NCBI GenBank assembly: GCA_964388035.1
Contig: CAYLZE010000059.1
Span: forward strand, 1 to 30,923
Origin: an uncultured archaeon
GTDB lineage: Archaea > Asgardarchaeota > Lokiarchaeia > Sigyniarchaeales > SOKP01
Length of the DNA: 30,923 bases
Direction of reading: 5' to 3'
The notes beneath the pieces are model-generated. The model was not told the DNA's origin, made no database searches, and saw only the letters and a program-made list of their open reading frames with translations. Below are positions 1-30,923 of the stretch, one piece after another; position 1 is the first letter of the stretch; each line of letters opens with the position of its first letter. The position numbers and the translations under genes were made by a program.

Positions 1-1
1 T

Positions 2-253
2 CTTTTCATGGATGAATTATTAATATCGCTTGTATTTAATACTACGGGGTTTGTTGCGGGATATGATACATATGAGGAATTAGCTGTGGTAGTTAGTAAT
101 ATAGATCAAATAATCTGGGGAATCCGACTTCTTGTAGGGGTGATCCCGATGTTAGTTTTATTAATGGGAACACTAATTTTTTGGAAGCTCTATCCATTAA
201 CACAAGAAAAAGTTTTGGAAAACAAGGCTAAGCTCAAGGAATTAGGATTTTGA
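2..253 (+). CDS. MFS transporter, GPH/MelB (sugar:cation symporter) family, C-terminal fragment running off the left edge
   Basis: Frame is open from position 2. 'TGFVAG...IWGIRLLVGVIPMLVLL...WKLYPLTQEKV' is the typical last TM helix and YPL tail of GPH-family permeases. Confidence 0.75.
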   Translation, partial: LFMDELLISLVFNTTGFVAGYDTYEELAVVVSNIDQIIWGIRLLVGVIPMLVLLMGTLIFWKLYPLTQEKVLENKAKLKELGF

Positions 254-548
254 TTAAATTAATATTTTATTTTTTTTCCTTTCTCTTTTTCATTTCTTAA
301 AGATTTCAAGGGGTATTTAGTCAATTAAAAGAAAGACCGTCTATTTGTCTTAATCCAAGAGATTGCATCACAAGAGAATGCTATAGAAGAATATTATTAA
401 ATTGATCATTTGACATATCTACCTTAAATACTCAAGATTTATATTAATAATGTGCTCTAAGCTGTTGGCATGTTAAATTTTTCCAATATGCTTAAGATAT
501 CCTTATATATTTCAAAGTAAAATATTAATTAATAAAATTACATGAAAA

Positions 549-2618
549 ATGGATATCATGAAAGAGTATCTAAAGAGAATTTTTATATTTATAGTAATCC
601 TATCCATTCCTCTCGTAATATTTTTAGAATTGAATAACATTATATCCATCTCTGTAAATGAAGAAGATGCTAATCCCGATATAAATTATATGGGAGTTGC
701 GCCAACGAGCGGATATCTTCAAAGAAAGAAGACATATTTGAATAATTTTCGTACGAGTGAGTCTTTTTATGCACAAGCTGCAAGGCTTTATTTAGGAGTA
801 CCCGTTTACGAAGAAAGCTTTAATGAAGCTCTCACACACGTGAATAGCTACAAGGATACAGCTGATTTTAGAGTTAATTTTCTATTACGTTTAATGTATT
901 TAGATCGAACGAGGCACGTGTTATCTGAAAATTTAAAAACTCAAATAAAAGATACATTGATTAATTTTAAATATTGGTTTACGGAGCCGAATGAAGATAA
1001 GATGATTTTCTGGACTGAAAATCACATGATTCTTTTTCACACTTGCGAGCTACTTGTTGGACAGCTTTATCCCGATGAGATCTTTCCTAATTCTGGTATG
1101 ACTGGAACCGAACATGTAAATCACGCTCTACCTTTAATTATAAGATGGTTAGCATGGAGAGCCCAGCTTGGTTTTGCAGAATGGCATTCTAATATTTATT
1201 ATACTAGAATTATTGCAGCTTTGGTGAACTTGGTAGATTTTGCCCAAGATTCTACCGTGGCAACGATGGCAGCCATGTTATTAGATCTTGTGGCGTTTGA
1301 TTTTGCTTGCAATTATTTCAAAGGAGTGTATGGTACTACTCATGGACGTACAGAAGATAATAAGAAAGTAGGAGAAAGTTTAGAGAGTCCTCCTCTTCCC
1401 GATTCGACCACCCAATCGGCTTGGATCATGCTGGGAATCGGAGAATTTTTCCCCGAAGACACGCAAGATAAGACGATAATTGGTTCCATCGCATTAGCCA
1501 CCAGTACTAAGTATGCACCTCCCGCCATCTTAGAAAGAATAGCAGCACGTGCCAGTTCTAATATTGAGCATAAAGATCGAAACAGTATAGATCTAATTGA
1601 TGGTCCGAACTATGAATTTGGATATAGGACTGAGAATGACTTGATGTTTTGGTGGCCGATGTCTGCTCCTGCAGCGGGAGATGTAATAGATGCTTCCTTG
1701 GAATTAATAGAGAAATATGATTTAAAAACTAAGTTGGTGTATCAAAATGATTTATTCGTCACGGTTTTACAAACAGGTGCGAAGCTCCACGATATATCTC
1801 TAAGCGAGTATTGCAAATTATTAGGAGCAATTACCGAGGGGATTTGCCTGCAAAGTGTTAGTACATATACATATCGCACGCCTTATTATCAGCTTTCTGG
1901 AGCTCAAGATTATCAGAAAGGAACGGATGGATTGCAGGAACATATCTGGCAAGCCAGTTTGGGTGATAATGCCTTTGTTTACACCAACATGCCCGGGGGA
2001 GTTAGTACCCAAGAATTCACGGGCGGGTGGAAACCACGTGCAACATTTTACAAGAATGTAGGTATTATTCAATATGATCGCGAGGTATTGCCTTTAGAAG
2101 GAGAGCTTATTACCTTACTATTAGGATTTACACCTTATAACCACGCATATTTTCCCCAATGGGCGTTTGATGAAGTGGTTTCTCAAGGGAAATGGACGTT
2201 CGGGGCAAAAGGGGGTGCGTATATTGCACTATACTCCTATGGACCCACCTGGTGGGAAACAAATCACGAATTGCGTGCTTCAGGCAAGAAAAATCTATGG
2301 ATAGTAGAATTAGGGAGTAGCGAGGAGCATGATTCATTCGAGCAATTCATTTCTGTAATCTCCCAATCGAATACCGAAATTACGGATTTACCTTTAGGGT
2401 ATGGCGTGAGTTATATTTCTCCATCGCAAGGGGAGATAACTGTTGCTTGGAATAGTTCAATGCTGGTGAAAGGGAAGCCGGTCGATCTGGGTCCATATGA
2501 TCGCTTTGATAATGAATACTGCCATCAAGAATTTGGATCTAAAAAAACCATCATTAAGTATAACGGGCAAAGTCTGGTGCTAGACTTCGATAATATTGAC
2601 AGAAAGTACATTATATAA
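549..2618 (+). CDS. Membrane-anchored uncharacterised protein, possibly heparinase II/III / polysaccharide lyase-like
   Basis: 689-aa ORF with an N-terminal hydrophobic anchor (IFIFIVILSIPLVIFL). Motifs FWTENH and GFAEWHSNIYY resemble the NH / E..S..Y motifs of alpha/alpha-toroid lyase-like proteins, followed by a beta-rich C-terminus. It lies next to a sugar MFS gene. Function is inference. Confidence 0.55.
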   Translation: MDIMKEYLKRIFIFIVILSIPLVIFLELNNIISISVNEEDANPDINYMGVAPTSGYLQRKKTYLNNFRTSESFYAQAARLYLGVPVYEESFNEALTHVNSYKDTADFRVNFLLRLMYLDRTRHVLSENLKTQIKDTLINFKYWFTEPNEDKMIFWTENHMILFHTCELLVGQLYPDEIFPNSGMTGTEHVNHALPLIIRWLAWRAQLGFAEWHSNIYYTRIIAALVNLVDFAQDSTVATMAAMLLDLVAFDFACNYFKGVYGTTHGRTEDNKKVGESLESPPLPDSTTQSAWIMLGIGEFFPEDTQDKTIIGSIALATSTKYAPPAILERIAARASSNIEHKDRNSIDLIDGPNYEFGYRTENDLMFWWPMSAPAAGDVIDASLELIEKYDLKTKLVYQNDLFVTVLQTGAKLHDISLSEYCKLLGAITEGICLQSVSTYTYRTPYYQLSGAQDYQKGTDGLQEHIWQASLGDNAFVYTNMPGGVSTQEFTGGWKPRATFYKNVGIIQYDREVLPLEGELITLLLGFTPYNHAYFPQWAFDEVVSQGKWTFGAKGGAYIALYSYGPTWWETNHELRASGKKNLWIVELGSSEEHDSFEQFISVISQSNTEITDLPLGYGVSYISPSQGEITVAWNSSMLVKGKPVDLGPYDRFDNEYCHQEFGSKKTIIKYNGQSLVLDFDNIDRKYII

Positions 2619-2751
2619 AGTAGGCAAATCGATTGGGTGAATATAAAAAGCAAAAATGTGAAAAAATGGTTAAAAGAAGTTTAAAAGAACAATAATCATA
2701 TTTTTCCCCTAAAATAGAAGGGGGTACCCTATAAAAAGTATATTTTTTATC

Positions 2752-3387
2752 CTATTTTTTTACTTGGTTATGGGGGTGTTCAACCACGAAATAATCAACG
2801 ATGATTTTTAATAAGGTATCGATAATCTTGGGAAACTTATCCTTTCCGATATATGCAATTATCTCGTCATCGAGTCCAATTGTAAATATAGATTTAAGCA
2901 CTCCCGCGACTATTTCAGGATCTTCATCAATGATGTAGCCTTTTTTTTGCCACTCTTTTATAAACATGGGCAGATAATCATATGTATCAAGAGCTTGATT
3001 TAATTTATCATTTCCTTGTAATTTACGGATGAGGAGTGTTCGTGTTTTCTTATCGGAAACTTGATGAATGATCGGATGTTCTTTAGGCATTTTGATGTGA
3101 AAATTAATAAGTTCTCGAAACTTTGCTTTCGGATCCAGTTTAAAAGTCTTTAGTATAGTTCCCATTTCTTTAATAAGGACGGTTTCGGTTTGTTTCAACA
3201 CATCTAAAAACAGTTCTTCTTTAGAATTATAAAACGAATAAAAGCTGCCTTTTGCAATTCCCACAGCATCAGTTATCTCTTCGACATTAGTCTTTTGTAA
3301 TCCATAAATGCCGAACATTTCCGTTGCAGTTTTGATCAGTTGGTTTTTTATTATCTCTTTTTCTTCATCAGAAAATCCTTTAGGCAT
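2752..3387 (-). CDS. TetR/AcrR family transcriptional regulator (start moved to the ATG at 3387, MPKGFS...)
   Basis: HTH signature 'TATEMFGIYGLQKTNVEEITDAVGIAKGSFYSFYNSKEELF'. The longer ORF-track start at 3489 would run through the operator region. Confidence 0.92.
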   Translation of the reverse strand: MPKGFSDEEKEIIKNQLIKTATEMFGIYGLQKTNVEEITDAVGIAKGSFYSFYNSKEELFLDVLKQTETVLIKEMGTILKTFKLDPKAKFRELINFHIKMPKEHPIIHQVSDKKTRTLLIRKLQGNDKLNQALDTYDYLPMFIKEWQKKGYIIDEDPEIVAGVLKSIFTIGLDDEIIAYIGKDKFPKIIDTLLKIIVDYFVVEHPHNQVKK

Positions 3388-3428
3388 ATAGAAACCATAT
3401 TTTTCTTCCTTTAAAAATAATTGGATAT

Positions 3429-3453
3429 GTGACCGAAATCTTTTTATAGTCAT
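3429..3453. promoter_or_regulatory. Putative TetR operator, copy 1 (GTGACCG-N11-TAGTCAT)
   Basis: Imperfect inverted repeat with the same spacing and the same AATCT spacer core as copy 2, lying between the divergent tetR and SDR genes. Confidence 0.6.
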
Positions 3454-3472
3454 ATGAATTATGATATTATGT

Positions 3473-3497
3473 ATGACCAAGAATCTCATATGGTCAT
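3473..3497. promoter_or_regulatory. Putative TetR operator, copy 2 (ATGACCA-N11-TGGTCAT)
   Basis: Perfect 7-bp inverted repeat ending 18 nt upstream of the SDR start codon. Confidence 0.7.
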
Positions 3498-3515
3498 GGA
3501 GAGGTAAAAAATATC

Positions 3516-4790
3516 ATGTTTATAGAAAAATTAGGTCTTTCACGGGAAGAATTGAAGGATAAGGTTGCTCTCGTGACGGGAGCAGGAAGAGGAATTGGAA
3601 AAGAGCTGGCAAAAGCTCTTGCTTGGCTTGGAGCAGAAGTTATCATTGCTGAGATTAATGATACCGGAAAAGAGGTAGAAAGTGAGATCCTTTCAGAAGG
3701 ATTTTCTGCATTATTTATTCAAATAGACGTCTCAAACGAAAAAGATATTTCGCGCTTACAAAAACAAGTAATGAAAAAATATGGGAAAGTGGATATTTTA
3801 ATAAATAACGCGATTGTATATACCGTGGGGTCTCTTTCAGAGTTATCTATCGAAGAATGGGATCGTGCTTATAATGTTAATATTAGAGGTGCCATGCTCT
3901 TGACCAAAACATTTCTTTCAAGCATGATAGAGAGGAATTCAGGAGTGATTAATTTTGTGACTTCCGCGGAAGGCATGCCCTTCATGGCACCTTATTTTGC
4001 TTCAAAAACAGCATTAGCATCCATTGGGCATTCTCTGGCTGCAGAACTTGAGGATACAGGCATATCAGTATTTATTTTTGGTCCTGGAATGGTAGATACT
4101 CCTGGCTTGCAATATGCGACCAAAGAATTAGCGCCAAAACTAGGGATGATGGGAACAGAATTTCTAAACATGGGAGGAAATCCTGGTTATGATGGTCCCA
4201 TGCCAGCTGATCATTGTGCTGCGGGATGGGCATATACAATAGTTCATGCGAAAGATTATCACGGTCAAATTGCGGAACCCTTTGGAATTTTACTAGGTAA
4301 AGGATTGACCGGAAATAAAAAACAAAAAAAATCGATCTCGGAAAATAAGAAGGAGTTGATAACAATACTCGATAATTCTCTGAATACGATTCAAGGATTG
4401 GAAGCTGTTCTTGGAAAAATTGATAAAGAATTGGAAGATTTGGGATATTTTGTTAAAAAATGGATGAGCCGCACCTTGACAAAAAGATGTGGAATTGAAT
4501 TTAATCAATTTAAAATGATAATGTCAGAAATGCATGAAAACTTGATTAAATCAAAAGAACTAATAGCCAATCAAAAATTAGATTCCTTTGTTGAATTAGG
4601 GAAAAAATTTCCATGGTATAATGAACTTATTAAACGCTTAATGAGACATTTAGAAGAATGCAAGAAAGACGCGAAAGGATGGATGAAGAATCCCGAAGAA
4701 TTAATAGTTGCTTTAAATGAACTAGAAAGTAGAGAAAACGATGTAAACCAATTTTTAATCAATCTAAAACCTCTCATGGATTATGTATGA
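3516..4790 (+). CDS. Short-chain dehydrogenase/reductase with a ~150-aa helical C-terminal extension
   Basis: TGAGRGIG, DILINNA, catalytic YFASK and PGMVDT motifs. Confidence 0.9.
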   Translation: MFIEKLGLSREELKDKVALVTGAGRGIGKELAKALAWLGAEVIIAEINDTGKEVESEILSEGFSALFIQIDVSNEKDISRLQKQVMKKYGKVDILINNAIVYTVGSLSELSIEEWDRAYNVNIRGAMLLTKTFLSSMIERNSGVINFVTSAEGMPFMAPYFASKTALASIGHSLAAELEDTGISVFIFGPGMVDTPGLQYATKELAPKLGMMGTEFLNMGGNPGYDGPMPADHCAAGWAYTIVHAKDYHGQIAEPFGILLGKGLTGNKKQKKSISENKKELITILDNSLNTIQGLEAVLGKIDKELEDLGYFVKKWMSRTLTKRCGIEFNQFKMIMSEMHENLIKSKELIANQKLDSFVELGKKFPWYNELIKRLMRHLEECKKDAKGWMKNPEELIVALNELESRENDVNQFLINLKPLMDYV

Positions 4791-5035
4791 TTTTTGTTAT
4801 TAATGTTTCATTCTTTTTTTATAACTTTAACGTTCTAAATTGATATATTTTAATAAAATTAGAATTATCTTGGTGACCTTTTATTGTTATATTTCAAGAT
4901 TAATTAAAAAATCTACGCATTACTTAAGATTAAGGGTATTTTTTAGCAAAAGAATTTTAGTTTTAAAGTATTCCTTTATCATTGTAATGATTACAGATTA
5001 ATTTCTGAACGACTTGATTTATTCCAAACAACATC

Positions 5036-6466
5036 ATGACTTATGATATAGAGAATAAAATCTCCGTGCATATTGGACTTTTCGGTCACATTGATTCTGG
5101 TAAGACAGCAGTAGCGGAAGTGCTTTCAGAGATTATTTCCACTGCAGGTATTGATGCTCATCCCCAAAGCAAGGAACGTGGAATTACTATTGATTTGGGC
5201 TTTACTAGTTTCATTGTAGGGGATTATCTCATCACTTTAGTGGATGGACCGGGGCATGCAGACTTGATAAAGATCAGTGCATCTTCGGTTGAAATTATTG
5301 ATTGTGCCTTGATTGTTATAGACATTAATAAGGGACCACAAATCCAAACCGGAGAACATCTTATCATGATTGAAGCCCTGAAAATAAGAAAAGTTATCAT
5401 TATTTTAAATAAAGTTGATTTATTTAAGGGTAATCTTAAAGAGGAAGAAAAGCGTATCAGGAATTTTTTTAAATCCACCTCATTTGGTGAAAATATCCCA
5501 ATTTATCCCGTATCGGCCAAGAAAAAAATAGGTTTTGAACAATTAAAGGAGGGAATTTATGATGTTATTAAAACTTTGAAAATAAATAGGGATGTGGAGG
5601 GAGATTTGGTGATTCCCGTGGATCATTATTTCAACATCAAGGGAATGGGAACCATTTTAACCGGAACGATATTAAGGGGGGAATTGAGGATTAATCAATC
5701 TATAGTGATCCTGCCTTTAAATATAGCCACTCGAGTTAAAAACATCCAAATTTTTCATCAAAATGTGGACAAAGCAAAAGCCGGAGATCGAGTGGGAGTT
5801 AATTTAAAAAGTGTGGATGTAAAAAAACTTTATAGAGGGTGTTATCTCACCTCTAACCCGGATGCATTTGAATTTTGCTCCGTAATTGAAGTTTCTATTG
5901 CAAAAAATTCATTATTCAAGCCTGAAATTCGATTTGGCAGTCAAATTCACTTGACCATAGGAATGCTTACTGTCGCGGGAAATATATATCCTTATGAAAT
6001 AAAAGATGAAAAACGGATGAAAAAAGATATAATCACTGAAGTTCAAAATTTTTCCGCCATTCTCTGGTTGCACGACAATGTCTTAATTAACAAGCAGAAA
6101 AGCACTTTCTTAATTAGCAGGCTAGATCTCCCTCCTACCACTCTCCGAATCATGGGAGCCGCAGAATTAAAACAAATTTTTCAAGAACCACCTCTATTTT
6201 ATCGTTATAAAATTAAAAAAGGGAAAATACTCAATCCTGACCATCCCCAGGGGATAGTATGTAGTGGATTAGCAAAGAGCGTGGAGGGGGCAAAGAAAAT
6301 AATAGGGAAGAAATTAGAACCTCCATTCACGAAAATCTTAGATTCATTCGGCACAAAAGGGCAAGTAATTGTAGGTATAGGAGATGTGAGCAAGAAAGTC
6401 AATAAAGGAGATCTTGTCGAACTTAAGGAATTATTTTATTTTCAATTAAAAAAATTTAAATCTTGA
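5036..6466 (+). CDS. selB: Selenocysteine-specific translation elongation factor SelB/eEFSec (archaeal-eukaryal type)
   Basis: G1 GHIDSGKT, switch I STAGIDAHPQSKERGITIDLGF, G3 DGPGH, G4 NKVD. Domain II 'DHYFNIKGMGTILTGT', domain III 'RLDLPPTTLRI', and a short domain IV ending 'SFGTKG'. 476 aa, with no bacterial winged-helix tail. Confidence 0.88.
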   Translation: MTYDIENKISVHIGLFGHIDSGKTAVAEVLSEIISTAGIDAHPQSKERGITIDLGFTSFIVGDYLITLVDGPGHADLIKISASSVEIIDCALIVIDINKGPQIQTGEHLIMIEALKIRKVIIILNKVDLFKGNLKEEEKRIRNFFKSTSFGENIPIYPVSAKKKIGFEQLKEGIYDVIKTLKINRDVEGDLVIPVDHYFNIKGMGTILTGTILRGELRINQSIVILPLNIATRVKNIQIFHQNVDKAKAGDRVGVNLKSVDVKKLYRGCYLTSNPDAFEFCSVIEVSIAKNSLFKPEIRFGSQIHLTIGMLTVAGNIYPYEIKDEKRMKKDIITEVQNFSAILWLHDNVLINKQKSTFLISRLDLPPTTLRIMGAAELKQIFQEPPLFYRYKIKKGKILNPDHPQGIVCSGLAKSVEGAKKIIGKKLEPPFTKILDSFGTKGQVIVGIGDVSKKVNKGDLVELKELFYFQLKKFKS

Positions 6467-6505
6467 CGAATTATTATCATTATAATAACACTTTTTGTAC
6501 TAATC

Positions 6506-6913
6506 ATGGAAGCCGAATTAAATATCCCTCAGGATGTTCTGAACGATTTAATGCGTTCCTTAGAAATATTGGAAAGTAGCACGGACTTGGAAGGAACCGC
6601 AATTGTATCGAAAACGGGATTGAGGATCGCGAGTTCCGAGACAGCAGACGTCGTGGCAGATATCTATTCTGCCAGTCCCGCAACTTTGATTTCATTGGGC
6701 GAAAAGATTTCTGAAGGTGTAGGGCAAGGAGAGTTACGAGAATTAGTGATTAGAGGAACCCGAGGATATACGTTAATTCTAGTGGGAGATAAGGATACCG
6801 ATTTCATGTTGTTTACCAATTGTCAGAAAGATATTATGTTGGGCTACTATTTTCACAAAATGCGCAAGGCCTTCAAAATTATTGAAAAGGTATTAAAGCA
6901 ACTCCAAACATAA
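6506..6913 (+). CDS. Roadblock/LC7 (MglB-like) domain protein
   Basis: 'LEGTAIVSKTGLRIAS ... SASPATLISLGEKISEGVGQGELRELVIRGTRGYTLI' is a typical Roadblock pattern, 135 aa. Confidence 0.88.
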   Translation: MEAELNIPQDVLNDLMRSLEILESSTDLEGTAIVSKTGLRIASSETADVVADIYSASPATLISLGEKISEGVGQGELRELVIRGTRGYTLILVGDKDTDFMLFTNCQKDIMLGYYFHKMRKAFKIIEKVLKQLQT

Positions 6914-7250
6914 TAATGTAACATGGATTTAGGAAAACATATTGTATTAGTATCCACATATTACTTAATTTATAGAGTATAGAGTTAAATTTGATTAAAT
7001 AATCAATATTATTGAATAAAAAGAATGATAAACACAATTTCAATACTTAAAAAGAGCATGCAGTTTCGTGCAAAAAAGGTAAATTAGCTCTCCCGAGATT
7101 GATTGATTCTGATTTTTATATTTCACATAAAAAAGAATAGCTTGGTTCAATTAATAAATGCTTTGAACCAAAATAATTCGAAATAATATAAAAAGGTAAA
7201 AAAAAATAGGATTACTATTCATAAATAAGATTAACATATTATTTAGGAAT

Positions 7251-8135
7251 TTAAGCATTGTATTTCATTTTGGCTTCATTTATAATACCTTCGACTCTTG
7301 TTGCTAGGGCAGTATCTTGAGAAGTTTTAATTTTAACTTTTTCAAAGATTTTATTAGCTTTTTTAATATTTCCCATTGCTAAGAGAGCAATTCCCAAGTA
7401 TGCTTCTCTTAAAGATTTTGTAGTGAGATTTGCTTTAAAATCCTTTTTTAGTGCCTCTTTAAAAAGACTTGCAGTCGTCTTATAATCACCGATATTCATG
7501 AACAGCAATACCATCGAATCAAAATTAATTTCCCAATCCCAGATTGTCCCATAATTGAAACTATATCTTGCTGAGGAAAAATGATCATATCTATATTTTA
7601 TCATATCCAAATATAATTTTTTAGCTTTTTTCATTTCGCTCATCCTAAAATATGCATCACCTAATTCTTTTTTCAATCCAAATTCAACAGTGCTCCAAAC
7701 GTCAGCAGAAGAATAAATTTTATTTTTATCACATAACTCTTTAAAGCGTTCCCATCCCTCTTTATACCAATTTTTTACATCCTTTATAGTTCCCTCTTTA
7801 CTAAATTTAATCATAGCTTCTCGATAAGCATTAATTTCGGGAAGACATTGTATTAAAAATGCATTTTCTCGTTCCCTTTTTTGTTTCTGCCATTCTCTCT
7901 TTTGAGCAGCTTCCCTTCTAATTTCTTCCTTTATCTTTTCCATATCGATATGGGGTCTGGAAGGAACTTGAGATTGGAAGTTAGGTTGGTGGGATCTTAG
8001 AATTTGATCGGCTTGTTTTTCAAACATTTTATCGGATGCCATGGGTGAAGCAGAATAAGCTAATCCACCTAATCCTCCTTGGGACTTTTTATAATCTTTT
8101 TTAAGCTGTTCAATTATTTTTTTCTTATCGCTCAA
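7251..8135 (-). CDS. Hypothetical protein with C-terminal TPR-like repeats
   Basis: 294 aa with a TTG start preceded by GTGA. Helical repeats 'LGDAYFRMSEMKKAKKLY', 'MNIGDYKTTASLFKEAL', 'LGIALLAMGNIKKANKIFEK'. Confidence 0.65.
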   Translation of the reverse strand: MSDKKKIIEQLKKDYKKSQGGLGGLAYSASPMASDKMFEKQADQILRSHQPNFQSQVPSRPHIDMEKIKEEIRREAAQKREWQKQKRERENAFLIQCLPEINAYREAMIKFSKEGTIKDVKNWYKEGWERFKELCDKNKIYSSADVWSTVEFGLKKELGDAYFRMSEMKKAKKLYLDMIKYRYDHFSSARYSFNYGTIWDWEINFDSMVLLFMNIGDYKTTASLFKEALKKDFKANLTTKSLREAYLGIALLAMGNIKKANKIFEKVKIKTSQDTALATRVEGIINEAKMKYNA

Positions 8136-8624
8136 ATCAAATCACGTTCTTTTTTTTACATTGGTGTCAATATATTAGATTTCAAAAAAAAATAGGATAA
8201 CATTATATTTAAAATTATAGCCCCAAATTCAATAATTAATAACTCAAAGAGATAAATTGTAGCAAGAATCTATTAGAAAAGAATTAATCGCTCGTATAAC
8301 TATAAAATGATGAAAAAACGAATTTAACTTAGATTTTATGTATAAATTTTATACCGTTGGGATTCTGAGAGCAATAAGATTCCATATTTAAGGGCGTGTA
8401 TTTTTTAAAGGAAAGATCGATTATCTAAAGGAAATGATGGTTAATTAGGTGTGTAGAAAATTATATATTTTAAATATATCAACAAGCGATTTAATAATGC
8501 AATGAATTCTTCTTCTATTAATGAATAAATGGAAATTTAAATAAAAACTAAGAAATAGAAAAGTGTTTTATAGTACCACAAAAAATAAAAAAAAAGAATA
8601 GTGTTTCTTCTCTGCCAAGATTTC

Positions 8625-9206
8625 TCAAAGAATTAATATTAAACCTATATAGTCAAAAAAAATGGTAGCTAATACTCCTAATTCCAAGATCATCCATAAA
8701 TTTCTCTTGAAGGACCGAAAGGATTTTAGAGGTTTCCCTTCATAATTGATCATGTTATAAATCATTATCATAATCCAAGCAGTGAATAGAAGCACTACGG
8801 GTAAGAGTAGCGAGAGAATCGAATGATTTGTAAAATCTTTCAAATACTCATATCCTAATATGGAAAAACCGGATATTACTAATGTGAAGCCAAAACCAAA
8901 ACTATATTCCGCAAAACTTATCCATTTATTAATTCTTTGTTCCGAGGAATTTCCAGATTCGACTTCAAAATGAGCTTTTGAATTTGAGGAGACGGAGTTT
9001 ACAAAAAGAATGAATGATAATAATAAAAGAAAAGTAGCAGTTACAATGCCATTAGTGGGACGCGCTTGCCAAATAAGAGCTAAAATCGTAAGAACCGCCC
9101 CAATCATCGTTGAAGATAATACAATCCAATCCCTCACATTTACTTTTTTCGTAATCTCAATTTCTTCGGTCATCTTCTTAACAATATGGGTAATTATATT
9201 GATCAT
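8625..9206 (-). CDS. Hypothetical multi-pass membrane protein (about 5 TM; alternative start 9173)
   Basis: Five hydrophobic segments in a 193-aa ORF. Confidence 0.7.
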   Translation of the reverse strand: MINIITHIVKKMTEEIEITKKVNVRDWIVLSSTMIGAVLTILALIWQARPTNGIVTATFLLLLSFILFVNSVSSNSKAHFEVESGNSSEQRINKWISFAEYSFGFGFTLVISGFSILGYEYLKDFTNHSILSLLLPVVLLFTAWIMIMIYNMINYEGKPLKSFRSFKRNLWMILELGVLATIFFDYIGLILIL

Positions 9207-9264
9207 TAAACCTTTTCCATGTTATTTAAGTTTTTAGTTCTAGTACTACTTAATTTTAAATTTT

Positions 9265-10143
9265 CTACTTGATACGATCTGCAATGATTAACAAGTGATG
9301 TTCTGGAACTAGCGGTTCATTCATTCCCAGGTTTCTCGTTTCGATGACGTCAAATCCATGGAGTTTTAATAGTTTCTTCCATCCTTCTGTTTTAAGAAAA
9401 TTAAGAGGGACACAAATATCCTCATCACCAATTACCCGATTGTAAAACCAATCTAAAAAGCTATTAACTATTCTTATATCCTTCTCATCTGCGTAGGCTT
9501 CAATAATAACTAAGCGACTTTTGGTTACCCGGGTGGCTTCAGCCAAGAGATGTTCAGGATCGCTTGCATGATGCAATACAGTGAATAAAATGGTAAGATC
9601 TACCTCATCATTCGATAATGGTAGACTCTCTTCTGGAGTATATAGGATTAAAGGAAGATCAGTATAATTATAATCCACAACATCAATCAATAAGACCTCT
9701 TTATTTAGCTGTTCTTTGATTTCTAATGCCAATAATCCATCTCCTGCGCCAAGATCAAGAACTTTCTGGTAGGATGGAGAGATATATTCTTTCACTAATC
9801 CAAAACTGCGCTTAACACGAACATAAGAGCTAGCTTTTTTGTCCTTTTCAGGATCTACATGACTTCTAATAAATTTCCTCAATGTTTCTTCAATTTGTTT
9901 CAGAGGTAATCCTTTTTTGAGCCCTGTAGTAATTGTTCTATTTACATACCACCAAAATACATTTCTTCTAAAAGGATTAACTCCCGCATGTTGCATTGCA
10001 GATATTAATAATGTTCGGATTTCATTCTTATATTGCTTATTCTTTTCATCCTTCTCCTTAAAAATTGGCGTGATTGTGCTTTCTATCAGACTGATATCAT
10101 TTTCATTCATAAGTTTATGAAATATTATTTCTTCTTCGACCAT
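9265..10143 (-). CDS. Class I SAM-dependent methyltransferase with N-terminal extension
   Basis: Motif I VLDLGAGDG, 'LPLSNDEVDLTILFTVLHHASDPEHLLAEATRV'. Confidence 0.88.
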   Translation of the reverse strand: MVEEEIIFHKLMNENDISLIESTITPIFKEKDEKNKQYKNEIRTLLISAMQHAGVNPFRRNVFWWYVNRTITTGLKKGLPLKQIEETLRKFIRSHVDPEKDKKASSYVRVKRSFGLVKEYISPSYQKVLDLGAGDGLLALEIKEQLNKEVLLIDVVDYNYTDLPLILYTPEESLPLSNDEVDLTILFTVLHHASDPEHLLAEATRVTKSRLVIIEAYADEKDIRIVNSFLDWFYNRVIGDEDICVPLNFLKTEGWKKLLKLHGFDVIETRNLGMNEPLVPEHHLLIIADRIK

Positions 10144-10412
10144 TTTTTCTATAACCTTTTTTGAAATTATTGTGGATTTCTTTTTATTTAATTAAAAAAA
10201 AGCATGAATATTAATTCAATTAATCTTAAAATGATCCTAAATTAATACTTTTCTGAGATTATGAAGAAAAGTGAAATTAACTGATTCAATCAAAATCCTG
10301 CAAAAAATTATCTCTAATTTAATCCAAATTTTATCATTTAAAAAAGCTAATTGAATCTTAAATTATAATATTGTTAAATTCTTTCTAATCGACGTGTATA
10401 GAAAGAAAAGAA

Positions 10413-10627
10413 TGGTCCATCGGGGAATTTCAGTACATCCGTTATCCAGATCCTACATTTGAACCCCGGCTCTCGGGTTTGCCTCGATCCAGGACAAATT
10501 TTTTTCCATGTATGTCCGGTGTCTTATAAGACCCGCGCTTGTTGGCCAAGCGATTGCTTACCCGTTAACCATTTCAGATAAGGAATTACCTTTACAAGGT
10601 TTCCTTGATTGGCTGAGCTAATGGACC
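10413..10627 (-). tRNA. tRNA-Ile(UAU) with four introns: 10572-10610 (39 nt, D-loop 17/17a), 10541-10565 (25 nt, 21/22), 10480-10524 (45 nt, 37/38), 10427-10457 (31 nt, 59/60)
   Basis: Spliced by hand: GGTCCAT TA GCTC AGCCTGGTTA AAGC G CGGGT CT-TAT-AA ACCCG AGAGC CGGGG TTCAAAT CCCCG ATGGACC A (75 nt). Acceptor stem (7 bp), anticodon stem (5 bp) and T-stem (5 bp) are perfect. C4-G69 and A73 fit Ile. BHB central helices are TCAG/CTGA, TGGT/GCCA and TTCA/TGAA. The 37/38 helix is imperfect (CTTA/GAGG). Anticodon at 10526-10528. Confidence 0.85.
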
Positions 10628-10650
10628 TGAGGGCCAAGTTTTCTATTTAA

Positions 10651-10658
10651 TTTTAAAA
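10651..10658 (-). promoter_or_regulatory. Candidate TATA box for the tRNA-Ile gene
   Basis: TTTTAAAA lies 24-31 nt upstream of G1. The AT-rich background limits specificity. Confidence 0.35.
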
Positions 10659-10725
10659 GAGGCTAAACCTCAAAAATCTCTATTATAGTGTAAGGAAAGA
10701 AAAAAATAAAAGTTTTCTGAAATTT

Positions 10726-10801
10726 AGTCTAAAATTAGACTTTCTCTAATTTTAGAGAACAATTGAATATTACACATTTATATTTTAGTTCTAATATTAT
10801 A
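10726..10801. promoter_or_regulatory. Repeated palindromic motif TCTAA-N2-TTAGA (two exact cores, one near copy)
   Basis: AGTCTAA-AA-TTAGACT (10726-10741) abuts TTCTCTAA-TT-TTAGAGAA (10742-10759). A third copy, TCTAA-TA-TTATA, is at 10790-10801. Confidence 0.5.
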
Positions 10802-10878
10802 TTTATAATTGATAAAATAAGAAAAAAACAATTATTTTGGAGAGTCAAAATACGCAATAATGGAGGAGAACGCTTAAA

Positions 10879-11328
10879 ATGGCTGAAATGTTAACGGATC
10901 TTTTGCAGAACATTTATAATCGCATTTCCCAGTTAGGAATGAGCATACAGAGTTTAAAGCAATCCTTAGACGAATTAAATAAGAATATAGAATCTCAAAT
11001 TACCAGTTTAACGGGTAAAATGGGAGAGTTCTCAAAAGAGATTGAAATAACTCAAACAAAACACGTAAATACCATGAAAGAGATAGGAGATAGCGTGACA
11101 ATGGAATTAAAAGAAATTGAACAAGATATCGGATTAGAAGCGTTTAAAGAATTAATTGGAAAATTAGAAGGGTTCTCCCAAATCGCGGAAGAGGTACTTA
11201 ATCAAGAGAATGTCAATTTATTATTATCTGAGGCTATTAATTCTGTAAAAGAAATGAAGGAAACTCTTAGACAAGGACCGATTCCCGTTAATGCAGAAAA
11301 AAAGGAGGAGAGCGAGCAGGATGGCTGA
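10879..11328 (+). CDS. Hypothetical coiled-coil protein A
   Basis: 149 aa, all-helical heptad pattern, acidic tail, GGAGGAG upstream of the ATG. Confidence 0.8.
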   Translation: MAEMLTDLLQNIYNRISQLGMSIQSLKQSLDELNKNIESQITSLTGKMGEFSKEIEITQTKHVNTMKEIGDSVTMELKEIEQDIGLEAFKELIGKLEGFSQIAEEVLNQENVNLLLSEAINSVKEMKETLRQGPIPVNAEKKEESEQDG

Positions 11329-11746
11329 AGCATTATTGGAAGAGATGATCAATAAGATTAATTTGATAACATCATCTCTTGATGGGACGATTGCTCAATT
11401 AAATAAGATGAATGATGCGATTAATTCCATGCGACAAAAGTTTAGTGAGGAAATTGTGAGTCTAACTGAAAATATAAGGCTGATTGTAGAAGTTTTAAAA
11501 CAATTCCGAGTACGTTCGAGTAAGGAAATGCAAGCAATTTCGGAAGAATTTAATTTAAAAATAAAGAATTTTTATGATAAAGAAGCGATTAAGAGGATTA
11601 CCAAGGAAGAGAAAGAAGCAATTGATTTTGTCAAACAAGCTTCAAGAACAATATCGAATAATCTGTATTACGTGCAATTATTATCTATTATTGGTTCGAT
11701 CCGAGAAGAAGTTAATAGGATTATGGGCTCTGTAGAGCAGACTTGA
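11321..11746 (+). CDS. Hypothetical coiled-coil protein B, probable paralogue of A (start moved to ATG 11321, MAEALL...)
   Basis: ATG 11321 overlaps the end of gene A (ATGgcTGA), follows GGAGGAG and gives the same MAE- start. 141 aa with a heptad pattern. Confidence 0.8.
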   Translation: MAEALLEEMINKINLITSSLDGTIAQLNKMNDAINSMRQKFSEEIVSLTENIRLIVEVLKQFRVRSSKEMQAISEEFNLKIKNFYDKEAIKRITKEEKEAIDFVKQASRTISNNLYYVQLLSIIGSIREEVNRIMGSVEQT

Positions 11747-11847
11747 TAGATTCTTACTCAAACCTACCTATCATTTTTTTCAATAAGATATTTAATTTTT
11801 AGACTCTTTTTATAATATTAATTTAAATTATCCAAGTAACCATATTC

Positions 11848-12741
11848 ATGACGGGAGGATGTTTCTGTTATATAGTTGCGGATTTAAAACTCTTAGGGCA
11901 ATATTTTAAAGAAGATTATAAGGATTTTGAACTTACTAATAATCTTTTTCTTAGATTGAATTTGGATCATGAAAGAAATGAATTCAATCTTCTTAAATTA
12001 AAAGACTTGATCATTCTAACTTATTCCCATGAAGTTTCGACCAAGGCCCATCGAAAACCTCCAAAATTCATTTTAGGTATTTTATTGACAGAGAATGAGG
12101 ATCCTGAAAAATTCCGTCCTGCATTAAAAAGTGCTTCAAATGAGATCGAAGCACTCGATCTTTTAAATATTTCCCGGGAAGAGTTTGAAACCAAATTAAA
12201 GCAAATTTACGAGGATCACATTGAGACTCTCATGGATATTCTGCATCCGCGAGAAATTAAGGAAAGAGTCATAAGTCGCACCAAGAATTTATTAGAAGGT
12301 AGTAAACAAGAAAGGAAAATTGCCCAAGAACTATTAGAAAAAATCGAAGATAAATTGCACGAAAAAATAATTACTTTCTATCATGCAGCTGAAAAAGCAT
12401 TAAAAAACAAAGATTACGATAAAGCAGCAAAAAATTTTCTTAAAGCTTCTGAAGTGGCGGAGGAATTATTAGAAAAGGATTTGTCTAAAACCTTTAAAGA
12501 ACGTGCGCGCATTTCTCAGAATGTGCCTTCACTTTCCAAGCAAATGGAGGAATTTCAGATGAATGCAAGAAACGCTTTAAGGAATGAAAAGTTCCATGAA
12601 TCTTATCGATATTATAAAAAAGCAAGTGAACTAGCTAAGGAATTGATGCTGGCAGAAAAAGAAGAGGAATACCGATTAAAATCTAAAGCTCTCCAAGATT
12701 TTTACCAAGTAGATGAAAAATTTAGAAAAGCCAAAAAATAA
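11848..12741 (+). CDS. Hypothetical protein: N-terminal longin-like alpha/beta domain plus two MIT/TPR-like helical repeats
   Basis: N-terminal strand-strand-helix run 'IILTYSHE..KFILGILLTENEDPEKFRPALK'. Repeats 'AAEKALKNKDYDKAAKNFLKASEVAEEL' and 'NARNALRNEKFHESYRYYKKASELAKEL'. Fold calls are inference. Confidence 0.55.
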   Translation: MTGGCFCYIVADLKLLGQYFKEDYKDFELTNNLFLRLNLDHERNEFNLLKLKDLIILTYSHEVSTKAHRKPPKFILGILLTENEDPEKFRPALKSASNEIEALDLLNISREEFETKLKQIYEDHIETLMDILHPREIKERVISRTKNLLEGSKQERKIAQELLEKIEDKLHEKIITFYHAAEKALKNKDYDKAAKNFLKASEVAEELLEKDLSKTFKERARISQNVPSLSKQMEEFQMNARNALRNEKFHESYRYYKKASELAKELMLAEKEEEYRLKSKALQDFYQVDEKFRKAKK

Positions 12742-12790
12742 ACCCGTTTTAATAGGATTAAGTTCACCATAAAACCATATAATAGCTAAG

Positions 12791-13612
12791 ATGAATAAGA
12801 TCATAACCCTTTTAACTGATTTTGGAGAAAAGGGTCAGCATTATGTTGCTAGCTTGAAAGGAGTAATCCTTAGTATCAATCCCCGTGTAACAATAGTTGA
12901 TATCTCTCATTCCATTTCTTCATTTTCAATTACTGAAACGCAATACATCATTGCATCCACGCGGCATTATTTTCCTGAAAGTACTGTTTTTGTTATAGTG
13001 GTAGATCCTGGTGTTGGGAGTAGTCGAGAAATTATAGCTTTTAAAACAATAGATAATAAATACTTTATTGGTCCGAATAATGGTATATTTAGTTCTATTT
13101 CTTTCCATGAAATTGCGTATTGTGTAAACGTGCAGAATGATAAATACTTTCGTCATCCCGTGTCGAATACGTTTCATGGAAGGGATATAATCGCCCCAAT
13201 CGGTGCCTATTTAACAAAAGAAATTTCTCTTGAAGAAATGGGCCCCCAATTTGATCTTGAAAACATTGTGAGAATACCCCTCCTCCTCAGAATAAACGAG
13301 GAGAAGAAAAGAATTAAATGCACGGCTCAATTTATTGATAATTTTGGTAACATCACCACGAATATCAAGCTAAATGAAGATAACCGCGTGGAAAATTCCT
13401 CCCTTATAATAAAGGAACAATCTATTCTTAGCTTTATCCACGAAAATGAAACCTATTCCGGATTATTTGCTACTCATTATGATGACATTCCTAAAAATGA
13501 AACTTTCTTCATGAAAGGGTCGACCAATTTATTAGAAATCTCTAAAAATCAGGCTCATGCTGCAGAAAGTTATAAAATTAAAAGCGGGGATATTCTGGAA
13601 ATTGTGTTTTAA
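12791..13612 (+). CDS. SAM hydroxide adenosyltransferase / SAM-dependent chlorinase-fluorinase family (DUF62)
   Basis: ITLLTDFG, VDISH, VVDPGVGSSR, GPNNG, SNTFHGRDI and IDNFGNITTN motifs. Confidence 0.95.
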   Translation: MNKIITLLTDFGEKGQHYVASLKGVILSINPRVTIVDISHSISSFSITETQYIIASTRHYFPESTVFVIVVDPGVGSSREIIAFKTIDNKYFIGPNNGIFSSISFHEIAYCVNVQNDKYFRHPVSNTFHGRDIIAPIGAYLTKEISLEEMGPQFDLENIVRIPLLLRINEEKKRIKCTAQFIDNFGNITTNIKLNEDNRVENSSLIIKEQSILSFIHENETYSGLFATHYDDIPKNETFFMKGSTNLLEISKNQAHAAESYKIKSGDILEIVF

Positions 13613-13626
13613 AGGGGGCAACTCTA

Positions 13627-14760
13627 ATGAATGAAGAATTATTAGCTTGCATAAAAGATGAAAATATAGAAGCATTGGAGACTGGACAACTCTCGAAAAG
13701 TGTTTTTCCTTATCCAAGGAGGGAAGCGCATGAGAAAGGGATTTCCCATCTGATCGTGCGCGTTTTTATAATGGCACTCACGGCTAAAGATGAACCGTTA
13801 TTTCTTGTCCAAAAACGCAATGAAAAAAAAAAGAGTTATCCTAATTATTATACGGATTCTGCAAGTGGACACGTTATTTATAGAGAAAATCTTAGCTTCG
13901 AAGATATTAAAAAAGATGCATTAAGAGAATTGGAAGAAGAAATGGGGATATCCTCAAAATTCATTCAATTTCTTAACTTTGAGAGAATACAGCGGGAAAA
14001 AGATAGTTTTACGGGTGAAGTTGCCTATATCTTTTTTGGTCTCGTGGACTCTGAAATAGAACTAAGCCCAGACCAGGAAGAAGTAGATACTCAAGCTAGT
14101 AAATTTTATACTAAGAAAGAATTGCACGCGATTTTGAGCCAGGAACAATTAGTAGATTATTCAAGAGAAGTCTGGCAAGATCTCATAGATTTAGATATTC
14201 GATCGTATTTTGGGGGAATGAAAGATAATAATGGGGATACCAAAGCTATTATCGGGTTATTTATTGGAAGGTTTCAACCTCTTCACCATGGCCATGTTCA
14301 TGTCATCAATGCTATGCGTAAAAATTGTCAATTTTTAAAAATTGGTATTGGAAGTGCTCAATTATCCCATGAAAAAGACAATCCCTTTACGGCGAAAGAA
14401 CGGAGGGAATTCATTCAAGCGGTGTTAGAAAAAAGAAATGTTTTGCCCAAACAATATGCAATTTATGAAATTCCCGATATATTTAATGCAAGTAAATGGG
14501 TAAAGCATGTTGCCACAATTGCAGGAGAATTTAATCTTGTATTCTCGAATAGTGATTGGGTTAGAAATTTATTTCAAAAAGAAGGATATCAATTAGCTAA
14601 AAAATACGTAGTTTTTAAAAAAAAATATAATGGATCTCATATTAGGGACCTTATTGAGGAAGATGACCAGATATATAGAAATCTCGTGCCAAATGAAGTC
14701 ATTAAATTGATGAAAAAATTTGATGGAATAGAGCGTATTAAAAGCTTAGAAAAAAAATAA
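13627..14760 (+). CDS. nadM: Fusion of an N-terminal Nudix (IDI-1/YfcD-like) domain and a C-terminal nicotinamide-nucleotide adenylyltransferase
   Basis: Nudix: 'RREAHEKGISH..VRVFI..LVQKR..DSASGHV..ALRELEEEMGI'. NadM: 'FIGRFQPLHHGH', 'IGIGSAQLSHEKDNPFTAKER', 'YNGSHIR', 'LVP'. Confidence 0.9.
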   Translation: MNEELLACIKDENIEALETGQLSKSVFPYPRREAHEKGISHLIVRVFIMALTAKDEPLFLVQKRNEKKKSYPNYYTDSASGHVIYRENLSFEDIKKDALRELEEEMGISSKFIQFLNFERIQREKDSFTGEVAYIFFGLVDSEIELSPDQEEVDTQASKFYTKKELHAILSQEQLVDYSREVWQDLIDLDIRSYFGGMKDNNGDTKAIIGLFIGRFQPLHHGHVHVINAMRKNCQFLKIGIGSAQLSHEKDNPFTAKERREFIQAVLEKRNVLPKQYAIYEIPDIFNASKWVKHVATIAGEFNLVFSNSDWVRNLFQKEGYQLAKKYVVFKKKYNGSHIRDLIEEDDQIYRNLVPNEVIKLMKKFDGIERIKSLEKK

Positions 14761-14770
14761 TAAAAACAAA

Positions 14771-15844
14771 TTGAACATGGAAGACAGTTTAAAAATTGAC
14801 GCAGCTTTTGGCGAAGGAGGGGGATCGATCTTACGGTTAAGCGTGGCCTTTTCCGTGTTATTTCAAAAACCCATCCAGCTTTTTAATATTCGAGCAAAAC
14901 GCTCAAAGCCGGGCTTAAGATTACAGCATCTCTTGGGTATTAAAACTCTTGCAAAATTAACAAATAGCAAACTGAGCAAATGCGGAGTGGGTACTACGGA
15001 ATTAACCTTTATACCCGGCATAAATTCAAGTATAAATAATTACCTTGAAGTAGAAATAGATACGGCTGCAAGTTTAGGGTTATTAATACAACCCATTCAG
15101 ATTGCCAGTCTTGGATTTCATGAACCAGAAAAGATTGAGATTTTACTAAAAGGAGGAGGAACTTTTGGAAAATGGGCTCCAAGTATTAGTTATTTAGCAA
15201 ATGTGACGAATGAACTATTTAAAAGAAGTGGATTGCGAACAGAAATTGAAGTAGAGCGCCATGGATTTTATCCTAAAGGAGGTGCTTTGGTTAAAGTCAA
15301 GATTTTTCCTCCACAAGGTGACTTGAAACCCCTTACATTAACAGAATTAGGGGAAACGGAAGTGATTAAAGGAGAAATCATATGTTCCACTCATTTAAGG
15401 AAACCCCAGGTGGCACAAAGAATTAAAGAATCAGCCACCAAGTACCTATCTAAAAAGGTGAAGAATAAAATGGAAATTATTTTTGATTATGTCCCGTCAT
15501 TTAGCACGGGAGTGGGTCTTACATTATGGAGCCAAACAAGCACGGGTGCAATTATTTCCAGTGGAACTATCTTGGGGGAAAAAGGACTATCCTCTGAAGA
15601 AATAGGGAAAATAGCAGTAAACGAGCTGTTAAAATACATTCATCACAATATTCCCGTGGATAATTACCTTAGTGATCAGCTAATCCCATTAATGGCTTAT
15701 GTAAGGGAGAGCTCTTGCATTAAAGTATTGGAAATAACTAGTCACGCAAAAACAAATATGGATCTTCTTAAATTATTCCTACCTCGTGAAAGCATAATAG
15801 TGAGAGAAGATGAAGGATATCTAATAAATTACCCTAAAATCTAA
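14771..15844 (+). CDS. rtcA: RNA 3'-terminal phosphate cyclase (start TTG 14771 or ATG 14777)
   Basis: GEGGGSILR, NIRAKRSKPGLRLQH, GFYPKGG, VDNYLSDQL, and the catalytic His in TSHAKTN. Confidence 0.93.
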   Translation: MNMEDSLKIDAAFGEGGGSILRLSVAFSVLFQKPIQLFNIRAKRSKPGLRLQHLLGIKTLAKLTNSKLSKCGVGTTELTFIPGINSSINNYLEVEIDTAASLGLLIQPIQIASLGFHEPEKIEILLKGGGTFGKWAPSISYLANVTNELFKRSGLRTEIEVERHGFYPKGGALVKVKIFPPQGDLKPLTLTELGETEVIKGEIICSTHLRKPQVAQRIKESATKYLSKKVKNKMEIIFDYVPSFSTGVGLTLWSQTSTGAIISSGTILGEKGLSSEEIGKIAVNELLKYIHHNIPVDNYLSDQLIPLMAYVRESSCIKVLEITSHAKTNMDLLKLFLPRESIIVREDEGYLINYPKI

Positions 15845-15999
15845 AAGAGAAGTTACTTCTTTTTGAAAAACAATAAAGTAAATATATAAGATACCAACAT
15901 ACTTATTAACTAAGTTCTTTATTATCTTCAATAAAAAGAAAACAAGATATTTTTTTATAATTGTATTTTTATACGATTATTATAAAGTAAAAAAAAAAA

Positions 16000-16935
16000 A
16001 TGTCAGAAATAGGCACTCAACGTTGTCTACGATGCGGAAATGAAAATCCCTCAGACTCTTATGCTTGTAGTTTTTGTGGAAAGAGGTTAAGAATCGAACG
16101 AATAGAACGCGTGAGCTTTTTTAAGAGGATTGAAGAAGAATGGTCCAATCCTTTCCCCATATTCTATAAGATTTTATACTTGTTTATACGACCCAACGTG
16201 GCATTTTGGGATTTAAATCATAAACGAAGTAGTGCACCTGGGTATTTTATTTTATTGTTGAATTCATTATTATATGGTTTGATGGGATTAGCATTTTTCT
16301 CCCATTTTAATATCACTCGAATCGGAGGAACCACGATAGGGGTTTTCAGTAGTGCTCATTTTGCCTATAATTTAACATTCTTTTTAATATTTTTCGGATT
16401 TGGCTTCATATTCCAAGGAATATTATTCTCAGCATTAATATGGTTGTTTTCCAAGGGAGCAAATTATGCCGTGGGTTTTTCTTCACGTCTGGAGGCTCGA
16501 TTCGGCGAGAGGGAAGAAGGAAAAATAAAGTATTCTGAAGAAAATCTCAGTCCTTTTAGTATCTATCGAGGAGGCACCCTTCTTCAAAAACAACAGGCCA
16601 ATAAATATAGAATGATGCTCTGTGCTTTCACGCCTTTTTTATTAATTAATTTGGTGAAAGTCTTTATTATTTGGATTGCTTTTCCCACTGTGAATGTGAC
16701 GGTATCGGGAACGGTTGATGATTCTTTATTTCAAGCGATGTTCTCCTCTTCTGTTTGGGCCGTATTAGATGTGTTGGATGCAATAACTATTGCTGTTTGG
16801 GTACCGATTTTAATCACGTTTGCCATTAGGGAATTAGCAAATTCTTCTACCTTTCGAGTTCTGATTCCCTCCCTCATCATTGGGATTATTATTTCTATTT
16901 TATTTTATTTCTTGCGACCGACATTATTTGGATAA
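16000..16935 (+). CDS. Zinc-ribbon plus Yip1-like multi-pass membrane protein
   Basis: CxxC-x10-CxxC (CLRC...CSFC), 'LFIRPNVAFWDL' Yip1-type lead-in, about 5 TM helices, 'AFTPFLL'. Confidence 0.65.
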   Translation: MSEIGTQRCLRCGNENPSDSYACSFCGKRLRIERIERVSFFKRIEEEWSNPFPIFYKILYLFIRPNVAFWDLNHKRSSAPGYFILLLNSLLYGLMGLAFFSHFNITRIGGTTIGVFSSAHFAYNLTFFLIFFGFGFIFQGILFSALIWLFSKGANYAVGFSSRLEARFGEREEGKIKYSEENLSPFSIYRGGTLLQKQQANKYRMMLCAFTPFLLINLVKVFIIWIAFPTVNVTVSGTVDDSLFQAMFSSSVWAVLDVLDAITIAVWVPILITFAIRELANSSTFRVLIPSLIIGIIISILFYFLRPTLFG

Positions 16936-17092
16936 ACGACCGAGAAATGCCTAATATTTTTAGCTTTTCTTCCCGAAATGTTAGAGTTAAAGAAAGTTAA
17001 TTTATCCAAAATAAAATAATAAAATTAATATTTTTTATATTCCTTCTCCTTATATCTAATTACTATTAAAAAAAATTTAATTTTGAAGAAAA

Positions 17093-17359
17093 ATGCCTAG
17101 ACCAGCATTACGTTCCAAAGCTCAAGCACGCCATGCGCTTAAGACTCCGGGGCACCGTAATGTAAAACATTATTGGAGAAGAAAACCCAAAAAAGCTCAT
17201 TGTGCTCTATGTAAAAGACCTTTACAATCGATACCTCGAGAACGACCCGCCCAAATGAGAAAAACACCTTTAACTAAGAGACGGGCAAATAGATTGGAAA
17301 GCGGTCGCTATTGTGCCAATTGCTTGAAAACTTTGATCCAAGAATCCATTTGGAAATAA
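17093..17359 (+). CDS. rpl34e: 50S ribosomal protein eL34
   Basis: MPRPALRS, KTPG, CALC...RANR..SGRYCANC. Lies upstream of cmk and eL14. Confidence 0.95.
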   Translation: MPRPALRSKAQARHALKTPGHRNVKHYWRRKPKKAHCALCKRPLQSIPRERPAQMRKTPLTKRRANRLESGRYCANCLKTLIQESIWK

Positions 17360-17458
17360 TAGGGTTTTTATAATTATCTCCTTTTATTTAAAATCATAAT
17401 TTTTTAATTTCGTTCTTATTTAATCACAATAATCATTCAAATTCTTGAGGAAAAGCGC

Positions 17459-17986
17459 ATGATCATCGCTTTATCAGGCCTGCATGGCACCGGAAAAAGC
17501 ACGGTAGGGAAACTTGTTGCGAAATTCTTTGAATTGAGGTATTATTCCACGGGAGAAGCATTTAGGGACTTAGCTAAAGATTCGCAAATGACGCTGGAAG
17601 AATTTACCAATCATGTGGAAAAAAATCCCTCAATAGATAAAACACTGGATGATAAAATCATTCAAATTGCTAAAAAAGATAATGTTTTAATAGAAAGTCA
17701 ATTAAGTGCCCATCTGATTAAGGATATCGCTGATTTTAAAATTTTATTAACTTGTCCGTTAGAAACAAGAGTGAAGCGGATAGCAAAAAGAGAAAATGTT
17801 TCTTATGAAAAAGCACTAGAAGAAACCGTGCTTCGGGAAGAATCGGAATTGAATCGGTTCAAAGAATTATATGACATTGATATAGAAAATCAAGAAATTT
17901 ATGATTTGACCGTTGATACTAAGAATCTCACTATTGATGAGACTGTTGGAGAAATTCTTAAATTCATCCAATCCAAGCGGCCATGA
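17459..17986 (+). CDS. cmk: Cytidylate kinase, archaeal type
   Basis: IALSGLHGTGKST, STGEAFRDLA, 'RVKRIAKRE', 'RFKELYDID'. Sits in the eL34-cmk-eL14 context. Confidence 0.92.
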   Translation: MIIALSGLHGTGKSTVGKLVAKFFELRYYSTGEAFRDLAKDSQMTLEEFTNHVEKNPSIDKTLDDKIIQIAKKDNVLIESQLSAHLIKDIADFKILLTCPLETRVKRIAKRENVSYEKALEETVLREESELNRFKELYDIDIENQEIYDLTVDTKNLTIDETVGEILKFIQSKRP

Positions 17987-18124
17987 TATCTATTAGCGGA
18001 TAAAAAAAGCAAAAAATTTTATCTTATACTACACTCTTTTTCTAATATAGATTGTTTATTTCTACTGGAAAAGAAAAACTCCAGTATAAATAAATTGTTT
18101 AAAATTAATTTGGTGACAAATTAA

Positions 18125-18403
18125 ATGAGTAAAAATGTATATGATATTGGACGAGTTTGCGTCAAAACTACGGGAAGAGAAGCAGGAAAACATTGCATAA
18201 TCGTGGATATTATAGATAAAAATTACTTATTAATTGATGGATTAACGGTTAGAAGAAGAAGGGTCAATTATAATCATGTTGAACCCCTAGAGGACATGGT
18301 AGATATCAAGAAAGGCGCTTCTCATAAGGACGTGGAAGCAGCCATAACCAAGGCTAAATTAACCGAAATGATGAATCAAGTAATTTCCATTCCCATAAGT
18401 TAA
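18125..18403 (+). CDS. rpl14e: 50S ribosomal protein eL14
   Basis: IGRVCVKTTGREAGKHCIIVDIIDKNYLLIDG...VRRRRVNYNHVEP. Confidence 0.96.
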   Translation: MSKNVYDIGRVCVKTTGREAGKHCIIVDIIDKNYLLIDGLTVRRRRVNYNHVEPLEDMVDIKKGASHKDVEAAITKAKLTEMMNQVISIPIS

Positions 18404-18456
18404 AGTGTTCTAATCTACTGGTAAATATTCTTTCTCAAATTCATTTTTTTTTATTT

Positions 18457-18618
18457 GCAACGGTTGCGCAGCCTGGTAGCGTGTGATGATAAGCTTTTGC
18501 GCCAGAAACGCGCTGGCTTGGAGCTAAGCATTCTTGCTAAAAAGCCAGTGTCCATTTGGACTCGGGGGTTCGAATTTTTCTACCTATCGTAGGAAAAGAA
18601 TATATCCCTCCCGTTGCG
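18457..18618 (+). tRNA. tRNA-Ser(GGA) with three introns: 18479-18507 (29 nt, 21/22), 18524-18542 (19 nt, 37/38), 18574-18603 (30 nt, 58/59)
   Basis: Spliced: GCAACGG TT GCGC AGCCTGGTA ACGC G CTGGC TT-GGA-GA GCCAG TGTCCATTTGGACTC GGGGG TTCGAAT CCCTC CCGTTGC G (84 nt). Long variable arm GTCC/GGAC and G73 fit Ser. BHB helices are CTGG/CCAG, TTGG/CTAA and GTTC/GAAT. Anticodon at 18520-18522. Confidence 0.9.
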
Positions 18619-18772
18619 CTTATAAAAAAAAGAGGAAACCGGATCATGCGTTAATTCAGTATCCTCCTCTTTAATCCATACTTATTTAATATAGGCAAAA
18701 ATTATAAGAATTTCAAAACTTTCACATTATTAATATTTATTCAAAATTAATGACTGGAAGTATTATAAAAAC

Positions 18773-19156
18773 ATGAATCGAATAATTGGTATACCAGCAA
18801 ATGGTCCTGAATTAAGTGATACGATTTCTGATCATTTTGGCCATTGCGCCTGGTTTGTGGGTGTTGAATTAACAGATGGCACTGATATGAAAAAAGTGTT
18901 TGCCCTTGAAAATAACGGACATTCATCCTGCATGGAACCGGTGATAAATATGAAGGATAGAAAAGTGAGTGATATGATAGTAGGAGGGATTGGGGGCCGA
19001 CCATACAATGGATTTATTGAAATGGGAATAAGCCTCTTCCAAGGAGTGAGCGGGACAATTCAGCAAAATATTTCGTTATTAATGCAGGGAAAGCTCAAGG
19101 GCTTGGGAGGACCTCACTGTTCTGGTGGCGAACAGCATTATGCTGAGTCGCAATGA
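18773..19156 (+). CDS. NifB/NifX (dinitrogenase FeMo-cofactor-binding) family protein
   Basis: 'ISDHFGHCAWF', 'HSSC..PV', 'MIVGGIGGRP', Cys/His-containing tail. Confidence 0.88.
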   Translation: MNRIIGIPANGPELSDTISDHFGHCAWFVGVELTDGTDMKKVFALENNGHSSCMEPVINMKDRKVSDMIVGGIGGRPYNGFIEMGISLFQGVSGTIQQNISLLMQGKLKGLGGPHCSGGEQHYAESQ

Positions 19157-19220
19157 ACAGGCATGTAATTTCCGTCTTATTTTTTCCTTATAATTTTTAC
19201 TTATTTGGAGTAACTTTAAG

Positions 19221-19322
19221 TCATGATTAATCCCAGAGGGTTTCTTCCAAGATTGTTGTGAGAAAAAAGGTTCTGGGTATTATGGTTAGAAATAACCCTC
19301 TAAAACGTTGCGATAATCGTGA
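19221..19322. other. Structured intergenic element between convergent genes (nested and alternative inverted repeats)
   Basis: TCATGATTA/TAATCGTGA, AGAGGGTT/AACCCTCT, TAATCCCAGAG/TTCTGGGTATTA and GGTTA-GAAA-TAACC. Confidence 0.4.
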
Positions 19323-19338
19323 AAATAAAGCATTCCAT

Positions 19339-19935
19339 TCATTTAATTTCACGTAATAGGAAATATTCTAACACGTCCGTCCCGGGAATCGTGGCTTGTT
19401 CTAGTACTTCAAAACCAAATTTTGAGTAAAACTTTACATTTCGTTCCGTGAATATCTCGAGATATACAGGCAAGGGATCTTTATCGATAAATTCTAACAT
19501 GGTCTGCACTAACATACTTCCATAACCTTTTCCTTGATATTGGGGGTTCACACCTAATGTTTGAAGATACCAATGCTTACCGAGAGCAAACTGGTAATGC
19601 TTTTTATTATTAAATTCCAACAGGGGTTGGAACGCTCGGGAGTATTTTAATCCCATTTTCCAAATTCTGGACTTGAAAGCACAGAGTATATTTCCCCACG
19701 GTGTTTCTTTAAAATGTTCGTATGGAATCCAGACTGCAACTCCTTCAAGATTAGGGGGGATGGCGCGTACCTCTCCATATCTTAATCCCAAGCAGACGGC
19801 CGTTTGAAAAATATATTTTGTTCGTTCAATTCTTTGACTCAGATCTGGTACAGCAGAAACGAAAACGGGATCCTCTTTAAATGCCCTTGCTAGCATCTCT
19901 CCCGCCTTCGTTATTTGACTTTCTAAAACCTTCAC
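19339..19935 (-). CDS. GNAT family N-acetyltransferase
   Basis: 'LARAFKEDP', 'HWYLQTLGVNPQYQGKGYGSML', 'PVYLE..TERNVKFYSKFGF'. Confidence 0.93.
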   Translation of the reverse strand: MKVLESQITKAGEMLARAFKEDPVFVSAVPDLSQRIERTKYIFQTAVCLGLRYGEVRAIPPNLEGVAVWIPYEHFKETPWGNILCAFKSRIWKMGLKYSRAFQPLLEFNNKKHYQFALGKHWYLQTLGVNPQYQGKGYGSMLVQTMLEFIDKDPLPVYLEIFTERNVKFYSKFGFEVLEQATIPGTDVLEYFLLREIK

Positions 19936-20269
19936 AACAGCATTTTTTGCGGTAATGACAATTTCACCTTAGAAAATAGTTTAACATGTAGAAGCATTTT
20001 TACTTTAAATAGATTCGAAATTACACAAATTTAGAGAATTTAATTGTCATGTAAAAATAAAATAAGGATTACGAGAATTAAAATAATTTGTCATGAATCT
20101 ATGGGATTTATATGATCCCAATAGACTTTCGATCTCTTTTTATTTATTCCAAGGATAACCAAACAAAAAAATGAAAATAAGTGAATTAAACCAATTTAGA
20201 GAAAAAATATAAAAAAAACCAGAAGCTTTTCCTTCCCAGCAATACTTGAAGTTAATAAATCATCTGTAA

Positions 20270-20947
20270 TTACACGTCTGGCCACTGAGTGTACTTCGAT
20301 TTTTGTCCACCAAACATCTGATCCATGCCCCCACTGGCTTGGGTCTGTAATTTCAAAATTCTTTGAATCAACGTGTTTATCCCCAGAGAACACAAGAAAT
20401 ACCAAGCCGTAAAACTTATCCACCCCATTTTTTGAGTAATTTGGACGGGTTTTCCATAAACTTGCGCTGTCCATTGAAATACTGAATCGGTATAGCCCAT
20501 AGCAAAATTATTTATCAAGGGTACATCCCAAATATTCATGGGGGGACAAGCGACAGGATTTCTACCAAAAGTTGCATTTAAAATGGAAAAAATAACGATC
20601 ATGGGAATGAAAATGATTAATGTGGGCTTCAATCGTGACATTGCCATGCTCTGCTGAACTTTCTTGATCATTTCATCCTTTTTTTCCCATCTTTTTCTTT
20701 TTTTTCGATATCTTTCGGGATCGGTTTCCGCGAGTTTAATAATCCTTTCTTTTTCCTCATTATGTTCCTTAATTTGCTTCTGCTTTCTCTCCACCTCTTT
20801 CGTGTCAACGAGCCATTTTGTCAGAAGAGTACTAATCGTTGCTGTAATCAGGGAAAGAAGGAGAGTAAATATCATTGAACCTGGGGGATATTTCATCCAT
20901 TCCAAAAAGTCAAATCCTTGAAGGAGCGTTAAAATAATCATGATCAT
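20270..20947 (-). CDS. EMC3/TMCO1/DUF106 family membrane protein (Oxa1 superfamily insertase)
   Basis: TM1, cytosolic coiled coil, 'LKPTLIIFIPMIVIF' and 'WISFTAWYFLCSLGINTLIQRIL'. Lies directly downstream of secY. Confidence 0.9.
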   Translation of the reverse strand: MIMIILTLLQGFDFLEWMKYPPGSMIFTLLLSLITATISTLLTKWLVDTKEVERKQKQIKEHNEEKERIIKLAETDPERYRKKRKRWEKKDEMIKKVQQSMAMSRLKPTLIIFIPMIVIFSILNATFGRNPVACPPMNIWDVPLINNFAMGYTDSVFQWTAQVYGKPVQITQKMGWISFTAWYFLCSLGINTLIQRILKLQTQASGGMDQMFGGQKSKYTQWPDV

Positions 20948-21083
20948 TTTTGTTAATTAACTTTAGCTTAAAAATTTAATTCCTTGAGTCCCTTGAAAAG
21001 TTTAAAGGTTGAAATAAAGAGGAAAATAAGAAAAAGAAAAGAATCAGATGAGGTTTACCAAGGATTTGAGAAAAAAAAAAGAT

Positions 21084-22553
21084 TTAATCAACCCCCAACA
21101 TCGCACGCATGGAAGGATATTGAGCTGCAGCTACTTGCTTAGAGATCTCCTCTGCAAATTGATGAACGATTCCAATAGAGATGAGAAGTCCCGTTCCAGA
21201 ACTGAGAGCCCCTAGACTATCCGCGGTAAAACTTAGCAATGCAATGAATATTCCGTTAAGTATTACTAACGTAGGAATATATCGTTTTAGAATTCTTTCA
21301 ATAATTTTTTCTGAACTTCTAAATCCCGGAATCATCATGCCCGAATCGAGAATTTGTTGAGCAATATCACGCGGTGCTAATCCCGACACCTCGACCCACA
21401 TCCTCCCTAAATAAACGCATAATATGATGAAAAATATTACATAGGTAAACGCCCTGAGCGGATCCGCCACTAATTCGGTCAATCCTTGAGGGGGTGAGAA
21501 ATAATAGAGAAGACCACCCGTAGGTTTTAAATAATTTCCTGTAGAAGTTCCAGAACTCTCTTGCTCAAATTTTCCAATTAGATCCAACCAAAAGTTTGAG
21601 TTAGCATTCCGCAATGATGAATTTGGACCTGCTATCAGCTGCCCAAAAAATAGAAAATTAGCATACAAGGCATTCACTAAGATAACAGGAATATTAGAAA
21701 CATACATGAGTTTCATGGGATACTTACCCTTATACCCTCGATAGCCTCGATATGCTAAGGGAATTTCGATCCGTGCAGATTCAAACCAGCTCACAATAAG
21801 AAAGATAATCACGGTCGTGATCACTCCTAAGAGGGAGGGCAAATTGCCTCTAATAAAAATGGTACTTAGCGTGGTTTTATCATTGTTATCAAACAATACT
21901 GTGAAAAACGCGATAGCAATCCCCCTGGGAAGATGATACTCATCGGGAGCTTCTATAAAACTGAAACTATTCCAGAAAATCTGTCCCGCAACTCCTGCCG
22001 CAATAAAGAGGGATACACCACTCCCAATCCCCCATCCTTTTTGTAGCAATTCGTCTAATAAGATTATAATGATCCCCGAGAATAATAATTGGACAAATAT
22101 TAACGCTGCATTTTGAATCCCAATCGTAGATAACTCACCAAAAGCTCCTCCGATGATATACGCTATAGAATTGAATATTGTGAGGATCACCGCAAAAACT
22201 TTTTGCGATCCGCTAAACATGGAGCGATCATAAGGGTCTGACATGTCAATATTAATCAACTTGGAACCCAAAAGCAATTGCATTATAAGCCCTGCAGTTA
22301 CAATAGGACCAATTCCCAATTCCGTTAGAGTGCCTCGTTGACTAGCTAATATGACACGCATCCAATAAAAATAATCCGTTGAATTTTGGAGATTCACCCC
22401 GTAGAGGGGAATATTGCTCATGATCAAATAAATTACGAGAATTAGCGCCGTCCACACGAACTTTTCTTTGAAAGAAACTTCGCGCTGGGGTCGCTTTATC
22501 TCTGGCATCACGCGCACTAAGGGCGCGAAGAATTTAATGAATTTTCCAGTCAT
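21084..22553 (-). CDS. secY: Protein translocase subunit SecY / Sec61alpha
   Basis: 'PEIKRPQREVSFKEKFVWT', 'RVILASQRGTLTELGIGPIVTAGLIMQLL', 'DELLQKGWGIGSGVSLFIA', 'YPMKLMYVSNIPVIL', 'IPGFR'. Confidence 0.98.
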   Translation of the reverse strand: MTGKFIKFFAPLVRVMPEIKRPQREVSFKEKFVWTALILVIYLIMSNIPLYGVNLQNSTDYFYWMRVILASQRGTLTELGIGPIVTAGLIMQLLLGSKLINIDMSDPYDRSMFSGSQKVFAVILTIFNSIAYIIGGAFGELSTIGIQNAALIFVQLLFSGIIIILLDELLQKGWGIGSGVSLFIAAGVAGQIFWNSFSFIEAPDEYHLPRGIAIAFFTVLFDNNDKTTLSTIFIRGNLPSLLGVITTVIIFLIVSWFESARIEIPLAYRGYRGYKGKYPMKLMYVSNIPVILVNALYANFLFFGQLIAGPNSSLRNANSNFWLDLIGKFEQESSGTSTGNYLKPTGGLLYYFSPPQGLTELVADPLRAFTYVIFFIILCVYLGRMWVEVSGLAPRDIAQQILDSGMMIPGFRSSEKIIERILKRYIPTLVILNGIFIALLSFTADSLGALSSGTGLLISIGIVHQFAEEISKQVAAAQYPSMRAMLGVD

Positions 22554-22843
22554 TTTCGTATCAAAGTAGTTTATAAATCTTCAAATCATTAATGACAATT
22601 AAATAATGTGATTAATTAATCGTTTTTAAAAGTGTAAAAATTGAATTTAAAAAAAATTTTATGATTTTCTAAAATTTAATCACGAAAATATCCTCTCTCT
22701 TCCACAATTTAATATAAAGCCATTACGTGCTTTTAACAAATTTAAAAAGAGAAAAAATAAAAAATAAGTTAATGTTAAAAGATTGATTTTCTTCTAAATA
22801 CGTACTAAAAAAAGAGAAAATAAGAGCAATTAAGCCATTGTGG

Positions 22844-23152
22844 TTAAAATAATGAACCGATCCCAGTAGGTTCTTCGTCCACTTCCTCTTCTTTTTTCTT
22901 TTTCTTCTTTTCTTCGACAGGTTCAGTTTTCCCGGGAACTCCAGCAGCCAGCATTGGAGCAGCCATCATTGGTGCAGCACTGGCTGATTTAAGGATTTCA
23001 TTGATATCTTTTTCTTTTAATCCCGCTACTAATTTAGTAATTTGGGTTTTATCTACCTCTGCTCCAGCAGCTTTTAAAATCTTTTCGATGTTAACTTCCG
23101 AAATTTCTTTTTCTGCTCTGTGAAGTAAAAGTGCGGCATAAATACTTTCCAT
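22844..23152 (-). CDS. rpl12p: Ribosomal stalk protein P1 (aL12)
   Basis: MESIYAALLLH, Ala-rich hinge, acidic tail ending GIGSLF. Confidence 0.96.
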   Translation of the reverse strand: MESIYAALLLHRAEKEISEVNIEKILKAAGAEVDKTQITKLVAGLKEKDINEILKSASAAPMMAAPMLAAGVPGKTEPVEEKKKKKKEEEVDEEPTGIGSLF

Positions 23153-23227
23153 TTTTATTACCTCTTAATTTTAATTATTTTTTATTATGATTGATATATT
23201 TGCAAAAAAATTTAATTCTTTATTTTA

Positions 23228-24226
23228 TTAGAAGAGGTCTCCTATTCCACTAATTTCCTCTTCTTTTACTTCTTCTTTTTTTTCCTCTTTAGGCTTCTTC
23301 TTTTCTTCTGTTTGACTTGGTTGAACTTTGACTGTTTCTCCAAAAATCATTGCATTGAGGGTATTTGCATTATTTTGTGCTTTCATCATGTATTCATCGA
23401 GCATGGTATCTACAAAGATGGGTAATTCAAAGAGAAGAGCAAGAGCTTCTCGATGGCCTTTTGAAATCAATGGTTCAATTGTATCCTTATCGACAATATT
23501 CATTTCTAGCGCAAGGCTCTTTGCATTCATGAAAGCTAATTGGATATCTTTTTGGAATTGTTCCATATCCATGTATATTATATCCTCGGTTAAAATTTCT
23601 CCATCGCACCAAGCAAAATGAATTCTAATTAATGATTCAAGAGGTTTTACCCCCAATTTCTTTAGGACGGCGGCTTCTTTGATTGTAACGAGATCCCCCG
23701 CCTTATGAGTTAATTTATCTTCTCGGACCCATATTGTATCATTTTGGATCCTGGTGGGTAATTTCAGTGTCATGTTTAATTCGGATATTACTTGGCCCGT
23801 GGGTAATCCCGTATCCCCCGCTGGAACAATTATATCCACGGGAGTCTTCGCACCAGGTCTAGCAGGAATCATCCATTTGTTTTCTCCGAAAAGTCTTTTT
23901 ACCTCAAAAATGTTCATGTTAGTGAACAATAATGTGGATTGCCCGGGTATGCTTTCTATTAATTCCTCAAGCCCTTCTTTCTTTGTTTCTGACTGATATT
24001 TCTCAATTGCTCTGCTCTGCAGATTTTTCTTGCTCATTTTTAATTCTGCTTTACCACGCAAGATTCTCCTTGTTTGTTGAATTTGCCGATCATTAATGCT
24101 CGATACAATGATGACAGCGATATTTTTGTATTTTTTGAATAAGTTTACAAGTTCATCGACTTCTTTTAATTTCCACTCTGGAATTTTTGCTAATTCGGAG
24201 GAAATTTCTGTTTTTTGTGAATTCAC
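23228..24226 (-). CDS. rplP0: Ribosomal protein uL10 (P0)
   Basis: IPEWKLKEV, 'RRILRGKAELKMSKKNL', 'PAGDTGLPTG', acidic tail GIGDLF. The GTG start overlaps the uL1 stop (GTGA). Confidence 0.96.
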   Translation of the reverse strand: MNSQKTEISSELAKIPEWKLKEVDELVNLFKKYKNIAVIIVSSINDRQIQQTRRILRGKAELKMSKKNLQSRAIEKYQSETKKEGLEELIESIPGQSTLLFTNMNIFEVKRLFGENKWMIPARPGAKTPVDIIVPAGDTGLPTGQVISELNMTLKLPTRIQNDTIWVREDKLTHKAGDLVTIKEAAVLKKLGVKPLESLIRIHFAWCDGEILTEDIIYMDMEQFQKDIQLAFMNAKSLALEMNIVDKDTIEPLISKGHREALALLFELPIFVDTMLDEYMMKAQNNANTLNAMIFGETVKVQPSQTEEKKKPKEEKKEEVKEEEISGIGDLF

Positions 24227-24957
24227 TTTTTAACACCTACTTTTTTTAAGAATTCTTCCTCCACTTTTATGGGTTTTCCCATGGTAGACTTTATATACAC
24301 GGATCGAAAATTATTGAACTTATGAGGCATTTGATCTGCCACGTAGTCGACGATGGTTTTAAGGTTTTCAAATAATTTCTGGATTTCCATGGATTTTTTT
24401 CCAATTTTGACTTGAATGATAGGCATTTTTTTCACTTGAACATTTATCGCCCGCTTATACCGTTCCACGGCAGTTTTCAACTCATCTACGCTAGAAATGA
24501 TTCCATATCCTGCAGGGAAGGGTTTCGGCATCTTTCCTAAAGGTCCCATGAAGCGAGCCATGTACCTTGCAACATCCCTCATCATTTTATCTTCTACGAT
24601 GAAAAAATCATATTTCTTTACGAATTTTTTCTTGTCTTTTTTTTGCTGAGTGTTGAGTGCGACCAATCCATCAGAATCCATCGTATCTAATCCCATATTT
24701 TTAGCTTCTAAGAGCATATCTTCCGAAGCAATAACGCATACATTGGGATGATCATTTTTTACTATTTCATTGGGCAAGAGAATTTCTTTATCGATCCTCT
24801 GCTTAGGATCATTGAGATTAATGTCTTTTAAATTAATGATGAGATCTATGGTTTCATCAAATTTACGCACTTTTGGGGGTTTTCCTTCTTTTTTAAGGGT
24901 GGAAAACTCGAGGGCGGCAGTTAATGATCGTCTCATTAATTTTTCATCTAATTTCAT
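24223..24957 (-). CDS. rpl1: Ribosomal protein uL1
   Basis: RKFDETIDLIINLKDI, GPLGKMPKP, VYIKSTMGKP. Confidence 0.97.
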   Translation of the reverse strand: MKLDEKLMRRSLTAALEFSTLKKEGKPPKVRKFDETIDLIINLKDINLNDPKQRIDKEILLPNEIVKNDHPNVCVIASEDMLLEAKNMGLDTMDSDGLVALNTQQKKDKKKFVKKYDFFIVEDKMMRDVARYMARFMGPLGKMPKPFPAGYGIISSVDELKTAVERYKRAINVQVKKMPIIQVKIGKKSMEIQKLFENLKTIVDYVADQMPHKFNNFRSVYIKSTMGKPIKVEEEFLKKVGVKK

Positions 24958-24961
24958 TTTT

Positions 24962-25459
24962 CTACGCTTCCTCCTTTATGATATCATCATATTCTCCACT
25001 TTCTACTCTTTTTTGAATTACGCGAGGATCTTCTCCTTCCACGGTTAAACCAACAGACAGTGCCGTTCCTAAAATAGTTTTAACTTTATTTTTCAAGGTA
25101 CGATCCAATAGTTTATCTGATTTTGCTTGTACTATGGTTAAAATTTGATTCAGACTTAAATTACCCGTCTTTTTTTCCATCATGTTCTCCGTCCCTTTTT
25201 CGACTCCAGCTTCTTTCAATAATAGTGAAGCCGTTGAGGGGGTTTCAACGAAGATTTCAAACGCCTTGGTTTCAGGATCACAAACAATTCGCACGGGAAC
25301 CGTGAGTCCTTTAAAAATCATGGTTTTTTCGTTCACCGCATCAACTACATCCTTAATGTTTATCCCTGTAGGACCTACAGCTGGACCGATAGGGGGGCCT
25401 CCTGAGGCGGAGCCTCCCGTCACGAGCGCTTTGACCACTATTTTTCCTTTGTCACTCAT
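24962..25459 (-). CDS. rpl11: Ribosomal protein uL11
   Basis: GGSASGGPPIGPAVGPTG, TPSTASLL, ILGTALSVGLTVEG. Confidence 0.97.
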   Translation of the reverse strand: MSDKGKIVVKALVTGGSASGGPPIGPAVGPTGINIKDVVDAVNEKTMIFKGLTVPVRIVCDPETKAFEIFVETPSTASLLLKEAGVEKGTENMMEKKTGNLSLNQILTIVQAKSDKLLDRTLKNKVKTILGTALSVGLTVEGEDPRVIQKRVESGEYDDIIKEEA

Positions 25460-25741
25460 TTCCGTTCAGTTTGTTTTTTAAATTACTCAAATTAATCATC
25501 TAAAGGATTAGAACCCATTAAAACTATAAAATACAATATTAATCTTTTCAATATCTAAACTATATTGAAGCCGTTTTAATATACGTCCTAAGCTTTTGAG
25601 AAGGCTAATTTGAACTTAGTATGATAGAGAATACAAGAAAAATTAAAAAATTTATTATTTTTGATTTTTGAATACGAGTATTTATTATAATGAATTTCTA
25701 AAAGTAACTTATATTAAAACTTACTTAAATATCACTCTAAA

Positions 25742-26473
25742 ATGGTAATAGAGAGTTTAACATCGGTTGAATTAGTGCAAGGATTTATCGAAATCACTCA
25801 ATTAACCTTGAATTTTGTATTAGGGATTCGCATTATAATGAAATATATCAACATTAAGAGATTTGAGTTAATCACGATAGGTGGGATGACTATATTCCTT
25901 ACATCAGCGTGGTGGGGATCGGGGCTCTCGTTTTTATCGATTTTGTTCTTTGATGTGCCATTATCAGAAAATATATACATAATAATAAGCTATGGATTAA
26001 TTCCTGTTGCAAGTCTTCTCTGGATGTATTCCTTTGGTTTGCTCGTATATCCTCATTATAGATGGAAGATTTTCTTCGTCTATTTAACATTCAATCTTGT
26101 TTATGTGGGAATCTTTTTCTATTACTTATATGTTGATCCTTCTCTTTTAGTTTTAAGAATATCAAAATTTGATAGTGAGACTCAGATCGTCGTAACAAGT
26201 TTTATCATAATCACGCTTATAATTTCGTTGGCTACAAATTTCATATTCATGAGAAAATCATTGAAATCAGAACAACCCAAAATAAGATATAAGGGAATAT
26301 TTATTTTTTGTGCCTTAGTAACTTTTGTTGTTGGAGCAGTTTTGGATTCCATTTTTTCATTAACACCCATTACCGTGGTGATTACCAGATCAATCCTAAT
26401 GATTTCTTCGATTCTTCAATATATTGGATGGATAATGCCCGAAGGTATTGCGAAAATTTTAATCAAGGAATGA
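25742..26473 (+). CDS. Hypothetical protein with about 7 TM helices
   Basis: Seven hydrophobic segments in 243 aa, C-terminal 'YIGWIMPE'. No soluble domain. Confidence 0.7.
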   Translation: MVIESLTSVELVQGFIEITQLTLNFVLGIRIIMKYINIKRFELITIGGMTIFLTSAWWGSGLSFLSILFFDVPLSENIYIIISYGLIPVASLLWMYSFGLLVYPHYRWKIFFVYLTFNLVYVGIFFYYLYVDPSLLVLRISKFDSETQIVVTSFIIITLIISLATNFIFMRKSLKSEQPKIRYKGIFIFCALVTFVVGAVLDSIFSLTPITVVITRSILMISSILQYIGWIMPEGIAKILIKE

Positions 26474-26718
26474 TTTTTGAAACCATTCAATTAAATTTTT
26501 TTTTATTTCTTATATGGACAAAATCTTTTTTTATAAAACTATAAACTTGAATTTTCAAATCAAATTAAATTTTCATGATTATATGTAAGAAAGAAGTTCC
26601 TAACATGATCAGATAAAATTAGGAAATCAAGAAATCGTTTAAAGGGAAATATCTCATTTTATGTAGGAAATGAAATAATCTAATCAATAACCAATGCATT
26701 CTTATATTATTATCCACA

Positions 26719-26904
26719 TTAATACCTGCAGCATAATCGCCTGCCTTGAGTTAAATCAGAACGAAGATATTCATTAGTTAAGATATCCATGACGGTATCA
26801 TAATCCAAATTTACTTCTTGAACGATATCCTCAATCTCAATTCCTGGAGTAGATATTAATTTAAAAATCTTGCTTTTAATTTCCTTACTAATTTCTGTAG
26901 CCAT
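26719..26904 (-). CDS. Small hypothetical protein, HTH-like, with C-terminal CCRY
   Basis: Isolated 61-aa ORF with protein-like composition. 'IEIEDIVQEVNLDYDTVMDIL' resembles a helix-turn-helix. Confidence 0.55.
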   Translation of the reverse strand: MATEISKEIKSKIFKLISTPGIEIEDIVQEVNLDYDTVMDILTNEYLRSDLTQGRRLCCRY

Positions 26905-27149
26905 ATGAATGATATGTAGAATAAAGATAAAAAATCTTCAGATTAGATTTTATAAAATAATTTAGGAATTAAATTAACTTGCATTTAGTAATGTTCTCGA
27001 TGATTTATGAACTTCCAATTACTATAAAGTAGTATTGAAATAATTAATATAATAAACCATCAAAAAAAATAACAATAATGCTTTTTTATTTAAAATTATC
27101 TGAATTGATGGTTTAAAGATTATTATTCATTAAAAAAACGATAATTACC

Positions 27150-27725
27150 ATGAATGAAAAAGAAGAGAAGAACTCGCTAGAAGAAAAAAAGACCCTTGGT
27201 TACTCAACACTGACAAAAAAAGTTGCAACTACTGCTATTCTTATTGCAGTGGGATTAGTATTAAGTTATTTAAATCCTTTCGCGTATTTCACCATATTCG
27301 GAACAAAAATCAATCCCTTTGCACATTTAATCAACGCAATGACGGGAGTATTATTGGGAATCATATTTGCGGTGGTGACAGCCACGGGAATTGCGGCCCT
27401 TAGATTTTCATTAGGGATAGGAACCATTCATGCATTCCATGGAGGTATTTCGGGAGCCGTGGTGGTTGGTATTTTTGCTCATGTTTTAAGAAAAAAAGCT
27501 CCAAACCATGTGGAATACGCGGCATTCACTGAACCGCTGGGCACGATCTTCATAGGAGGAACTATTGCACAGCTTGTTGCACCAATCGGAGGTATTGAAG
27601 GCATTTTTACATATTGGGCTTTATTTGCAGCAAGTTGCATTCCAGGTTGTATCCTGGGGTTTATAATGTTAAAAGTATTAAAAAGAGCCGGTATTACGTG
27701 GAGAGATTATTTTACTAAAAATTAA
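27150..27725 (+). CDS. thiW: ECF transporter S component, ThiW family
   Basis: 'NPFAHLINAMTGVLLG', 'LRFSLGIGTIHAFHGGISGA', 'EPLGTIFIG'. Confidence 0.85.
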   Translation: MNEKEEKNSLEEKKTLGYSTLTKKVATTAILIAVGLVLSYLNPFAYFTIFGTKINPFAHLINAMTGVLLGIIFAVVTATGIAALRFSLGIGTIHAFHGGISGAVVVGIFAHVLRKKAPNHVEYAAFTEPLGTIFIGGTIAQLVAPIGGIEGIFTYWALFAASCIPGCILGFIMLKVLKRAGITWRDYFTKN

Positions 27726-27740
27726 TTTTTTCTAATTTTC

Positions 27741-28343
27741 ATGAATTTTCCAAATAATTTTCATTTTGCACAATGTATTGGTAAGCATACCTTACTACAT
27801 GGAGAAACAAATACAGGTAAGACATTTTACACGGCAAAATTTGTCCAATATCTATTGGAAGAAAAAGCCATGGAACCTAAACTAATCTCCATCCTTGATT
27901 TTGCTCCAAAATTGCAAAAAATAAATGATTTAAAAATTGGAGGCCGGATTGAAGATTATTATGGAAAAAGCATGGAAACAACATATTATCCCCTTGAAAA
28001 TGAAATCATTCCCCCCAGACTTAATGCTAAGAACAAGACCCAACTTTTTGAATATGCTTATCAAAATTATGTATCTACTTCTAAAGCATTAAATCAGTAT
28101 CAAACGGCTCCAACGCCTATTTTAATAATTAATGATCTCTCCATTTACCTCCATTTAGGCAATAAATTCTTTTTATTAAAAGTAATAAATGGAGTGGAAA
28201 CATTTTTTGGGAATTCGTATTTTGGCAACTCTATTTCTAAAAGCTTTTCAAAACTTTTTAGTTTGAAAGAAAAGAGAAGAATAACCTATATAATTAAAAG
28301 AATTGATAAAAGTTTTCAAACAAATCAAAATTCTTTAATCTAA
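27741..28343 (+). CDS. Small P-loop NTPase-fold protein of unknown function
   Basis: Walker A LLHGETNTGKT, 'SILDFAP', Walker-B-like ILIINDLS. Confidence 0.7.
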   Translation: MNFPNNFHFAQCIGKHTLLHGETNTGKTFYTAKFVQYLLEEKAMEPKLISILDFAPKLQKINDLKIGGRIEDYYGKSMETTYYPLENEIIPPRLNAKNKTQLFEYAYQNYVSTSKALNQYQTAPTPILIINDLSIYLHLGNKFFLLKVINGVETFFGNSYFGNSISKSFSKLFSLKEKRRITYIIKRIDKSFQTNQNSLI

Positions 28344-28673
28344 AAGCGAATAATTTTGATATTCTTTCATCAGCATCTTTTTATACGTTTTTGGATGAAG
28401 TTTTGATCTTCTTAGCTTTAATTCAGTAGGAATGTCTAAGAAACTGTCCAAATCAAACGCAGCTAAGGTAAGGACAATCAAATTTGAAATTGTCGTGTAA
28501 TGTTCTCGTGAATTTTTATAGAGATATAAATTAGAAACTAATTTAGTTAATAATTGGAATTTAATTTTATGCAACTCCTTTTTTTCAAAGATAATTTGCT
28601 GAGATTGAAAGTTGAGATGATTATCTATGAAATCAATATAATTGTGCTCTTCATATAATTCTTGTTCAGACAT
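28335..28673 (-). CDS. Hypothetical protein
   Basis: 112-aa ORF convergent with the P-loop gene and overlapping it by 9 nt. No motif recognised. Confidence 0.5.
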   Translation of the reverse strand: MSEQELYEEHNYIDFIDNHLNFQSQQIIFEKKELHKIKFQLLTKLVSNLYLYKNSREHYTTISNLIVLTLAAFDLDSFLDIPTELKLRRSKLHPKTYKKMLMKEYQNYSLLD

Positions 28674-28941
28674 TATTTTGTAGCATGAGTATTCCTTTTT
28701 TATTTAGAACAAAAAGTAGGATTATTTGTAAAAAGAAGTAATATGTGTATATATTAACTGTGTTAGCATGTAAATAGAAGGATGGAAGTGGGGAGCAATT
28801 TCATATCATAATCATTAAATTCTTTTTCCAAACCCAGATATGAAATTTTCTGGTATTTTGGAATGATTATAGAATATAAGGTAAATAATTAAAATTATCT
28901 CTAATTGAATGATAGGTAATAAATTACATTTATGAATTGAC

Positions 28942-29781
28942 ATGACAAGTTTAAAGAATAAAACTTTATTTATAACAGGGGCGAGCCGGGGTATTGGAAA
29001 ATGCATTGGATTAAGGGCTGCAAGAGAAGGGGCAAATATAGTTATAGTCGCAAAAACTGCAGAGCCCCATCCAAAATTGCCAGGAACGGTGTATACATCT
29101 GCAGAGGACATGAAGAAAGCGGGAGGAAGGGCATTACCGTGCGTTGCTGATATTCGTTTTGAAGATCAAGTTCAAGCGGCAGTAAAAGATGCTGTAAATG
29201 AATTTGGAGGTATAGATATTGTAATAAATGATGCAAGTGCCATTAGCTTAACACCTACATTAGAAACATCGATGAAAGGATTTGATCTAATGTTTTCTGT
29301 TAATGTTCGTGGAACATTTTTATGTTCGAAATTATGTATTCCTTATTTAAAAAAAGCGGAAAATGCTCATATTTTAAATCTTTCTCCACCCTTAAATCTT
29401 GATCCTAAATGGTTTCAACATAATTTAGCTTATACAATGTCTAAATATGGAATGAGCATGTGCGTGTTAGGCATGGCGGAAGAGTTTCGAAAGGATGGAA
29501 TTGCTGTGAACGCATTATGGCCTCGAACGTCCATTGCTACCTCTGCAGTAAAAAATTTATTGGGCGGAGAGACTGCAATGAAACATTCGAGAAAACCAGA
29601 AATTGTTGCAGATGCGGCTTATTTCATTCTTACCAAACCAAGTAGGGAATGCACCGGCAATTTCTTTATAGACGATGAGGTGTTAATGGAGAATGGTATC
29701 GCGGATCTGAGTAAATATTCATCTGTTCCCGATGCCAAGTTAATCCCCGATTTTTTCCTTTATGGAGGCGGAGAAACCTAA
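28942..29781 (+). CDS. SDR oxidoreductase, HSDL2-like
   Basis: FITGASRGIG, 'AKTAEPHPKLPGT', 'HILNLSPPL', YTMSKYGMS, 'NALWPRT', 'TGNFFIDDEVL'. Confidence 0.93.
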   Translation: MTSLKNKTLFITGASRGIGKCIGLRAAREGANIVIVAKTAEPHPKLPGTVYTSAEDMKKAGGRALPCVADIRFEDQVQAAVKDAVNEFGGIDIVINDASAISLTPTLETSMKGFDLMFSVNVRGTFLCSKLCIPYLKKAENAHILNLSPPLNLDPKWFQHNLAYTMSKYGMSMCVLGMAEEFRKDGIAVNALWPRTSIATSAVKNLLGGETAMKHSRKPEIVADAAYFILTKPSRECTGNFFIDDEVLMENGIADLSKYSSVPDAKLIPDFFLYGGGET

Positions 29782-29852
29782 TCGATTTTTTCTAATTTTT
29801 ATCCTTTCTAATTTTACCAAATCTTGAAATTGAAAGTCGACAGGAAGAAGAG

Positions 29853-30854
29853 TCATTTTAAACCGTATGCTTCTAAGACGATTTCCACGGCTCTCTTTCC
29901 ATCTTCAAAATTTGGATGTTCTTGGGTTCCTTTAAGCACGCAATCAACAAAATGATTAATCAATAAAAATTGGGTGTTTTCGTTAGTTGGCGTATAAGAA
30001 AGCGTATCCTTTATAATACTATTTTTTTTTAATTTCCGGGGGATGCACGTTATAGGTGTATTGGAGTTTAAGTCAATACTTAAGGTTCCTTCCGTACCCA
30101 AGATATCTATTGTTTCCATTGGTTGATTACACCAAGATATGGATATGGTACCTAAACAATCATTTTTGAAGCGAGTCAAAATAGTGCAGTTATCCTCGTT
30201 TTTGATATCCTTACAAGAAGTATTTGCACTATACCCTTCCACTTTTGAGATTTCTCCTATTAAATAGCGCAAGATATCAATACTATGGACACCTAAATCT
30301 AACGCAACTCCCCCTCCAGCCAAAGCAGAATCGAAAAACCATCTTTGCTTGGATAATGCTCGCCATGATGTATAAGGCCCCAAATGGGCAAAAAGATATC
30401 TTGCTGAAATCAATTTACCCAAAAGCTTCTCTTCAATTATTTCTTTTACATGAAGGAATAATGGATTATATCTTTTTTGAAAAGAGGTAAAATAAATTAA
30501 CTTTTTACTCTTTAAATTTTCCTCCACTTCTCTCAATTCTTTGGTGGTAATGCATATAGGTTTCTCGCAGAGAATATTAATATCGTTTTTTATTGCTTCT
30601 AATGTGATGGGAGCATGGAGATAATTTGGAGTACAGATAGATAAAATATCCAAGTTTTCTTCTTTTAACATTTTCTTCCAATCATCTCCCCAATAAACGT
30701 GAGGAATAGCAAATTTTTTTGCTATCTCTTTTACATGCTCTTCCGTACGGGATGCTATCGCAAGCAATTCACAATTCTCATTTCGCTTGTATCCTTGTAA
30801 ATGTTGTTGTCCAAATCCTCCCGCCCCTATTAGACCCACCTTTAACTTTCTCAT
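29853..30854 (-). CDS. Gfo/Idh/MocA family oxidoreductase
   Basis: VGLIGAGGFG, ICTPNYLH, ILCEKP, GGGVALDLGVHSID. Confidence 0.95.
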   Translation of the reverse strand: MRKLKVGLIGAGGFGQQHLQGYKRNENCELLAIASRTEEHVKEIAKKFAIPHVYWGDDWKKMLKEENLDILSICTPNYLHAPITLEAIKNDINILCEKPICITTKELREVEENLKSKKLIYFTSFQKRYNPLFLHVKEIIEEKLLGKLISARYLFAHLGPYTSWRALSKQRWFFDSALAGGGVALDLGVHSIDILRYLIGEISKVEGYSANTSCKDIKNEDNCTILTRFKNDCLGTISISWCNQPMETIDILGTEGTLSIDLNSNTPITCIPRKLKKNSIIKDTLSYTPTNENTQFLLINHFVDCVLKGTQEHPNFEDGKRAVEIVLEAYGLK

Positions 30855-30923
30855 AATTTATATCCTCGAGTTTTAAACATTTGATGATTAAATATAAGTT
30901 AGAAAGTAATTAATAATCTCTTT

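Follow-up and report, generated by a model that had tools for sequence, protein, structure and literature searches.

We find that the minus strand of a 30,923-nt stretch of DNA (the window) very probably carries a functional, single-copy tRNA-Ile(UAU) gene of a Loki-type (Promethearchaeota) Asgard archaeon, which, judging from its sequence and those of its orthologs, is interrupted by four BHB introns, at 17/17a, 21/22, 37/38, and 59/60. The gene spans positions 10627 to 10413 (215 nt), is bounded by GGTCCAT and ATGGACC, the latter followed by the discriminator A, and overlaps no open reading frame of at least 50 amino acids. When the four inserts, which are 39, 25, 45, and 31 nt long, are excised, a 75-nt cloverleaf remains, and ARAGORN identifies it as tRNA-Ile with anticodon TAT. 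The original prediction for this locus had proposed the same layout, and its exon and insert lengths, its coordinates, and its 6-nt exon at 10571-10566 were reproduced exactly. The identification draws on this layout, the ARAGORN call, the BHB geometry of the junctions, a spliced alignment of orthologs, and covariation.

The mature product is assembled from five exons of 17, 6, 16, 22, and 14 nt, all on the minus strand. Exon 1 (10611-10627) contains the 5' strand of the acceptor stem, U8, A9, the 5' strand of the D-stem, and the D-loop as far as position 17. Intron 1 (39 nt; 10572-10610), at 17/17a, is recognized both by its BHB motif and by its presence or absence in orthologs. It is followed by exon 2 (10566-10571), the hexamer TGGTTA, which provides D-loop positions 17a to 21, including G18 and G19, and by intron 2 (25 nt; 10541-10565), assigned by its BHB motif at 21/22. 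Exon 3 (10525-10540) holds the 3' strand of the D-stem, G26, the 5' strand of the anticodon stem, and C32 to A37 with the UAU anticodon, and it ends at intron 3 (45 nt; 10480-10524), which lies at the canonical 37/38 site in a relaxed BHB. Exon 4 (10458-10479) runs from A38 through the 3' strand of the anticodon stem, the variable loop, and the 5' strand of the T-stem to T-loop positions 54 to 59. Intron 4 (31 nt; 10427-10457), at 59/60, has a strict hBHBh' motif, and exon 5 (10413-10426) supplies U60, the 3' strands of the T-stem and acceptor stem, and the discriminator A73.

In the spliced 75-mer, the acceptor stem is 7 bp long, the D-loop includes G18 and G19, the anticodon and variable loops have 7 and 5 nt, respectively, and the T-loop reads TTCAAAT. 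Nucleotides conserved among tRNAs are present in the joined exons (U8, A14, G18, G19, U33, and the T-loop TTCRA). The exons are 56% G+C, compared with ~29% in the surrounding region, and the cloverleaf lies 2.8 kcal/mol above the computed energy minimum of the spliced RNA.

Splice motifs and the D-loop introns

We assessed the junctions by the published BHB definition, in which the four exon bases 5' of the first bulge pair with the four intron bases 5' of the second bulge, and cleavage occurs after the second base of each 3-nt bulge. Three of the window junctions are strict BHBs (introns 1, 2, and 4) and one is relaxed (intron 3). For intron 1, all four pairs of the central helix form (TCAG/CTGA) between bulges CC-A and AA-T, the hyphen marking the cut; the outer helix has 1 bp, and the inner helix has 2 bp and can be extended beyond a 1-nt bulge. 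Intron 2 likewise has four of four central pairs (TGGT/GCCA), with bulges TA-A and AC-A, no outer helix, and an inner helix of 5 bp. In intron 3, three of four central pairs form (CTTA/GAGG), with bulges TA-A and CA-A, an inner helix of 2 bp, and the 5-bp anticodon stem as outer helix; its cut can be shifted by one base either way within a run of A, leaving the product unchanged. Intron 4 has four of four central pairs (TTCA/TGAA), bulges AA-T and AT-T, the 5-bp T-stem as outer helix, and an inner helix of 3 bp. The three fully paired helices, their 3-nt bulges, and the cut after the second bulge base had all been described in the original prediction, and all are present.

The same motif recurs across the family. 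Among 88 inserts in orthologous genes, 50 (57%) have a canonical BHB and another 26 a relaxed one; in an intron-shuffled null only 2% are canonical, an enrichment of ~29-fold. The 21/22 site is particularly regular, with 22 of 25 introns canonical. The intron strand of the central helix varies among orthologs for both intron 1 (CTGA, CTGG, or TTGA) and intron 2 (GCCA, GTCA, or ACCG), with the pairs kept, and in intron 4 of one four-intron ortholog (G007) an exon change of A57 to G is matched by a change in the intron, giving TTCG/CGAA. In the minimum-energy fold of the full precursor, which is more stable than shuffled sequences (z = -4.6), the acceptor and T stems form and none of the four central helices is present. 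We count the missing helices as neutral because 4-bp helices between bulges are rarely favored by nearest-neighbor energies.

A cut-and-join mechanism does not easily accommodate a 6-nt exon, and the outer helices of the D-loop introns amount to a single base pair for intron 1 and none for intron 2. Such features would fit a real tRNA gene in which not every insert is a separate intron: the two D-loop inserts could leave together with TGGTTA as one 70-nt intron, or one of the inserts could be kept as an enlarged loop. We consider this improbable. In orthologs lacking D-loop introns, TGGTTA (or TGGTCA), with its G18 and G19, is contiguous with its neighbors; TGGTTA is therefore an exon, and the D-loop inserts are two separate introns. 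It also remains an exon in orthologs that have intron 2 alone, and it is invariant among those with four introns. Each D-loop insert has its own fully paired central helix, and the corresponding cuts give exactly the join seen in orthologs, whereas G18 and G19 would be lost from the D-loop if all 70 nt were removed. The original prediction had itself raised the case of both D-loop inserts leaving as one, and this case ran against the orthologs.

If the D-loop introns are indeed separate, their removal would probably be stepwise, since simultaneous cuts would free the 6-mer and since both motifs use T17a, which is bulged in one and paired in the other.

Orthologs and intron number across the family

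A DNA search of 40 related genomes recovered the locus in 8. A 16-nt anticodon-arm pattern was found in 111 of the 126 other genomes of the family, once in each except for three genomes where it occurred twice, and the reversed pattern, used as a control, did not occur at all. We aligned 30 further loci in spliced form, which together with the first set gave ~30 distinct precursors; one locus (L063), which had been misparsed with a spurious 82-nt insert and duplicated L059, was removed. Exons are conserved and introns diverged throughout this set.

The distinct precursors form a graded series, with one intron in 1, two in 9, three in 14, and four in 6. The single-intron gene (G012) is interrupted at 37/38. 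Two-intron genes include those of G014, G015, and G021, all with introns at 21/22 and 37/38, and a three-intron gene (G003) adds 59/60 to these two. Four introns at the same sites as in the window, with diverged intron sequences, occur in a genome of the same genus (G001) and in G007 and G013. The ortholog of G147 also has four introns, and that of G098 has a different four, at 21/22, 37/38, and 45/46 and in the T-loop. Taken over the whole family, introns occupy 17/17a, 21/22, 37/38, ~42/43, 45/46, 48/49, and several positions in the T-loop. The 37/38 intron is present in every ortholog examined, and the 17/17a intron is found in genera g1, g6, g7, g11, and g13 and is missing in other genera.

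The exon joins are identical among orthologs with one, two, three, and four introns. The original prediction had proposed a comparison of orthologous loci, and in this comparison inserts come and go at shared sites; relatives with one, two, three, or four inserts and conserved exons thus bear out its reading of the locus as a four-intron tRNA gene. BLAST searches with the four window introns against the whole source genome returned self matches alone and thus gave no sign of intron copying. A series of one to four introns in one gene of one family is a natural data set for intron gain and loss, and it shows how exon sequence constrains the placement of BHB introns.

In an alignment of 23 distinct mature sequences, all pairs of the acceptor and anticodon stems are standard, as are all T-stem cells but one. 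Compensatory double changes were seen at 2:71, 3:70, 5:68, 6:67, 7:66, 28:42, 49:65, and 50:64, for example G-C to C-G at 2:71, U-A, G-C, and A-U at 3:70, and G-C to A-U at 28:42. Just one mismatch recurs, C13.A22 in the D-stem, which is conserved in the genus of the window; 9 of the 23 sequences have U13-A22 instead. Because the covarying pairs span introns, selection acts on the spliced product.

These patterns bear on whether the locus might be a decaying pseudogene or a tRNA-derived relic that looks like a tRNA only after generous hand-editing. Four free deletions do give much freedom, standard tRNA finders return nothing here (see below), and a tRNA-Ile(TAT) of Atabeyarchaeia-2 is flagged as "possible pseudo" in a published table. 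Even so, we hold this explanation to be very unlikely, given a single-copy gene conserved in 111 of 126 family genomes, stems that covary with essentially no broken pairs, conserved synteny, and canonical BHBs at ~29 times the null rate. AUA codons are also common, and neither TiaS nor another AUA decoder was found. The synteny consists of a neighboring tRNA-Ser gene, which lies ~8 kb from the tRNA-Ile(UAU) gene in several genera.

Synteny also speaks to the provenance of the contig. The source assembly is a draft of 211 contigs with an estimated contamination of 7.3%, which leaves some room for an assembly or binning artifact, that is, a chimeric contig or a contaminant. We give this almost no credence: the same four-intron architecture and the same neighbors are found on contig C3 of G001, an independent genome from this genus, and the gene order relative to tRNA-Ser is repeated in other genera. 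The window proteins, moreover, match Promethearchaeota MAGs, the closest being MAGs with that name in their titles, including Loki_b32.

Detection, expression, and processing

The gene is hidden from the tools that we applied to the unspliced DNA. ARAGORN found no tRNA in the whole unspliced window, nor, with introns allowed, on a 351-nt segment containing the locus, and Rfam reported no tRNA at the locus either at the gathering threshold or at E values up to 5. The Rfam tRNA model matches the one-intron ortholog L008 over the full model (52.3 bits, threshold 29), whose exons are identical to those of the window at 66 of 75 positions, and it leaves the two-, three-, and four-intron orthologs undetected. 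The suspicion that standard annotation could miss this gene, voiced in the original prediction, was therefore justified, with ARAGORN and Rfam both blank. The tRNA is probably essential, as AUA makes up ~3% of window-ORF codons, and automated annotation would show no AUA decoder at all.

The source genome as a whole seems to follow the same pattern. It is 96.7% complete, and ARAGORN finds 22 tRNA genes in it and Rfam finds 19; a crude structural census based on the acceptor stem and T-arm yields 41 credible candidates. Only ~5 of these 41 are of uninterrupted length; ~36 exceed 95 nt, and an insert of ~30 nt is present in the T-loop of 19, so that, by this crude measure, most tRNA genes of the genome seem to be interrupted. 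At 215 nt, the tRNA-Ile(UAU) gene is the longest among the census candidates; a 242-nt candidate on contig C158 was a false positive.

The neighboring tRNA-Ser(GGA) gene is a second hidden tRNA gene, undetected by ARAGORN and Rfam in the window. It lies on the plus strand at 18457-18618 (162 nt) and gives an 84-nt mature product whose variable arm is long and whose discriminator is G73. Its three BHB introns each have four of four central pairs and are located at 21/22 (18479-18507; CTGG/CCAG), 37/38 (18524-18542; TTGG/CTAA), and 58/59 (18574-18603; GTTC/GAAT). Some orthologs are without one or two of these introns, and that of G012 has the T-loop intron only. In one relative (L068, G006:C188), the full tRNA-Ser gene is preceded, ~40 nt upstream, by an incomplete second copy of its 5' end (GCAACGGTAGCGC...).

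Two other features of the window deserve mention. A gene for an archaeal SelB-like elongation factor, with GTP_EFTU and aSelB_III domains, is encoded at 5036-6466 on the plus strand, and this protein is present in two copies in relatives. The tRNA-Sec gene is located close to EFsec in Lokiarchaeota contigs from the literature (PMC4989117); Rfam, at the gathering threshold or at E values up to 5, found no tRNA-Sec in the window, including the vicinity of the SelB-like gene. We also considered whether the open reading frames at 10879-11328 and 11291-11746 were a gene split by an intron, and rejected this; the two frames proved to be neighboring genes that overlap in an ATG..TGA arrangement.

Expression of the tRNA-Ile(UAU) gene may start from a candidate promoter, a BRE/TATA-like element (AACTTTTATTTTTT) at 10701-10714 on the minus strand, 87 nt upstream of the mature 5' end. 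An alternative A/T-rich box lies nearer, at ~10644-10658. Of 28 orthologous loci, 13 have a similar A/T-rich motif, with a consensus of approximately AAAWTTTTTATKTTTT, at a distance of 35 to 126 nt upstream of the gene; it may represent a promoter, in which case the 5' leaders would differ in length among loci. Immediately downstream of the promoter-like motif, the window and G001 have a CTTTCCTTACACTA block in common. A T-rich tract directly after the discriminator (10401-10412, minus strand) is a likely transcription stop, and T-rich tracts also occur 3' of the gene in orthologs.

The source genome encodes a plausible processing machinery, consisting of two EndA paralogs (on contigs C146 and C33) and an RtcB ligase. 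The first EndA (202 aa) is closest to the catalytic alpha subunit of the heterotetramer from Aeropyrum pernix (3p1z_B, E value of 1e-35) and keeps the active-site Tyr, His, and Lys; it also has a loop in which a Lys is aligned to A. pernix K44, a residue in the Crenarchaea-specific loop that is reported to be essential for broad substrate specificity (PMC3488258). The second (200 aa) has Ser at the His position and, by sequence, looks like a structural beta subunit. Two EndA paralogs have been reported in most Asgard genomes, and the predicted two-subunit set matches the (alpha-beta)2 arrangement reported for them.

From these elements we propose the following course of maturation. The 215-nt region would be transcribed from an A/T-rich promoter with a leader and a T-rich trailer, with termination presumably at the T-rich tract past the discriminator. 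An (alpha-beta)2 endonuclease could then cut each BHB after the second bulge base, at eight sites in all, and RtcB would join the exons. Trimming of the ends would be followed by addition of CCA, a step that we propose because CCA is not encoded in the gene.

AUA decoding and comparison with known systems

The ATA codon is well used in the window, accounting for 29 per 1,000 codons and 30% of Ile codons in its open reading frames. The anticodon loop CTTATAA is invariant in all orthologs, and U33, A37, and the discriminator A73 are present; the features that identify the tRNA as isoleucine specific are limited to the anticodon and A73. Going by these sequence features, the 75-nt product is most likely a decoder of AUA. 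No other candidate for this role emerged, as ARAGORN and Rfam detected no Ile tRNA anywhere in the source genome.

The usual archaeal route to AUA decoding, agmatidine on a CAU anticodon, also appears to be missing. The TiaS_FLD domain (PF08489) had no match in the source genome (96.7% complete) or in 40 relatives of the same order, a result that for draft genomes means "not found." The same search gave matches in all four archaeal control genomes; across the phylum, 84 of 151 genomes had a match, and the families in which it gave none are f1, f2, f8, f17, f18, f21, and f25. Since the search for TiaS, the agmatidine enzyme, found none here, tRNA-Ile(UAU) is probably the only AUA decoder of this lineage. 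The family-level gaps in TiaS suggest that tRNA-Ile(UAU) has replaced the CAU/agmatidine system in particular lineages. A limited literature search, which is no proof of novelty, found no published link of TiaS loss to Asgard archaea.

It is possible that this replacement extends further still. In the broadest form of the proposal, the four-intron gene would be the sole AUA decoder of the whole TiaS-less Loki-type class, which would read AUA in the eukaryotic way, through a tRNA-Ile(UAU) with a constant anticodon-loop intron, instead of through agmatidine on CAU; we regard the prospects of this proposal as evenly balanced. In yeast, the intron of tRNA-Ile(UAU) is needed for modification of the anticodon. 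By analogy, and more speculatively, the universal 37/38 intron of the family may have been kept because it is needed for anticodon modification here as well. The combination of tRNA-Ile(UAU) with a missing TiaS hints at a eukaryote-like, testable decoding trait in Asgard archaea.

The gene can be set beside three groups of known systems. The first comprises other tRNAs with this anticodon. Eukaryotic tRNA-Ile(UAU) genes have an anticodon-loop intron, and one is likewise present here. The Korarchaeum gene has one too (PMC6000648). A 2018 survey of 167 archaeal genomes recorded tRNA-Ile with a UAU anticodon in no genera other than Korarchaeum and Nanoarchaeum (PMC6000648). The species concerned, Korarchaeum cryptofilum and Nanoarchaeum equitans, use a UAU anticodon for AUA, as seems to be the case here, instead of an agmatidine-modified CAU. 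The same holds for the eukaryotic cytosol. The difference lies in the number of introns, with zero or one in the Korarchaeum, Nanoarchaeum, and eukaryotic genes and four in the window gene.

The second group comprises the multi-intron tRNA genes of Thermoproteales. To our knowledge, the maximum in this order is three introns per tRNA gene. Both the window gene and the genes of Pyrobaculum, Thermofilum, and Caldivirga have protein-spliced BHB introns at noncanonical positions (Sugahara et al. 2008). The Thermoproteales endonuclease is an (alpha-beta)2 enzyme with a specificity loop, as predicted here. Thermoproteales, however, are thermophiles of a different phylum, and related introns recur between their genes, whereas the window introns have no paralog in the genome.

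The third and closest group is found within the Asgard archaea themselves. In Atabeyarchaeia and Freyarchaeia, 92 to 95% of tRNA genes are interrupted (Valentin-Alvarado et al. 2024, PMC11291895), and Supplementary Data 4 of that study includes four-intron genes for Arg-TCT, Ile2-CAT, Lys-TTT, Trp-CCA, and Leu-GAG. Up to five intervening sequences per tRNA gene have been described in a recent preprint, in which tRNAscan-SE misses 30% of intervening sequences, mostly in the D-arm (Goswami et al. 2026, 10.64898/2026.10.13.758758). The original prediction had placed four introns at or beyond the usual range; this stands against the three of Thermoproteales but not for Asgard archaea, where four (PMC11291895) and even five (2026 preprint) are known. 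The published Asgard genes and the window gene share short BHB-type introns, several per gene, at canonical and noncanonical sites, among which D-arm and T-arm sites are common, and many of the published genes, like the window gene, are missed by standard annotators.

Two differences set the window gene apart from the published Asgard set. First, it belongs to a Loki-type (Promethearchaeota) family, whereas the published genes come from Atabeyarchaeia and Freyarchaeia, and in the preprint, whose text does not name Lokiarchaeia, the heavily interrupted classes are two others (10.64898/2026.10.13.758758). Second, tRNA-Ile(UAU) appears in the published table just once, as the "possible pseudo" gene of Atabeyarchaeia-2, which has two introns (PMC11291895), in contrast to the four described here. 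For this gene, a series of one to four introns within one family is shown here. Taken together, equally crowded tRNA genes are already known from other Asgard lineages, and the window gene is a good example of them rather than a new kind; heavy interruption of tRNA genes thus seems to reach a Loki-type family as well, in addition to the Asgard classes on which the literature has focused so far.

Follow-up and report, generated by a model that had tools for sequence, protein, structure and literature searches.

Structure of the tRNA gene and of its introns

The minus strand of the window (by which we mean the whole stretch of DNA analysed here, 30,923 nt) carries a complete tRNA gene whose five exons are separated by four introns (Table 1). 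The gene starts with an acceptor strand followed by the textbook succession U8-A9-GCUC-AG, and its last bases are those of the complementary acceptor strand and A73. Upon removal of all four introns by script, a product of 75 nt was obtained, which forms a perfect cloverleaf and is called tRNA-Ile(tat) by ARAGORN. Its acceptor stem is GGUCCAU/AUGGACC, hence a C4-G69 pair, with A73 as discriminator; its anticodon stem is CGGGU/ACCCG, and the loop runs C32 U33 U34 A35 U36 A37, then the intron, then A38. The canonical features of a class I tRNA are found, namely a 7-bp acceptor stem, A14, G18 and G19, a 5-bp anticodon stem, a 7-nt loop with U33, and a T arm made of a 5-bp stem and a UUCRANY-type loop.

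This minus-strand reading bears out an earlier note on the same DNA, which had described a loop CT-TAT-A^A in a stem CGGGT/ACCCG with U34 at 10528, a C4-G69 pair together with A73, a 45-nt intron with the hairpin GGACA/TGTCC, and an imperfect bulge-helix-bulge helix, C-G, U-G, U-A and A.G, in which three of the four positions do pair. The anticodon is genuinely UAU, as the note had it: it is the one called by ARAGORN after splicing, and it is invariant in the family.

Table 1. Coordinates of the tRNA-Ile(UAU) gene and of its elements in the window, listed in the direction of transcription.
Feature	Position	Strand	Description	Basis
TATA-like A+T-rich box	10644-10658	minus	centre ~24 nt upstream of G1; likely archaeal promoter	position only
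tRNA-Ile(UAU) gene, complete	10413-10627	minus	215 nt, five exons and four introns; G1 at 10627, discriminator A73 at 10413; CCA not encoded	read directly
Exon 1	10611-10627	minus	positions 1-17: acceptor 5' strand, U8 A9, D-stem 5' strand, D-loop bases one to four	continuous D arm in intron-free homologues L031 and L091
Intron 1	10572-10610	minus	39 nt, D-loop, 3' of position 17; central helix UCAG/CUGA, 4/4 pairs, 3-nt bulges on both sides	
Exon 2	10566-10571	minus	6-nt micro-exon UGGUUA with G18 and G19	
Intron 2	10541-10565	minus	25 nt, site 21/22; central helix UGGU/GCCA, 4/4 pairs including one G-U	
Exon 3	10525-10540	minus	D-stem 3' strand, G26, anticodon-stem 5' strand, loop 32-37	spliced product
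Anticodon	10526-10528	minus	U34 at 10528, A35 at 10527, U36 at 10526	invariant in 25 distinct mature sequences
Intron 3	10480-10524	minus	45 nt, canonical 37/38 site; relaxed motif, central helix C-G, U-G, U-A, A.G (3/4 pairs)	
Intron 3 elements	10523-10521; 10517-10513 / 10496-10492; 10511-10509	minus	GAC; hairpin GGACA / UGUCC; loop ACA	
Exon 4	10458-10479	minus	A38, anticodon-stem 3' strand, variable loop, T-stem 5' strand, T-loop to position 59	
Intron 4	10427-10457	minus	31 nt, T-loop, site 59/60; central helix UUCA/UGAA, 4/4 pairs	
Exon 5	10413-10426	minus	U60, T-stem 3' strand, acceptor 3' strand, A73	
Pyrimidine/T-rich run	10401-10412	minus	immediately 3' of A73; likely transcription stop	inference

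The exon joins were resolved in two independent ways, from the bulge-helix-bulge motif at each join and from intron-lacking homologues of related genomes: relatives missing one or more introns read through at the same joins. The motifs conform to the archaeal bulge-helix-bulge, in which two 3-nt bulges containing the cut sites flank a 4-bp central helix, with all four pairs of the central helix formed for introns 1, 2 and 4, and three out of four for intron 3, a situation defined as "relaxed" in a recent preprint (bioRxiv 10.64898/2026.10.13.758758). At exon 4, the junction can be moved by one base, and the product is unchanged. The transcript would be spliced at these four junctions. Two genes with an EndA domain are present in the genome, and this would fit a broad-specificity enzyme accepting motifs of the D-loop, the anticodon loop and the T-loop. 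The window also encodes, 4 kb from the tRNA gene, the RNA 3'-terminal phosphate cyclase RtcA (RTC and RTC_insert domains, positions 14771-15844, plus strand), possibly connected with the healing of RNA ends or with ligation.

Introns are unequally distributed among 30 distinct genes of the family: intron 1 is present in 8 of them, intron 2 in 26 and intron 4 in 13, and, alone among the four, the 37/38 intron is found in all 30. Only 4 genes, including that of the window, have the four introns together. The end of intron 2, GCUUGGYCAAC, is conserved across the family, and its central helix accounts for only part of this conservation. Together with the exon bases AAGC (10537-10540), this intron end can form a perfect hairpin resembling a D arm, possibly a decoy or a folding intermediate.

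On the unspliced window, neither ARAGORN nor Rfam (gathering and E-value thresholds) returned a tRNA match, because three introns in addition to the 37/38 one interrupt the gene. When only the 37/38 intron was left in the sequence, ARAGORN called a tRNA-Tyr(ata) with a 27-nt intron. Given that the 37/38 motif is imperfect, this call could suggest that other junctions are used, leading to a different anticodon or isotype such as tRNA-Tyr(AUA). Yet such a tRNA would keep 18 intron bases and need an unmodified A34, and the call disregards the geometry of the bulge-helix-bulge. Moreover, archaeal tRNA-Tyr is identified by a C1-G72 pair, and the pair found here is G1-C72. In most family members, a run of A permits cuts at 37/38 or at 38/39, but both give the loop CUUAUAA. 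The tRNA-Tyr(ata) call on the partly spliced gene was therefore discarded as an artefact of retained intron bases and ignored geometry, and we consider the use of other junctions very unlikely.

Conservation of the gene within its family

We then asked how widely the gene is shared among relatives. By BLAST of the locus, it was present in all of about 60 genomes of the same family (61/61), and each of the 30 best BLAST loci carried it. A 16-nt pattern was also defined, consisting of the D-stem 3' strand, the anticodon-stem 5' strand and the loop containing UAU. In 122 of the 134 family genomes tested, this pattern was present once and only once; the sister family had it in 1 genome out of 14, and other Asgard families in none out of 251. 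Its reversed version, used as a control, gave 2 matches in 400 genomes. Being single-copy in 122/134 family genomes, the pattern is far above what chance produces in this control.

For a covariation check, 42 parsed loci were reduced to 25 distinct mature sequences. Standard pairs were found at every stem position in all 25, with the exception of 13:22, and eight pairs (2:71, 3:70, 4:69, 6:67, 7:66, 28:42, 49:65 and 50:64) showed two-sided, compensatory changes. UAU, A37 and A73 did not vary. At the level of sequence comparison, this demonstrates that the cloverleaf, together with UAU, A37 and A73, is under purifying selection.

These data bear on the most trivial explanation of the locus, namely that position 34 owes its T to an error of assembly or reading, or to a private mutation, the gene being in reality a tRNA-Ile2(CAU), or else that the gene is a decaying pseudogene. 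The genome being a metagenome-assembled genome (MAG) with 7.3% contamination, such accidents are conceivable. However, the same UAU is found in the 122 independent family assemblies mentioned above and in other families, all stems are maintained by compensatory changes, and no TiaS was found that could modify a C34 (see below). Comparative conservation therefore rules out read error, private mutation and pseudogene alike, and we give this explanation practically no credence.

Outside the family, we examined the UAU tRNA genes L133 (genome G053, family f21) and L139 (genome G001, family f3), which both encode CCA after A73. They also possess the 37/38 intron, and in place of the T-loop intron they carry one in the variable region or around the T stem. 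Intron sites in f21 and f3 are thus unlike those of the window's family: positions differ between families, and the anticodon intron is common to these three.

Use and meaning of AUA codons in the host genome

The window belongs to a MAG of 5.47 Mb in 211 contigs, estimated to be 96.7% complete. It contains a gene for archaeal SelB (aSelB domain III, positions 5036-6466, plus strand); the organism therefore probably uses selenocysteine. The nearest relatives of this aSelB, 63-73% identical, are encoded by MAGs labelled Promethearchaeota, the current NCBI name of the former Lokiarchaeota within the Asgard kingdom, in agreement with the archaeal, and more precisely Asgard, host proposed in the earlier note. 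Two contigs, C197 and C204, contain strikingly G+C-rich, bacterial-looking stretches, compared with a G+C content of ~33% for the host, and these fit the contamination estimate.

ATA makes up 28.6% of isoleucine codons in the open reading frames of the window, where it had indeed been reported as common, and 27.4% genome-wide. Among 2049 long open reading frames, AUA reaches 26.6 per 1000 codons, which makes it the tenth commonest codon, above AUG. Its meaning was estimated by aligning the 18 AUA positions of the window's aSelB with 18 homologues, only non-AUA codons of the homologues being counted, against circularity. These positions correspond to Ile (58%), Val (13%) and Leu (11%), and Met is absent from the six commonest partners. 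AUU and AUC positions of the same gene have a similar profile, with 61% and 62% Ile, respectively. Judging from these sequences, AUA is a frequent isoleucine codon that needs an efficient reader.

It might be argued that AUA has been reassigned, the UAU tRNA carrying another amino acid, for instance Met as in mitochondria. We found no point in support of this proposal, and the aSelB profile, in which AUA, like AUU and AUC and in equal proportions, faces Ile, Val and Leu in the homologues, speaks against it, as do A73 and A37, which fit Ile. Its probability appears to us close to nil. The UAU tRNA would be charged with isoleucine, as suggested indirectly by the alignment of AUA positions with Ile and by the presence of A73, A37 and A38.

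Search for the agmatidine route in the host genome

The earlier note had called for a search of tiaS. None was found in the host genome, at 96.7% completeness of the assembly, either with the ferredoxin-like domain TiaS_FLD (PF08489), which matches in four archaeal control genomes, or with a full-length Asgard TiaS of 439 aa (identified as such by NCBIfam TiaS, E = 6e-143), whose best hit had E = 0.74. The same held for all members of the window's family that were sampled (0/40, see below).

We also looked for the other component of the route, tRNA-Ile2(CAU). Six scripted scans across the genome, looking for tRNA structures with a CAU, GAU or UAU anticodon, recovered the UAU gene, a tRNA-Ile(GAU) and the initiator tRNA. 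The latter was the only CAU gene located, by scans that are not exhaustive for CAU genes, since the elongator tRNA-Met was never recovered either. The number of tRNA genes detectable in the 5.47 Mb is small, 22 with ARAGORN allowing introns and 19 with Rfam, and a Rfam search of five TiaS-less genomes gave 17-32 tRNAs each. As the elongator tRNA-Met could not be found and few tRNAs were detected, most tRNA genes must carry non-canonical introns. The tRNA-Ile(GAU) gene (contig C27, minus strand, script index 10944-11099, 155 nt) has three introns, in the D-loop, at 37/38 and in the T-loop, an AUCGA T-loop, and an acceptor stem unrelated to that of the UAU tRNA.

A second reader of AUA could therefore coexist with a genuine UAU tRNA, in the form of an intron-hidden tRNA-Ile2(CAU) modified by an enzyme other than TiaS. 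Scans that missed even the elongator tRNA-Met may let intron-rich CAU genes escape, and standard tools detect only 19-22 tRNAs. Against this, TiaS is missing in 77/77 genomes from seven families, where its absence goes together with the presence of UAU, and the archaea known to possess tRNA-Ile3(UAU) lack tRNA-Ile2 (PMC8450103). We regard a hidden tRNA-Ile2(CAU) as improbable. The UAU tRNA is the only candidate AUA reader that was found, and the lack of TiaS leads us to infer that the tRNA-Ile2(CAU) gene is absent from the genome.

Distribution of TiaS and of UAU tRNAs among Asgard families

The survey was extended to 200 genomes of the phylum, 77 from families that proved to be TiaS-less and 123 from other families. 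TiaS was detected in 111 genomes, all from the second group (111/123). In the seven TiaS-less families, it was found in none of the 77 genomes sampled, the figures being 0/40 for the window's family and 0/3, 0/4, 0/19, 0/3, 0/5 and 0/3 for the six others.

On the same sample, a slightly looser version of the UAU pattern matched in 47/77 genomes of the TiaS-less families, compared to 2/123 in TiaS-bearing families, both doubtful. One of these two lies inside a coding sequence and was rejected as a chance match. The other (G137:C199:7276-7290, family f7) is a UAU sequence of family-f1 type, located on a short contig in a MAG whose family possesses TiaS; it is probably a contamination of the bin, and otherwise a transfer. 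In contrast, the matches in a 1.4 Mb, Odin-sized genome of f3 and in the f21 genome proved, when checked by eye, to be tRNA-Ile(UAU) genes with three introns. With the same kind of pattern, CAU tRNAs were found in five TiaS-bearing genomes, and a UAU tRNA was not. BLAST of these five genomes with an intron-poor homologue gave T-arm matches only, a search too insensitive across families.

UAU tRNAs being present in TiaS-less families and nearly absent from TiaS-bearing ones, the two characters are complementary at the family level. The agmatidine route is thus probably absent from the host genome, from its family and from several other Asgard families. Decoding by UAU without TiaS, as proposed in the earlier note, holds at the level of sequence, given a conserved UAU, a TiaS that was not found and a heavy use of AUA.

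Taken together, these results make it highly probable that the locus is a functional, single-copy, AUA-decoding tRNA gene of the tRNA-Ile3(UAU) kind, in a Loki-type Asgard archaeon. Transcription would start at the A+T-rich box and stop at the T-rich run that follows A73. The 215-nt transcript would then be cut by the splicing endonuclease at four bulge-helix-bulge motifs, the exons ligated and CCA added, and the 75-nt tRNA charged by IleRS. Its UAU anticodon would pair directly with AUA (U34-A), and the tRNA would in this way replace tRNA-Ile2(CAU) and its TiaS-made agmatidine.

A conserved element in the anticodon intron

The 37/38 intron of the UAU gene is the longest of those compared in the host genome, with 45 nt as against 22-38 nt for ten other 37/38 introns. 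It contains an ordered element, G-A/G-C(-N), directly abutting the 5' strand of an 8-bp hairpin, followed by one unpaired base and by ACA at the start of the loop. Among the 30 distinct family genes, the hairpin exists in 25 different covarying versions. The spacing from G to ACA is exactly 13 nt in 28/30 genes as well as in the f3 and f21 genes, and 12 nt in the gene of the window; one family gene has AAA in place of ACA. This layout was found in none of the ten other 37/38 introns examined in the host genome.

The GAC(C) of the element can base-pair with C32 and with the 3'-terminal bases of the anticodon-stem 5' strand. An alternative hairpin can thus form, with the anticodon in its loop, and when the arm is folded in isolation it has the minimum free energy in most family members. 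In the gene of the window, the normal anticodon stem wins over it. Two ideas about the intron were set aside. It lacks the traits of a box H/ACA guide RNA: there is no internal pocket, the ACA lies in an apical loop, not 3' of a lower stem, and Rfam gives no match. Neither does it appear to mimic a codon, by pairing of an AUA in the intron loop with the anticodon, as only ACA is conserved, and AUA is not.

The state of U34 matters for a tRNA that has to read AUA and not AUG. Elp3 is present in the genome (656 bits), and versions of tRNA-Ile with a U34 gain cnm5U in Haloarcula and Haloferax and bind both AUA and AUG (PMC3895270). With an Elp3 in the cell and such misreading by a C5-modified U34 in haloarchaea, U34 must stay in a form that rejects G. 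By analogy with known systems, two states of U34 seem to us equally possible, if neither is probable in itself: a pseudouridine made on the intron-containing precursor, to which the Elp3-type C5 group, responsible for the reading of G by U34, could not be added, or an unmodified U as in Mycoplasma mobile. The rest of the probability goes to some other state.

One more specific proposal, which we find rather doubtful, is that the anticodon intron carries a built-in signal for pseudouridylation of U34 before splicing, via Cbf5. It is drawn by analogy with the guide-independent formation of pseudouridine 55, during which archaeal Cbf5 anchors, via its PUA domain, on the T-stem/acceptor strand and on CCA (PMC2018633, PMC1616971). 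In the intron, a continuous helical strand of 12 nt followed by N and ACA would mimic the T-stem/acceptor 3' strand followed by N73 and CCA, and the alternative fold would place U34 as second base of the loop, at the place of U55. Several observations go against this proposal. The loop size varies from 6 to 8 nt, the would-be helix of the f3 and f21 genes has a C.A mismatch, the inner helix of the splice motif also requires the G and the A of the element, and the fixed spacing could be explained by shared ancestry. A search of the genome for an additional Pus1-like or Cbf5-like paralogue found none, only one Cbf5 gene and one TruA-family gene. The TruA/Pus1-family gene being in single copy, as in ordinary archaea, nothing points to a dedicated Pus1-like enzyme. 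On contig C23, a few hundred bases separate the single Cbf5 gene and a tRNA gene with an intron (28641-28764 and 29177-29518).

Still, an intron found in all 30 genes and in two distant families, with an element specific to this tRNA, keeps an intron-dependent modification, which the earlier note had suggested, alive as a hypothesis. Were the Cbf5 proposal true, an Asgard lineage would decode AUA by means of an intron-dependent pseudouridine, in analogy to eukaryotes but with Cbf5 as the enzyme.

Comparison with known systems

According to textbooks, archaea read AUA with TiaS-made agmatidine, apart from two odd exceptions. The present work adds a Loki-type family without TiaS and with a conserved UAU tRNA, and likewise at least five other Asgard families among those sampled (for two of them, on the basis of one genome each). 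The agmatidine system performs the same task, that is reading AUA and not AUG, but no TiaS match was found here, and five TiaS-bearing Asgard genomes gave CAU tRNAs in place of UAU. The findings also change the annotation of Asgard tRNA sets, as standard tools miss the UAU gene entirely, and they pose a concrete biochemical question, since Elp3-bearing cells must stop UAU from misreading AUG.

The closest precedents, already named in the earlier note, are Nanoarchaeum equitans and Candidatus Korarchaeum cryptofilum, where tRNA-Ile3(UAU) stands in place of tRNA-Ile2(CAU) (PMC8450103, PMC6000648, PMC3895270). As here, UAU is encoded in the genome and the agmatidine route is lacking, and the Korarchaeum gene also has an intron in the anticodon loop (PMC6000648). 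These are however single odd species, whereas here whole Asgard families are concerned, with four introns and a conserved element in the anticodon intron. A survey of 167 archaeal genomes, none of them Asgard, had found UAU only in these two species. We know of no report on the state of U34 in Nanoarchaeum, Korarchaeum or Asgard UAU tRNAs.

Among bacteria, Mycoplasma mobile and others that lack TilS compensate the loss of this C34-modifying enzyme with a tRNA-Ile(UAU) (PMC3575796, PMC3919564). The parallel is a UAU tRNA alongside a missing C34-modifying enzyme; unlike the present gene, the bacterial ones have no introns, their U34 was shown to be unmodified, and co-adaptations of IleRS and of the ribosome were shown.

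As for the splitting of the gene, tRNA genes with multiple introns have been described in Thermoproteales and in Atabey-, Frey- and Jordiarchaeia (PMC11291895; bioRxiv 10.64898/2026.10.13.758758, October 2026). They resemble the present one by their several bulge-helix-bulge introns, many of them in the D-arm, and by being missed by standard annotators. Neither publication mentions UAU, Ile or TiaS, and the window's family is Loki-type. A full-text literature search combining TiaS or UAU with Asgard terms found no report, so that an Asgard UAU tRNA-Ile seems to be unreported in the searchable literature.

In eukaryotes, pseudouridylation of the tRNA-Ile(UAU) depends on Pus1, whereas the Asgard host has one TruA/Pus1-family gene; eukaryotes also differ in using tRNA-Ile(IAU) as well. 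In their cytosolic tRNA-Ile(UAU), pseudouridines are present at both 34 and 36, and are made on the intron-containing precursor (PMC3895270, PMC6000648). The Asgard lineage, related to eukaryotes, shares with them the UAU anticodon and an always-kept intron adjoining it. This is a likeness in features, 75 nt being too short to trace a common descent. The lineage closest to eukaryotes would thus already use the eukaryotic AUA anticodon, beside an intron that is always retained, and with this combination, cultured Asgard archaea offer a way to test how eukaryotic AUA decoding arose.

Follow-up and report, generated by a model that had tools for sequence, protein, structure and literature searches.

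The window considered here, that is the whole 30,923-nt stretch of DNA from an uncultured Asgard archaeon, carries on its plus strand a tRNA-Ser(GGA) gene interrupted by three introns, located in the D-loop, in the anticodon loop and in the T-loop. The gene is supported by ARAGORN, by orthologues and by the fold of the precursor; its parts, together with the bulge-helix-bulge (BHB) score of each intron, are the following.

18457..18618, plus strand: tRNA-Ser(GGA) gene, 162 nt, from position 1 to the discriminator G73
18457..18478, plus strand: exon 1, acceptor 5' strand, U8, D-stem 5' strand and D-loop to A21
18479..18507, plus strand: intron 1, D-loop, 21/22, 29 nt, BHB score 15.2
18508..18523, plus strand: exon 2, D-stem 3' strand, G26, anticodon stem 5' strand and positions 32-37, with the anticodon GGA
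18524..18542, plus strand: intron 2, anticodon loop, canonical 37/38, 19 nt, BHB score 17.4
18543..18573, plus strand: exon 3, A38, anticodon stem 3' strand, 15-nt variable arm, T-stem 5' strand and T-loop 54-58
18574..18603, plus strand: intron 3, T-loop, 58/59, 30 nt, BHB score 18.8
18604..18618, plus strand: exon 4, T-loop 59-60, T-stem 3' strand, acceptor 3' strand and G73

The joined exons amount to 84 nt of a class II tRNA-Ser with 63% GC, against 27-48% GC in the three inserts, and ARAGORN calls the product as tRNA-Ser(gga), with a clean cloverleaf, a long variable arm, an acceptor stem of 7 bp, a D-stem of 3 bp and the T-loop TTCGAAT. The acceptor stem pairs 5' GCAACGG with 3' CCGTTGC and is followed by the discriminator G, no CCA being encoded at the 3' end of the gene; the anticodon loop, TTGGAGA, has 7 nt with U33 and a purine at 37, and the 15-nt variable region contains a 4-bp stem (GTCC/GGAC). 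The mature D-stem has a C13-A22 mismatch, found also in the same-genus genome G001. An earlier note, made from the letters of this DNA, had proposed a three-intron tRNA-Ser(GGA) with sites 21/22, 37/38 and 58/59, and the gene coordinates and intron sites obtained here agree with the note. The precursor folds at -60.6 kcal/mol (z = -3.9), and the minimum free energy and centroid folds both contain the acceptor stem, all three arms and the hairpins of the introns. No tRNA is called anywhere in the window by ARAGORN or Rfam, permissive thresholds included, nor by Rfam at E <= 10 over 18300-18800; the tRNA model RF00005 is without a match at this locus because the introns interrupt the tRNA. For this gene neither a clear archaeal promoter nor an oligo-T terminator could be established, and neither the tRNA census described below nor BLAST found a second Ser(GGA) gene in the genome.

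The last 4 nt of each insert pair with an exon tetranucleotide placed two positions upstream of the 5' cut, giving rise to the following motifs.

D-loop intron, 21/22: central helix CTGG/CCAG, bulges TA-G and AA-A, inner helix CGTG/TGCG
Anticodon-loop intron, 37/38: central helix TTGG/CTAA (one G-U), bulges AG-C and AA-A, inner helix TAAG/CTTG
T-loop intron, 58/59: central helix GTTC/GAAT (one G-U), bulges GA-A and AT-A, 9-bp inner hairpin with loop CTATC

All three introns thus have 4/4 central pairs between two 3-nt bulges, in keeping with the 4-bp helix and 3-nt bulges that had been read from the letters. The 37/38 and 58/59 motifs are of the full hBHBh' form, with an h of 6 bp (the anticodon stem) and an h' of 4 bp in the former, and an h of 4 bp and an h' of 8-9 bp in the latter; the 21/22 motif is of the relaxed form, having an h' of 4 bp (two of them G-U) and no outer exon helix h, its 3' bulge lying within an internal loop opposite four unpaired bases. 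The composite scores of 15.2 (21/22), 17.4 (37/38) and 18.8 (58/59) compare with 13.0, 8.0 and 9.8 for the respective next-best registers. At 20,000 random window sites of the same lengths (mean 5.6, 99th percentile 13.1) a score of 15.2 is reached by 0.14% and one of 17.4 by 0.005%, while 18.8 is reached by none. Intron 1 also contains, at 18483-18489, the heptamer GTGATGA, a perfect match to the C-box consensus RUGAUGA, which is judged to be a chance occurrence; a C/D-box sRNA was considered and rejected, as there is no CTGA D box, the intron has only 29 nt, the Rfam snoU31b match is weak (E = 2.6) and GTGATGA is absent from the relatives.

The window holds a second interrupted tRNA gene, on the minus strand, which is likewise missed by ARAGORN and Rfam.

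10413..10627, minus strand: tRNA-Ile(UAU) with four introns, the spliced 75-nt product being called as tRNA-Ile(tat)
10572-10610, minus strand: intron, D-loop, 17/17a, 39 nt
10541-10565, minus strand: intron, 21/22, 25 nt
10480-10524, minus strand: intron, 37/38, 45 nt
10427-10457, minus strand: intron, T-loop, 59/60, 31 nt

The two genes belong to the same genome and are interrupted in the same three loops, so that the count of seven introns in two genes, distributed over the D-, anticodon and T-loops, holds (three in Ser, four in Ile). The Ile gene differs from the Ser gene in having two D-loop introns and a T-loop site at 59/60; the proposed coincidence of intron sites is therefore exact at 21/22 and 37/38, while in the T-loop the sites lie one base apart (58/59 versus 59/60). 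Unlike those of Ser(GGA), the Ile introns are older and common to several genera: the first D-loop intron is absent from six relative genomes, the second from three and the T-loop intron from four, and all relatives with the gene have a 37/38 intron. The latter is long and keeps recognisable sequence blocks across genera (loci L028-L036), and each of the 10 relatives found to have the gene keeps the anticodon UAU, not CAU. The Ile and Ser genes of G001 share a contig and are separated by about 8 kb, as in the window.

A BLAST search with the 162-nt sequence against 40 relatives found the Ser(GGA) gene in nine genomes, all of the same family, and the limits of these orthologues were set by a stem-anchored scanner before alignment. 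The exons are conserved, those of the window gene being identical or nearly so to those of G001, and the stems change with compensation, both in the acceptor stem (GCAACGG/CCGTTGC, GCAGACA/TGTCTGC, GCAGCTG/CAGCTGC, GCAGCGG/CCGCTGC) and in the anticodon stem (CTGGC/GCCAG, CGGGC/GCCCG, CCAGC/GCTGG); the variable arm also varies with compensation. None of the ten copies of the gene lacks the 37/38 intron, whose interior cannot be aligned and whose 3' tetranucleotide (CTAA, CCAA, CCAG, CCGA or CCAT) always fits TTGG. Five of the nine relatives have the T-loop intron, with its site at either 58/59 or 59/60; in the other four, whose T-loops read TTCGAAT or TTCAAAT, it was not found, and its distribution within the family is patchy. 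With RF00005 (cut-off 29), three orthologues in which the 37/38 intron is the only one reach 47-48 bits, and those carrying the T-loop intron are missed by the Rfam model.

The distribution of the D-loop intron is narrower, as it is found in none of the nine relatives and is absent also from the metagenome contig L041 (Ga0180433_10014266, 8520-8710), which has a related Ser(GGA) whose 37/38 and 59/60 introns differ; in these copies GGTA joins the 3' strand of the D-stem directly. In G001 the D-arm reads GCGC AGCCTGGTA ACGC, which is exactly the predicted spliced D-arm (junction GGTA-ACGC), and the other eight relatives have an uninterrupted 9-nt D-loop. A further metagenome contig, L042 (Ga0315536_1029425, 886-1047), matches the window without any difference in the region that was read, D-loop intron included. 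At the level of sequence, both non-canonical junctions of Ser(GGA) are hence confirmed by uninterrupted relatives. The D-loop intron would most simply have been gained after the split from G001; that it was lost in G001 and in all the other relatives instead seems unlikely.

The extent to which the rest of the genome is interrupted was examined by a census of its tRNA genes. The assembly (G000) comprises 5.47 Mb in 211 contigs with 33.4% GC, completeness being 96.7% and contamination 7.3%, and the SecY encoded in the window is nearest to those of MAGs labelled Promethearchaeota, Promethearchaeia and 'Hermodarchaeota', the nearest at 85% identity, which places the organism among the Asgard archaea (Promethearchaeota), probably in the Loki-type class. 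Genome-wide, ARAGORN reports seven tRNAs when its intron option is off and 22 when it is on, several being mistyped, and the Rfam tRNA model reports 19. A first census, which started from BHB motifs (strict motifs, GC-rich flanks and chains of up to four excisions, followed by ARAGORN), recovered Ser(GGA) and a few others, missed Ile(UAU) and yielded false matches in GC-rich contaminant contigs. It was replaced by a scan for the four stems in cloverleaf order, with the D-, anticodon and T-loops free to expand, scored on the GC content of the stems and on conserved bases and controlled by the reversed genome; 31 loci exceeded the threshold against none in the control in the first version, and 37 against five in a relaxed version, all five control matches lying on the GC-rich contaminant contigs C191, C197 and C200. 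These short contigs and C204 are unlike the 33% GC genome and give false positives in tRNA scans; all four are probably bacterial contamination of the MAG. BHB-guided excision was added for introns in stems, and a few loci were inspected by eye, seven genes (Trp, Pro GGG, Pro UGG, Ala CGC, Ser UGA, Ser CGA and Sec) being resolved in this way. Among missing isoacceptors, blastn-short with the spliced tRNAs found only Pro(TGG), on contig C19, and of the five targets of a search anchored on the anticodon arm (Ala GGC, Thr GGT, Thr TGT, elongator Met and Sec) Sec alone was recovered, on contig C6.

The census totals 43 tRNA genes with 63 introns, i.e. 1.45 per gene: 37/43 have at least one intron, 18/43 at least two and 7/43 at least three, and only 6/43 are intron-free, at variance with the prospect, raised as a possible refutation, that the other tRNAs would be mostly free of introns. 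Three introns each are carried by Gly CCC, Ile GAU, Pro CGG, Pro GGG, Ser GGA and Trp CCA, and four by Ile UAU. With the expected anticodon, ARAGORN confirmed 33 of the 39 automatically spliced products, the remaining six (C31 Leu CAA, C47, C62, C69, C104+ and C127) being ambiguous or failing. Neither the census nor the search anchored on the anticodon arm recovered Ala GGC, Thr GGU, Thr UGU or elongator Met, and the intron burden is for this reason a lower bound. The expectations that the genome is heavily invaded by introns and that many of its tRNAs are unannotated are both borne out, the latter by 43 genes against the 22 of ARAGORN with introns and the 19 of Rfam.

The pattern of introns in three loops recurs in about 37 tRNA genes of the genome. 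The 18 T-loop introns measure 28-32 nt, and their site is either 58/59 (helix GTTC/GAAY) or 59/60 (helix TTCR/YGAA). D-loop introns number 11 and measure 19-39 nt, with the conserved D-loop GG mostly in the central helix; the 21 anticodon-loop introns measure 16-54 nt. TCG is contained in 12 of the 18 T-loop introns (5.8 expected, P = 0.002), the pentaloop of several of their hairpins ends in TC (CTATC, TTTTC, TCCTC, TTCTC, ATATC), and a resemblance by eye is seen in the orthologous T-loop introns of several relatives. Some introns, resolved by eye only, lie outside the loops, at C47:35349-35510 (+), C39:34506-34607 (+), C19:~22275-22377 (+) and C127:12671-12834 (-): in Trp(CCA) the anticodon stem (30/31) and the variable region each seem to be interrupted, in Ala(CGC) an intron splits the 3' strand of the D-stem (24/25), and in Pro(UGG) and Pro(GGG) an intron separates the D-stem from the anticodon stem. 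Two intron-free genes, Glu(UUC) at C31:5697-5771 (+) and Gln(UUG) at C6:48395-48467 (-), have the anticodon loops CCTTCAC and CCTTGAA, with C33 in place of the near-universal U33. The candidate tRNA-Sec (UCA), on the plus strand of contig C6 at ~4053-4201, has expanded D- and T-regions; an archaeal SelB-type elongation factor is encoded in the window at 5036-6466 (+).

The enzymes required for the removal of such introns are encoded in the genome. Two EndA paralogues of about 200 aa each, both with the two Pfam EndA domains, are found on contigs C146 and C33; the former aligns over its full length with the catalytic subunit of the A. pernix enzyme (3P1Z_B, E = 1e-35; see also 3AJV) and keeps the active-site Tyr, His and Lys as well as the KPR of the Crenarchaea-specific loop, with its lysine. 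The C33 paralogue is without the active-site His and is therefore likely to be the structural beta subunit. The presence of this second, His-less paralogue matches the (alpha-beta)2 architecture of the Asgard/TACK L1-loop EndA (Kaneta et al. 2018, PMC5829648), an enzyme described in Asgard archaea and tied to a broad substrate range in the same study, which also reports incomplete tRNA sets in Asgard genomes. An RtcB ligase is encoded at C23:14016-15323. The features by which BHB tRNA introns are recognised, namely helix and bulges, at least one flanking helix, restoration of a tRNA and the enzymes, are found for Ser(GGA).

The locus is, with high probability, a functional tRNA-Ser(GGA), the only one detected in the genome, whose three introns would be cut by EndA and whose exons would be joined by RtcB. 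The gene would be transcribed as a precursor of about 162 nt, in which each insert and the conserved loop bases just upstream of it would fold into a bulge-helix-bulge; a heterotetrameric (alpha-beta)2 EndA, whose catalytic subunit bears the Crenarchaea/Asgard-type specific loop, would cut within both 3-nt bulges, RtcB would ligate the four exons, and CCA would be added later. That the introns are spliced is almost certain, as we infer from the sequence anatomy, the restored class II tRNA, the relatives with empty sites and the presence of the enzymes.

The silence of ARAGORN and Rfam at this locus would be expected also of a GC-rich intergenic stretch mimicking a split tRNA by chance, but this reading deserves practically no credence, being refuted by the alignment of the orthologues, which are conserved with compensatory changes in their stems, while Rfam recognises the less interrupted ones and reversed-control matches in the score range of Ser(GGA) occur only on C191, C197 and C200. 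It could be argued, instead, that the 29-nt D-loop insert is not removed, or poorly so, and that the gene was recently disabled, the locus being a young pseudogene or yielding a tRNA with an enlarged D-loop; indeed the insert is present in none of the nine relatives, nor in L041, the 21/22 motif is the weakest of the three and lacks the outer helix, and Goswami et al. (2026 preprint, 10.64898/2026.10.13.758758) speak of 'intervening sequences' for D-arm inserts, splicing being unproven. Yet the genome has no other Ser(GGA) gene that could be found, the exons are all intact, and the insert has a perfect 4-bp Watson-Crick central helix and two 3-nt bulges in exactly the register that gives back the ancestral D-loop; only 0.14% of random sites score as well, and ten other D-loop introns of the genome are built alike, so that a disabled gene is highly unlikely.

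If the functional tRNA-Ser(GGA) is preferred, the origin of its introns has still to be considered, since the earlier note had suggested that introns spread between tRNAs. The Ser(GGA) introns would in that case be copies of a mobile family moving between tRNA genes, as proposed for Thermoproteales, which would account for the sites common to Ser and Ile and for the TAAGC motif, and with which the very narrow lengths of the T-loop introns (28-32 nt) would agree. The 50 resolved introns were aligned locally all against all, noise being taken as the maximum, 14, of 30 composition-preserving shuffles, and only two pairs exceeded it. One consists of the T-loop introns of the isoacceptors Lys CUU and Lys UUU, whose likeness is most likely due to gene duplication. 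The other, with a score of 17, is the only pair above noise that joins different isotypes, and it speaks for a mobile family: it comprises the T-loop introns of Ser(GCU), at C10:6453-6566 (+), and Leu(GAG), at C23:25334-25470 (+), two class II tRNAs with an identical T-stem and near-identical introns of 30 nt, a likeness that gene conversion, or else copying of the 3' part, may explain. The Ser(GGA) introns themselves, against this reading, have best scores at noise level in the alignment, which the note had proposed as a check; their 21/22 intron and that of Ile have only TAAGC in common (score 5, P = 0.56 against shuffles), and TAAGC occurs in 4/50 introns (1.6 expected, P = 0.075), that is at chance. 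The 3' GCCA of the 21/22 introns is forced by exon pairing, as the note itself had stated, GCCA/CCAG pairing with the conserved GG of the D-loop. More generally, the Ser and Ile sites match because the 3' end of an intron pairs with conserved bases of the D-, anticodon or T-loop; matching sites are a genome-wide architecture and no evidence of common descent. By blastn no copy of the three Ser(GGA) introns was found in the genome; a 21-nt match to the T-loop intron at C25:8472-8492 (1 mismatch, E = 0.005) lies inside an uninterrupted membrane-protein frame and was set aside as chance. A donor of the D-loop intron was sought in the genome and in the 40 relatives with up to three mismatches, and only the Ser(GGA) locus itself matched. 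Related introns in different tRNAs, the mark of transposing introns, were thus not found for Ser(GGA), in agreement with the low share of cross-tRNA families in Asgard archaea, 1.5% of introns against 28% in Thermoproteales (10.64898/2026.10.13.758758). A mobile origin is accordingly very improbable, and the suggested spread between tRNAs is not upheld.

Crowded multi-intron tRNA genes are already published for other Asgard lineages, and Ser(GGA) is a clean further example. In complete Atabeyarchaeia and Freyarchaeia genomes 92-95% of the tRNA genes are interrupted, and more than half carry several introns, often at non-canonical positions (Valentin-Alvarado et al. 2024, PMC11291895). In the 90 Asgard genomes surveyed by Goswami et al. 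(10.64898/2026.10.13.758758), three focal families have 2.2 intervening sequences per gene and the others 0.9, with a maximum of five; tRNAscan-SE preferentially misses D-arm inserts, and 129 gains, 71 of them terminal, were counted, with an enrichment at canonical BHB sites and no donor route, the route of arrival being left open by these authors. Like those genomes, G000 has most of its tRNA genes interrupted and many with more than one intron, including non-canonical D- and T-arm sites and up to four introns per gene (4-5 in the published cases), and it has in common with them D-arm introns missed by annotators and a two-subunit EndA; the many terminal-branch gains without a donor also find their likeness in the Ser(GGA) D-loop intron. 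It differs from the focal Atabeyarchaeia and Freyr-/Jordiarchaeia in intron density (at least 1.45 per gene here, about 2.2 there) and in that its nearest labelled relatives are Promethearchaeia ('Loki-type') or Hermodarchaeota, the focal families being Freyr-, Jordi- and Atabeyarchaeaceae. Thermoproteales are likewise reported to have BHB introns at many non-canonical positions (Sugahara 2008; Fujishima 2010), up to three per gene, and an (alpha-beta)2 EndA with the Crenarchaea loop; there, related introns recur across tRNAs and are read as transposition, unlike the Ser(GGA) introns, which have no genomic relatives. G000 has, moreover, only 33% GC, set against Thermoproteales. The most interesting detail, among the genomes compared, is the D-loop intron, seen only in this lineage and with an intact empty site in the same-genus G001.

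It is tempting to ask whether tRNA and mRNA genes alike receive BHB-competent hairpins of about 30 nt through a single process that is still active, and such a process might consist in reverse splicing followed by retro-copying, or in templated insertion. The idea, which is speculative and rather unlikely, is based on the very young D-loop gain with an empty site in G001 and no donor in the genome or in 40 relatives, and on the T-loop introns of 28-32 nt, whose hairpin loops recurrently end in TC followed by G; if it were true, the G000/G001 pair would be a natural before-and-after case of intron insertion.

The Ser(GGA) locus is a fully documented Asgard tRNA gene missed by standard finders, to which about half of the tRNA set of this genome is invisible, as concerns ARAGORN and Rfam. 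The census also indicates a substantial intron load in a 'Loki-type' family outside the published focal families, placement being by nearest labelled relatives. Finally, the D-loop intron, with its empty site in the same-genus G001, would represent a dated intron gain, and as such it could help explain how BHB introns arrive.
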